Source: a virus
Taxonomy: Duplodnaviria > Caudoviricetes
Length of the DNA: 43,622 bases
Direction: 5' to 3' (one strand)
IMG/VR virus record: IMGVR_UViG_3300032129_000019
Span: 1-43,622 of that record
In this document: positions 1 to 43,622 of the stretch, one piece after another
Layout: each line of letters begins with the position of its first letter
How positions within the stretch are numbered: position 1 is the first letter of the stretch
The notes under the pieces: model-generated
Told to the model about the DNA's origin: nothing
The model's input: only the letters and a program-made list of their open reading frames with translations
Databases searched by the model: none
Made by a program: the position numbers and the translations under genes

Positions 1-85
1 TAGTACATCATATAAATCTTAATCATGCAGACAACAGGATTGAAAATCTACGAATAATGAGTAGGAGTGAACATGGAAAATTACA
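1..85 (+). repeat. Terminal overlap, identical to 43440-43524 (left flank of the insertion site)
   Basis: Exact match TAGTACATCA...GGAAAATTACA at both ends; consistent with a circular assembly. Confidence 0.95.
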
Positions 86-149
86 ATATTTGTGCGGAAA
101 GCCCACTCTCTTTAGGTGTGGGATGGATAGCACTACTAAAATATACCAT

Positions 150-178
150 TAGACATGGTTATTTTAGTACGATATAAT
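150..178 (+). promoter_or_regulatory. sigma70/SigA promoter inside the mini-element
   Basis: TAGACA(150-155)-17 bp-TATAAT(173-178); the -35 lies in the loop of inverted repeat TACTAAAATATACCA/TGGTTATTTTAGTA. Confidence 0.75.
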
Positions 179-184
179 ATACTT

Positions 185-365
185 AAGTTTTGAAACGAGC
201 CATATACTATCGTTAATGTGTCAATTGTGATGCTTGATAGTGAAATTCTTGAAGAAAATAATTAGTTTTTATATGTTGTAATTTATAGTTTTCATTATAA
301 ATGAGAGTATAAAAGAAGTTATTTAGTATTCAAGAACCCCATTCATTTATGTGTGGGAGTTTCAG
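185..365 (+). ncRNA. Putative TnpB-type omega-RNA scaffold, copy 1 (guide would be 366 onward)
   Basis: Several stems covary with the copy at 42136-42315; ends at the IS605-type right end; 5' TTGAAAC(190-196) pairs with 3' GTTTCAG(359-365). Confidence 0.65.
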
Positions 366-544
366 ATGGAGGATTTAAAGGTGGAAGTAAAGGCGTACAT
401 AGAATTTCAACAAGTTTTAGTGTAGACAATGAAATTGTTAAAAAATTCAATGAAGTATGCAAAATAGAATCAGTAAATAAAAGTGCATTAATTGAGAAAC
501 TGATAGTCGCTTATATTGAAACGGATAAAAAAGATAAAAAATAA
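366..544 (+). pseudogene. 3' part (ribbon-helix-helix domain) of the HNH-RHH gene, cut off by the insertion in this allele
   Basis: In-frame continuation of ORF 43340.. in the empty allele; RISTSFSVDNEIVKKFNEVCK...NKSALIEKLIVAYI has an RHH pattern; 366-464 equals 43524-43622. Confidence 0.75.
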
Positions 545-573
545 TACCTACTCAAAGTGCGGAGGGATATTAA

Positions 574-744
574 GTGAAAACCTATTGTAGTATTTTAGAA
601 TGTAAAATATGTGGAGAAAAAACAAATACTATATGGCATGAAAGCAAAGTATTATGGTTAATTGAAAAAGAGATATTAAAATATAAGCACCGAAAAAATA
701 GACATAACATGAATTTTATAAAAGCATTTTCTAGAAATAAATAA
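574..744 (+). CDS. Hypothetical protein, 56 aa, CxxC
   Basis: GGAGG RBS, GTG start; translated by hand. Confidence 0.55.
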   Translation: MKTYCSILECKICGEKTNTIWHESKVLWLIEKEILKYKHRKNRHNMNFIKAFSRNK

Positions 745-802
745 ATCATAAAACAGGTTGTTTGAAACGACCTGTTTAAATAAAAAATAGGGGGAATTAA
801 TA

Positions 803-982
803 ATGGTATTGAATGAATATAGTACAGAGGACATAGTGGAAGAATTAAAAAGAAGAAAGTTTAAATCAATTATGATAAATCCATACGATGCTTTCAGTTT
901 AGACATTATTCCACAACCAGGTAGTGTAGGAGATTTTATAAAAGGAGAGGGACCGGTAGTAATATTGATTATAGAAGATTAA
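803..982 (+). CDS. Small phage protein, BC1881-family-like (59 aa)
   Basis: RBS; STEDIVEELKRR...INPY...GPVVILIIED pattern. Confidence 0.55.
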   Translation: MVLNEYSTEDIVEELKRRKFKSIMINPYDAFSLDIIPQPGSVGDFIKGEGPVVILIIED

Positions 983-1011
983 AATAATTTTTAAAATAGG
1001 GGGAATTAATA

Positions 1012-1203
1012 ATGAATGATTGTTTTTGGTACAGTATAATGGCTTGTGATGGTGGTACTTGTAATTGTAAAAAGTATGTTTCAATGAACGGTAAAGCTGG
1101 GAGTGTTTCAAAATCAATATATCAAGATGAAATAGATGGTGCTATCAATCCGGTTAAAGAAAAATGGTTAAATAAATTCAAAGAATATGAGGGGGAAAAA
1201 TAA
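1012..1203 (+). CDS. Hypothetical Cys-rich protein
   Basis: ORF with RBS, coupled to the next gene. Confidence 0.6.
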   Translation: MNDCFWYSIMACDGGTCNCKKYVSMNGKAGSVSKSIYQDEIDGAINPVKEKWLNKFKEYEGEK

Positions 1204-1412
1204 TGAATTGTAAAAAATGTGGTAGTGAAAACATTCAAGTGGTGCAAGGTAACTCTAGTACGAGTGGCAAGGGCATCTTATGGGGAATAGGTAGATTTAT
1301 ATTAATATGTTGTACAGCAGGTTTGTGGCTATTAATAGGTAAGAGAAAAGGCAAGGTAAAAACAAAGACTAGGGCAGTATGTATGGGTTGCGGGGATAAG
1401 TGGGATATATAA
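1203..1412 (+). CDS. Small membrane protein with split zinc ribbon
   Basis: CKKCGS..., hydrophobic segment, CMGCG. Confidence 0.65.
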   Translation: MNCKKCGSENIQVVQGNSSTSGKGILWGIGRFILICCTAGLWLLIGKRKGKVKTKTRAVCMGCGDKWDI

Positions 1413-1441
1413 ATAATTTATAGAAGTAGGAGGGTATTAAA

Positions 1442-1621
1442 ATGTATAGACTTGATATGATTAAATTTATAGTAGAAGATAGAATTAAAAATGAAAACAT
1501 AAATAATACTGAAATTAAAATATCATTAGTACATGAATTATGCTCAATGGAATACACAGAGGTATTAAAGATATACGAATCAACAACACACAAGCTATAT
1601 AGCAACACACAGACGCTTTAA
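1442..1621 (+). CDS. Hypothetical protein (59 aa)
   Basis: GGAGGG RBS plus ATG; translated by hand. Confidence 0.5.
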   Translation: MYRLDMIKFIVEDRIKNENINNTEIKISLVHELCSMEYTEVLKIYESTTHKLYSNTQTL

Positions 1622-1652
1622 AATTAAATAGGTAGAATAGGGAGGGTATTAA

Positions 1653-1844
1653 ATGAATTATAGATACTATTTAACACAGAGAGGTCCAGGTCCATTTTGT
1701 CAGCCTAAGAAAACTATCAATATACATGATTACGGAATTAAAATATTTATAGTTGCAATAGGTTGTGGTGCCTGGGGATATGCGGAATATGATAGGAAAT
1801 TAACAGAGAAAGAAATTAGTGAGTATGAATTAATAGAGGGATAA
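1653..1844 (+). CDS. DarA C-terminal-like (defence against restriction) small protein
   Basis: YYLTQRGPGP...WGYAEYDRKLTEKEISEYEL pattern. Confidence 0.45.
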   Translation: MNYRYYLTQRGPGPFCQPKKTINIHDYGIKIFIVAIGCGAWGYAEYDRKLTEKEISEYELIEG

Positions 1845-1908
1845 GGAGAAAATTGATAATGTGTAATATGATTAAAGTACGCAACAAAAAAATAAGGAGG
1901 AAATTATT

Positions 1909-2217
1909 ATGTTTTTACCAAGTTTTAGTAAAGAAACAAGTGATACTATTTCAGATTCAATAGATTTAGCAGTAAAAGGTTTAGTCATGAAACCTAACGA
2001 TATTATAGCTTTGAAAGAAAAGGCTTTAAGTGATTGGTGTAGCAAAAATGGTTGTGTTTACTGGGGTGGAACTTATGGTTATGTAGAAAAAACGGAAAAT
2101 GATGATGGCACATGTTTATCTAAGCATGACACATTAGTAGAGATATTTAATGGTTATTGCAAAAATGGTGGAAGCGTTATAAATTTAATACCTAAAATCG
2201 AAGCTCTATATAATTAG
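1909..2217 (+). CDS. Hypothetical protein
   Basis: AAGGAGG RBS, 102-aa ORF. Confidence 0.7.
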   Translation: MFLPSFSKETSDTISDSIDLAVKGLVMKPNDIIALKEKALSDWCSKNGCVYWGGTYGYVEKTENDDGTCLSKHDTLVEIFNGYCKNGGSVINLIPKIEALYN

Positions 2218-2250
2218 TTACTTCGTACTTCAAAAACATGACGCAACTTA

Positions 2251-2290
2251 ATAAAAGCACTTATCTAAATTAATAGGTAAGTGCTTTTAT
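2251..2290. terminator. Bidirectional intrinsic terminator
   Basis: AAAAGCACTTATCTA...TAGGTAAGTGCTTTT between convergent units. Confidence 0.8.
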
Positions 2291-2499
2291 GTATTATCTA
2301 ACATAAACCTTTACATTGTCTATTTCTACATAAATAATATCTTTTATATCCTCTTTAGTTATTGCATCATTAGCCACTATTTGCATCCCCCTCATAAATT
2401 ACTATCTGATTATATTATAGCATTTATAAAGGGTAATAAAGGGTAATAAAGGTAAAGTTCACAAAGAAAATAACCCCAAAATTGTGAGGTTATTCGACA

Positions 2500-2928
2500 T
2501 TATTTTTTAATTGTATTGAAGTCTATTCCTAAATCTTGAAGTTCCTTTACAAGTTTAACCACATCTTTAAGTGGCATATCTGCTAGTTTGGAATCTTTAT
2601 CTACGGCTATTTTAACGTCGTGTTTTGTATTATTATCATCATATATAGAAGTTTGTAAAATCTTAGCGTTCTTAACGTCCGTAACTCCTAGAAGATAATC
2701 ATTTGTTACATCAAAGAAATTAGATATAAAAGTCAATATTCTTAAATCTGGAATACGAAAGTAACGCTCATAATTGCTTATTGATCCATATGTTATTTCA
2801 ATTTCATACTTTTGCTGCAAAGCTGCTGCAAGTTCTTTCAAAGTCAATTTTCTATCGGTACGTAACATCTTTAAACGGTTAGCAAAAACCTTTCTAAATT
2901 CTAAATCTTTTTCGTTGATATTTTCCAT
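2500..2928 (-). CDS. XRE-family HTH repressor (CI-like)
   Basis: RLKMLR..LTLKELA..SISNYER..RIPD..FFDVTNDYLLG; divergent from a cro-like gene. Confidence 0.85.
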   Translation of the reverse strand: MENINEKDLEFRKVFANRLKMLRTDRKLTLKELAAALQQKYEIEITYGSISNYERYFRIPDLRILTFISNFFDVTNDYLLGVTDVKNAKILQTSIYDDNNTKHDVKIAVDKDSKLADMPLKDVVKLVKELQDLGIDFNTIKK

Positions 2929-3055
2929 TTTTCATATACCCCCACGACACATTTATAAATTATTCTACTATTAGTATAACCAAATGTTAAACTTTTGATA
3001 CAGTTTTTTATTGTTTTAATGAATAATTAACGACATGTTCTTATAACGAGAACAA

Positions 3056-3121
3056 CAATTCAACGTTACGAAAAATATATTTATAAAAAGGGTTGCAATT
3101 CAACGTAAGGTAGAATATAAT
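3056..3121 (+). promoter_or_regulatory. Early promoter with repeated operator-like CAATTCAACGT
   Basis: TTGCAA(3093-3098)-17-TATAAT(3116-3121); CAATTCAACGT at 3056 and 3096. Confidence 0.65.
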
Positions 3122-3166
3122 ATAATTATACCGAATAAGATAAAACATACCAATTAATCCAGGGAG

Positions 3167-3358
3167 GTGCAAAACATGAAAAGAGAGGAATTAAGAATGG
3201 CAAGATTAGGAAAATATTTATCACAATCAGAAACTGCAACTTACATAGGAGTTAAACAAAGCTTCTATTCAAAACTAGAAAACGGAAACGCAAATCCAAG
3301 TCTTGAGCAAAGCAAACTTTTAATAAAACTTTTAAAAATCAATTTAAAAATGTTATAG
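3167..3358 (+). CDS. Cro-like XRE HTH regulator
   Basis: LSQSETA..IGVKQSFYSKLENGNANPS. Confidence 0.85.
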   Translation: MQNMKREELRMARLGKYLSQSETATYIGVKQSFYSKLENGNANPSLEQSKLLIKLLKINLKML

Positions 3359-3363
3359 GAGGG

Positions 3364-3849
3364 TTGCAGGTGACAAGGTGTAGTTCAATAGATGAAAAAT
3401 TTAAAAAGGCATGGTCTAGTATGAACAGGAGATGCTTAGTTCCATCATGTGCTGCTTATAAGAACTACGGAGGTAGAGGTATTGGAATTGAACTCTCGTG
3501 GGTACTTTTTACAAATTTTGAAAATGACATGTACGAAAGTTATTTGAAACATATAGAGGAGTACGGTAAAAAAGAAACTACTTTAGAAAGAAATGATGTA
3601 AATGAAAATTACAGCAAGAAAAATTGTACATGGAAAACCAATTTAGAACAATCTAATAACAGAAGAAATACGAGAACTGTTGAATATAAAGGAAGTATTG
3701 TATCAATTAATATGCTTGCAGTAGAGTTTGATATTCGACCGGCAGTTATATATTATAGGCTAAAAACAGGATGGAATATTGAAGAATCACTTTTGCCGTC
3801 TAATTATCCTAAAGGGAGGAAAAAACGTGATATTAAATTACAGAGTTAA
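3364..3849 (+). CDS. Phage HNH-type homing endonuclease-like protein
   Basis: W..M.RRC..YGGRGI..W..F.NF..DM..TLERNDVNENYSKKNCTW..EQSNNRR. Confidence 0.75.
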   Translation: MQVTRCSSIDEKFKKAWSSMNRRCLVPSCAAYKNYGGRGIGIELSWVLFTNFENDMYESYLKHIEEYGKKETTLERNDVNENYSKKNCTWKTNLEQSNNRRNTRTVEYKGSIVSINMLAVEFDIRPAVIYYRLKTGWNIEESLLPSNYPKGRKKRDIKLQS

Positions 3850-3961
3850 AACAATACAGGAAATGAAAGAGGAATTAGAAGAAAAGGAACAGGAACGTTT
3901 TAATAAAACAGAGCAACAGGAAAGAGAAGTACAACAAGATATGAGTAGAGGGGGATTGTAA
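3779..3961 (+). CDS. Hypothetical protein (true start probably GTG near 3827)
   Basis: Charged short ORF abutting the Sak-like gene. Confidence 0.45.
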   Translation: MKNHFCRLIILKGGKNVILNYRVKTIQEMKEELEEKEQERFNKTEQQEREVQQDMSRGGL

Positions 3962-4603
3962 ATGGATAACCTAAAAATATATAACAATTCAAGGGAAGTA
4001 CCTGAAGAAGCACAGAAAGAAATTAAGGGCGGCAGAATGAGTGGAAAAACTGATATAAACCCAATGTGGAGGATTAAAACGTTAACTGAACAATTCGGGG
4101 TATGTGGTATAGGTTGGAAATATTCAATTACTAAACAATGGCTTGAAAAAGGTGGAAAAGAAGAAATATCGGCATTTGTAAATATAGAATTATTTATAAA
4201 GGTTGATGGTGAGTGGTCGGATGCAATTCCTGGAACTGGCGGTAGTTCTTTTGTAGCAAGTGAAAAAAATGGATTATTTACAAGCGATGAATGTTTTAAG
4301 ATGGCTTTAACGGATGCGATTTCCGTAAGTTGTAAAGCTTTAGGAGTTGGGGCAGATATATATTGGGATAAAGATTCTAGTAAATATGATAAGCCTGTAG
4401 AAAATAATCCTACAATTGATAAAAACAAAATTGAAAGTTTAAAAAAACTAGCAGAGAAGAAAGGTGTAAAGGAAGTTCATATATGTGCAGCTTACAATAT
4501 TACAAAATATAGTCAAATGAATTTTACTAACTGGAAAGCAGCAACAGACAAATTAAATTTAAAACCGGATCATAAAGTTTCAGAATTGGAGGGAATTATT
4601 TAA
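3962..4603 (+). CDS. Single-strand annealing recombinase, Sak/Rad52-like
   Basis: INPMWRIKTLTEQFG..GIGW; FKMALTDAISVSCKALGVGADIY. Confidence 0.75.
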   Translation: MDNLKIYNNSREVPEEAQKEIKGGRMSGKTDINPMWRIKTLTEQFGVCGIGWKYSITKQWLEKGGKEEISAFVNIELFIKVDGEWSDAIPGTGGSSFVASEKNGLFTSDECFKMALTDAISVSCKALGVGADIYWDKDSSKYDKPVENNPTIDKNKIESLKKLAEKKGVKEVHICAAYNITKYSQMNFTNWKAATDKLNLKPDHKVSELEGII

Positions 4604-5679
4604 TGATAGATATAAAATTAGAAAAGCAACTTCCGATAGTGCAGATTAATTTTGAAGAAGTAAAAGCTTCATTAATAAGCGGTTCAGAAAAATACAGAAA
4701 TTTAGTTGTTACAGAAGAAAATTTAAAAGACTGCAAGGTAATGCAAAAGGAACTCTCTAGCACTAAAAAAGATTTAGATACTTATAGAAAAGATATTAAG
4801 AAAGAAATGTTAATTCCAGTTACAAAGTTTGAGGGACAGTGTAAGGAACTTATAGGGTTAGTAGTAGATGTAGAAACTCCTATAAAAGAATCAATTTTAA
4901 TATTTGATGATAAAGTAAGAGAAGTTAAAAGAGAAATAGCACAGGAACACATCAACAAACTCACCACAGACCTCCTGTTAAACGATAAGTATGGTAGTCA
5001 ACTAATTGTATCAAGCGAATATACAAACGTTAATATGAGCGTTAAGAAGATTAAAGAGGACATAGAACAAAGAGCCTTACTATTACAACAAGAGCAACAA
5101 CAAGAAGCTGATAACCTACAAATAATTAAAAATACTATTGAAACGGTTAATAAGGGCATAGATGCAAAGATATTACTTGAAGATTTTAAAACAGAAATCG
5201 AACTTAATCCAGCAGTTAATGTAATAGCAAATATAAACGCAAGAGCAGAGAGAATAAAGGCTAATGAGTTAAAAGCAATTGAGGATAGAAAGTTAAAAGC
5301 AGAAAAAGAAGTGCTAGAGAGAATAGCAAAAGCAGAACAAGAAGCAGCAGAAAAAACTAGAGTTGAAGAAAGAAATATAAGGATTGCAAAAGAAGAAGCT
5401 GAATATGTTGAAAAAATGAAATTAAAAGTAATAGAAGAAAATGAAGCAATTGAAAAACACAAAGAGGAACTTGAAAAAAACAAAGCTACCGAAAAACTTG
5501 AACAAGAAGCAAAATTGAGGGAAATGGCTAGAAATGTAGACTTAGAGCCTACTACAGAAAAATTATATTTTATTGATATGAGAGTAGAGAACGCAACTAT
5601 AGCAGAAGTAAAAGCACTTAGTCAGTTTTTAAAAGATAATAATTATAAATATAAAGCTATTGATAAGGGGGAAATGTAA
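4603..5679 (+). CDS. DUF1351-like coiled-coil phage protein
   Basis: INFEEVK..YRNLVVTEE pattern; typical neighbour of Sak. Confidence 0.7.
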   Translation: MIDIKLEKQLPIVQINFEEVKASLISGSEKYRNLVVTEENLKDCKVMQKELSSTKKDLDTYRKDIKKEMLIPVTKFEGQCKELIGLVVDVETPIKESILIFDDKVREVKREIAQEHINKLTTDLLLNDKYGSQLIVSSEYTNVNMSVKKIKEDIEQRALLLQQEQQQEADNLQIIKNTIETVNKGIDAKILLEDFKTEIELNPAVNVIANINARAERIKANELKAIEDRKLKAEKEVLERIAKAEQEAAEKTRVEERNIRIAKEEAEYVEKMKLKVIEENEAIEKHKEELEKNKATEKLEQEAKLREMARNVDLEPTTEKLYFIDMRVENATIAEVKALSQFLKDNNYKYKAIDKGEM

Positions 5680-5876
5680 TGGGTAAAGATTTATTAGGAT
5701 TATCTACAGAACAGGCGGAGAGGTTGTTTAATGAATTAGATACAAGGTTACACAAAGAAACTTATACAAATTTAGAAGATAGATGCTTGACACTAGAAAG
5801 TGATTTAGGAACATCTAATGAATTGATAGAAGAATTAGAGGATAGAGTGCAAGAGGATTGTTGTCAAGTAAACTAA
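5679..5876 (+). CDS. Hypothetical protein
   Basis: Translationally coupled ORF. Confidence 0.55.
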   Translation: MGKDLLGLSTEQAERLFNELDTRLHKETYTNLEDRCLTLESDLGTSNELIEELEDRVQEDCCQVN

Positions 5877-6187
5877 AATAGTACCTCTGCAAAAGGTACT
5901 AAATAACTAAATAGTAGGTAACAAGACATTGTGTGAACTAGTTGCCTACTTATATTATATCACACATGGAGGTTAATAATATGAGTAATTCAAGTAGACG
6001 TAGATATTTAAAATATTGTAAAAGAAATGGGTTGATTGCAACTATAGAGGGTTTGAAGATGTGGAGTAAATTAATGAAATAGTACTCATTATGATTAAAG
6101 TGTGAAGTAATTTAAATTACAAAAGTTCTTTGAAAACTGAATAATACGGTATATAATTATCATAATATATTATGAAAGGGTGATGTT

Positions 6188-6595
6188 ATGAGAGAATATA
6201 AATTTAGAGCTTGGGATAAGGAAGATAAAAGAATGATAATCCATGAGCAGGAGTTTATACCATTGAAAATAACAAGCATTGGAGTATTTAGACTTGATGC
6301 AAGTATCAAAGAAGATAGATGGGAATTTATAAATGAAGATAGATTTGAAATCATGCAGTATACAGGCTTAAAAGATAAGAATGATAAAGAAATATATGAC
6401 GGTGATATTATAAAAGGTACTCACTTATTTGTCAGCAGATTTGATAATCAACTTAAAAAAGTAAAAATGAATAATGGAGTAATATGTTTTAGTTTATATG
6501 GATTTAAAATAAATATAGACAGAGGAGAACATTTATACACTTTAAGTGAAAATGATGAAATAGAAATTATAGGAAACATATACGAAAATAAATAA
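6188..6595 (+). CDS. YopX-family protein
   Basis: MREYKFRAWD..MQYTGLKDKN.KEIY.GDI..EIIGNIYEN. Confidence 0.9.
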   Translation: MREYKFRAWDKEDKRMIIHEQEFIPLKITSIGVFRLDASIKEDRWEFINEDRFEIMQYTGLKDKNDKEIYDGDIIKGTHLFVSRFDNQLKKVKMNNGVICFSLYGFKINIDRGEHLYTLSENDEIEIIGNIYENK

Positions 6596-6617
6596 TAATT
6601 TAATAAATAAAACAGTT

Positions 6618-6657
6618 AATACCGTATTATTCAGAAGTGAATAGTATGGTATTTTTT
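6618..6657 (+). terminator. Intrinsic terminator of the YopX cassette
   Basis: 16-bp stem, GAAG loop, T-tract. Confidence 0.8.
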
Positions 6658-6704
6658 ATATAGTTTACGTCACAATACAAATATGACATGCAACAGAGGG
6701 GGAT

Positions 6705-7013
6705 ATGATGGAGGGGATTGATCTTAATTTTGCAGCACTGGCTGCATGTGTATTAAATATAAAACTAACAAGGGATAAAGCATTAAAAATCATGGGAGCT
6801 TCTGAAAAAATAGCAACTAGAGATGTAATAGAAGATAATTTTGCTATAAAAGATAATGAGAGAGATAAAATAGAAGATTTATATTTGAATGATAATTTAA
6901 CTATGAAAGAAATAGGCACAATGTACAACGTAAGCCAAGCAACGATAGGAGCCTTTATGATTAGACATAAGATAAAAACAAAAGGTAGAGGCAGGAGGGA
7001 GGTAGTAGCATGA
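6705..7013 (+). CDS. Hypothetical protein with C-terminal HTH
   Basis: LTMKEIGTMYNVSQATIGAFM. Confidence 0.6.
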   Translation: MMEGIDLNFAALAACVLNIKLTRDKALKIMGASEKIATRDVIEDNFAIKDNERDKIEDLYLNDNLTMKEIGTMYNVSQATIGAFMIRHKIKTKGRGRREVVA

Positions 7014-7627
7014 ATAAAATTAAAGCATCATATATAATTGAATCTGAAATTAATGGATTAGAATTATTAAAGCAAATAGAAAAGGTAGGTAGAACTTGTT
7101 ATAAATCAGAAAATAAAATAACTGATAAATCTGCTATTAAATTTGTAATTAATCTAATAAAACAAGGACATGAAGCAATGATTGAACATAATAGTTTATC
7201 TGTAAGATTTATTTGTGATAGAGGGATAAGCCATGAGATTGTAAGGCATAGATTAGCTTCATTTGGACAGGAAAGTACAAGGTATTGCAATTACACTAAA
7301 GATAAATTTAGCAATGAAATAACAGTAATAGAGCCTATATTTTGGGGGGAAGGGACGTATGGATATGAATTATGGGAAAATGCTTGCCACTTATCTGAAA
7401 AATCATATTTCCATTTGTTAGAAGTGGGAGCAAAGCCAGAAGAAGCTAGGAGCATATTACCAACTTCTTTAAAAACTGAAATAGTAGTAACTATGAATTT
7501 AAGAGAATGGCGACATTTTTTCAAACTTAGAACTGAAAGCGTAGCACATCCACAAATGAGGGAATTAACGATACCTTTATTGGAAGAACTTAAAACGTTG
7601 ATACCTATAGTATTTGATGATATTTAA
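7010..7627 (+). CDS. thyX: FAD-dependent thymidylate synthase
   Basis: ThyX motif HEIVRHRLASFGQESTRY; GHEAMIEH; AHPQMRE. Confidence 0.95.
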   Translation: MNKIKASYIIESEINGLELLKQIEKVGRTCYKSENKITDKSAIKFVINLIKQGHEAMIEHNSLSVRFICDRGISHEIVRHRLASFGQESTRYCNYTKDKFSNEITVIEPIFWGEGTYGYELWENACHLSEKSYFHLLEVGAKPEEARSILPTSLKTEIVVTMNLREWRHFFKLRTESVAHPQMRELTIPLLEELKTLIPIVFDDI

Positions 7628-7645
7628 AGTATGGGATGGGATGAA

Positions 7646-7810
7646 ATGAAAGTAACGATTAAAATAGCACAGGGGTTAAATGAATTATATAATGAGGGGT
7701 TAACACTAAGACAGGTGGGAGTTGCATATGGACTAGATAAACATACGGTGGGTAATTATATATGGAATCCTAGAAAGAACGGTAGACGATGCAAAAGGGA
7801 GGTTTTATAA
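7646..7810 (+). CDS. Small HTH protein (54 aa)
   Basis: LYNEGLTLRQVGVAYGLDKHTVGNYI; translated by hand. Confidence 0.55.
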   Translation: MKVTIKIAQGLNELYNEGLTLRQVGVAYGLDKHTVGNYIWNPRKNGRRCKREVL

Positions 7811-7937
7811 TGGTATGTCCACAGTGTGGGGCAGTTATTGAAAATGGTAGGCAATGTCAAAGATGTGGATATTGTATTACATGAAGTGGTTTGAAGGGAT
7901 TAGTTAATCCTCATATAAAATTTAAAATAAAAAGGGG

Positions 7938-8339
7938 TTGTTTATTATTAATAAAATAATATTTTCGGGAAATTTAGGACGCGATTCAGAACTTACAATG
8001 GCAAAGAACACAGGAAAGGCTATATTAAAGTGGAGTGTAGCCGTTAGTAAAGGATATAAAAAGGATGATGGTACTAACTGGTTTAATTGTGTAATGTTTG
8101 GAGAGAGAGCGGAGAAGTTAGCGCAGTACTTAACAAAAGGTACTAAGGTGATATGTGAGGGTAGTTTACAACTTGGATCTTATGAGGATAAACAGGGAGT
8201 TAAAAAGCATACAACAGATATATTTATCAGTAATGTAGAAATGATAGGCGGTAAAGAGAATCATCAAGAAGCTTCACGGGAAAAGGAAAGTTCCAATAAT
8301 GAAGCAACTGAAATAGATTCTTCGGACATTCCTTTTTAG
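7938..8339 (+). CDS. ssb: Single-stranded DNA-binding protein
   Basis: NKIIFSGNLGRD..; acidic DIPF tail. Confidence 0.95.
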   Translation: MFIINKIIFSGNLGRDSELTMAKNTGKAILKWSVAVSKGYKKDDGTNWFNCVMFGERAEKLAQYLTKGTKVICEGSLQLGSYEDKQGVKKHTTDIFISNVEMIGGKENHQEASREKESSNNEATEIDSSDIPF

Positions 8340-8456
8340 GCAAATAAAAACATTCAAAGAAAGTCTTTAACTAAACGTTAAATTATGGTATAATATAAGT
8401 AATGAGAAATATAAATCTTGTTACTTATATTTATACATAAAGAGGGGGAATTAATA

Positions 8457-8720
8457 ATGCGTAATTGTGGCATAGTTCGTAAAATTGATACACTAGGAAG
8501 AATCGTGATTGCAAAAGAATTAAGGGATACACTTAATTTACCAGAAGGAACACCAATGGAAATATATACAGAGGGAGAAAATATTATCTTAAAGAAGTAC
8601 AAGCGTGGTTGTACAATTTGTGGAGATGTTCAAGAGGATATGACAAGGTTTAAGGGTAAAGAGTTGTGTGAATGTTGTATAACGGATTTAAGAAGTTCGG
8701 AGATTGTTTTTTCGGATTAG
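8457..8720 (+). CDS. abrB: AbrB-family transition-state regulator with C-terminal Cys cluster
   Basis: GIVRKIDTLGRIVIAKELR..IILKKY..CTICG..CECC; start moved to ATG after RBS. Confidence 0.85.
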   Translation: MRNCGIVRKIDTLGRIVIAKELRDTLNLPEGTPMEIYTEGENIILKKYKRGCTICGDVQEDMTRFKGKELCECCITDLRSSEIVFSD

Positions 8721-8739
8721 AGTTTAACGGAAAGTTAAG

Positions 8740-8760
8740 TTATACACAGTTTTATACACA
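8740..8760 (+). promoter_or_regulatory. Two tandem DnaA-box-like 9-mers
   Basis: TTATACACA at 8740-8748 and 8752-8760 (consensus TTATNCACA). Confidence 0.45.
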
Positions 8761-8775
8761 GGAGGGGGGGGTAAC

Positions 8776-9135
8776 ATGGAATTAAAAGAGTTTTACAAAT
8801 TACAAAATAAATTAGATAAAGTTATAGTAGATAGCAACTTTAACACTATAGGTGATGAAATGTATGACATACACCATAATGATAAATCGTTCTTAAATGA
8901 TAGAATAACCGCTTTGTTTGTGGAAGTTGGGGAGTTCGCAAACGCTACAAGGTGCTTTAAATATTGGTCAGATAAGCCAAGCGAGAGTAAAGAACGTTTA
9001 CTTGATGAATATGCAGATATACTACATTTTGTCTTTAGTATTGGCAATACGCTTGGTTTTACGGTAGAGGAAATAGAAAAAGCTTACCTTGAAAAGAATC
9101 TTATTAATCATCTGAGACAGAAAGAGGGGTATTAA
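8776..9135 (+). CDS. Dimeric (all-alpha) dUTPase
   Basis: ALFVEVGEFAN..FKYWS..LLDEYADILHF..KNLINHLRQ. Confidence 0.85.
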   Translation: MELKEFYKLQNKLDKVIVDSNFNTIGDEMYDIHHNDKSFLNDRITALFVEVGEFANATRCFKYWSDKPSESKERLLDEYADILHFVFSIGNTLGFTVEEIEKAYLEKNLINHLRQKEGY

Positions 9136-9507
9136 ATGCCAGGCGGTGAGTGCTGCAATTGTGGGAGATGCGGATATGTGGAATTGCATCATGTTATTTT
9201 GAGGTCGCAGGCTCCACATATGAAGAAGATTAATATTAATCTAGTCCAGTTATGCCAAGAGTGTCACCGGTCAGCACCTAATGGAGTACACCACAATAAA
9301 AAACTAGACTTAAAACTAAAACAACAACTACAGACTAGACTACAGACTATGTTTTCAAATGAATTTTATAGCAAAGAGGAAATACAAACTAGTCTAGAGT
9401 GTAATGGTGAAGAAATAGACTTGATACTAAAGAAATTGACATTATATAGTTTAGGCTATAACACAGAACAACTTTGCAGGCGGTTAATGGGTGGCAGATT
9501 GTTTTAA
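9136..9507 (+). CDS. HNH nuclease-like protein
   Basis: CCNCG..ELHHV..NLVQLCQECH. Confidence 0.7.
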   Translation: MPGGECCNCGRCGYVELHHVILRSQAPHMKKININLVQLCQECHRSAPNGVHHNKKLDLKLKQQLQTRLQTMFSNEFYSKEEIQTSLECNGEEIDLILKKLTLYSLGYNTEQLCRRLMGGRLF

Positions 9508-9521
9508 AAGGGGGATATAAG

Positions 9522-9929
9522 GTGGCTAAATACAAGAATGAGAAGATAACTGTTGATGGTTATCGTTTTGATAGCAAGGTCGAAGCAAAATTTTATGACA
9601 AATTAAAAATGGACAAATCAATGGGATTAATAATTAATTTTGAATTACAACCTAGGTTTATACTACAACCTAAATTTATAAAAATGGGTATAAGATATAG
9701 AGCTATTGAATTGAAAGCCGATTTTACTATTTATCACCTTAACGGAGATATTGAAATCATAGATATTAAAGGAATGGCAACTCCTGAATCCAAATTAAAA
9801 CGTAAAATATTCAATGCAACATATGAGAATGTGCTTACGTGGTTAGTGTGGAGTGGCGGACAATGGCTAGAATATGATGATGTTATAAAAGCTAGGGCAA
9901 AACGTAAGAAGGCTAAAAATGATAAATAA
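9522..9929 (+). CDS. DUF1064 PD-(D/E)XK nuclease
   Basis: KYKNEK..DG..FDSK.EA..LQP.F..ADF..DIKG. Confidence 0.8.
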   Translation: MAKYKNEKITVDGYRFDSKVEAKFYDKLKMDKSMGLIINFELQPRFILQPKFIKMGIRYRAIELKADFTIYHLNGDIEIIDIKGMATPESKLKRKIFNATYENVLTWLVWSGGQWLEYDDVIKARAKRKKAKNDK

Positions 9930-10097
9930 AATAACATTCAAAATAGTAGTTAATGAACTCAACAGACAATATTGTAATGAACTAGATGCAAAGCTAGAAA
10001 AGAGTTTACGAAGTGCTTTAGAAGATAAAAGGATAAGCAAGGAAAGACAAAATAAAATAGTAAATGACTTCTGTGATTGCATGGAGGTGGTTGACTA

Positions 10098-10634
10098 GTG
10101 AAAATAGTGGTTAATAATATAAGGCTCCAGTATGACGAAAACAAAGAAGCTGAAATAGTCTTAAAGGCTAAAGGCAACATCAATATAGATGAGTTAAAAG
10201 AAATAATATCAAAAGGCAAAATGTTAGTTGCAGATATTAAACAATATAGAGTTAAAAGGTCCCTTGATAGCAATGCGTATTGTTTTGTATTATGTCAAAA
10301 GATTGCAGAGAAAATTAATTCTACAAAAGAACTCGTATACCAAAAATTTATAAAAGATGTGGGACAGTTTGAAATAGTACCTATAAAAAATGAAGCCACA
10401 GATAGGTGGATTGAGGTATGGAATAGTAAAGGACTAGGGTTCTTCTCTGAAATACTCAAAGATAGTAAATTAGATGGATACAAGAATGTAATATCATATT
10501 ACGGAAGTAGCGTATATAACGGGTTGGAAATGAATTTACTTTTAAATGAAATAGTTACCCAGTGTAAGGAATTAAATATAGAAACTATTTCACCTAAAGA
10601 GATAGCGGAAATGAGCAGATTATGGGGAGTATAA
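10098..10634 (+). CDS. NinB/Orf-like recombination protein
   Basis: RSLDSNAYCFVLCQKIA..GSSVYN..EM.. Confidence 0.6.
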   Translation: MKIVVNNIRLQYDENKEAEIVLKAKGNINIDELKEIISKGKMLVADIKQYRVKRSLDSNAYCFVLCQKIAEKINSTKELVYQKFIKDVGQFEIVPIKNEATDRWIEVWNSKGLGFFSEILKDSKLDGYKNVISYYGSSVYNGLEMNLLLNEIVTQCKELNIETISPKEIAEMSRLWGV

Positions 10635-10803
10635 AAGAAGAATTATTTATAAGAGTATGCCAAGAGTGCAAGGAATTTATAATTACACCTATATCAGATA
10701 CAAAATGTAAAGATGCTGATATGAAATGCACGGGGTTTAAAGAAGTTTGCAATGTATGTTATAAAAATGGTAAAACATTATATTAAAAATTAAGGGGGAT
10801 ATT

Positions 10804-11214
10804 ATGGAAACATTATTAGAAATGGAAGAAAATTTACTGGCTTTAAGTACTGATATATTAAAAATAGAAATGCAATTAGGAGAAGCTAAATACAATGCTA
10901 AAGCAAAAGGTGAATATTCAGACGGAGAATGGTACAAAAAAGCAAACTACGCGTTAGGTATAAAAAAAATTCAAAAAAGACAATTAGATACAGATTTGAT
11001 AATAGCAAGACGCAACGAAAAGAAAAAACAAAGCGAATTGAATATGGCAGAAAGAAAAATAAACGGTGAAATAAAAAGAAATGAAAAAGAAACAAGAATG
11101 AAGCATTTAGGTATTATATTCATGGATATTGCAAGAGAAAATTTAACTGATAAAAAATTTCAGCAAATATTAGATAAAGCATTACTAAAACTCGAGTTAG
11201 GAGGTAAACAATGA
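10804..11214 (+). CDS. Hypothetical protein
   Basis: RBS plus 136-aa ORF. Confidence 0.65.
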   Translation: METLLEMEENLLALSTDILKIEMQLGEAKYNAKAKGEYSDGEWYKKANYALGIKKIQKRQLDTDLIIARRNEKKKQSELNMAERKINGEIKRNEKETRMKHLGIIFMDIARENLTDKKFQQILDKALLKLELGGKQ

Positions 11215-11732
11215 ACATTATTAAAAGATTACTATCACAAATGAGCCTTACAAGGGCAACAGGAAAGAGTTTCAAAGATGTGGGTAAGATGTTAGAGAAT
11301 ATGGACAGTGCAGCTAAGAAAGACTTTAGAGAGGTTACACAATGTATCAAGTAGGATTAATAATTGGGGCTTGGTTATTAGGATTAGCTTTCTTTAAATT
11401 AGTTAAAAGAATTGAAACCTATTCGGATGCACTCGCAGCTACATTTATGATAATAATAATTGCAATCGCAGTAACAGAAATAATATGAGACTATTTTTAA
11501 CTATTTTGGTACTAGCAATCGGTAGCATTATGACTTGTTTATTGATAGGGAGTGATAGATATGACCGCAGATGAAGCAATAGAGAAAAAGAACTGGACTG
11601 AACTAGCAAAAATTATGTTTTTGGAAATACAACAGAAACATAGAGAGGAACTAAAAAAAAGTGATGATGAGTTTTTTAGTTATGCAGTAGCAAAAGCAAA
11701 GAAACAGAAAAAGATTAGAATGGGGGGATAAA

Positions 11733-11915
11733 ATGAAATTAATATTAAGTTGTGTTTGTTGTGGTTCTACTGAATTTGAAAGAAAAAAACTTGATATTAT
11801 AAATGTAGAGGAACATAGTTATTTGCTACACGAAGAATCTAAAGAAGAACAATTAATATGTAAAAAATGTGGATTAGAAGATTATATTGATAATTTAATA
11901 ATAACATTTAGATAG
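11733..11915 (+). CDS. Zinc-ribbon protein
   Basis: CVCCGS..CKKCG. Confidence 0.6.
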   Translation: MKLILSCVCCGSTEFERKKLDIINVEEHSYLLHEESKEEQLICKKCGLEDYIDNLIITFR

Positions 11916-11924
11916 GGGGATAAG

Positions 11925-12341
11925 ATGTACTCTATAGAGAACTTTAAAGACTTATGTACAGAAATAGAAGTTGCTGAAATCAGAATAAATGGATATTTAG
12001 GACAACGTAAATCATTAATGAAGTTATTAGGCGCTCCACAAGAAATACAAGCTATGCAATATTCGGATATGCCAAAAGCTTCACATAATTATATGAGTAT
12101 AGATAGATTAGCTGATAGTATTAACAGACTAGATAATTTGCTATTTTTAGAGGATGAACTATTAAAAGGCATGATTGCTACTAAAATTAAAATAAATGAT
12201 AAACTTAAAAGATTAGATGGTATTGAGTACAAAGTAATATACAAAAGAGAAATAGAAAATAAAACACTAGTAAGGGTAGCAGAGGAGTTAAATTATAGCA
12301 CAAGGCAAGTTAGAAGGATATTGGAAAAGATGTCCACATGA
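11925..12341 (+). CDS. Late-gene transcriptional regulator (ArpU/RinA-like)
   Basis: C-terminal HTH VAEELNYSTRQVRR; last early gene before the terminase. Confidence 0.75.
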   Translation: MYSIENFKDLCTEIEVAEIRINGYLGQRKSLMKLLGAPQEIQAMQYSDMPKASHNYMSIDRLADSINRLDNLLFLEDELLKGMIATKIKINDKLKRLDGIEYKVIYKREIENKTLVRVAEELNYSTRQVRRILEKMST

Positions 12342-12443
12342 TGTCCGCTTTTTAATGTTATAATACTAATATAGAAGTTGACGAAAATCCTTCTAACATA
12401 TTACTAAAGATTAAAATTGATATGTCCCCCATATCACACATAT

Positions 12444-12482
12444 AAAAGAACTTTGGCTTTACAATAGCTTAGGTTCTTTTTT
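12444..12482 (+). terminator. Intrinsic terminator
   Basis: AAAAGAAC...GTTCTTTTTT hairpin. Confidence 0.65.
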
Positions 12483-12961
12483 ACGTTACATAACTAATTG
12501 TAATAGGTGAGTATAAGTTTCCTCACGTAAGTAAACAAATAATAACATACTAGAGGACAAGAGTAATGTTGTACATGGTTTTACCTATTACATTATATAG
12601 AGGTGATAAATATTATAAACATTATATTGTATTTAATATTGCTTATTTTAATATGGAATGGCATAACAATTAATATAAAAGTAGGTAAGTTTAGCTTTAA
12701 TTCAGAGGTTTATTCACTTAAAAGATTTTTTAAAAAAAAATGAGGAGTTGTATTATGAAAAAGTTTATAAAGTATTATATTTGGTATTGGAAAGACATGT
12801 ATAAACAGTTTAAAGCTTATTCTGATACACAATAGATATAAATAGGAGTGATGATATGAATATATTTCAAAGAAACAAAGATATGATATTACCAGCTATT
12901 AATGCATTATTAAGTTTAGCATTAGTATTCACATTGTTATTTATAAATTAGATAGATAGGA

Positions 12962-13150
12962 GTGGTTAAAATAAAACTTATTAATATGGTCAAGAGGGAA
13001 TTAGAAGATATGAAGAATGCAGATAAGTGTCATAACTGTTGTATGTGTTGTGAAAAATATAATACGGTCAAGGAACAAAATAAAGAATGCGAAGCTAGAA
13101 AAGCTAGAGGTAGAATTATACATAGAGAAATAAGAACACTACATAAATAA
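12962..13150 (+). CDS. Hypothetical Cys-rich protein
   Basis: ORF just upstream of terS. Confidence 0.5.
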   Translation: MVKIKLINMVKRELEDMKNADKCHNCCMCCEKYNTVKEQNKECEARKARGRIIHREIRTLHK

Positions 13151-13168
13151 TAAAGGAGGATTAAGGCT

Positions 13169-13621
13169 ATGAAGCTAACAAACAAACAAGAGTTATTTAT
13201 TCAATATTATATGATTAGTCTTAATGCTACCACGAGTTATAATAAGGCTGGGTATGTTACAAAGAATGATGATGTAGCAGCAGTAATGGCTTCTCGCCTG
13301 TTAAGAAATGATAAGGTAAAGACTATAATAGAACAGAGACTAGCACAGAGAGCCTTAGATAATGGTGTAACCTCTGATATGGTATTAAAGGACTTACTAG
13401 AACTTAAAGATAAATGTCTTGGCAGAAAGCCTGTGAGGTTCTCTCATAAAAATAAAGATGATGAATATGAAATCATTGAAAAGACAATATTTGATGCTAA
13501 TGGTGCAAAGGCTTCATTGGAGTTGTTGGGTAAGCATTTAAAACTCTTTACTGAAAAAATAGAGAGTGAAAATGTTAATACTAATATTTCTATTAAAATA
13601 GATGGTGAGGATATTGATTAA
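13169..13621 (+). CDS. terS: Terminase small subunit
   Basis: LTNKQELFIQYY..NAT..AGY..ASRLL..ASLELLGKHL. Confidence 0.9.
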   Translation: MKLTNKQELFIQYYMISLNATTSYNKAGYVTKNDDVAAVMASRLLRNDKVKTIIEQRLAQRALDNGVTSDMVLKDLLELKDKCLGRKPVRFSHKNKDDEYEIIEKTIFDANGAKASLELLGKHLKLFTEKIESENVNTNISIKIDGEDID

Positions 13622-14858
13622 CTTAGATATAAATTCCAAAGTATTTAATAAGATTTATTTAAAATATCAGCTAAAGAATCAAAATAGGTATCAAATTTAC
13701 TATGGTGGGTCCAGTAGTGGAAAGTCCTATAGTCTAGCACAGAGGACTATATTAGACGTTATAAACGGACGTAACTACTTAGTAGTCAGAAACGTTCAAG
13801 CTACTATAAAAAGGTCATGCCTTAATGAAATAACAAAAGCTATAAGTGCATTTAAATTAAGTGAGTATTTTACTATTAATAAAACTGATTTAATAATTAC
13901 TTGTACTTTAAATAATAAGCAAATACTATTCGCTGGGCTTGATGATGTAGAAAAAATTAAGAGTATTACGCCAATCAGTGGCGTTGTAACTGATATTTGG
14001 GTCGAAGAAGCAACAGAATGCGAGTATAAGTCTATTAAGCAGTTAGACAAAAGGTTAAGAGGTCGCAGTAAATTTAAAAAGAGAATGACATTAAGCTTCA
14101 ATCCTATACTTAAGGATCACTGGATATATACTAATTACTTTGACATATGGGAAGATGATAAACAATATGTAGAGAAGAATGATACAAGCATACTAAAGAC
14201 CATATACAAAGACAATGCATTCCTCACACAGGATGATGTAAACGCATTAGAGAATGAAACCGACTTATATTACTATTCCGTCTACACAATGGGTTGTTGG
14301 GGTGTATTAGGGGCAGTAATATTCAAGAATTGGAGAGTAGAAGATTTCACAGACATAGAAGCAACCTTTGATAATTACAAGAACGGACTTGATTGGGGCT
14401 TCGGCGCTGATCCTTTTGCATTTATAAGAAGCCACTACGATAAGACGAGGAACAGGCTTTATATATGCAATGAAATAGAAGCTACAGGCTTATTAAATGA
14501 AGAATCAGCACCAATGGTACTAAACATCATTAATAGGGAAAGGGTTGTGTGTGATAGCGCAGAGCCTAAGAGTGTGGCAGACTTTAGACGATTAAGAGTT
14601 AATGCAGTAAGTGCAAAGAAAGGTCCCGGGTCCATTGAATATGGTATTAAGTTTTTACAAGGTTTAGAAATAATAATTCATCCAAGATGCACTAATACAA
14701 AAGCAGAATTTAGTAAATATAAGTGGAAAGAGGACAAGAACGGAAATGTATTACCTATTCCAGTAGATAGAGATAATCATATTTTAGATGCTTTAAGGTA
14801 TGCACTAGAAGATGTTAATAAGTCTACAAAAGTAAAAGCTGCGAAGTCATTATATTAA
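13602..14858 (+). CDS. terL: Terminase large subunit, PBSX family
   Basis: YGGSSSGKS Walker A, IWVEEATE Walker B, GLDWGF, DNHILDALRY. Confidence 0.95.
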   Translation: MVRILINLDINSKVFNKIYLKYQLKNQNRYQIYYGGSSSGKSYSLAQRTILDVINGRNYLVVRNVQATIKRSCLNEITKAISAFKLSEYFTINKTDLIITCTLNNKQILFAGLDDVEKIKSITPISGVVTDIWVEEATECEYKSIKQLDKRLRGRSKFKKRMTLSFNPILKDHWIYTNYFDIWEDDKQYVEKNDTSILKTIYKDNAFLTQDDVNALENETDLYYYSVYTMGCWGVLGAVIFKNWRVEDFTDIEATFDNYKNGLDWGFGADPFAFIRSHYDKTRNRLYICNEIEATGLLNEESAPMVLNIINRERVVCDSAEPKSVADFRRLRVNAVSAKKGPGSIEYGIKFLQGLEIIIHPRCTNTKAEFSKYKWKEDKNGNVLPIPVDRDNHILDALRYALEDVNKSTKVKAAKSLY

Positions 14859-14872
14859 AATGAGGTGATTAA

Positions 14873-15616
14873 TTGGAACTTGATAAGATTTATAATATAG
14901 ACCAATCAAAAGGTATGAGGCAGATTGACAATAATAGTATTGACTTAATTTCTACCGATCCACCTTTTGGAATAAACTATCGAAGCAATTTTAAAAAAGA
15001 TAAATTTGATAAAATAAAAAATGACGATAACTTAGATTGGTTTCAAGATTTCGCAAATGAGAGTTATCGAGTATTAAAGGATGATTCAGCGTTGTATTGT
15101 TTTACAAGGGCAGATGTATACCCTCAAATGTATAATGCTTTTATAAAAAATGGCTTCAAGTTTAAAAATTTAATAATTGTACCTACTAATAGCAAATGTG
15201 GAGATTTACAAGCTAGTTTTGTTACAAGGTTTGAATTAATCATGTATTTCAATAAAGGTAGAAAAAAATTTGAGAATACGAAACTAAAAAAAACATCTGA
15301 AAGCTATAGAAATGATAAAAGATTTAACGCTCCACCATATGTTAATAGATTACCGGCTTATTGGGATTGGTGCAAAGCAATAGAACATAATTCTAAGTTA
15401 GTCCATCCTGCTCAAAAGAGTATTGATGTATATAATAGCATGATACAAATTAGCAGCAAAGAAAATGATATAGTTTTAGATCCATTTATAGGTAGTGGAA
15501 CGACTTCGATAGCTTGTATTAATACAAACCGTAGATTTATAGGGTTTGAACTTGATACAGGCTATTTTAATATAGCGAATGAAAGAATTGTCGCAGTTAA
15601 AGAAAATGGTAGCTAG
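14873..15616 (+). CDS. DNA N4/N6 methyltransferase
   Basis: TDPPF; HPAQK; VLDPFIGSGTT. Confidence 0.9.
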   Translation: MELDKIYNIDQSKGMRQIDNNSIDLISTDPPFGINYRSNFKKDKFDKIKNDDNLDWFQDFANESYRVLKDDSALYCFTRADVYPQMYNAFIKNGFKFKNLIIVPTNSKCGDLQASFVTRFELIMYFNKGRKKFENTKLKKTSESYRNDKRFNAPPYVNRLPAYWDWCKAIEHNSKLVHPAQKSIDVYNSMIQISSKENDIVLDPFIGSGTTSIACINTNRRFIGFELDTGYFNIANERIVAVKENGS

Positions 15617-16217
15617 TGCTTGCTACACTGCAACAACGATTATTTAATGTTAACAAACTGTAAATGTCGAGAAATGTGGGTTTCACGACGTTTTTATAAA
15701 ATATAGAATGGCTATTTTAAAGGGTTTAGTTAACTTCTCCCACCGTTGGGTAAGAATTTAATTGCATATATGTAGTTTTTAGGGTGGTATTCTCAATTAG
15801 AAATGATAAAAGGGGTGAAAATAATGGGGAATGTAATTTATTACGACGAGTATGCTAGAAAACTTTTACAAAGAGAAAATGATTTCTGTGAAGTTAACGG
15901 ACATATAAATAGACAACTTACTAAAAAAAAATAGAAAAGTTATTTCAATGGGATAGAAAATTAAATATTATTTGTGAATAATTATTTTAAATCTATTAGA
16001 AAAATAAAAATTAAGGAGTGTTAATATGAAATATTATTTTGTTATGGAAAAGAACGAAAGACATATAGTAGTTGCTGAAAATGAGGAAAGTTTACAAAAG
16101 TTTTTAAACAAACCTAATATGAAAGTTGATTCTTATTATGAACTTGTAGCAGATAGTTTCAAGGATGAAGGATTTTTAATGAGTAATTAATATATGCAAA
16201 AGAAAAGGGGTGATTAA

Positions 16218-17567
16218 GTGACAGACATACAAAGTAAAATATTGGCACAATTAAAAGCTGGTCAAGTGATGAACTCTGAAATGTTAAAAGAGTTATTAGA
16301 AGATTTCGCTATCGTTAGCACTGATTTAAAAAAGAAATATAGTCAATTCAAAGCGGATGAATTAAAAATACAAGATAGAGAGTTTGATGATGCTACAAAA
16401 GTTAATAATAAAATTAATAATGACTATAGAGGTACAATTGTTTTAGAATCTACCGGCTATGTATTCGGTAAGCCTATTGCATATCAAGTCGATAAAAATA
16501 TGTATCAAGAAAACAAGTTTAAAGAACTTAATTTAAAACTAAGCGAATTTGGATTGATGAATAATGTTAGTGATTTGGATAGTGAGACAGGAAAACTTCA
16601 AGCTATATGTGGGAAAACTTATCGGCTGTGCTATATAGACACAGATGGTTTTGAAAGAGTTATCAATCTTAATCCTTGGGATGTTATTGTGTTAAAGGAC
16701 AATAGAAATGATATAGTATACGCATTTCGTATTTATAATACATTTAATGTAGAGGGTAAAGAAGTCAATAACGTAGAATTTTACGATAAATTAAACTGGA
16801 CAACATATAGTAATAATGGCGAGGGTGATTATACAGAAATAGATACACAAGCACATTTATTCTCTTATATGCCTATAATAGAATTTTTAAATAACGATGA
16901 AGAACAGGGCGATTTTGATAAAGTAGAAAATCTTATTGATAGTTATGATAATCTTATTAGCGATAGTCAAAATGAACTAGAGGAATTTAGGCTTGCTTAT
17001 ATGAAGTTTAAAGGTTGCGAGATAGATGCAGATACAAAAGAACAAGCAAAGAATACAGGTGCATTTAGTTTGCCAGAGGGCGCTGATGTAGATTTCATTA
17101 CTAAACAGATTAATGATGTATTTCTTGAAAATCATAAAAAAACATTGAATCAAAATATATATAAATTTAGTTCAAGCGTAGATATGAGCGACGAAAGTTT
17201 CTCGGGTGCTTCACAAAGTGGTGAGAGCAGGAAATGGAAATTATTATCACTAGAATTTAAGGCTATTACAAAAGAACGTAAATTTACAACAGGATTGAGA
17301 AGTATGTTCAAAGTTATATCTTCAAGTTGGAATACTAAAGGGATTGAATTAAATTATTTAGATGTATTTTTTACGTTTAAAAGAAGTATACCGGTAGACC
17401 TCTCTTATTTAGGTGATGTAGCAACGAAATTTAAAGGTATTGTATCAGACAGGACGATATTAAGCTTATTACCATTTGTTGAGGATGTACCATATGAAAT
17501 GGACACTATAGCAGAAGAACAAGGAACTACAACAGTAGATTTAAATAATGTTGATACAAATTTATAA
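16218..17567 (+). CDS. Portal protein, SPP1 gp6-like
   Basis: Size and position; GYVFGKPI, LIDSYD, SGESRKWKL. Confidence 0.9.
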   Translation: MTDIQSKILAQLKAGQVMNSEMLKELLEDFAIVSTDLKKKYSQFKADELKIQDREFDDATKVNNKINNDYRGTIVLESTGYVFGKPIAYQVDKNMYQENKFKELNLKLSEFGLMNNVSDLDSETGKLQAICGKTYRLCYIDTDGFERVINLNPWDVIVLKDNRNDIVYAFRIYNTFNVEGKEVNNVEFYDKLNWTTYSNNGEGDYTEIDTQAHLFSYMPIIEFLNNDEEQGDFDKVENLIDSYDNLISDSQNELEEFRLAYMKFKGCEIDADTKEQAKNTGAFSLPEGADVDFITKQINDVFLENHKKTLNQNIYKFSSSVDMSDESFSGASQSGESRKWKLLSLEFKAITKERKFTTGLRSMFKVISSSWNTKGIELNYLDVFFTFKRSIPVDLSYLGDVATKFKGIVSDRTILSLLPFVEDVPYEMDTIAEEQGTTTVDLNNVDTNL

Positions 17568-17582
17568 AAGTGAGGGGAAAAT

Positions 17583-17885
17583 ATGAAAGCTAAAAGCAGA
17601 GAAATAGTAATAGATTTCCTATGTTGGACTGGTAAAAATCAGAATGAAATGTTTGATTTCTTAACAGAAAGCGAAAACCAAAGAGTTACCTTAGAGGGTG
17701 AAGCTTTTAGAATTGATTTAGTTAATGGAGGTTGTCAAGTAGGAGATTTGATTATTAAAACTAAAGCGGGAGAAATGAAAGCGGATATGGGGGATTATGT
17801 TATTAAAGAACCTTTTCCAACAGACAATAGAAAGTTTTATCCATGCAAAGCAGATATATTTAATAAAAGATATGAAAAAGTTTAG
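17583..17885 (+). CDS. Conserved phage protein (PGDYG-like)
   Basis: IKTKAGEMKA.MGDYVIK..FYPCKADIF. Confidence 0.65.
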   Translation: MKAKSREIVIDFLCWTGKNQNEMFDFLTESENQRVTLEGEAFRIDLVNGGCQVGDLIIKTKAGEMKADMGDYVIKEPFPTDNRKFYPCKADIFNKRYEKV

Positions 17886-17912
17886 TATTCCAAATAAAGA
17901 GGGTGATAACAA

Positions 17913-19508
17913 ATGTCACTAAATAGTAAACTCTCCGCTACAGATATAGCAATAGAAAAAATGAGTAAAAACACACAGAAAGAAATTATAAAAGAGTTTT
18001 CTAGGGCATTGAATGAAACTAGAAGCAGTTTAGCAATGTATTACGAAAAGTATTCAAAAGATGGCACTTTAACATATAGCGGAATGGCTAAATATAACCG
18101 TTTAAAGGCGCTTAATGACGAGGTTAGTAATAAACTAGCGAGTGTATATAAGGCTAATGGGAAGGATACAAAAGAGTTGTTAAAGAGTGTTTATAATGAA
18201 AGTTATTTAGGTACGAGTTATGCAATAGAATCAGAAACAAGTGTTAATTCTAAGTTTGTAATGGTTAATATGGGCACTATAAACTCAGCTATTGAAAATC
18301 CAATAAGTGGGTTAACACTATCCGAGAGGTTAGAGAAACACAGAAGCGATATTATTATTAATGTTAAAAGTGAAATAACACAGGGTTTAATTAGAGGTGA
18401 GGGTTATGGTAAGATAGCCAAAAGAATCAAAGGTAGATTTGATGGTGATGCAAGTAAAGCTATTAGAGTGGCACAAACAGAAACACATAGAATATTAAAT
18501 CAATCTCGGTTAGATGCTGGAATTAGGGCAGATGAATTAGGCATTAACATGTTGAAAGTATGGGATGCCACATTAGATGCTAAAACAAGAAACTCCCATC
18601 AATCACTAGATGGTGTAAAAATAGGAGTAAAAGAAAACTTTACTTCTTCTATAGGTGGTTATGGATTAGCGCCGGGTAGTCTAGGACTTGCAGCAGATGA
18701 TATTAATTGTAGGTGTGCAATTCGTTACGAGGTGGATGGTTTAAGTCCTAAGTTAAGGGCCACAAGGGATGCACAAGGCAAAACTGTATTAGTTCCCAAT
18801 ACAACATATGCAGAATGGAAATCTTTAAAAGGTGTTACTAACAAAGAAAACACAATTAACAAAATGAGTGATTTAACAGAAACAGAAACCGAAGCAATAA
18901 AAGGATATAAAAACTTTGGTAATGCGATTAATCAGTCTATAAGAAAAAGAGCGGGATTTAATGTAGATGAATCCGCCGCGGTTTATGTTCCTAGATTAGA
19001 AAATATTTTAAAGAAAACAGAATTAGCAAAGGAAACACAAGTTTATAGGGGTATGTCATCAAAAGCACTAGGGCAATATAGCAATATAGTAAAACAAGAT
19101 CCAACTCGTTTAATAGGTGCTGAAATATCAGACAAAGCATTCATGAGTACAAGTAAAAATATAGACGTTGCTTCACATAATTTTATGGAAAATGGCAAAA
19201 GACTAAGGGGCGATGATGTACTCTTAGAAATCAAAGTACCTAAAGGCTACCATGGATTAGAATTAGGGGAATACTCATTAAACAATGAAGATGAAATTCT
19301 TTTAATAAATAATTCAAGAATAAGAATAACTAGCGTTGAAGATACTCGCAAAGTAGCTACTGATAAAATGAAACAAGTAGATGATTTAACTAAACCAATA
19401 GGAGAGGAATCGATATTTGGTCAAGACTACGAACAAAAATTAGTACCAACAGGCGAGAAACAAATGAAGGGTTATATTAAGTTAATAGGGGAGGTTTTTT
19501 ATGAGTAA
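17913..19508 (+). CDS. MuF minor head protein fused to a C-terminal VIP2-like ADP-ribosyltransferase
   Basis: MuF: KVWDATLD.KTR.SH..DING-like DDINCRC; ART: VYRG, FMSTS, EDE (R-S-E triad). Confidence 0.85.
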   Translation: MSLNSKLSATDIAIEKMSKNTQKEIIKEFSRALNETRSSLAMYYEKYSKDGTLTYSGMAKYNRLKALNDEVSNKLASVYKANGKDTKELLKSVYNESYLGTSYAIESETSVNSKFVMVNMGTINSAIENPISGLTLSERLEKHRSDIIINVKSEITQGLIRGEGYGKIAKRIKGRFDGDASKAIRVAQTETHRILNQSRLDAGIRADELGINMLKVWDATLDAKTRNSHQSLDGVKIGVKENFTSSIGGYGLAPGSLGLAADDINCRCAIRYEVDGLSPKLRATRDAQGKTVLVPNTTYAEWKSLKGVTNKENTINKMSDLTETETEAIKGYKNFGNAINQSIRKRAGFNVDESAAVYVPRLENILKKTELAKETQVYRGMSSKALGQYSNIVKQDPTRLIGAEISDKAFMSTSKNIDVASHNFMENGKRLRGDDVLLEIKVPKGYHGLELGEYSLNNEDEILLINNSRIRITSVEDTRKVATDKMKQVDDLTKPIGEESIFGQDYEQKLVPTGEKQMKGYIKLIGEVFYE

Positions 19509-19659
19509 ATACCAATATGAGAAAGGTGAAGCTAGTATAAAAACACCGCTATGTACTACTTGCAAACTGTTTAAAAATTCTATTTGTAAAGTATATAAAA
19601 AAGACATTCCTAAAGAAATACAATTTGAGCATAAAGACTGCAAATATTACGTAAAATAA
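19501..19659 (+). CDS. Small Cys-rich protein, candidate immunity protein (52 aa)
   Basis: Overlaps the MuF-ART stop; CTTC..CKVY..IP..C. Confidence 0.55.
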   Translation: MSKYQYEKGEASIKTPLCTTCKLFKNSICKVYKKDIPKEIQFEHKDCKYYVK

Positions 19660-19673
19660 ATTTATAATACCTC

Positions 19674-19702
19674 TTGACATGTAATGCGATTAGCAGTACA
19701 AT
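19674..19702 (+). promoter_or_regulatory. SigA promoter of a moron
   Basis: TTGACA-17-TACAAT. Confidence 0.75.
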
Positions 19703-19748
19703 ATACTTAGAGGTTAGGAAATAACCTACATGAGAGGGGATATTAAAA

Positions 19749-19958
19749 ATGGAATTTAATAAAACAGAATTGAGAGTTATATACAACAATTTATATGAAG
19801 CAAGAGAAAATCTTAATAATGAAGTGGCTACAATGGATAAAGAAACATTTAATAAAATGTTAGAAGAAAAAGAACAGTTAGCAGTATTACTTGATAAAAT
19901 ACACATAGAAATAAAAGCACCAGAATGTGTAGAAGAAAATTCGATATTTGGTGTTTAA
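19749..19958 (+). CDS. Hypothetical moron protein
   Basis: Own promoter and RBS. Confidence 0.65.
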   Translation: MEFNKTELRVIYNNLYEARENLNNEVATMDKETFNKMLEEKEQLAVLLDKIHIEIKAPECVEENSIFGV

Positions 19959-19960
19959 TA

Positions 19961-20101
19961 ATGGCTACCTTAAACATAAGACTTAGTAAAGAAGAACATA
20001 AGAAAATAACAGAAGACGCGGTTAAATTAGGTTTGACCGTATCAGAGTATATAAGGTTTATAACTAAAAATGTAAATATAAAAGTTGAATTAACACCTTA
20101 G
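19961..20101 (+). CDS. Ribbon-helix-helix protein (46 aa)
   Basis: LNIRLSKEEH..AVKLGLTVSEYIR; followed by a terminator. Confidence 0.65.
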   Translation: MATLNIRLSKEEHKKITEDAVKLGLTVSEYIRFITKNVNIKVELTP

Positions 20102-20217
20102 AAATAGGGTGTTTTTAAATGTAAAACAATAAAACTGTATTAATTCCACAAATGAATTATATGGAATGGGAAGCACTTAAAGGTATTAAATAGGATATAC
20201 TAATAGTAGGTGATAAT

Positions 20218-20535
20218 ATGAATATTGAATATGATTTAACAGAAACAAATTATTGTGGTGAATTTATTGAACCGAATATAGTTAAGGTTTATTTATATAA
20301 CTGCAATAAAACAAATAGAAATATAAACAATGTAATAGCACATGAATATATGCATTTTATTATTTATAAAGTTAAAATATTAAGATTTATATTTAACAAA
20401 TTAAATAATAGTATTATTAAAAAATGTAGAAAACGAGGTATAAATTCCGTTGATGAAGTTTACAAATGTTTAGCTGATGAAAAGGTATGCGATTTTATAG
20501 CTAATAGAATAAGTAAAAGATATAAAAGGTATTAA
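20218..20535 (+). CDS. HEXXH zinc metallopeptidase-like protein
   Basis: VIAHEYMH and downstream DEKVCDFIA. Confidence 0.55.
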   Translation: MNIEYDLTETNYCGEFIEPNIVKVYLYNCNKTNRNINNVIAHEYMHFIIYKVKILRFIFNKLNNSIIKKCRKRGINSVDEVYKCLADEKVCDFIANRISKRYKRY

Positions 20536-20566
20536 ATAATGGTATAATATAGGTAGGGGTGATTGT

Positions 20567-20767
20567 ATGGCATTAGATTATATGAAAACAATAACTAGGT
20601 TTGATTGTGTATGTCCGATATGTCACAAAGGTATGTTAGAAGCAAAATTTCCTGAGAACTCTTTTATTCCTGAAATATCCTGTGATGTTTGCAATAAAAA
20701 ATTTATAATCGAATATGAGAAAAATCCTTTTAAAATAACAAAAGTTACTGAACAAAATGAATATTGA
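20567..20767 (+). CDS. Zinc-finger protein
   Basis: CPIC..CDVC. Confidence 0.6.
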   Translation: MALDYMKTITRFDCVCPICHKGMLEAKFPENSFIPEISCDVCNKKFIIEYEKNPFKITKVTEQNEY

Positions 20768-20951
20768 ATTAACAGGACTTGCCGCACCACGAAAGCTATT
20801 TAACATATTAGTACACGTATACAATCAAAAGGATACTACACAGGCTACAAAGGACTATATAGAGTTAGAATCAAGACGTATGTACAAAGGTTATGATATT
20901 AAAGAATTATTAAGGCATCCTTAACAGGGTGTTTTTATTATGGGAGGATAT

Positions 20952-21137
20952 ATGTCTAAAAAAATAACAAAAGTATTGCAAAGAAGTATTAAAAAAGATG
21001 GCATAAAATATGGAGTAACTATCGCAAAGGATGAAGATGGATATTTTGCAACAACTCACAGGTCAAGAAGTAAAAGCTATCCTACTAAAAGCGGTATACC
21101 AAAAACAGTTTTAAAACGTATAGAATCAACAGGTTAA
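20952..21137 (+). CDS. Small basic hypothetical protein
   Basis: GGAGG RBS; flanked by terminator-like hairpins. Confidence 0.6.
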   Translation: MSKKITKVLQRSIKKDGIKYGVTIAKDEDGYFATTHRSRSKSYPTKSGIPKTVLKRIESTG

Positions 21138-21255
21138 TTAAGTCTTAGAAATAAGGCTTTTTATTTCGTCCAAAATTATCAAGACGATAAAAGGTTAATA
21201 ATAAAGTAAGCACTCACAGGGACGAAAGTAACTGCGGAGGGTGGAGGAGTTAAAA

Positions 21256-21891
21256 ATGGATATAAAAGAAATAAAAGAATATTTAGAAGCAAATAAAGAG
21301 AGTGAAGAAGTTCAAGACTACGTTAAAGGGTTTGAGAAACCTCTTACACTTGATGGAGTTAGTGAGTTTATAAATACGGATGATGATGCTAAGAAGTGGA
21401 TGCAATCTTCAAAGGATAGTTATTTTACTAAAGGGATTGAAACATGGAAACAAAATAACCTTGAAACTCTTATTGATGGAGAAGTTAAAAAAAGATTTCC
21501 GGATAAAGATCCAAAAGATATAGAGTTAGAAAAGTTAAAATTTGAAATTCAAGGCATTAAAAAAGATTCTGTATTAAAAGAATTAAAATCAGAGGCTTAT
21601 AAACTTGCAAGTGAGAAAAAACTCCCTTTAAATTTAGTCGATTTTTTTATTGCTGATGATGTAGAAAAAACAACAGGCAATATATCAAAACTAGAAACAG
21701 AGTTTACTAATGCAGTAAAGGCAGCAGTAGAAGAACGATTTAAACAAGGTGGCAGAGAGCCACAAGGTGGAAATGGTGGCGGTAGCACTGTCAATCCATA
21801 TAAGAAAGAATCATATTCACTTACACAACAAGGAATTTTAGAAAAGAATGATCCGACGTTAGCGGCTCAATTAAGAGCAGCAGCGAAATAG
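21256..21891 (+). CDS. Capsid scaffold protein (DUF4355-like)
   Basis: Precedes the capsid gene; KGIETWKQNNL, KKLP..LVDF. Confidence 0.8.
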   Translation: MDIKEIKEYLEANKESEEVQDYVKGFEKPLTLDGVSEFINTDDDAKKWMQSSKDSYFTKGIETWKQNNLETLIDGEVKKRFPDKDPKDIELEKLKFEIQGIKKDSVLKELKSEAYKLASEKKLPLNLVDFFIADDVEKTTGNISKLETEFTNAVKAAVEERFKQGGREPQGGNGGGSTVNPYKKESYSLTQQGILEKNDPTLAAQLRAAAK

Positions 21892-21905
21892 AGGAGGAAT
21901 TATAA

Positions 21906-22877
21906 ATGGCTTTAACAACTTTAACAAACATGATAGTACCGGAGAATTTCGACGCATACGTGGCAGAAATGGCAACAGATAAAAACGCATTCTTTGCGAG
22001 CGGAATAATGGTGGCTAATCCACAATTAGCAAAACTACTTTCAATGGGTGGTAAATCAATAATCATGCCTTTTACAAAAGCATTAACAGGTAATTCAGAA
22101 ATCCCATCTGAAACAGCAGACATGGGATTAGGTGGAATTACTACAAGTGAAGATACTGCAAGACGTCAATTAAGAGTAAAAGCGTTTGGTGAAAATCAAT
22201 TAGCAAGTCTTTTAAGTGGTGACGATGTAATGGATAGAATCGCAAACGCTTACGCTGATTATTGGGCAGCAGAATATACTAAAATACTTTTAAGTACTTG
22301 TAAAGGTGTATTTGCTTCACTGACAGACCATGTTAATGATATATCCGCATTAGTTGGTGACTTAGCATTGTTTAACTCATCCGGCGCAATAGATACTAAA
22401 TTTATATTAGGCGATGCAGCTGATAAATTAACTGCGGTTAGTGTACACAGTGCAGTATATGCTTATATGCTTAAACAAGATCAAATCGCAACAGTTCCTG
22501 CTAGTGATGGTAATGGAACTATAAGCGTATATACTCCACTAAACGCTAGAGTAATTATGGATGATGCTGTACCGTATGACAATGGAACTAAAAAAGGTTC
22601 AATGTACTTGTTTGGTGGCGGCGCAATGGGATTCGTAGAATCTAATGAGGGAATTGTATCAAGTGAAATTTATAGAGCACCACTTAAAGGACTTGGAGAA
22701 AGTGCTTTAATCAATAGAAAACAATTCGTACTACATCCACTAGGTGTTGAATGGAATGAGCCTGTTGCTGCACCCGTTTCACCTACGAATGTACAACTTG
22801 AAGCAGCCACAAACTGGACTAAAAAGAAAAAGATGAAAAACATTGCACTTGCTGAATTTAAATTCAAAATAGTTTAA
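21906..22877 (+). CDS. Major capsid protein
   Basis: IVPENF..Y, MPF, LSGDD.M, HSAVY, LINRKQFVLHPLG. Confidence 0.9.
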   Translation: MALTTLTNMIVPENFDAYVAEMATDKNAFFASGIMVANPQLAKLLSMGGKSIIMPFTKALTGNSEIPSETADMGLGGITTSEDTARRQLRVKAFGENQLASLLSGDDVMDRIANAYADYWAAEYTKILLSTCKGVFASLTDHVNDISALVGDLALFNSSGAIDTKFILGDAADKLTAVSVHSAVYAYMLKQDQIATVPASDGNGTISVYTPLNARVIMDDAVPYDNGTKKGSMYLFGGGAMGFVESNEGIVSSEIYRAPLKGLGESALINRKQFVLHPLGVEWNEPVAAPVSPTNVQLEAATNWTKKKKMKNIALAEFKFKIV

Positions 22878-22922
22878 TTAAGGAGGGGTTAATTCCCCTC
22901 TCTTTTTTATAGGAGGGAAAAC

Positions 22923-23246
22923 ATGACCGCTGAAGATGTTAAAACATTGCTTAATATAGATATATTAAATGTAAGTAAAGATGTTTATTATGAAGCTATG
23001 ATACCTATTCTCTTAGGAGTAGCAGAGGATAAAACTAATAGAGATTTTAGCGTAACTATTCCGGGTGGTGTACAGTTATTTATTGCTAGAGGTATTCAAT
23101 ATTTAGATGGTGTTAAAAGTGGCATAGCTAGTAAGAAAATAGGAGATTTAAGTATTTCTTATATTTCAAGTGGTGCAAGTGGACCTATGGGTTTACCGGC
23201 TGATGTTATGGCTTTGTTACCTAGAGCGTTGGTGAAGTTTGTATGA
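22923..23246 (+). CDS. Head-tail connector
   Basis: Position; PGGVQLFIA..SKKIGDLSISY. Confidence 0.75.
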   Translation: MTAEDVKTLLNIDILNVSKDVYYEAMIPILLGVAEDKTNRDFSVTIPGGVQLFIARGIQYLDGVKSGIASKKIGDLSISYISSGASGPMGLPADVMALLPRALVKFV

Positions 23247-23554
23247 TAGAAGAATTTGTAGAATACTTTGAGCCATTAACGATTAGCAGACTTACTGCAA
23301 CACTTGGAACGTTCGGCAATACAATTATGGCATGGAATGATTTAGAGGACACAGAGGGCTATATACGGACTTTAAACGGTGGTGAAAGAGTAAGCGCAGA
23401 TAAAGTCACGGTATATTCTACTCATAGACTTTATTTTTTTATAACCGACATAAAAGAAAAGGATAGAATTTCTTATAATAGTCATTTGTATGATGTTAAA
23501 TTAATTGATAACAAAAGAGAATTTTATCAAGTTGATTTGGAGTTGATAGAATGA
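23243..23554 (+). CDS. Head closure protein
   Basis: Position, beta-rich. Confidence 0.7.
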   Translation: MIEEFVEYFEPLTISRLTATLGTFGNTIMAWNDLEDTEGYIRTLNGGERVSADKVTVYSTHRLYFFITDIKEKDRISYNSHLYDVKLIDNKREFYQVDLELIE

Positions 23555-23871
23555 CATTTAGAAGTAACCGCAGAGAAGTGATGGCTGAAATGGAAAGAGC
23601 AGAGCAAAGGGCACTAGAAAAAATAGGCTTATATGTTGATGGTGAAGCAGTTTCGAGAAGTCCGGTTGTAAGCGGCAGGCTTAAAAGTTCGTGGGAGCAT
23701 GAGGTGCAAGAAAAGAGTGTTATCGTTGCAAACAATACTGAATATGCCGCCTTTGTGGAGTTCGGAACGAGTAAACAGGATGCACAGAGGGTGTTAACAG
23801 GTTCAGTAGAAGAAAACATAGACGAAATTAAAGGAATCACAGAAAGAGAATTACATGGAGTGGGTGATTAA
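23551..23871 (+). CDS. HK97 gp10-like tail component
   Basis: PVVSGRLKSS..EYAAFVEFGT. Confidence 0.85.
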   Translation: MTFRSNRREVMAEMERAEQRALEKIGLYVDGEAVSRSPVVSGRLKSSWEHEVQEKSVIVANNTEYAAFVEFGTSKQDAQRVLTGSVEENIDEIKGITERELHGVGD

Positions 23872-24241
23872 CATGATGGACTTACTTACTTTTATATACG
23901 AGCAGATACAATCAGTTTATACCAAGACTTATTTTGAGAAAGCACCACAAGGCACAGAATATCCTTATGTAGTTTATCGCATGCCCAATACAAGCGAAGT
24001 AGAAGTTAGAGAGGACACAGTATTAGAAGTAGACGTATGGACCAATACGGGCGATATAGTGGAATTAGAAACTATTACAGATAATGTAGATAAAAAACTA
24101 AACAGGTTATCAAATTTAGATGCTAATTTCCAATGCAAAATATATAGGGATAATCCTTATAAATTAAATATACCGGATGAAGATCCAATAATAGATAGAC
24201 GTAGATTAAGATACAATATTAAATTATACAGGAGGGGTTAA
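23855..24241 (+). CDS. Tail terminator/completion protein
   Basis: AP..TEYPYVVY..EVDVW. Confidence 0.75.
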   Translation: MEWVINMMDLLTFIYEQIQSVYTKTYFEKAPQGTEYPYVVYRMPNTSEVEVREDTVLEVDVWTNTGDIVELETITDNVDKKLNRLSNLDANFQCKIYRDNPYKLNIPDEDPIIDRRRLRYNIKLYRRG

Positions 24242-24242
24242 A

Positions 24243-25130
24243 ATGAACGGATATACCGCAGAATCACCTAAACATTTTATGTTGGATTCGGGCGCATTTT
24301 ATAAAAACTTTGACATGGCAACAGATACAGTAGCAACCGCAGCTGCTAAACTTTTAGGACTTACAAGAGGTGGCGGAGAGTTCGCAGCTATTCCAACAGT
24401 TAGAGCAATTGTAGCAGATGGAATTAAAGAAAATACCGCTGGATTTAATCGTATCGATAATTGGGTGGTAACCTTAAAAGGCACAATGTTAGAAATGACT
24501 ACTGCAAACTTTCAAGCACTATTAGGTGCATCTTCGGTGGATAGTGCTACGGAAGCAACATACGATATCGTAACGGGTAAAGATAAAATAGAGGATGCCG
24601 ATTATCTTACTAATATAACTTATATAGGTACTATAAGTGGATCTGCTTCACCTATTATAATCCAAGTTTCAAATGCTATCAATCTGCAAGGATTAACGCT
24701 TGCGAGTGAAGACAAAAACGAAGGTACAATGGAAGCACTATTTACGGGACATTATGGCCCAACAACACAAGGAGTAGTACCATTTACTATTTATAATCCT
24801 AAAATTACCGGTGATACGGAACCACCTACAGTTACAGTAGTTCCGGCTGATTTAGAAACAACGGTTGCATTGAATTCGGCTATAATATGGACGTTTAGTG
24901 AAGCTATTACAAATGTTAGCGTAAGTAGTGCAAACTTCTTATTATTAGAAGCGGGAGTTCCAGTGGCTGGAGCATTAACACAGTCATTCGACAAGCTCAC
25001 AGTTACATTTACACCGATAACAGATTTAATAACAGCTACTGAGTATACAGCGCTTGCTACAACTAATATAAAAGATATAAGTGGAAATTCGCTAGTGCAA
25101 AACAATATAATAAATTTCACAACAGTATAA
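24243..25130 (+). CDS. Major tail protein with C-terminal Ig-like domain
   Basis: LGLTRGG..; DTEPPTV..FSEAI..TFTP..L..TEY..IKDISGN.L. Confidence 0.85.
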   Translation: MNGYTAESPKHFMLDSGAFYKNFDMATDTVATAAAKLLGLTRGGGEFAAIPTVRAIVADGIKENTAGFNRIDNWVVTLKGTMLEMTTANFQALLGASSVDSATEATYDIVTGKDKIEDADYLTNITYIGTISGSASPIIIQVSNAINLQGLTLASEDKNEGTMEALFTGHYGPTTQGVVPFTIYNPKITGDTEPPTVTVVPADLETTVALNSAIIWTFSEAITNVSVSSANFLLLEAGVPVAGALTQSFDKLTVTFTPITDLITATEYTALATTNIKDISGNSLVQNNIINFTTV

Positions 25131-25175
25131 AAAAATAGGGAGCCTTATGGCTCTCTTTAATTTTAGGAGGTATTT

Positions 25176-25523
25176 ATGTTAAGTACAGAAAAAGCGATTG
25201 ATTTACTGCCACTAATAGGTAGCATTTATGAGAAATTAGAAGTTAAAGAATATATGAAATCACAGGCACAGAAAGCAGTTGCAAAACACGAGGGATTGAG
25301 TAAGGAGGAAATGGCAAAGAAGATTGGACTTGATGTGCTTCTTGATACTGTCTTTATATTAGTATTTCAAAACGCAAAATCAATCAATGAAGAAATATTT
25401 GAGATTGTTTCTATAGTTCAAGATATAGATATTGAAATTGTTAAAGAACAAGGCTTAGTTAAGTCTATATTAGCATTAAAAACTTTACTAAATGACGAGG
25501 ATATAAAAGAACTTTTTATTTAG
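25176..25523 (+). CDS. Tail assembly chaperone (gpG-like)
   Basis: Between the major tail and tape measure genes. Confidence 0.7.
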   Translation: MLSTEKAIDLLPLIGSIYEKLEVKEYMKSQAQKAVAKHEGLSKEEMAKKIGLDVLLDTVFILVFQNAKSINEEIFEIVSIVQDIDIEIVKEQGLVKSILALKTLLNDEDIKELFI

Positions 25524-25531
25524 CCTATGAA

Positions 25532-25831
25532 TTGGAATGGGAAAACATTATTATTTTAGTTCATAGCTTCGACTACTCTTATATATGTAGACAAAAATTA
25601 AGGACAGTAATTAAATTAGTTTTAAAAGCAAATGAAAAGGAACAAAGCGCAAAAGCTTATGGACAATATTTAGTTGATTATAAGTTTATGAAGTCTGGTG
25701 AAATTCCTTATGTAAGTTTTGAAGATTATTTCAATAAAACAGAAACAAAAGTTAAAAGCGAAACTAAAGAAGAAATTCAAAACAAAGTAGATAAAATTTT
25801 ATCCTCTATGGGAGGTGCAAAGAAAGAATGA
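25532..25831 (+). CDS. Tail assembly chaperone extension (gpT-like), probably reached by -1 frameshift
   Basis: The -1 frame is open across ACTTTTTA near 25511-25518; weak own start. Confidence 0.55.
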   Translation: MEWENIIILVHSFDYSYICRQKLRTVIKLVLKANEKEQSAKAYGQYLVDYKFMKSGEIPYVSFEDYFNKTETKVKSETKEEIQNKVDKILSSMGGAKKE

Positions 25832-27921
25832 GAGCATTTGAGTTGTTTGGAGAGATATTTTTAAGGGATAACGGGGCGAGTAGAAGTTTAGGAGAAATTG
25901 AAGGTAGTGCAAGACGTGCTGATGGTGCGCTTGGAAATGGAATAAAAACCGCTGCAAAATGGGGCGGTGCAATGGTGCTTGCAGCGGGAACAGCAGCCGC
26001 AGCAATTGGTGGTATAGCGCTTAATGCAGCAGTATCCTACGAAAAACAAATGGCTAACGTTGCTACTCTCTTAGATGGAGACGTTAAAGCCAAAATTAAA
26101 GGCATGGGTGACGAAGTTAAAAAAATGTCGGTCAAAACAGGCACGAGTACTAAATTATTAACTGATGGTTTGTACCAAGTTGTTAGTGCATTCGGTGAGA
26201 CAGATGATGCCATGAAGATATTAGAAATATCAGCAAAGGGTGCTGATGCTGGTAATGCTACTGTAACAGATTCCGTTAATCTATTATCCGCGGTTACTAA
26301 AGGTTACGGTGATACTAGCGTAGAAGCAACACAAAAAGCTTCGGATTTGGCATTTGAAACAGTAAGATTGGGTCAAACAACATTCCCAGAACTTGCCTCA
26401 AGTATGGGTAAGGTAATCCCTTTAGCTGGTGCTATGAATGTTAAACAAGAGGAACTTTTTGGAAGTATGGCTACATTAACTGGTGTTACTGGAGACACCG
26501 CTGAAGTTAGTACTCAACTTCGTGGAGTTATACAAGGATTTATGAAGCCGACAGACAGCATGTCAAAAGCATTAGAAACTATGGGATTTAAAACAGGGGA
26601 TGCAGCAATTGAAAGTCTTGGTCTTGATGGAGCATTAAAAGGTTTAAAAAAAGCAGCTGGAGGAAGCGACACAGAACTCGTTAATATGTTTGGTAGCGTT
26701 GAAGCTGGAACCGCAGTATTAGCATTAACAGGCTCGCAATCAGATGAATTCACAGAGAAAACCAAAGCAATGGCAAAAGCAGCTGGAGCGACCAATGAAG
26801 CATTTAAAATTCAACAAGCTACAACAGATGCAATGATGAAAAAAATGAAGGCTTCTTTTGATGTTATAATGATAACTTTAGGAGAAAAACTATTGCCTAT
26901 ATTTAACGATTTTTTAGAGTGGGTTATTGAACATATGCCGGAAATTCAAAAGTTTATAGATGGCGCTATGCAAGTTGTAGGTGATGTGTTCACTTCGGTT
27001 GGTAATATAATAAAAGATGTATTAATCCCAGCATTTAAGAAATTTTGGGAATGGATTAAACCATATATGCCACAAATAAAAGAGGCAGTTAAAATTGCGT
27101 TTGATATAATCAAAGGTGTATTTAAACTTGTAGGTGATTACATTACAAATATAGTTATCCCTATTTATAAAGCAATGGCTGAATGGTTCTTTAAGAATTT
27201 CCCAGCTATAAAAGATGCAGTTATGAAAGCTTATGATTATATAAAACCAAGCTTTGATCATTTAGTACAGGTGATAAGGGATAGTGTAATGCCTATTATA
27301 GAAGGGCTATGGGATACGGTTAAAAAAGCAATGCCGGGTATTCAAGCGATTTTTGAACTAGTATTCCCATTAATAGTTGTAGCGGTAAAATTAGTAATAG
27401 ACATAGTAGCAATGGTGATAGAAGTTGTAAAAGGCATTTATGACTTTATTAAACCGGGTCTTGATGATGTGGCTGAATTGTTTAGTGCAATATTCGGTGG
27501 CATTAAAACAGTTATTGAGGGAGTTCAAGATGCTCTTGATTGGTTTAATGGAACGGAAATAGAAGATAAAAATGCCACCGTTAATACAGAATATACAACT
27601 AGTGGTTCTACATCACAATTTGGCGGCATCGATACTGGTTCACCATATGGCGGTGCAAGACCACCCGTTGCCAACGCAAGAGGAACAAATAATTTCCAAG
27701 GCGGTCTTACATGGGTAGGAGAAGAGGGTCCGGAACTTATGAGTTTACAAAAGGGTACTAAAATATATGATAATAAAAAAAGTATGGATATGGCTAAAAG
27801 GAATGACAAAGGCTTTAATTTAATTATTGAAACATTTGTAAACGAAAGAAAACAAGACGTTGAAGAATTAGCAGAAGAATTAAGTTATTACATTAAAAAG
27901 AAAGAATTAGGAGGGGCTTAG
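25828..27921 (+). CDS. Tape measure protein
   Basis: TP901-type core, W/F-spaced repeats, VGEEGPEL. Confidence 0.9.
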   Translation: MRAFELFGEIFLRDNGASRSLGEIEGSARRADGALGNGIKTAAKWGGAMVLAAGTAAAAIGGIALNAAVSYEKQMANVATLLDGDVKAKIKGMGDEVKKMSVKTGTSTKLLTDGLYQVVSAFGETDDAMKILEISAKGADAGNATVTDSVNLLSAVTKGYGDTSVEATQKASDLAFETVRLGQTTFPELASSMGKVIPLAGAMNVKQEELFGSMATLTGVTGDTAEVSTQLRGVIQGFMKPTDSMSKALETMGFKTGDAAIESLGLDGALKGLKKAAGGSDTELVNMFGSVEAGTAVLALTGSQSDEFTEKTKAMAKAAGATNEAFKIQQATTDAMMKKMKASFDVIMITLGEKLLPIFNDFLEWVIEHMPEIQKFIDGAMQVVGDVFTSVGNIIKDVLIPAFKKFWEWIKPYMPQIKEAVKIAFDIIKGVFKLVGDYITNIVIPIYKAMAEWFFKNFPAIKDAVMKAYDYIKPSFDHLVQVIRDSVMPIIEGLWDTVKKAMPGIQAIFELVFPLIVVAVKLVIDIVAMVIEVVKGIYDFIKPGLDDVAELFSAIFGGIKTVIEGVQDALDWFNGTEIEDKNATVNTEYTTSGSTSQFGGIDTGSPYGGARPPVANARGTNNFQGGLTWVGEEGPELMSLQKGTKIYDNKKSMDMAKRNDKGFNLIIETFVNERKQDVEELAEELSYYIKKKELGGA

Positions 27922-28611
27922 ATGTTTCCAAGTTTTATTTATAACAGCAAAGATTCATACGAAGATTTTGGGATTATTATAAACAAACTCCCTCCTAGCG
28001 TAGTTCCCGAAAACAATATAGATGAGTACGAATTACCGGGTAGGGATGGCAATCTAACAATAGATTATAAAACTAGGAAAAGTTATATCCTCCCTCTTGA
28101 ATGTACAATTATGGATGAAAGCAGAATTGAAGAAGTTAAAGCATGGTTAATGAACACATCTAGTGATTTGATATTTAGTTGGGATCCCGATTATAAATAT
28201 CAAGCTAGAATAATTAATAAAATAGATATATCGCAATCGTTAAAGACTTTTGGTGAATTTCCTTTGATGTTTAAGGTCCAACCGTACAAACTTAGTATAG
28301 GCGAAGAATTAATAACATTAACAAACACGGGAACTATTTATAATGGTACAGGTAATACTAGTCTGCCTATTATAAAAATATTCGGCACGGGGGCTATTAC
28401 ACTTACTATTAATAGCAAAGTTGTTACATTAACTAATATTGTTGATTATGTGACTTTAGATTCTGACCTAATGGATGCATATAAAGGGACTCAGCTATTA
28501 AATAATCAAATGAATGGTGAGTTTAGTCAATTAATACCAGGAAATAACCCTATTAGTTTCACCGGTTCAGTAACTTCAATTGAGATAACTCCAAATTTTA
28601 GATATATATAA
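27922..28611 (+). CDS. Distal tail protein (Dit)
   Basis: PGRDG..; F.VQPY; L.PG.N.I. Confidence 0.85.
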   Translation: MFPSFIYNSKDSYEDFGIIINKLPPSVVPENNIDEYELPGRDGNLTIDYKTRKSYILPLECTIMDESRIEEVKAWLMNTSSDLIFSWDPDYKYQARIINKIDISQSLKTFGEFPLMFKVQPYKLSIGEELITLTNTGTIYNGTGNTSLPIIKIFGTGAITLTINSKVVTLTNIVDYVTLDSDLMDAYKGTQLLNNQMNGEFSQLIPGNNPISFTGSVTSIEITPNFRYI

Positions 28612-28659
28612 AATTTAAAGAAGCTTATAATTAGGCTTCTTTTTTCAAGTAAAAATGAG

Positions 28660-30729
28660 GTGATTAATATAATATCAATTTATAATAGTAAAGAGACAAA
28701 TTTTGAACACAATGGAGTAATAGTGCTTTCAGACTGTATCAGTTGCGTAGTAACCGAAGAGTTAAATTCAGTTTTTGAAGCTACGATTGAGTACCCAATT
28801 GATGAACGAGGGAAATGGCAATATCTTTTAGAAGGTAATATAGCCAAGATAGGTGATCAACTGTATCGTATTTATCATAAAGTAAAGAAACTAACATCCA
28901 TCTCGGTGAATTTAAGGCATATCTATTATGATTTACTTGATAATTTTTTAGAAGATATAACATTGACGAATATAAACGGCGCTGGTGCTTTAGATGCAAT
29001 ACTCACAAATACTCAATATGCGCATAGTTTCACTTCAATGAGTGATGTTTCAATATTAGCAAATACACAGTTCGTTAGAAAAAATGTAGTTGAAAGTATT
29101 ATGGGTACTGATGGATTAATTAATAATATTGGTGGCGAGTTAGTTAGAGATAACTACACTATTAAATTATTAGGGGCTAGAGGATTAGACAGAGGGGTTT
29201 TAGTTAGCTATGGTAAGAATGTTCAAGGGATAGAAGAAACTTTAGACACAGATGGTATATGTACTAGATTAATGCCAGTAGGCAAAGATGGTTTATTATT
29301 AACAGAAAAATATATTGATAGTCCTTATATTAACAATTTTTCGCACCCTAAAATCAAAGTTATTGAATTAAGTGATTATGAAGCAGTGAACCCTTTAAGA
29401 GTTGCGGGACAAGAATACATGACAAATAATAAAATAGATATTCCTCAATTTAACTACAAAATAAACTTTATTTCTTTGAAATGCACAGAAGAATATAAAA
29501 ATTATGCAGTATTAGAAAGAGTTTATTTAGGTGATACAGTAACAATAAAGCATAGCAAACTAGGCATAAATTTAAAAGCAAAAGTAATAAAAATAACTAA
29601 AAATATATTAACAGACAGAATTGAAAAAATCGAGTTAGGAAGTTTTAAACCTAATTTAGCAACAACTATTAATAATTCAATTCAAGAAGTTAAAAAAGAT
29701 ATAGTCCAAGTAAAATCAGATTATCAAAAGGCTATAGATAATGCCACAAAGTTAATAACTGGGTCTGAAGGTGGCAATGTAGTTATAAGACAAGATGAAG
29801 CAGGCAAGCCCTATGAAATCTTAATTATGGATACGGCAGATGTAAACACCGCATTAGATGTATGGCGGTGGAATATGGGAGGCTTTGGGCATAGTAGCAC
29901 CGGCATAAACGGTCCGTATGATACTGCAATTACACAAGATGGCTCTATTGTGGCTGATTATATAACCACTGGCATATTAAATGCTAACTTAATTAAAACC
30001 GGATTATTACAATCAATAAATGGTGAAACTGAAATAAATATGACGGATGGAACATTCAACTTTGCTGACGATGGAATTATATATGATGGTGTAAGCTTAA
30101 CTTTAGGAAGTGGTACAAGTATTATTTCTCCAAATATATTTGGTGGACTATTACAAGGTACAGCAATTCAACAAGTTAGTGGTGCAACAATATTCGCAGA
30201 ATTTACAGTAGATGCTAATGGTGGAATATTAGATATAAATGATATGAATGGTAATCCAAATGTGCGCATCGGTTCTGAAACTGGAGGTGGTGATAATGTT
30301 GGCGGAACAATTGGTTTATATAATGATAGTTTAGCATCTAAACGAGTTGGCATCGGAATTGATAGTTCATACGATGCAGGAATAATTAATTTATCAGATA
30401 GTGCAGATGATGTAAAAATTGCATTGTATGCTGATGGTACATCTGGAGCAGGAATATTTGTATTAAATAGTGTTGGTAGTGTTAGAAGTTATTTAACTGA
30501 AATTGGTGGAAAAATAAATTATGATGATATAGCAACAGAAAATTGGGTTGATAATAACTATGGTGGTGCAATTCAACCAGATGGTCAATATATATATTTA
30601 CCAAACGGTTGCTATTTAGAATGTTTGACAAACAGATTAATTTTACACGCAAATGCAGGTTCTTATTTAGACATAAGAGATACAGGCACATGGGTATATG
30701 CTAAGGATGGAACAAGTAAACAACTTTAA
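28660..30729 (+). CDS. Tail-associated (Tal) endopeptidase-family protein
   Basis: EELN..F..EYP; GGELVRDN; YGKN; LGDTV. Confidence 0.8.
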   Translation: MINIISIYNSKETNFEHNGVIVLSDCISCVVTEELNSVFEATIEYPIDERGKWQYLLEGNIAKIGDQLYRIYHKVKKLTSISVNLRHIYYDLLDNFLEDITLTNINGAGALDAILTNTQYAHSFTSMSDVSILANTQFVRKNVVESIMGTDGLINNIGGELVRDNYTIKLLGARGLDRGVLVSYGKNVQGIEETLDTDGICTRLMPVGKDGLLLTEKYIDSPYINNFSHPKIKVIELSDYEAVNPLRVAGQEYMTNNKIDIPQFNYKINFISLKCTEEYKNYAVLERVYLGDTVTIKHSKLGINLKAKVIKITKNILTDRIEKIELGSFKPNLATTINNSIQEVKKDIVQVKSDYQKAIDNATKLITGSEGGNVVIRQDEAGKPYEILIMDTADVNTALDVWRWNMGGFGHSSTGINGPYDTAITQDGSIVADYITTGILNANLIKTGLLQSINGETEINMTDGTFNFADDGIIYDGVSLTLGSGTSIISPNIFGGLLQGTAIQQVSGATIFAEFTVDANGGILDINDMNGNPNVRIGSETGGGDNVGGTIGLYNDSLASKRVGIGIDSSYDAGIINLSDSADDVKIALYADGTSGAGIFVLNSVGSVRSYLTEIGGKINYDDIATENWVDNNYGGAIQPDGQYIYLPNGCYLECLTNRLILHANAGSYLDIRDTGTWVYAKDGTSKQL

Positions 30730-30744
30730 TAGGAGGAATATAAA

Positions 30745-30966
30745 ATGGCAGTGGAAAGAAGTATAAATTTAAAGATAGAAGATGCAAAAGAAAGTATATT
30801 TAAGGAAATGGTAAATGCTAAATTACCCGCAACAATATTGCAGCTTATTTTAGTTGATATAAAACAACGAATAGACATGGAAACATCACAGATAGTAAAT
30901 AAGGAAAGAGAAAAATATCAGAAAAGTGTTACAGAGGTATTACAAAAAAACGAAGCAACTCAATAG
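30745..30966 (+). CDS. Hypothetical tail protein
   Basis: RBS; followed by a terminator at 30953-30978. Confidence 0.65.
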   Translation: MAVERSINLKIEDAKESIFKEMVNAKLPATILQLILVDIKQRIDMETSQIVNKEREKYQKSVTEVLQKNEATQ

Positions 30967-31003
30967 GGTTGCTTTTTTAATTTAAAAATGGAGGTGGTTA
31001 TAA

Positions 31004-34000
31004 ATGATAAACCCTATAGATCATGTTATCAACATAGATTTAGCAAATAAAATAAATATGAATAAATCTATCGTTATTAAAAAAAATGATACTGATAGTC
31101 ATAAATTTGTAATTAATATTTTCAACAATTCACTCACATATGATTTAACAGGCACAACTTCAAGAATATATTTTCAAAAAGCAGACGATACAAAAGTATT
31201 TTTGGATTGCACGTTAGATGATGTTTTAACTGGTAAAATAAGTCGTCTATTAACTACTCAAGCATTAAGTTATGCTGGACCTGTTGCGAGTGAAATTACA
31301 ATATATGGCGATGCTGGTGAGATTCTAACTAGTGTTACTTTTAATTTTACAGTAAATGAAAACGTGAGGGATGATTTAGCTATAGAGAGTACCAGCGAGT
31401 TTACTGCCTTAACGAATGCACTTAATGCGGTTAATGATGCGGTACTAAGTATCCCAACAGTTGAAGCATTAAATGTAGATTTACAGAACAATATTGTTAC
31501 AGGTGATGCCTTAGATACAACTTTAAAAGCAGATATTTCAACTGGTAATATCTTAGATGCTGAATTAAAAGGTGATATAACCACAGGCGATATAACAGAT
31601 GCAGCATTGAAAGGTGATATAACTACAGGCAATGCCCTAGATGTAGCATTAAAAAGTGATATTACTATAGGTAATGTCCTTAAAACAGATTTAGATAATG
31701 ATATTGCAATAGGTGGAGCAATTCAAGAGCAAGAGGTAATAAGACTAGCAAATGAAGTATCTAGGGTAACAACTGAAAGTGCTAGAGTTACAAGTGAGGG
31801 AAATAGAGTAACCGCAGAGAGTGCGAGGGTCACAAGTGAGGGAAGTCGAGTAACTGCTGAAGGTACTAGAGCGACTGCTGAAGGTACTAGATTAACGAAT
31901 GAAACCATCAGGCAAAATAATAACACAGCTTTTAAGTTATTAGAGGTTTATGACAATGCACATAGTTATATCCCGCTCAATAAAGTTACCTATGCGGGTA
32001 GTACTTATCAAAATATTGTTGCTTGTATAGGAGTCCTACCTACAGATATTACAAAGTGGATATTAATTGCGCAAGCTGGCACTGGAAGTTTAGTTGTAAG
32101 CTCTGCTACAAATGGAAATATTAAGATTGATGGAACTGAAACTAAAGTTTATGATGATGCAAGTGTTGTTGCATCATTGGCTGATATTGTTCAACAAACA
32201 CATTATATAAATACAACAGATAATCCACAAACAATTTATAATGCTGGTGCTATTGGAGATAAATTTGTATTTGTAAAGGGTGAACATATTCATAATCCTA
32301 TTAATAATGGAGCAATACTCTACGCAAATAAAAAATCTACTATTGAAATAGCATTAGGTGCAGTATTAAAAGTAGCTGACAATTCAACTACTTTTAACAT
32401 TACCGCAGAAATAATTAAAAACTTTAGTAATGTTGTTATTACGCTAGATGATTTGACTGTAGGTGGAACGTATGACAACACAATCGCAAGTGTATATGGT
32501 ATACAAATAGATAGTGTTGGTGGAGTTGATACTTTCAAATGGACTAGATTTTGGAATGGTGGTTTTACAACTTGGCAAGCAATAAATGTTCCTATAACTG
32601 GTGGGGTTCAAGTATTAGAAAAAGGTATAACAATACAATTTGGTGCAGTTACAGGACATAATTTAGACTCACTTTGGATGCCTTGTTATGGTGTCAATCC
32701 TTTTTATGGTATTAGAGTTGGAATGGGGTTGCAAGAAGCCTATATTGATAGTGTTACTATCAGTGGAAAAGGAACAATAGATTTAAATATGGCTAATCAA
32801 TTTGCACACAATGAATACACTAAAACTTTACCAAGTTGCATATTAGTAAATGGTAGAGTAAGCAATATTAAAGCAGAAGAAATAACAATGATTAATGGTG
32901 CAAGACCAATACAGATGTATGGTGAACACACTGGAATATATAACTTAGATGGTACTACCACAGGTGGAACTACTTATGATGTTGACGGTATAATTGTAAA
33001 AAACACTAAAATTAATAGTTGTAGTGTTGGTCATATTTTTGGTTTTCCTGAACATAGGGGAAAAGTTAAGAATCTTTCGTTTTATGGTAATAGTTCTATG
33101 AATACTGGTGTACTTGTTGAACTTAATCATGGCTTAGAAAGTTACAATATATATGGCAATGTATATAATATGGTAAGCGCTAGACAAATGTTTACTTGTT
33201 GGAGACATTCGAAAAATGGTACAATTCACGATAATATTATGATGGGTGATACGACAGGTTTGATTGCTCTAGTAACTTTTGCATCACCTACTACATGGGA
33301 AAAACCAGAAGGGTGTCAAGAATATAATAATTTAAATATTGAAAGTTTTGTGAATGGTCAGAAGTCAATTGCATTTGGTGATATAACAAATAGAGCAATT
33401 GCTAATTGTTCAAATGTTATAGGTGGTTTAAGCAACGTTGTTAACAGTGAATATAGTTCAATTTTTGGTGGTTTAAGTAATGTTATTCAAGCTTTAACAG
33501 AATACTCTGTAATTCTTGGAGGTCGTAGTAATATTGTAAATGGTGTGTATTCTGCTATTGTTGGGGGTAACTCAAATAATGTAAATAGTCGTGGGGGAAA
33601 CATTATAAGTGGCGAAAGGAACTCTGTAAGTGGTAATTATTCAAATGTTAGTGGTGGAACCGATAATATCGTAAGTGGTTTTTATTCGAATATTAGCGGT
33701 GGAATATTTAATATTGTAAGTGGTGATAAGGCACTCGCTAGTGGTCAATCAAATAATGTTAGTAAAAATTATGCTAGAGTGCATGGAAAAGAAGGCAGTA
33801 CAGATTGGGTGGCAGAGGACGTGTTAGCAAGTGGTAAATTTACCGTAGCCGGTGATGCAAAATCAAGTAAATTAACTTGCAAAGGTAGAAGTACAACATC
33901 TACTTATATACCTATTACTACTAATTTAACAGACTTGATAATACCATTGCACACTACTGTAGCTTATAAAATAAATTGCGTTGCTATGAATGAAGATGAT

Positions 34001-34228
34001 ACACAACAAGGCATGTGGGTGGCACAAGGATTAATAACAAGAAGTGCTGGTGATGTTGTAGTCAAAGGTAATACAGTTACAAAAGTCTATGCTGATAGTG
34101 CTACATGGGATTTTTTAGCAGGTGCTTATACTCCTACTCAAAGTTTACAACTAAAAGCAAAAGGTGATGTAAGCCAAAATGTTAGATGGGTTGCTACTGT
34201 AGATTTAACTGTAGTTAAGACGCAATAA
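31004..34228 (+). CDS. BppU-type baseplate/tail fibre with coiled-coil repeats and a beta-helix receptor-binding/depolymerase region
   Basis: BppU N-terminus (KKNDTDSH, ESTSEFTAL); repeats; GG.SN.V repeats near the C-terminus. Confidence 0.8.
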   Translation: MINPIDHVINIDLANKINMNKSIVIKKNDTDSHKFVINIFNNSLTYDLTGTTSRIYFQKADDTKVFLDCTLDDVLTGKISRLLTTQALSYAGPVASEITIYGDAGEILTSVTFNFTVNENVRDDLAIESTSEFTALTNALNAVNDAVLSIPTVEALNVDLQNNIVTGDALDTTLKADISTGNILDAELKGDITTGDITDAALKGDITTGNALDVALKSDITIGNVLKTDLDNDIAIGGAIQEQEVIRLANEVSRVTTESARVTSEGNRVTAESARVTSEGSRVTAEGTRATAEGTRLTNETIRQNNNTAFKLLEVYDNAHSYIPLNKVTYAGSTYQNIVACIGVLPTDITKWILIAQAGTGSLVVSSATNGNIKIDGTETKVYDDASVVASLADIVQQTHYINTTDNPQTIYNAGAIGDKFVFVKGEHIHNPINNGAILYANKKSTIEIALGAVLKVADNSTTFNITAEIIKNFSNVVITLDDLTVGGTYDNTIASVYGIQIDSVGGVDTFKWTRFWNGGFTTWQAINVPITGGVQVLEKGITIQFGAVTGHNLDSLWMPCYGVNPFYGIRVGMGLQEAYIDSVTISGKGTIDLNMANQFAHNEYTKTLPSCILVNGRVSNIKAEEITMINGARPIQMYGEHTGIYNLDGTTTGGTTYDVDGIIVKNTKINSCSVGHIFGFPEHRGKVKNLSFYGNSSMNTGVLVELNHGLESYNIYGNVYNMVSARQMFTCWRHSKNGTIHDNIMMGDTTGLIALVTFASPTTWEKPEGCQEYNNLNIESFVNGQKSIAFGDITNRAIANCSNVIGGLSNVVNSEYSSIFGGLSNVIQALTEYSVILGGRSNIVNGVYSAIVGGNSNNVNSRGGNIISGERNSVSGNYSNVSGGTDNIVSGFYSNISGGIFNIVSGDKALASGQSNNVSKNYARVHGKEGSTDWVAEDVLASGKFTVAGDAKSSKLTCKGRSTTSTYIPITTNLTDLIIPLHTTVAYKINCVAMNEDDTQQGMWVAQGLITRSAGDVVVKGNTVTKVYADSATWDFLAGAYTPTQSLQLKAKGDVSQNVRWVATVDLTVVKTQ
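31490..31915 (+). repeat. Coding tandem repeats: 14-aa (DITTGNALD..LK) then 7-aa (RVTAESA) units
   Basis: Visible in the translation and as 42-nt and 21-nt DNA periodicity. Confidence 0.85.
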
Positions 34229-34409
34229 GATCATTATTCAGTAAAAATGGGTACAAACGTTGGCGATATGGTAATTGTTTAACGCACTGTGAATATCACT
34301 ATTTGCAGTGCCTCAAATTCAACTCCATTAAAGGATAAAAAACTCAAATAATTTAACATCATTAGTAATATGTGGTACAATTATATTGATTAATTTTAGG
34401 GGGTATTCT

Positions 34410-35550
34410 ATGCTATATATTATTATTTTCATAAGTATGTCACTTGTGTGTTTTTACAGTTTTTTAAGCATCAAGAATAACACATTTATATTCATCATTT
34501 TCGGTATTGGACTTACTTTATTAAGTATGTTTAGATTCGGTTTTGGTATGGATTATTTCAGCTATTTAGTTCATTATACTCTTAACCCAAGCACAATCAA
34601 AGATGCAATTAGCAATCAATCACATGTAGATGTAGGATTTAGAATAATAATGGGTGTTTTTAAATATTTTAAATTAAATTACGAGGTATTTATCGCTGGA
34701 ATTAGTTTAATGATTATGTTTATGTACTTAAGAGTTATAAATAAAAATTCTAAATTTAAAATAATGTCTTTGTTAATTTTCTTTTCAGTTTATTATTCGA
34801 TTTATGTAAACAGTGCATTAAGACAAGGTATTGCAATAGTTATATTTTTTTACAGCTTATTACAAATACCTAAAAGAGGGACAAACACTTAAATATGTAA
34901 TTCTAATATTAATAGCTATGACTTTTCATAGTTCAGCAGTGGTGACATTGATAATCCCATTTATTAAGTTAGTTTATAAAAAAGCATTCAATAATAAGGT
35001 ATTCAATTTTTTATTATTGATGTTGTCATTACTGATATGTTTTTCAAATGCTAGCCAATTAATTCTTAAAATTGGTAGATTTTTAGGAATGTCTACATTA
35101 TATGAAGCATCATCATACAACCCATTCGCCATAGCATTAAGGATTATTTCACTCGCATTGATTTATACATTATATAAAAGTATTCCAAGCAAAGATGTTA
35201 GTGAATTTGATAAGTTCCAGATATACACCTATTTTATTGGTAGTGTCATATTCATATCGGCTTCTAATGTTCAAATTTTATCTAGAATATTAGAGTATTT
35301 TACTATTTTAGAAATAATCTTAATGCCAAATCTTGTTAGAAACATGAAATTCAACTTAAATAAATTCGCCGGATTATCTTTTATTATAGTACTGGTTGGG
35401 TTAATATTTATTAAAGATATGTCATTTTTTGTTGATAGAGGTCAATATTACAACAAAAGCATATTGGGGTACAAATACGTTTCAATATTTAATAAATACG
35501 AACTTTATGATTATAGATTTGTAGATGTGTATACTCTTGATACAGAATAA
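34410..35550 (+). pseudogene. EpsG/Wzy-like polysaccharide polymerase, split by a frameshift in a T7 run
   Basis: FR..FG.DY..Y, LRQGIA, FHSSA motifs; removing one T at 34845-34851 fuses the two ORFs. Confidence 0.8.
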
Positions 35551-35647
35551 GACAATAGGAAAATATGGCGACACAAAAGGTTAGAAAACTAGCCTCTTTG
35601 TTATATCTAAAAATACCAAAAAAAATATGAAAAGTGAGGTGAAAAAG

Positions 35648-35896
35648 ATGGAAGAAAATAAAAAAGAGGTTGCCCCTGAAGTACCGGTTCAAGAGCAACC
35701 CAAAAACTTATATTGTATGGCATGGCATCTACAAAGCTTAATTGAAGATGTTAAAAATGAATCAATAACAAACTTTTCAAAGCCTTGTGAAACATGTAAA
35801 TACTTAAAAAAATGTGACTTTGATTTCTATTCAAAAACAGAAGAGCTTACAAAGTTGACTGGTGTTAGATTCTCTGCATTAATTAAAAAGATCTAG
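35648..35896 (+). CDS. Hypothetical Cys-containing protein
   Basis: GAGGTG RBS; PCETCKYLKKC. Confidence 0.55.
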   Translation: MEENKKEVAPEVPVQEQPKNLYCMAWHLQSLIEDVKNESITNFSKPCETCKYLKKCDFDFYSKTEELTKLTGVRFSALIKKI

Positions 35897-36098
35897 GCAC
35901 TTTTGCAAAAAGTGGGCATTCATTCTCTGTATTTGCAGTTTGGCATCCATTAAAGGTTTGATGTTCGCATTTATAACCAACACATTTATAATACGTTTTA
36001 GGGTCACCACACATATTTACTGGTGCATATTCTACAGATAAATAATTCTGATTTTTAAGTTCAGGACAATAATCTGAATAAATTTTAGTCATTGACAT
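35883..36098 (-). CDS. Small Cys-rich protein (moron)
   Basis: AAAGGAGGTG RBS on the minus strand; six Cys. Confidence 0.65.
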   Translation of the reverse strand: MSMTKIYSDYCPELKNQNYLSVEYAPVNMCGDPKTYYKCVGYKCEHQTFNGCQTANTENECPLFAKVPRSF

Positions 36099-36368
36099 AT
36101 TATCACCTCCTTTTGGTGGTAGTATTCTACAAAAATATGTAAAAACCTTTAATATATACAGGGAATAAAGGATGAAAAAACTACAAATTAAAAACACATA
36201 GATAAAATTAAGCTTTAGTGTAAAAACTAGAGCTTTTTTAATACGAAATAAAATGCACTAGCAAAGATACGTTAATATCGCTAGTGCAAATATATTCCAC
36301 TAAAAAAAATAGAGAATAAATTTATAATACCATCTTTGATGAATTAAACAACAGGAGGAATTTTACAA

Positions 36369-36656
36369 ATGGACGATAATTGTAATTGCACAATGACAGA
36401 TACTATAAATTATTTAAAAGGAGAAATAGTCGAATTGAAAAATGATATTAAAGAACATTCTAGGGATATGACACTTTTAAAAGAATCACACATAGAAACT
36501 AAATTATATGTTAAACAAATATTTGATAGTTTGGCTTCTTTATCATCAATTCTAAAAGGCATAACAGACAAACCTAATAAAAGATGGGAACAAGTTATAA
36601 ACACCACTATAACAGTAGTTATAACCGCTGCACTAATGTACTTAATCACAAAATAA
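36369..36656 (+). CDS. XhlA-like/holin-associated membrane protein
   Basis: Coiled coil plus C-terminal TM; precedes the endolysin. Confidence 0.65.
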   Translation: MDDNCNCTMTDTINYLKGEIVELKNDIKEHSRDMTLLKESHIETKLYVKQIFDSLASLSSILKGITDKPNKRWEQVINTTITVVITAALMYLITK

Positions 36657-36668
36657 GGAGGAAAGAAC

Positions 36669-37337
36669 ATGAGTAATATATATTTAAGTCCATCAAACCA
36701 AAATCATAATATCGGATTTGGGAACTACGGAACTGAACAAGATGAAATGCATAAAGTAGGCGAAGCATTAAAAGATATTTTAGAAAGATGTGGCGAAACC
36801 GTATATATTAGTCACAAAAGCATGACTTTTCAACAAGCGGTTGCAGAAAGTAATAAGTTAAAGTGTGATATGCATATTGCTATACACTCTAATGCGTTTA
36901 ATAAGACCGTTAGAGGTACTCAAAGTATGTATGTGAGTAATAATGGCTTTAAACTATCTAACGCTATATATAAGAGATTAGAAGCCTTTACACCTACTAA
37001 GGACCGAGGATGCAGAAAAAATGATAATTTATATGAATTGAATTATACTACCGCAGTTGCTGCGTACTTAGAGACTGCCTTCCATGATAATCCTCTCGAC
37101 GCTACTTTAATAATGAATAACACAGAAAAAATAGCTGAGATTATAGCGCGTGGTATATGCGAGTATTTAAAAGTTCCTTTTGTAGAGAAAGAAGTTGTCA
37201 AAGAAGCAGACAAAGATATTGATGTTAACACTTTTTATCGCGTTATAACAGGATCATTTAATAGCAGAAATAACGCTAATGACAGAATCGCAGAATTAAA
37301 AGCTAAAGGGTTTGAATCCTTTATAGATATAAAATAG
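36669..37337 (+). CDS. Endolysin, N-acetylmuramoyl-L-alanine amidase with SPOR domain
   Basis: IYLSPS.Q, IAIHSNA, LETAFHDN; YRVITGSF..NA. Confidence 0.9.
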   Translation: MSNIYLSPSNQNHNIGFGNYGTEQDEMHKVGEALKDILERCGETVYISHKSMTFQQAVAESNKLKCDMHIAIHSNAFNKTVRGTQSMYVSNNGFKLSNAIYKRLEAFTPTKDRGCRKNDNLYELNYTTAVAAYLETAFHDNPLDATLIMNNTEKIAEIIARGICEYLKVPFVEKEVVKEADKDIDVNTFYRVITGSFNSRNNANDRIAELKAKGFESFIDIK

Positions 37338-37349
37338 GGGGTTTTATTA

Positions 37350-37541
37350 ATGAATAAATTTAAAAATAAAGGACTTTGGGTGTCTATGCTCGCTTTAATT
37401 CCTATGATATTACAAGGCTTCGGAGTTGATGTACTGCCCGAAAACTATAACGAAATATGTTCAGCGTTGCTCGGTGTACTCGTATTAGCCGGTATATTAA
37501 GCAATCCATCAACAGGCACAGGATATAAAGATAAACTATAG
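37350..37541 (+). CDS. Holin
   Basis: Two TM segments, KFKN.GLW..GILSNP. Confidence 0.8.
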   Translation: MNKFKNKGLWVSMLALIPMILQGFGVDVLPENYNEICSALLGVLVLAGILSNPSTGTGYKDKL

Positions 37542-37627
37542 ACTAGACTACATTAGGATTAATTTCCTGGTGTAGTTTTATTTTTTTTGGTGTATACTAT
37601 TAATAAATATATACATGGGGGTGTATC

Positions 37628-38029
37628 ATGGAATTTAGTATAGAAGAAGTTATTAATATCAATAGCAGACTATCAAATGGTGAGAGCATACGTGCTATTA
37701 GTTTAGATTTAAAACTAAACAAAAGTACAATAACTGATTTATTTAAGAAAAATGGTTATATATATAATTCCACAACTAGACAATATGTAAGTATTGAAGA
37801 TAAGCCAACTACACAGACTAAAAAAGTAGCCAACAAAACTAGCCTAGCTAAAGAAGATATATTTAAAATACCAACTAAAACTAAAAAGAAAATTGAAACT
37901 AAAGCCTTTAATATAGTTATGAAATTAGAGTTAGTTGATAGACTAGACCACATTTGTGAAGAAAAACATTATAGCCGCAACCAACTTATAAATTATATAG
38001 TAGAAACCTTTGTAAATAATATAAAATAA
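37628..38029 (+). CDS. DNA-binding protein, N-terminal HTH plus C-terminal RHH
   Basis: GESIRAIS.DLKLNKSTI; FNIVMKLELVDRLD..SRNQLIN. Confidence 0.65.
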   Translation: MEFSIEEVININSRLSNGESIRAISLDLKLNKSTITDLFKKNGYIYNSTTRQYVSIEDKPTTQTKKVANKTSLAKEDIFKIPTKTKKKIETKAFNIVMKLELVDRLDHICEEKHYSRNQLINYIVETFVNNIK

Positions 38030-38086
38030 CAAATACCCTTAGAATATTTCTAGGGGTTTATTTTTTTTGCTTATTTAAATAAATTG

Positions 38087-38115
38087 TTGACAATTCGATA
38101 CGATACGCATATAAT
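38087..38115 (+). promoter_or_regulatory. Consensus SigA promoter
   Basis: TTGACA-17-TATAAT with CGATA repeats in the spacer. Confidence 0.85.
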
Positions 38116-38136
38116 ATAGAAAAGGTGGTGTTATAA

Positions 38137-38286
38137 ATGATAACAAGAAAAGTTGGAACGGTTGGGGGAGCATTGATAGTAAGGCTTACGGTAGAATTAA
38201 GAGAAGTTGGTATTAAGTTAGGTGACAATGTAAATATATCTATTAAGGGTGGCAAAATAATCATTGAAAAGGAGGATAAAAAATAA
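38137..38286 (+). CDS. AbrB/MazE-like DNA-binding protein (49 aa)
   Basis: RKVGTVGGALIVRL..GIKLGDNVNI..KIIIEK; translated by hand. Confidence 0.7.
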   Translation: MITRKVGTVGGALIVRLTVELREVGIKLGDNVNISIKGGKIIIEKEDKK

Positions 38287-38709
38287 ATGAATACTGATTT
38301 AATGTTCAGCAGTAAGACGGATTTGTGGAGTACACCTCAAAAATTCTATGATAATTTAAATAAAGAATTTAACTTCACACTTGATCCATGTTCTACAAAT
38401 GAAAACTATAAGTGTGAAAAACATTTTACTATTGATGATGATGGATTAAAACAAGATTGGCAAGGATATACAGCGTTTTGTAATCCTCCATATGGCAGAG
38501 TTTTAAGAGGATGGGTACAAAAGTGCTATGAGGAAAGCTTGAAGCCTAATACAAAGGTTGTAATGCTTATACCGGCACGAACGGACACTATATATTTTCA
38601 TAAATACATTTATAATATAGCAACAATAAGATTTTTAAAAGGTAGGTTAAAATTTGGAAAATGCAAAAATTCCGCTCCTTTTCCAAGTATGATAGTAATT
38701 TTCAATTAG
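38287..38709 (+). CDS. Phage N6-adenine methyltransferase (Dam-like)
   Basis: WSTP, LDPC, CNPPY, LIPARTDT, APFPS. Confidence 0.9.
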   Translation: MNTDLMFSSKTDLWSTPQKFYDNLNKEFNFTLDPCSTNENYKCEKHFTIDDDGLKQDWQGYTAFCNPPYGRVLRGWVQKCYEESLKPNTKVVMLIPARTDTIYFHKYIYNIATIRFLKGRLKFGKCKNSAPFPSMIVIFN

Positions 38710-38949
38710 ATAATACAAATAATATTTTAACTGAAAGTTATATACTTTAACGGAAAGAGGTATTATACTAATGATATACCACAAGTTACAAAAAAAGAAA
38801 AATAGCAGATGTAGTTATCTGCTAATGGAAGATATTTCAGTATTAGGTTGTGTATTTATAAAATTATCTTATTTATAGTATACACTACTTTCTAAAAATA
38901 ATACATGGCAATGTCTTCTAAATAAAAATATTTAGGAGGAATTAATAAA

Positions 38950-39483
38950 ATGGAATTTAAAAAAGTTACAGAGGACATGGTTTACGATTTAGAAATGCAA
39001 AAAGTAATAGGCGAATTACCAACATCTATTCAAGAATATATTGAAAATGAAGTTAGAGATTTTAAATTTCAGTTATTATGTAATGTAGCTGAATGTGAAA
39101 GCCCAATAGAAATGATGATGTCTATGGCTTTAGATAAATGTTGGTTACGTGGGAATGAATTTAATATTGAAATTATGGAAATTTTGAAACAAGAAAATAT
39201 AAAATGTGGTGACAATATATATAGAGCAGATTTTGTAATAGTTGCTCATAACACAAATACTCATGATTTAGTTGATTTTGTAGTTGAATGTGATGGACAC
39301 GACTTTCATCAAAAAACTAAAAAACAGGTAGAACGTGATAATATGAGAAATAGAAATATGGCTTTAAATGGTTATCCAATTATAAGGTTTTCGGGTAGTG
39401 AAATTTATGATCATAGTTATCTGTGTGCTAGAGAAACTTTTAAATATATAGATATGTATATGTCTAAAAGAGGTGTTGTATAA
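38950..39483 (+). CDS. DUF559-like endonuclease domain protein
   Basis: ESPIE; YRADF; VECDGHDFH; IIRFSGSEI. Confidence 0.75.
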   Translation: MEFKKVTEDMVYDLEMQKVIGELPTSIQEYIENEVRDFKFQLLCNVAECESPIEMMMSMALDKCWLRGNEFNIEIMEILKQENIKCGDNIYRADFVIVAHNTNTHDLVDFVVECDGHDFHQKTKKQVERDNMRNRNMALNGYPIIRFSGSEIYDHSYLCARETFKYIDMYMSKRGVV

Positions 39484-40233
39484 ATGAAACATTCGATTTT
39501 AGGATTTCAACAATCAAAATTACTTGAAAATGGTTTTAAAACAGATGATGCTTTGATTTTAAGATTAATTAAAGATATGTTTTCATCAGCTAGTATGGAG
39601 TTTAAAGATTTTGATGGTACTAGATGTATGTGGGTTAATTACACATATTTTTTAAGTCAAATACCAATTATAGGAAGTAAAAGTAATTTGATGTCTAAAA
39701 TAAAAAGTTATGAGGAAAAAGGTTTGATTATAAGAAAATTAGAAAATCGTAGAAATAATAAAAAAGGTACGTTTGCTTTTATATCTCCTACAGTTGAATT
39801 AGATAGATTACAAGATTATGACCCTATCCAAAATTTAGATACCCCCTTATCCAAAAATAATATAGGGGTTGTCCAAAATTTAGATAACAAAGATACTTCT
39901 TGTTTAGATAATTCTATAAAGAATATAACAACAAAGCAAAAAGGGTATGATTGCATAATTGATAAATTTACCAAAGAACAAGAAATAAAGGAAACAATAA
40001 TTGAGTTTATAAAAATGAGAAAAGCAATTAAAAAACCTCTTACAGACCATGCACTTGATATGATATTAAAAGATTTATCAGAATTGTCATGTATAAAGGC
40101 TGAAAAAATAGAAATTTTAGATAATAGTATAAAAGGTTGTTGGCAAGGAGTATTTGCACTTAGAGAAGAAAAAAAACAACAAACCACATCCTCTAGTAAA
40201 TATAAGCCATTCGGCAATCCAATGGGGGATTGA
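39484..40233 (+). CDS. Replication initiator (replisome organiser)
   Basis: Upstream of dnaB; internal iterons; FIKMRKAIKKPLT..SI...WQG.F. Confidence 0.8.
   Translation: MKHSILGFQQSKLLENGFKTDDALILRLIKDMFSSASMEFKDFDGTRCMWVNYTYFLSQIPIIGSKSNLMSKIKSYEEKGLIIRKLENRRNNKKGTFAFISPTVELDRLQDYDPIQNLDTPLSKNNIGVVQNLDNKDTSCLDNSIKNITTKQKGYDCIIDKFTKEQEIKETIIEFIKMRKAIKKPLTDHALDMILKDLSELSCIKAEKIEILDNSIKGCWQGVFALREEKKQQTTSSSKYKPFGNPMGD
39825..39887 (+). repeat. Iterons, probable origin of replication
   Basis: TATCCAAAATTTAGATA / TATCCAAAAATAATATA / TGTCCAAAATTTAGATA at 22-23 nt spacing. Confidence 0.75.
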
Positions 40234-41543
40234 AAATGAATAATATAAAAGCATTGCCTTATAATGGCGAATTAGAAGCAGAAATATTAGGATCGATAAT
40301 GATAGATAACAACAAAATCTTAGATGCTATGGAAATATTGAAAGCAGATGATTTTTATAAAACAAAGCATAGATACATTTTTAAAGCCATAGAGAGCCTT
40401 TACAGAAACAATAAAAATGTAGATATGATAACACTAAGTATGGAATTAAAGCCTGTCATAGAAAGCATAGGAGGTATTACGTACCTTTCTGCATTAACTT
40501 CTAGTGCAATGGGTTCAAATATCAAAAATCACTGTGAAATATTAAAGGAATTAAGCAATAAAAGGCAAGTTATAAAGCAATGTACTTTAGCAGTAGAAAA
40601 AGTCTACAACGATATGGAAAGTAAAGATATTATAAATGAATTTACTAATTCTATGTTATGTGTAGATACTCAAAGAAGTAAGATTTCTACCGCAAGTGAA
40701 GTAATGGCTAAAACATTAGATTTCATTGAAGAAAACTTTAAAAATGGCGGTAATATAATAGGTATGCCATGTGGCATAAGTTCAATCGATAACGCTACTG
40801 ATGGATTTATAAAAAAGGACGTTGTTGTAATAGCTGCAAGACCTTCAATGGGAAAAACTCTTTTTGCTACAACAATAGCTGATGGACTTTCTAAAAATAA
40901 TAAAGTGGCTATATTTGAATTAGAAATGAGCGACGAAGCATTAGGTGTAAGAATGTTAGCTAGTAGAAGCATGATGAATGGGGTTAAATTAAGGCGAGGA
41001 GCGTTCGAAGATAAAGATTGGTCTAATATTACTCTAGGTGCTTCAAATCTCTCTACACGCAAGCTATGGATAGACAGTAATCCCACACAAACAATCTATG
41101 ATATAAAGGCAAAAGCAAAAAGGTTAAAAATGCAGAATGGATTAGATTGTATAATAATAGATCACATTGGATTAATAGAAGAAGTAGGGAAAAATATAGG
41201 AAATAGAAATGCTACTATAAGCGAAATAACAAGACAGGCGAAGATTATGGCTAAAGAATTAGATATTTGCGTAATATTATTAAGTCAGTTAAATAGGGGT
41301 GTAGAAGCTAGACAAGATAAACATCCTATGTTATCAGATTTGCGTGAATCAGGTTCTGTAGAACAAGATGCTGATTTAATAATGTTTTTATATAGAGATT
41401 CGTATTATGATCCCGAAAGCGAAGATAGAAATATATTAGAAGTTATAGTCGGGAAACAACGTAATGGTCGCACAGGTACTATTAAATTATTTTGTGATTT
41501 GGGAATACAAGTTATAGCAGATTTAGATTATTCGGGGAGGTAG
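40230..41543 (+). CDS. dnaB: Replicative DNA helicase
   Basis: AARPSMGKT, LSQLNR, DLRESGSVEQDAD, KQRNG. Confidence 0.95.
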   Translation: MKMNNIKALPYNGELEAEILGSIMIDNNKILDAMEILKADDFYKTKHRYIFKAIESLYRNNKNVDMITLSMELKPVIESIGGITYLSALTSSAMGSNIKNHCEILKELSNKRQVIKQCTLAVEKVYNDMESKDIINEFTNSMLCVDTQRSKISTASEVMAKTLDFIEENFKNGGNIIGMPCGISSIDNATDGFIKKDVVVIAARPSMGKTLFATTIADGLSKNNKVAIFELEMSDEALGVRMLASRSMMNGVKLRRGAFEDKDWSNITLGASNLSTRKLWIDSNPTQTIYDIKAKAKRLKMQNGLDCIIIDHIGLIEEVGKNIGNRNATISEITRQAKIMAKELDICVILLSQLNRGVEARQDKHPMLSDLRESGSVEQDADLIMFLYRDSYYDPESEDRNILEVIVGKQRNGRTGTIKLFCDLGIQVIADLDYSGR

Positions 41544-41681
41544 AATATTAATATTAGAACTTGTTAATTTTCCAAAACTCATTAATGAATTAAAAAATAA
41601 ACAAAAGGATATAAAAATTAAAGATAATAAAAAGAAAAAAGTATGCAAATAGCTTATAACATTAAAAAAAAGGGGGATATT

Positions 41682-42089
41682 ATGAATTTTATATTAATAG
41701 AGGAATTTTTAAAACAAAACAAAGAGGTGCAAGAGGTTTTTATGGAATGGTGGAAACCTCAAATAGGGGATTTAGTTTATGACAGAATTAGTATTGTAGG
41801 TGTTGTTGTGCCAGTGTTATGTATGGGTCAATATAGGACTAACTTAGATAAAACAAAGGTGACTCCGTTATTACAAATAAACCAACTTATTAGGTTTATT
41901 GAGGACAAAACAGAATGCAAAATTGAAATAGACTATTACACAGAAGAGGTTTCAATATATTTGAATTCGCTTGATAATGATGGAATATCACATTATAAAT
42001 ATTCGCCTTTTGAAAATTTTGGATTAGATTTATTAAAAGCTTTATGGAAAATAGCTTGTATTATAGCATTAGAGCAACACAAACATTAA
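41682..42089 (+). CDS. Hypothetical phage protein
   Basis: RBS; WWKPQIGDL..PLL..QLIRFIEDK. Confidence 0.7.
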   Translation: MNFILIEEFLKQNKEVQEVFMEWWKPQIGDLVYDRISIVGVVVPVLCMGQYRTNLDKTKVTPLLQINQLIRFIEDKTECKIEIDYYTEEVSIYLNSLDNDGISHYKYSPFENFGLDLLKALWKIACIIALEQHKH

Positions 42090-42135
42090 ACAATACAATT
42101 ACAAAATATCAAGCATGGGAATATAAAAAAATAAT

Positions 42136-42315
42136 AAGGTTTTGATATGAGCCTTTAAACTATCGTTAATTTATCCATTGGGATAATTGGTAGTAAAAGT
42201 CTTAGAGAAGTTATTTAGTTCTTATATGTTGTAATTTATAGTTTTTATATAAATGAGAGTATAGGAGAAGATAATGTATTTAAGAACCCCATGCCTTTAG
42301 GCGTGGGAGTATCGG
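42136..42315 (+). ncRNA. Putative omega-RNA scaffold, copy 2 / IS605-type right end without a left end
   Basis: About 80% identical by eye to 185-365 with compensatory changes; GAAC-CCCATGCC-TTTA-GGCGTGGG-AGTA-TCGG. Confidence 0.7.
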
Positions 42316-42416
42316 ATTACCCTCATACTGAAAGTTTGTTAGGGGTTGTGTGGGGTGTTTAAAATAGGATGTATGTCGTGGTTTGATTACATGATGAAGT
42401 AAAAGGAGGTAAACGA

Positions 42417-42557
42417 ATGTCAAGTTACACAATTCCTATTTTATGTGCAAAAACTCAGGAGTGTAAAAACTCTAATAAATGTAAAGAATGTGTACGATAT
42501 AGTCATTACAATATTTTAAACAAAGAAAATAAAGATATATATAAAGCAAAGGAATAA
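42417..42557 (+). CDS. Small Cys-rich protein (46 aa)
   Basis: AAGGAGGT RBS; translated by hand. Confidence 0.5.
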   Translation: MSSYTIPILCAKTQECKNSNKCKECVRYSHYNILNKENKDIYKAKE

Positions 42558-42586
42558 TCCTATTATTAAAATTGAAGGGGGATATT

Positions 42587-42859
42587 ATGAAAGATATGTT
42601 AAAAGAATATACCGATAAGATAATTAGTGATTATATAGAAGAACAGGAAAAAATAATAAAAGAAACTGTAGATCAAGGGTTTGAATATTTATTGATTTCA
42701 AAAGAAACTTCTTTTATTGATAATATTGCAACAATACAGTTTAAATATAAAGGCATAGATGATATAAACAAAGGAACTATAGAAATGTTTAGGGACTATG
42801 GTATTGAAGTATTTGAATTAGATAAGGTTAGAAAGCATTTAGAACAACAAAACAATTGA
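42587..42859 (+). CDS. Hypothetical protein
   Basis: RBS plus ORF. Confidence 0.65.
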   Translation: MKDMLKEYTDKIISDYIEEQEKIIKETVDQGFEYLLISKETSFIDNIATIQFKYKGIDDINKGTIEMFRDYGIEVFELDKVRKHLEQQNN

Positions 42860-42911
42860 AAATAATATAGTAACACAAATGAGTTGAATGATTACTTATA
42901 TTATAACATTA

Positions 42912-42948
42912 AAAAAGCAACTATACCTACATAATATAGTTGCTTTTT
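42912..42948. terminator. Bidirectional terminator
   Basis: AAAAAGCAACTATA...TATAGTTGCTTTTT. Confidence 0.8.
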
Positions 42949-43185
42949 AATATAGGTGGTCGGTCTGTCCACATTTCCTAACACATTTCTGTGTGGTGAT
43001 AGCTACCTGTTCTATCCTCTATATTAGTATAGTTGTTTTCTACATAAATTATAACTCTCTACCATGATACTTATATTATAGCATATATTAAGGTACATTT
43101 ATCCTTAAATTTGGAAATTTATTTTTTAAATAGGGTTGATTATGATATCAATTATGTGTTATAATATAAGTAAGGAGGTGATGAC

Positions 43186-43350
43186 ATGGCAGAGTTTTTA
43201 TTAAGAGGTATGTCTGATGCAAGTAAATACGATTTAAAAATAATAGCCAAGAAGCATAAACGGTCTTTAAATAGTGAAATACTTATGGTATTAGAAAAAT
43301 ATTTAGAATCAACGTTGAAAGAAAATAAGGAGGTTGTAAATGAGGGATAA
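43186..43350 (+). CDS. Arc-like ribbon-helix-helix repressor (54 aa)
   Basis: FLLRGM..AKKHKRSLNSEI; promoter TTGATT-18-TATAAT containing palindrome TGATATCA. Confidence 0.75.
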   Translation: MAEFLLRGMSDASKYDLKIIAKKHKRSLNSEILMVLEKYLESTLKENKEVVNEG

Positions 43351-43622
43351 ACATTGTGCTTTTAGTAACAGTTCTTATATTTCTTATTATAGATATTTAA
43401 TGGAAGATAAAATTGGCAGAAAGTTAGGCATTGACGAAGTAGTACATCATATAAATCTTAATCATGCAGACAACAGGATTGAAAATCTACGAATAATGAG
43501 TAGGAGTGAACATGGAAAATTACATGGAGGATTTAAAGGTGGAAGTAAAGGCGTACATAGAATTTCAACAAGTTTTAGTGTAGACAATGAAATTGTTAAA
43601 AAATTCAATGAAGTATGCAAAA
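43340..43622 (+). CDS. HNH endonuclease-RHH fusion, intact allele (continues into 465-544 on the circle)
   Basis: AAGGAGG RBS; YRYLMEDKIGRKL..EVVHHINLNHADNRIENL..SEHGKLH. Confidence 0.8.
   Translation, partial: MRDKHCAFSNSSYISYYRYLMEDKIGRKLGIDEVVHHINLNHADNRIENLRIMSRSEHGKLHGGFKGGSKGVHRISTSFSVDNEIVKKFNEVCK

Follow-up and report, generated by a model that had tools for sequence, protein, structure and literature searches.

A protein-free ISCbt1-like mini-element, present as filled and empty alleles in a phage population, carries a predicted TnpB guide RNA

A 281-bp element without protein genes occupies a site in some copies of a Clostridium-type phage genome and is missing from the same site in others. 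It is very probably a palindrome-associated transposable element (PATE) of the ISCbt1 type, polymorphic in the phage, likely moved in trans by a host TnpA, and carrying a predicted stand-alone TnpB guide RNA with a promoter of its own. The window, meaning the whole stretch of DNA that we analysed, is one phage contig of 43,622 bp with overlapping ends and 281 extra bases at its start. Positions 1–84 joined to 366–464 repeat 43440–43622 letter for letter, leaving 85–365 as the extra piece. The initial annotation had described a precise 281-bp indel without target duplication, and the exact match bears this out: there is no duplication beyond one ambiguous A, which allows the element to be written as 85–365 or 86–366. 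The element and its ends are laid out as follows:

81–84, plus strand: TTAC, the target and left cleavage tetranucleotide, outside the element; predicted core of the TnpB TAM (TTAC precedes 29/29 left ends caught).
85–365, plus strand: PATE, a protein-free IS200/IS605 mini-element of 281 bp (exact indel; 97–99% copies of 281–283 bp at other C. tagluense TTAC sites).
85–122, plus strand: left end, with a 13-nt linker (85–97), the DNA guide AAAG (98–101) and an imperfect hairpin (102–122), from a DNA fold.
334–365, plus strand: right end, with the DNA guide GAAC (334–337), a hairpin (338–357) and the cleavage site TCAG (362–365).

The hairpins at 102–122 and 338–357 are near-terminal palindromes, as in PATEs, and none of the 25 longest inverted repeats listed for the window joins the two element ends. 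AAAG before the left hairpin with TTAC, and GAAC before the right hairpin with TCAG, had both been read from the ends, and both recur across the family. AAAG with TTAC 12–15 nt upstream is found in all 29 left ends caught by our pattern, against a background of 4.9%; these ends come from the fetched loci minus HNH loci and chance matches, two of them (L126 and L127) share one site, and the pattern replaced an earlier one catching only 14 ends. Related loci likewise fix the element end at TCAG, with GAAC/TCAG in 47 of 50 distinct right ends, the search pattern having constrained most of the guide but not the end sequence. We take GAAC/TCAG to be a compensated pair, in the register guide 1–site 2, 2–1 and 4–4. 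Upstream of TTAC, the bases are AT-rich only.

The pairs cited for comparison from IS608 of Helicobacter pylori, AAAG with TTAC and GAAT with TCAA, agree with the available parts of PMC3201880 and PMC3597680. The left guide, the target and the hairpin ends are common to both elements, and the donor joint of IS608 is scarless. The phage element differs in having GAAC/TCAG instead of GAAT/TCAA and no genes. The IS608-type layout needs one correction, in the left linker, which measures 13 nt here (12–15 in the family) and not the 15 nt implied for IS608, whose TTAC lies 19 nt from the hairpin foot (PMC3201880, in the part available).

Neither the element nor the phage had been thought to carry tnpA or tnpB. 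Consistent with this, six-frame translation of the element gave no transposase gene, tblastn of the window with two TnpA and two TnpB proteins gave no match at E 0.5, and tnpA/tnpB-type Pfam families matched none of the 55 phage ORFs scanned (chosen from 114 listed). The element is a non-autonomous IS200/IS605 derivative, a PATE, as judged by its palindromes, lack of duplication, TTAC target, guides, shared ends and dispersed copies. Two other classes were considered. A classical MITE is ruled out, the element having neither terminal inverted repeats nor a target duplication. An IStron is ruled out as well: there is no Rfam intron match in the window, and the ends, the promoter match and the scaffold described below account for all 281 bp.

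Relatives of the element are dispersed in Clostridium. A match was found in 22 of 30 genus-level genomes, and the genome of C. tagluense A121 (G001) holds 24, of which three are full copies. Copies of 98–99% identity also occur on five C. tagluense plasmids. All of these plasmid (five) and chromosomal (three) copies are 281–283 bp long, follow TTAC, end in TCAG and have different flanks; copies other than that of the phage lie at unrelated, mostly intergenic sites. The closest sister copy, L193 (G014:C124:26658-26902), is 245 bp long, has the same variant letters as the phage element and has lost the promoter match through a 36-bp deletion. Three further loci vary the plan. In L200 (a viral contig, ~850–1150, minus strand) a left end, a promoter-like site and the first tnpA codons are fused to a scaffold; this mini-element is independently derived and has the pseudoknot pair in its C-G form. 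L122:1625-1672 is a single-hairpin element of ~48 bp after TTAC, its left linker fused to a right end via the shared hairpin, and resembles the terminal-only PATEs of Haloquadratum (PMC3119063, in the part available). In one plasmid copy, the last six right-end bases are repeated immediately in the flank (L001:1773-1784).

Which element could supply the transposase? The autonomous element L114 (G001:C20) is 2,183 bp long, lies after TTAC and has the same 13-nt left linker as the phage element, whose first 48 nt are 96% identical to its left end. It encodes a 133-aa Y1 TnpA (NF033573, 140 bits; cut-off 55) and a TnpB-like protein of ~490 aa, which has D, E and D RuvC motifs, no Pfam match and a score of 83 bits with NF040570, below the cut-off of 100. 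Compared with ISCbt1 of Clostridium phage c-st, a label taken from the GenBank record of this phage, the TnpA is 80% identical to OrfA and the TnpB-like protein 67% identical to OrfB. The RuvC-I aspartate and RuvC-III QRD occur in 8/8 of the TnpBs examined, the RuvC-II glutamate pattern in 6/8 and a CxxC motif in 0/8. ISCbt1 and L114 share the TTAC target, the AAAG and GAAC guides, the TCAG end and a homologous post-tnpB scaffold with the phage element; in the latter, by contrast, tnpA and tnpB are gone and a promoter match, not the tnpB stop codon, precedes the scaffold. Because a contig of the sequencing run X5 (depth 3.4) joins this left end to sequence like the tnpA leader of L114, a helper-type element is present in that sample. 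Among 30 genus-level and 285 scored family-level genomes (16 of 301 unscored, two candidates scored per genome), the scaffolds of autonomous elements reached at most 86–89% identity (G030, L155). The expected relatives in Clostridia were thus recovered, namely the parent-type L114 and copies at other TTAC sites, and mobilisation in trans by a host TnpA, as originally proposed, is well supported by tnpA- and tnpB-bearing relatives with matching ends.

Between its ends the element holds what looks like a guide RNA gene, which the earlier interpretation, otherwise supported, had missed along with the HNH target and a second remnant. The predicted parts are:

150–178, plus strand: predicted sigma-70/sigma-A type promoter match, TAGACA-17-TATAAT (11/12), ending 8 nt before the scaffold start.
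186–365, plus strand: predicted TnpB omegaRNA scaffold of ~180 nt, stems plus a pseudoknot of loop 191–196 with 359–364 (fold z, covariation and homology after tnpB).
366–381, plus strand: predicted RNA guide, drawn from the right flank and taken to be 16 nt long as in ISDra2; equal to the sequence after TTAC in the empty allele.

Five sites were found in 60–620, against 3.2 of any score in shuffles, and the promoter match scores best among them. At the same place, 14 of 17 mini-elements have a match of 10/12 or better, versus 1 of 30 other scaffold-bearing loci, and this lone locus is a truncated mini-element. Most of the 14 are near-identical (97–99%); a mini-element in G025 that is 78% identical keeps a 10/12 match at the same 8-nt distance. 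Since the sister copy L193 has no promoter match, the promoter is dispensable for spread.

The scaffold region (~176–365) matches the stretch just after tnpB, with 74% identity to ISCbt1 and 81% to L114, and the fold of 185–381 has a z of -3.16. RNAalifold, run on 24 related sequences (23 of 32 collected, near-duplicates dropped, plus L007), returned 40 pairs, 19 with double changes. Adding the pseudoknot gives 44 pairs, with 97.4% of cells paired and double changes in 20/44 pairs. None of 500 shuffles reached this level of pairing and slid controls gave 37–45%; these controls are lenient, the structure being derived from the same alignment and the relatives sharing a history that can beat shuffles. 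The variable pseudoknot pair is UA in 12 sequences, AU in 11 and CG in one, and paired in 24/24; three pair types at one long-range position are good evidence for the predicted pseudoknot. In the phage copy, an A-C mismatch takes the place of the first pair of stem 1. Rfam gave no match on the element, its one match in the window being a skipping-rope RNA elsewhere. In ISDra2, the 3' end of the omegaRNA scaffold also pairs with a 5' segment as a pseudoknot and the guide is 16 nt (PMC10097598, in the part available). With the TAM of this TnpB clade inferred from TTAC, the sole TTAC-adjacent seed match of the guide in the window is the empty site, 16/16. The cassette probably yields a stand-alone omegaRNA.

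The filled and empty alleles can be followed in public sequencing runs. Twenty of 23 listed runs hold at least half of the words of window 1–2500; their labels read brine, marine or seawater metagenome, apart from one coded organism, and eight are flagged as possible window sources. We examined seven as contigs (X1, X5, X6, X9, X10, X12 and X19), of which X1, X5 and X6 are possible sources; X5 and X6 come from one study, and X9 and X10 from one sample. The empty form is represented in the window itself:

43520–43539, plus strand: empty allele, TTAC then directly the predicted target (bridged by contigs of X9 and X10).

In X1, a filled contig (56–395) holds 29 nt of left flank, the element and 30 nt of right flank in one piece at depth 17.2, versus 12.9 for the empty joint. 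In X5, both filled junctions are present (body 1512.6, right junction 825.9) versus 1213.8 for the empty joint. X6 branches on both sides of the site, with the empty junction at 2177.6 versus flanks at 2915.8 and 3673.4. Rough filled shares, from mean word depths of poor additivity, are 57% (X1), 40–55% (X5) and 25–41% (X6). A separate IMG/VR contig (L009) has the filled allele and equals window 80–3122 (3043/3043 nt), with only 5 nt of left flank; the empty allele was found in runs released 2011 to 2024. Both alleles coexist in the phage population, as had been suggested from the window alone, supported by the filled and empty paths in X1 and X5 and the branches in X6. X9 holds the element at depth 45.5 with another left flank, and contigs of X10 and X12 contain no filled path, contigs showing presence rather than absence and the X12 contig passing the junction by only 8 nt. 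A difference in allele ratio among samples is only a hint. The junction check that the initial annotation had proposed returned both alleles (X1, X5) and no circle: an RE-LE junction is not listed in the contigs of X1, X5, X9 or X19, contigs dropping rare forms. X19, an RNA run by guess, covers only 366–564 at depth 3.2 and carries no weight as transcription evidence. In X9 a TTAC site at 41851–41876 is joined to the left end of the element at a branch depth of 8.5, with no matching right junction among those listed; we discounted this joint as a second insertion, a 7-nt shared stretch allowing a chimera or deletion.

The insertion interrupts a nuclease gene:

43340–43622, continuing at 465–544, plus strand: HNH endonuclease gene with a C-terminal ribbon-helix-helix-like part (HNH_3 E 4e-9; RHH_3 E 8e-4, below the Pfam cut-off).

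The insertion point falls in His62 of the protein, which by our reading of the motif would be the last histidine of the HNH-type motif. The reading frame is truncated by the insertion: conceptual translation gives 120 aa in the empty and 83 aa in the filled allele. Among 80 retained (of 112) HNH-related loci in viral contigs, only L034, on the contig of L009, is this phage. An in-frame GTG in the right end of the element could start a 63-aa RHH-like fragment of the broken gene (353–544).

A second trace of this family lies near the other end of the window:

42103–42315, plus strand: second remnant of 213 bp, after TTAC (42099–42102), with the last tnpB codons, an omegaRNA-type scaffold and a right end TCGG.

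Window 42096–42317 and the 3' end of L114 share 96% identity. The remnant folds with a z of -4.08 and keeps the pseudoknot by a U-G pair; it has neither a left hairpin nor a promoter match. It is an insert, because a related prophage fragment (G015:C159, 85% identical to window 2254–3362) has the empty site at ~741–745, with TTAC joined to the sequence at 42316. No alternative path at the remnant is listed in the contigs of X6, X9, X10 and X12. Nowhere in the window does a seed match to its guide lie next to TTAC. Two exact matches of that guide in viral contigs were set aside as chance, both lying in unrelated DNA. The break of the remnant follows TAAG in 3/4 parent-type sequences. In two genomes, three identical 39-bp inserts after TTAC consist of a right end only (L116:1722-1760, L119:2766-2804 and L171:422-460) and begin just after an internal TTAG of the mini-element; the 39-bp scar had 0 matches in the metagenome contigs. 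Both TAAG and TTAG resemble TCAG, and these two breakpoints suggest mis-cutting by TnpA guided by GAAC. The 39-bp inserts possibly reflect a cryptic TnpA cut or a mobile 39-mer, and the remnant may also have arisen by plain deletion, which a 2-nt shared stretch allows. The words 'cryptic' and 'imprecise' are absent from 10.1101/2022.10.12.511977.

How would such an element move, and what might its RNA do? The TnpA of a host element would insert the mini-element on single-stranded phage DNA 3' of TTAC and, by analogy with IS608, could excise it scarlessly and restore the empty allele; we consider these two steps together very likely. More tentatively, the RNA may load a TnpB of the host and direct it to empty alleles, to be cut at TTAC plus 366–381, and recombination after cutting would restore or spread the element. 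Any guiding by a host TnpB has, in our estimate, slightly less than an even chance. Retention by cutting of the donor joint is a published model, and the paper that gives it remarks that PATEs frequently carry omegaRNA genes whose products are used in trans (10.1101/2023.03.14.532601, in the part available), and homing against co-infecting phages or plasmids is given as a mode in the accessible text of a review (PMC13565253). Homing from one phage genome to another, driven by TnpB, is plausible. That the allele ratio is shaped by a drive is unlikely, and a strong drive is disfavoured because the empty allele persists. In its fullest form, which we also regard as unlikely, the cassette would be a protein-free gene drive: the guide and a host TnpB would copy it into empty phages in mixed infections, knocking out the HNH gene, and host TnpA would regenerate empty alleles and so keep both forms. 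TnpA mis-cutting at cryptic TNAG sites would then leave guide genes that can no longer move, of which the 213-bp remnant and the 39-bp scars would be examples, as a route to domesticated guides.

Alternatively, the PATE is mobilised by TnpA and its RNA part is a passive leftover, the two alleles being two phage lineages separated by one insertion whose ratio follows drift or mixing. This departs from our preferred explanation only at the guide step, and we judge it evenly poised between true and false. Identical flanks and the lack of a listed circle junction fit it, as do the persistence of the empty allele from 2011 to 2024, the promoter-less sister copy and the failure to find a close cognate TnpB in the genomes searched; moreover, promoter-bearing copies are mostly 97–99% alike, so that their conservation shows little selection. 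A passive RNA is, however, harder to reconcile with the retained promoter spacing in the 78% mini-element of G025, with a scaffold that is whole and 97% paired across the family, and with stand-alone omegaRNAs shown to work in trans (summarised in PMC10691335, in the part available).

The two remaining explanations do without a mobile element in the phage or give it a phage function. An assembly chimera, in which the phage contig had picked up a copy of the element from the host, would fit the position of the two alleles at opposite ends of a single contig, an arrangement expected of a collapsed bubble, and the X9 element contig with a different left flank (41851–41874) may itself be chimeric. 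Yet X1 spans both flanks and the element in a single contig, both X5 junctions exceed a depth of 800 versus 3.4–3.6 for the contigs with other flanks, L009 matches the filled allele separately, and the junction obeys the family TTAC/TCAG rule exactly; this explanation is largely refuted and its probability close to negligible. We find it quite improbable, if less so, that the phage has domesticated the cassette, either to switch its HNH gene on and off or to aim a guide at the DNA of the host or of rivals. In favour, the gene would be recovered by scarless excision, the GTG could provide the RHH-like fragment in the filled state, and both alleles are common in X1 and X5. Against this, other copies sit at unrelated, mostly intergenic sites, and TTAC occurs 470 times in the phage genome, so that hitting the HNH gene needs no design. 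Moreover, the guide matches the empty allele only, and that of the 213-bp remnant has no TTAC-adjacent match in the window and only the two exact viral matches in unrelated DNA.

Returning to the interpretation of the element as a PATE with a predicted guide RNA, several of its aspects are already published: PATEs with omegaRNAs, stand-alone omegaRNAs acting in trans, and a virus-borne PATE. PATEs are known from Haloquadratum (PMC3119063) and, as PATE-like ISGst elements, from Geobacillus (10.1101/2023.03.14.532601). As the available parts of these papers describe them, PATEs have near-terminal palindromes, no terminal inverted repeats and no target duplication, are too short for a transposase, form homogeneous multi-copy families (PMC3119063) and often carry omegaRNAs needing TnpB in trans (10.1101/2023.03.14.532601), all features that the phage element has or is predicted to have. 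It differs from them in being clostridial and ISCbt1-like, in having both alleles in one phage population and in its promoter match directly before the scaffold. The stand-alone omegaRNAs of OMEGA systems are mobilised guide-RNA genes without effector or transposase that work in trans, with a role stated as unknown in the accessible part of PMC10691335; the RNA of the phage element, by contrast, is predicted to target the empty allele carried by phage genomes that coexist with the filled form. The archaeal virus HRTV-DL1 likewise bears a protein-free IS605 derivative, a PATE of 489 bp common to virus and host with one end strongly transcribed, and the available text of that report describes no allele polymorphism or guide role (PMC10544981).

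A search of the openly accessible literature found no report on mini-elements of the ISCbt1-like family, on TnpB of ISCbt1, or on a phage population in which a PATE site is filled in some genomes and empty in others. ISfinder-wide TnpB screens may cover ISCbt1. The whole cassette and its exact empty allele in the same phage population form a natural test case. Cultured C. tagluense strains such as CM008, CM022 and A121 have copies of 97–99% identity, and candidate TnpA/TnpB helpers are also to hand. The locus thereby makes homing in trans between co-infecting phages directly testable. For a clade of zinc-finger-less TnpBs of ~490 aa, on which the literature searched held no characterisation, it also provides a scaffold supported by covariation and a TAM that is likely of the TTAC type.

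The phage itself has further features. Pfam matches among the 55 ORFs include a terminase, an SPP1-type portal, capsid and tail proteins, an amidase, DnaB, ThyX and a repressor-like HTH protein. The repressor-like HTH gene lies at 2500–2928 (minus strand), yet no integrase, transposase or TnpB was matched among the ORFs scanned. The product of 17913–19508 resembles a MuF-toxin fusion, a Mu gpF-like head protein with an ADP-ribosyltransferase domain (PF03496, E 6e-15) at its C-terminus. Next to the tail and lysis region, two adjoining ORFs at 34386–35550 match the N- and C-terminal parts of EpsG (PF14897), as if a polysaccharide-polymerase-like gene were split in two. The HNH gene is preceded by a small gene, and upstream of the latter, at 42948–43026 on the minus strand, lies the skipping-rope RNA (RF02924, 56.2 bits). 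Finally, the phage has a DarA_C-like gene (1653–1844) and, besides ThyX, two methyltransferase genes.

Follow-up and report, generated by a model that had tools for sequence, protein, structure and literature searches.

The question raised by this locus is how an element without a gene of its own came to interrupt a phage gene, and what the RNA that it appears to encode would do there. The window analysed is the whole contig, phage-like, 43,622 bp in length. Its ends overlap, one insertion apart: positions 1–84 equal 43440–43523, and 366–464 equal 43524–43622. Comparison of the filled and the empty allele on this one contig delimits a gene-less IS605-family element (PATE), 281 bp in length, at 85–365 on the plus strand, inserted without scar or target duplication 3' of TTAC. 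The limits carry a one-base ambiguity, an A being common to both sides. Five plasmid records of Clostridium tagluense hold the element at 97.8–99.3% identity. The sequence-only reading had given a span of 150–385; the promoter and RNA cargo that it named do lie inside the element, which is itself larger. No transposase or nuclease gene is present in the 281 bp, which hold short overlapping ORFs only. The preferred reading, at a probability of about 0.6, is a gene-less mini-transposon with both ends and a TnpB omega-RNA scaffold behind the promoter-like site, which likely relies on TnpA and TnpB supplied by full elements of a Clostridium host. An IStron (group I intron fused to an IS) was considered and rejected: no Rfam intron match is found, and the element is too short.

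Sub-terminal hairpins are formed at both ends of 85–365 in DNA folds, and terminal inverted repeats are absent. The left end (98–122, plus strand) consists of the DNA guide AAAG (98–101) and a hairpin (102–122), and a near-identical left end is carried by the tnpA+tnpB element L005. The right end (334–365, plus strand) consists of GAAC, a hairpin and the terminal TCAG; TCAG terminates 18 of 19 aligned rows, and the flanks diverge directly after it. Both ends are shared with tnpA+tnpB elements. TTAC (81–84, plus strand) lies outside the element, as the TnpA target and the inferred transposon-adjacent motif (TAM) of TnpB. The empty allele reads TTAC-ATGG, and TTAC stands 16–19 nt upstream of AAAG in 46 of 48 left-end pattern hits, the two misses being one hit that is not a left end and one that reads TTAT. 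These counts support TTAC as the insertion motif of the element family. The positions of AAAG ahead of the left hairpin and of GAAC ahead of the right one agree with the rule by which IS608 guides pair with TTAC and TCAG. DNA guides of such a type exist in IS605 elements (PMC10055086).

Clostridium tagluense A121 carries full and partial copies at unrelated sites, and C. tagluense copies are 96–99% identical; near-identical copies at unrelated sites imply movement of the element. Mobility would be in trans, via TnpA. PATEs of Haloquadratum walsbyi likewise lack terminal inverted repeats, have near-terminal palindromes, produce no target duplication and are too short for a transposase (PMC3119063). 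Compared with archaeal PATEs as described there and in PMC4615843, the window element is bacterial and holds a full omega scaffold rather than fused ends only.

The insertion-free allele (43340–43622, plus strand) is an HNH_3 gene running into a ribbon-helix-helix-like tail, with an open frame over the junction (PF13392, E 4e-9; RHH_3 weak, below cut-off). The predicted target at 43520–43539, on the same contig as the filled copy, reads TTAC followed by ATGGAGGATTTAAAGG. In the filled allele the frame stops at 152, and the insertion breaks the HNH_3/RHH-like gene. A GTG in the right-end hairpin opens a frame, 353–544, that continues into the RHH-like part of the interrupted gene, with no evident ribosome-binding site. 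A metagenome junction scan for an independent empty allele returned only L080, which agrees with the window in length and coordinates and is not independent of it; G006 shows the filled right junction only, its sequence beginning at the element; and among 80 HNH relatives in viral contigs no close empty allele is found. The empty allele is either an excision product or an uninvaded sibling, seen in this one assembly.

The RNA scaffold (186–365, plus strand) comprises a 5' hairpin, a stem at 205–242, a central arm at 247–335, the right-end hairpin at 338–357 and a pseudoknot, 192–195/360–363. Folding of 185–365 gives z −4.27 on the plus strand, a value reached by 0 of 200 shuffles; the minus strand gives z −3.25, and the preference for the plus strand noticed earlier is thus only mild on folding alone. 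Of the proposed stems, ACTATCG/TGATAGT, GTGTCA/TGATGC, TTTTATAT/GTATAAAA, ATTTATA/TATAAAT and the right-end hairpin are all recovered when the single sequence is folded, and all appear in the consensus of the alignment as well. TTGAAAC/GTTTCAG, taken by the sequence-only reading as a closing pair, has a real core but forms no nested closing stem. It is a loop-to-tail pseudoknot of the kind typical for TnpB omega-RNAs: GAAA (192–195), in the loop of the 5' hairpin (186–189/198–201), pairs with TTTC (360–363), and the pairing is kept in 19 of 19 rows. The variants are GAAA/TTTC, GATA/TATC, GACA/TGTC and GAAT/ATTC; pseudoknot pair 16–199 has the composition AU:9, UA:6, CG:4.

The structure alignment holds 19 rows picked from 27 distinct full scaffolds. 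RNAalifold gives 48 pairs, 24 with two-sided changes; with the pseudoknot there are 52 pairs, 97.5% of cells paired and 26 of 52 pairs with two-sided changes. No shuffle of 500 reaches any of the measures and slid controls are 44–48% paired, in controls that favour the structure, which was derived from the same 19 rows, its pseudoknot first spotted by eye. Rfam gives no meaningful match to the element, its three hits (E 2.7–4.9) all lying outside. In the omega-RNA of ISDra2, positions −5 to −3 pair with an upstream GAA, −3C pairing with G (PMC10097598). The ISDra2 TnpB omega-RNA resembles the present scaffold in that it ends at the right end, takes the flank as guide and holds a pseudoknot in the same register.

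In a profile search run over every fetched locus, 90 distinct scaffold hits were obtained; 12 lack upstream DNA and the other 78 were classified, as a set biased by locus fetching in which one insertion may repeat across strains. In 56 of the 78 the scaffold starts 10–33 nt after the C-terminal tail motif of an intact or broken tnpB gene, as expected of the omega-RNA that the sequence-only reading had proposed. The remainder are 17 promoter mini-elements, two with a left end and no promoter, and three others. A position after tnpA alone, which would have counted against the sequence-only reading, is found in 0 of 78. These positions support the homology of the RNA with the non-coding DNA at the 3' side of tnpB elements. 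The interior of the element is 74% identical to DNA directly after the tnpB stop of ISCbt1, in Clostridium phage c-st (AP008983). Like the window element, ISCbt1 follows TTAC, ends in TCAG and has its scaffold directly after the stop; it differs in being a full-length tnpA+tnpB element with another left-end spacer and the pseudoknot letters GACA/TGTC. No tnpB-linked scaffold closer than 86% to the window copy is found among 22 compared.

Upstream of the scaffold lies a sigma-70-type promoter-like site (150–178, plus strand), TAGACA-17-TATAAT, an 11/12 consensus match, as first noticed from the letters. The expected +1, at about 185–186, falls at the first stem of the RNA of about 180 nt, and the promoter probably drives an RNA from there. 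Sites of 11/12 or better number only four on the plus strand of the window. Among 20,000 shuffles of 126–185, 10 give a promoter site at the same distance from the scaffold, a chance of about 5e-4. Promoter-bearing copies occur in seven genomes (G001, G003, G008, G009, G011, G013, G026). In diverged copies the hexamers are kept and the 17-nt spacing is constant; the −35 box reads TAGACA, TAGATA, TAAACA or AAGACA, and the −10 box TATAAT (TAAAAT in L219), a conservation partly selected because the copy-anchoring pattern included the −10. The first stem begins 7–8 nt past the −10 in promoter-bearing copies, L219 excepted. Full tnpB elements have other spacers behind the same left end. RNA runs X15, X16, X17 and X19 yield short contigs of relatives only, without start, end or strand; two of these cross the promoter and may therefore be DNA or read-through. 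Halobacterium PATE RNA VNG_R0052 is expressed (PMC4615843). A long palindrome (134–169) straddles the −35 box (DNA fold −9.1 kcal/mol); symmetric changes are seen in diverged copies (L167, L219), and it may serve as an operator or form a hairpin in the DNA.

The site could also count as a portable promoter, outward transcription into downstream genes being its use. No terminator-like site is present in 1–900, and in G011 and G013 genes lie downstream of truncated copies (L164, L166) that keep the promoter and 5' part. Such a use leaves a complete covarying scaffold unexplained, the window insertion breaks a gene, and copies sit in varied contexts; this explanation is highly unlikely. Truncated copies L164, L166, L179, L217 and L218, which retain the left end, the promoter and some of the scaffold, occupy apparently orthologous sites in G008, G011 and G013, and were possibly retained as gene promoters.

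An alternative of another kind is a passenger relic, spread by TnpA on the two ends alone, with promoter and scaffold as leftovers of a deleted parent, unused by TnpB. Elements of about 50 bp consisting of ends only, left and right hairpins fused, occur after TTAC or TTAT (L069, L077), and the interior may therefore be dispensable; ends-only forms of 50 bp are common to this family and the archaeal PATEs (PMC3119063, PMC4615843). Decayed copies also occur: promoterless (L009), truncated (L051, L164, L166, L179) and pseudoknot-broken (L050, L167). Compensation within the lineage is not significant as aligned: the window copy and that of G026, the most distant mini-element, differ by three two-sided changes (null mean 1.07) and 11 broken pairs (null mean 14.4). 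In folding stability the G026 copy does not surpass its shuffles (z −0.16), though its changed terminal hairpin still forms in its own fold. Against a relic, a search of 30 genomes of the genus and 382 scored genomes of the family (19 further genomes unscored) finds no tnpB-bearing parent with the same promoter. The promoter adjoins the scaffold exactly, and both persist down to about 75–78% identity. Other deletion mini-elements (L035, L045, L271) retain tnpB codons and show no such promoter. A relic is thus possible but unlikely, and a mini-transposon with a working omega-RNA scaffold is retained as the preferred reading.

Deletion has taken several forms in related elements. In L009/L056 (G003:C124) the scaffold is identical to that of the window, minus 36 bp, promoter included, lost between AATATAC repeats. 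In other clostridia L035, L045, L271 and L272 are independent deletion mini-elements with left end and scaffold, mostly with a few tnpB codons, without the same promoter.

Candidate partner proteins are encoded in genomes that carry the mini-element. In C. tagluense A121 the intact-looking element L005 holds, after TTAC, a near-identical left end, a Y1 tnpA (PF01797, E 2e-37), a TnpB-like ORF of 486 aa, the scaffold and TCAG; L199 in the same strain represents a second TnpB subfamily, with 52–54% protein identity and a short-armed scaffold. The L005 ORF matches NF040570 at E 2e-23 and 83 bits, below the NCBIfam cut-off of 100 (partner proteins score 83 and 96 bits). Partner proteins have no match in Pfam; the CxxC motif is absent in 11 of 11 checked; a single-TnpB search of the PDB gives no match, and a profile search only LaTranC, at E 0.33. 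Atlas neighbours of the partner ORF are named TnpB or transposase at 0.96–0.99. D225, E333 and D433 are invariant in 13 of 13 aligned partner proteins, and from motif context are assigned to RuvC I–III. TnpB genes with all three acidic residues are present in genomes carrying the mini-element. From this evidence the L005- and L199-type ORFs are here called divergent TnpB. G008 holds a truncated copy, yet has no match to the L005-type TnpB. The ORFs of L005, L199, L215, L224 and others form a clade of TnpB of about 490 aa without Pfam hits or CxxC, the scaffold lying wholly downstream of the stop; relatives are found on Clostridium, Bacillus and other plasmids. ISDra2 (PMC10097598) differs from the window type in these respects, the partner here being about 490 aa in length without CxxC and the scaffold wholly downstream of the tnpB stop, and in having TTGAT, not TTAC.

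No TnpB is encoded next to either scaffold in the phage. The second (42095–42315, plus strand) is a remnant with the last tnpB codons (KISSMGI*) and an omega-RNA, ending TCGG, with no left end or promoter seen. It is 96–97% identical to the 3' end of L005-type tnpB elements in G001, G002, G003 and G018, and 80% to the first copy. With up to three mismatches allowed, its guide finds no target in the window. The identity of 96–97% suggests that the phage has passed through hosts with L005-type elements. Prophage similarity gives short patches of 68–86% only, and a Clostridium host is inferred from the elements alone.

The predicted guide (366–381, plus strand) is the first 16 nt of the phage flank, a length assumed from ISDra2 (PMC10097598). 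A match of the guide, behind TTAC, to the empty HNH allele had been put forward from the sequence; it is present, and is the sole TTAC-preceded match in the window. It is no separate evidence, because any scarless IS605 insertion yields such a match. In IS605 elements TnpA excises scarlessly, the empty joint is cut by TnpB with a guide taken from the flank, and the element is regained by recombination (PMC10055086). By analogy, host TnpA would insert and excise the present element; its RNA would start at about 185–186 and run past TCAG into the flank; host TnpB would bind it and use about 16 nt of flank as guide, cutting any TTAC-ATGGAGG... joint. The filled allele would be spared, because there the guide sequence follows TCAG instead of TTAC. 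Repair templated by a filled copy, or loss of the copy that was cut, would preserve the element. Most often the target would be the joint that its own excision leaves while the phage replicates; co-infecting sibling phages would be cut by the same chemistry, provided that both alleles were in one cell.

The same RNA could be a decoy which binds TnpB (or TnpA) and chiefly sequesters it, so that cutting or transposition is damped and the element is not driven. The promoter is strong and of constitutive type, copies per genome are many, and competition of PATE RNAs for TnpA is a speculation of PMC4615843. Since the scaffold has an intact pseudoknot and stops exactly where the right end does, bound TnpB would be programmed by the flank by default; a decoy is judged improbable.

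Trans activity of stand-alone omega-RNAs was reportedly first demonstrated with IscB. Stand-alone omega-RNAs of OMEGA systems work in trans, as summarised in PMC10691335; they resemble the window element as mobile effector-less guide modules in genomes with an effector, trans activity being only predicted for the latter. PATEs often encode omega-RNAs on which TnpB must act in trans (Meers et al., PMC10055086). The gene-less PATE-like elements of Geobacillus stearothermophilus described there are likewise IS605 derivatives with intact ends, and an omega-RNA-only element is excised by TnpA in trans. They belong with another TnpB clade; the window element has TTAC/TCAG ends, a phage location and both alleles in one assembly. 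A dedicated promoter and arm exchange, proposed for the window lineage, are not among the features given for the G. stearothermophilus elements in the available text of PMC10055086. TnpB gene drive of IS200/IS605 among plasmids is documented in PMC11870625. The likeness, predicted for the window, is that copies of a multicopy replicon are cut if they lack the element; TnpB acts in cis on the plasmid there, and the window case would be in trans, on a phage. A literature search covering few subscription papers returned nothing on the element family, on drive in trans among phages or on exchange of arms, and no characterisation of this TnpB clade with its predicted TTAC TAM. Omega-RNA-only PATEs acting in trans and plasmid TnpB drive are already published (PMC10055086, PMC11870625), and no new class of system is opened by the window element. 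It offers a clean test of the published proposal that TnpB, acting in trans, maintains omega-RNA-only PATEs: the filled and the empty allele both occur naturally, the scaffold has a promoter-like site of its own and a structure defined by covariation, and two subfamilies are candidate partners.

The central arm of the scaffold occurs in two versions on one chassis. A G009 mini-element shares the promoter with the window copy and is 95% identical to it in the 5' domain and 94% at the right end. Its arm of 68 nt is 77–86% identical to short-arm scaffolds and 63% to the window arm; the window arm of 92 nt is 72–87% identical to the six L005-type scaffolds compared and 60–62% to short-arm ones. 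Both TnpB subfamilies are co-resident in G001 and G009. A single recombinational exchange of the arm is the simplest reading of these identities; that it switches the TnpB partner is speculation. An RNA-only selfish element, homing among phage genomes through borrowed host TnpB and changing partner by swap of the central arm, is a doubtful proposition. Such a swap in nature would indicate which part of the RNA determines TnpB specificity. The short-arm version of the mini-element chassis is represented in G009 by L163, L186, L213 and L214. L219 (G009:C1:1953600–1954500, minus strand) has a degenerate left end, the same promoter, about 85 extra bases and then a short-arm scaffold, and is possibly an older or extended form.

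Follow-up and report, generated by a model that had tools for sequence, protein, structure and literature searches.

The insert at positions 42103-42315, designated copy 2, is most likely a neutral, immobile scar: a right-end stub of an IS605-type element that lost its left end through mis-excision by TnpA. The window (the whole stretch of DNA analysed, 43,622 nt) is a circularly assembled tailed phage, in which a profile scan of 44 of the 149 listed ORFs identified terminase, portal, capsid, tape measure, endolysin, and DnaB-like helicase genes. The two ends of the window overlap and represent two alleles of one HNH gene, with and without a 281-bp insert (copy 1); the filled allele is located at 85-365 and the empty allele at 43440-43622. 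Copy 1 (85-365, plus strand, inside the HNH gene) is a two-ended mini-element of the PATE type and belongs to a different lineage from copy 2; it is bounded by TTAC and TCAG, and its left-end hairpin is present. Because copy 1 was 97.8-99.3% identical to elements in five Clostridium tagluense plasmids, it points to a host in the C. tagluense group. An 11/12 match to a sigma-70 promoter was located in copy 1 at 150-178, where full elements have the end of tnpB, which suggests that the lineage of this mini-element acquired an omega-RNA promoter of its own. Two further features of the window were recorded. A Skipping-rope RNA (RF02924) was detected on the minus strand at 42948-43026 (56.2 bits; gathering score 36.7). 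After the tail genes, at 34386-35896, a series of adjacent ORFs of a host-like protein rich in membrane segments was noted; the two that were scanned had no match in PHROG, and the series is possibly one broken moron gene.

Copy 2 comprises 213 bases, with a one-base ambiguity. The TTAC tetranucleotide at 42099-42102 (plus strand, as are all features of copy 2) is phage sequence outside the insert and constitutes the target, the TnpA left cleavage site, and the predicted TnpB TAM; it also stands directly before the left ends of copy 1 and of the related elements L017 and L035. The insert opens with the last eight codons of tnpB including the stop (42103-42126), in the same frame and with the same end as tnpB of L017 and of phage AR1086-1. 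A complete omega-RNA-type scaffold and IS right end follow at 42135-42315, recognized by identity to L017, covariation within the family, and fold stability. The right-end subterminal hairpin was placed at 42284-42307 by fold and alignment, with GAAC at its 5' foot. This GAAC is the predicted DNA guide for TCAG, a role assigned to it by analogy with IS608 (PMC3201880, in part). The right cleavage site at 42312-42315 reads TCGG in place of TCAG, owing to an A>G change at 42314; in a comparison of 69 right-end rows, 65 ended in TCAG, three had no end called, and TCGG was found in copy 2 only. The predicted guide (42316-42335) is the original right flank of the insertion.

Neither a left-end hairpin nor a left-end match was found in copy 2, and the insert begins eight codons ahead of the tnpB stop. 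Copy 2 bears the subterminal hairpin (42288-42307) and tetranucleotide cut site of an IS200/IS605 right end, the latter as the TCGG variant, and lacks the left-end hairpin and the tnpA and/or tnpB gene of an intact element. It does not qualify as a PATE, which keeps both ends and is mobile in trans, since it has no left end, is present as a single copy, and showed no empty allele in seven DNA runs. The view in the earlier note that this is an omega-RNA or right-end scaffold without a left end, apparently immobilized, is upheld by these observations, and copy 2 presumably cannot be excised as a unit.

In BLAST searches, the scaffold was located immediately behind the tnpB gene of ISCbt1-like IS200/IS605 elements, and a pattern scan of species genomes returned 25 loci that included the parent lineage. 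The scaffold is likewise directly downstream of tnpB in the full-length relatives L017, L035, L087, L003, and others. Copy 2 was 96-97% identical over about 220 nt to L041, L019, L020, and L017, and differed from L083 at 4 of 213 nt. In the comparison with L017, an intact tnpA-tnpB element of the IS605 type from C. tagluense, a single difference was present in 183 nt (42133-42315), namely the A>G change at 42314 that converts TCAG to TCGG. L017 bears a left end, a tnpA gene (140.5 bits against NF033573, cutoff 55), and a tnpB frame that is open and contains the D, E, and D motifs; its TnpB scored 67.7 bits against NF040570, which is under the cutoff of 100 (E 1e-18). Copy 1 and copy 2 were 79.8% identical over 193 nt. 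The possibility that copy 2 is a drifted copy 1 was rejected upon identification of a parent at 96-99% identity in a second, intact lineage. Because L017 differs from copy 2 at only 1 of 183 positions, the differences between copies 1 and 2 are those between two IS lineages and are not changes born in the phage. The proposal of an older, decayed insertion is contradicted by the same near-identity to the right end of an intact element; the stub is young. In a literature search that covered a minority of subscription papers, nothing was found that describes ISCbt1.

The right flank of copy 2 was used as a query against 30 genomes of the genus, which led to the identification of an empty site. 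One real relative was recovered (L052/L177), located on a 5.4-kb phage-like contig and 84.8% identical to the phage repressor region over 1114 nt. L052 carries no insert and reads TTAC followed directly by ATTACCCTCATACT. The first 14 nt of the guide are identical to the sequence after TTAC in L052, with differences at guide positions 15 and 20. The L052 empty site establishes 42103-42315 as the insert, TTAC as its target, and the right flank of the element itself as the guide; as in IS200/IS605 elements, the insertion is on the 3' side of a fixed tetranucleotide, and the target was not duplicated. The interpretation of copy 2 as a domesticated RNA carrying a different guide is very probably mistaken, since the guide is a pre-existing flank. 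An empty site in relatives had been named as part of what would speak against that interpretation, and this part was found. The genome that holds the empty site (G017) also contains the parent right end, at 99% identity to copy 2, and, split over two pieces of contig, a TnpB match of 95-96%. In the normal arrangement TnpB targets the empty site of its element, according to part of 10.1101/2023.03.14.532601, and any RNA from copy 2 would be expected to direct host TnpB to no target other than the empty site of the stub itself. The ORF upstream of copy 2 had one relative (L016), which was in an unrelated context.

The statement that the guide has no full match elsewhere in the phage was confirmed, in that no TTAC-preceded match of 10-16 nt was found at up to two mismatches. 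Exact matches to 18 nt of the guide were present at 10 viral-contig loci; the two that were inspected were not preceded by TTAC, and these matches carry no weight for any reading. Patterns specific to copy 2 or drawn from its flanks detected no other carrier in viral contigs, and the one metagenome contig recovered (L067), which equals the window in both length and sequence, was excluded as an independent carrier. The only relative found is empty and no second carrier was detected; a locus conserved across relatives with a linked dead TnpB was not seen.

Copy 2 folds far better than its shuffled sequences (z -4.61; 0 of 200 shuffles as stable). The 5'-3' closing stem of the predicted fold appeared only when the 5' end was trimmed, for copy 2 and the parent alike, and Rfam gave no match to either copy 1 or copy 2. 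In a set of 17 family members, two-sided changes were present at 30 of the 54 stem pairs named, a value that was reached by none of 500 shuffles, and slid controls gave 9-15. Because the 17 sequences are related, this covariation is a sign of structure throughout the family and not of selection on copy 2. All of the sequence pairs quoted in the earlier note for the two copies were found in the sequence, and the paired changes that it described as compensatory relative to copy 1 are real; they were inherited from the second IS lineage and did not arise in the phage. Its further argument that TCGG preserves RNA pairing as G-U carries little force, given that 5 of the 17 family members are unpaired at this position while retaining A. 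With a complete covarying scaffold and a guide that has a TAM-flanked target, copy 2 has the make-up of a stand-alone omega-RNA.

The manner in which the left part was lost was addressed by comparing left-end-less right ends with their parents. The first base of copy 2 is the one that follows TTAC, and at the corresponding point the parent carries TAAG just upstream. Right ends were pooled from several locus scans, each was compared with its closest long relative, and 25 left-end-less candidates were picked by hand; matches at contig ends, elements bearing a left end, long elements, eight matches to other lineages at 64-67%, and four internal-deletion derivatives were left out. In this hand-chosen set, in which several stubs share a genome and breakpoint, 13 of the 25 start directly after TTAC, and 12 of these 13 break after T-N-A-G in the parent (TTAG in seven, one of them taken from the homologous column of L017, TGAG in four, and TAAG in one), the remaining one breaking after AGAG. 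Counted as distinct breakpoints, 6 of 7 follow T-N-A-G compared with 11 of 326 background positions (p about 1e-8, a value that ignores the hand selection). The rule was not followed by 12 of the 25 candidates, 11 of which have no TTAC while one has TTAC in both stub and parent. An empty site was confirmed for a second stub (L123, empty in L158), and a search for that of stub L122 found none.

T-N-A-G is a three-of-four match to the right cut site TCAG, and because the stubs start after TTAC at a parental T-N-A-G, cutting by TnpA at a cryptic TCAG-like site is the preferred explanation. Passages of PMC3201880 describe, for IS608, recognition of the cut sites through base pairs that they form with guide bases at the foot of the hairpin, and the joining of TTAC, upon excision, to the sequence beyond the right cut. 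A full tnpA-tnpB element, or a longer derivative, would first have inserted after the TTAC at 42099-42102. TnpA would then have cut correctly at the left end and, in place of the true TCAG, at the cryptic internal TAAG, and resealing of TTAC onto the internal cut would have removed tnpA and the left end along with all but the last codons of tnpB. Stubs of precisely this form would be expected from a right cut placed ahead of the true end, and the whole omega-RNA would have survived because the scaffold lies just downstream of the cryptic site. No full element was observed at this site, and the order of these events is inferred. The A>G change at 42314 would weaken the remaining cut site, and may have preceded and forced the wrong cut. 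TCGG likely weakens cutting because the A at -2 of the IS608 cut site forms a hydrogen bond that stabilizes the complex (PMC3201880, in part); it was not required for mis-excision, because other stubs keep TCAG.

An origin without TnpA, in which the left part was lost through slippage during replication or through recombination between short stretches of similar sequence, was also considered. If copy 2 is taken by itself, the same junction would result from a microhomology of two bases (AA) shared by the start of the left end and the internal point, which are alike over about 15 nt, and the 11 of 25 candidates without a junction TTAC indicate that other deletion routes exist. However, seven stubs (L099, L127, L128, L129, L138, L140, and L156) start with T after TTAC, which no microhomology explains because the left ends seen begin with A, and the clustering of breakpoints after T-N-A-G also argues against slippage, which we regard as very unlikely. 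Stubs sharing a breakpoint (65 or 58 nt) were observed to recur at different sites within a genome (L128, L129, and L140 in G002; L122 and L123 in G003), reflecting either repeated mis-excision at a hotspot or movement of the stub with a left end supplied in trans. In phage CD1801 (L002:2445-2715), a piece lacking the left end retains the final 25 codons of tnpB together with the whole scaffold; the TTAC at its start is also present in the parent.

The proposed mis-excision by TnpA resembles the erroneous boundary selection of GstTnpA, in which a motif-like site is used in place of the true right boundary. As reported in section 6 of 10.1101/2023.03.14.532601, that enzyme picks a wrong boundary at a motif-like site downstream of the end when the right-end motif has been mutated, a laboratory case involving a perfect motif. 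In contrast, the stubs described here are natural, their breakpoints are upstream and are three-of-four matches, and the true TCAG is mostly intact. No description of natural one-ended stubs or of breaks at internal TCAG-like sites was found in the same literature search, which covered a minority of subscription papers.

The weaker promoter that had been proposed for copy 2 (TTACAA-17-TATAAA, 42099-42127) was rejected. Its boxes score 3/6 and 5/6, it was not called by the promoter scan, 1221 sites in the window score as well, and it is a junction product of the TTAC target and the last eight tnpB codons. In RNA run X18 a single 133-nt piece was recovered (42153-42285, depth 3.4), which lies inside a stretch identical to the parent IS; because copy 2 and the parent cannot be distinguished there, it is no evidence either way. 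Lack of a promoter is compatible with activity, because TnpB can process its RNA out of a longer transcript (PMC10278001, in part) and works with RNA given in trans (10.1101/2023.11.20.567912, in part).

Under an alternative with the same origin, the stub is active: read-through RNA from the helicase operon is trimmed by host TnpB and loaded onto it in trans, and this TnpB cuts sister phages with the empty site and so helps to keep or spread the stub. The complete scaffold, near-identical to that of an intact element, is in keeping with such activity, as are the perfect match of TTAC and 14 nt to a real empty allele (L052), the cognate TnpB in the genome holding that allele (G017), and the apparent fixation of the stub in seven of seven DNA runs. 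The trimming of RNA from longer transcripts by TnpB also favors it, and stand-alone omega-RNAs are described as acting in trans in part of PMC10691335. Against these points, no promoter was called, whereas copy 1 has one matching at 11/12; X18 gave no RNA assignable to copy 2; and the only empty allele found belongs to a distant relative and differs at guide positions 15 and 20, with no empty allele in the phage's own populations. An active stub is thus considered unlikely. Quite unlikely, too, is the general form of this idea, in which TnpA mis-excision regularly makes immobile, protein-less omega-RNA genes and this phage has fixed one that is transcribed and cuts empty-site rival phages via host TnpB. 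If true, it would be a transposon accident turned phage weapon, possibly also hitting a host recombinase gene.

The state of the site in natural populations was assessed in contigs from seven DNA runs, which drop rare alleles and may sample one habitat; they contained no joint across 42103-42315 and no A at 42314. Single contigs spanned the stub without differences in X10, X14, and X17. The stub appears fixed in all seven runs, an outcome that neutrality allows but does not predict. Left-end sequence was attached after TTAC at 41871-41876 (X15 and X16) and at 42387-42391 (X16), and the parent's tnpB end was present in X16. The loose left ends are minor new insertions in the phage population, and together with the tnpB end they indicate that the IS family still hits the phage. 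One contig of X13 joins the right end (42315) to the base after the TTAC at 42387-42390, with a short side of 27 letters and a likeness of 85; this is either a separate insertion or an adjacent deletion made from the end of copy 2.

A domesticated stand-alone guide RNA, redirecting TnpB or TldR to an outside target such as a host serine-recombinase gene, or acting as a sponge for TnpB, was evaluated by comparing the guide with host genomes and requiring TTAC. This comparison, suggested by the earlier note, did return an exact match of TTAC together with guide bases 1-14, located in an accessory serine-recombinase gene in one of the 30 genomes (G021). In the same recombinase family, 13 guide bases matched in G017 and 12 in G022; all three matches are to the antisense strand (L079:1501-1518, L132, and L080). 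Markov models predicted 0.005-0.011 exact hits in the 30 genomes and 0.11-0.20 hits of TTAC plus 12, and matches of 12-14 nt in three of the seven recombinase orthologues are the evidence in favor of domestication. However, of the seven genomes in which the gene is present, four have orthologues with mismatches inside TTAC or guide bases 1-10, and G001 has no match to the guide at up to two mismatches. The matching string was already in the empty site and so predates the insertion. As a control, the empty site of copy 1 gave seven one-mismatch hits, none exact, in the same 30 genomes, versus three hits at 0-1 mismatch for the copy 2 guide outside its empty site. In addition, no second phage with the stub was found, and no tnpB or TldR-like gene was detected in the window by tblastn. 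The exact match in G021 is probably due to chance, and domestication is regarded as highly improbable. A reading of the 18-nt host match as an attP site was dropped, as no integrase was present among the 44 of 149 listed ORFs scanned.

The closest known relatives of copy 2 are the ISCbt1-like tnpA-tnpB elements of the IS605 group with IS608-type TTAC targeting, e.g. that of phage AR1086-1 (OR397124.1). Copy 2 shares with these a right-end scaffold immediately after tnpB, a TTAC target without duplication, and a guide that derives from the right flank and corresponds to the empty site; unlike them, it has no left end, no tnpA, only eight codons of tnpB, and a TCGG end. TldR loci reportedly combine a nuclease-dead tnpB with a guide to a conserved outside target. 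Copy 2 resembles such systems in being a TnpB-type guide RNA fixed at one locus, but neither a dead tnpB nor a guide to a conserved outside target was found. As a protein-less locus with a complete scaffold that could work only with TnpB in trans, it is also similar to PATEs and stand-alone omega-RNAs. However, PATEs keep both ends (10.1101/2023.03.14.532601 and PMC7290912, each in part) and the stand-alone omega-RNAs acting in trans are described, in part of PMC10691335, as mobilized elements. Unlike these mobile, two-ended forms, of which copy 1 is one, copy 2 has one end and no called promoter.

As a locus, copy 2 is an ordinary transposon scar, and the useful part of the finding is the junction rule, which offers a simple and testable path for the loss of everything except the right end from IS605-type elements. 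The rule also carries a warning, in that such stubs, when compared with the wrong IS lineage, mimic conserved orphan guide RNAs. Occasionally the stubs leave behind a whole, immobile guide-RNA gene, which is the first step that any domestication would need.
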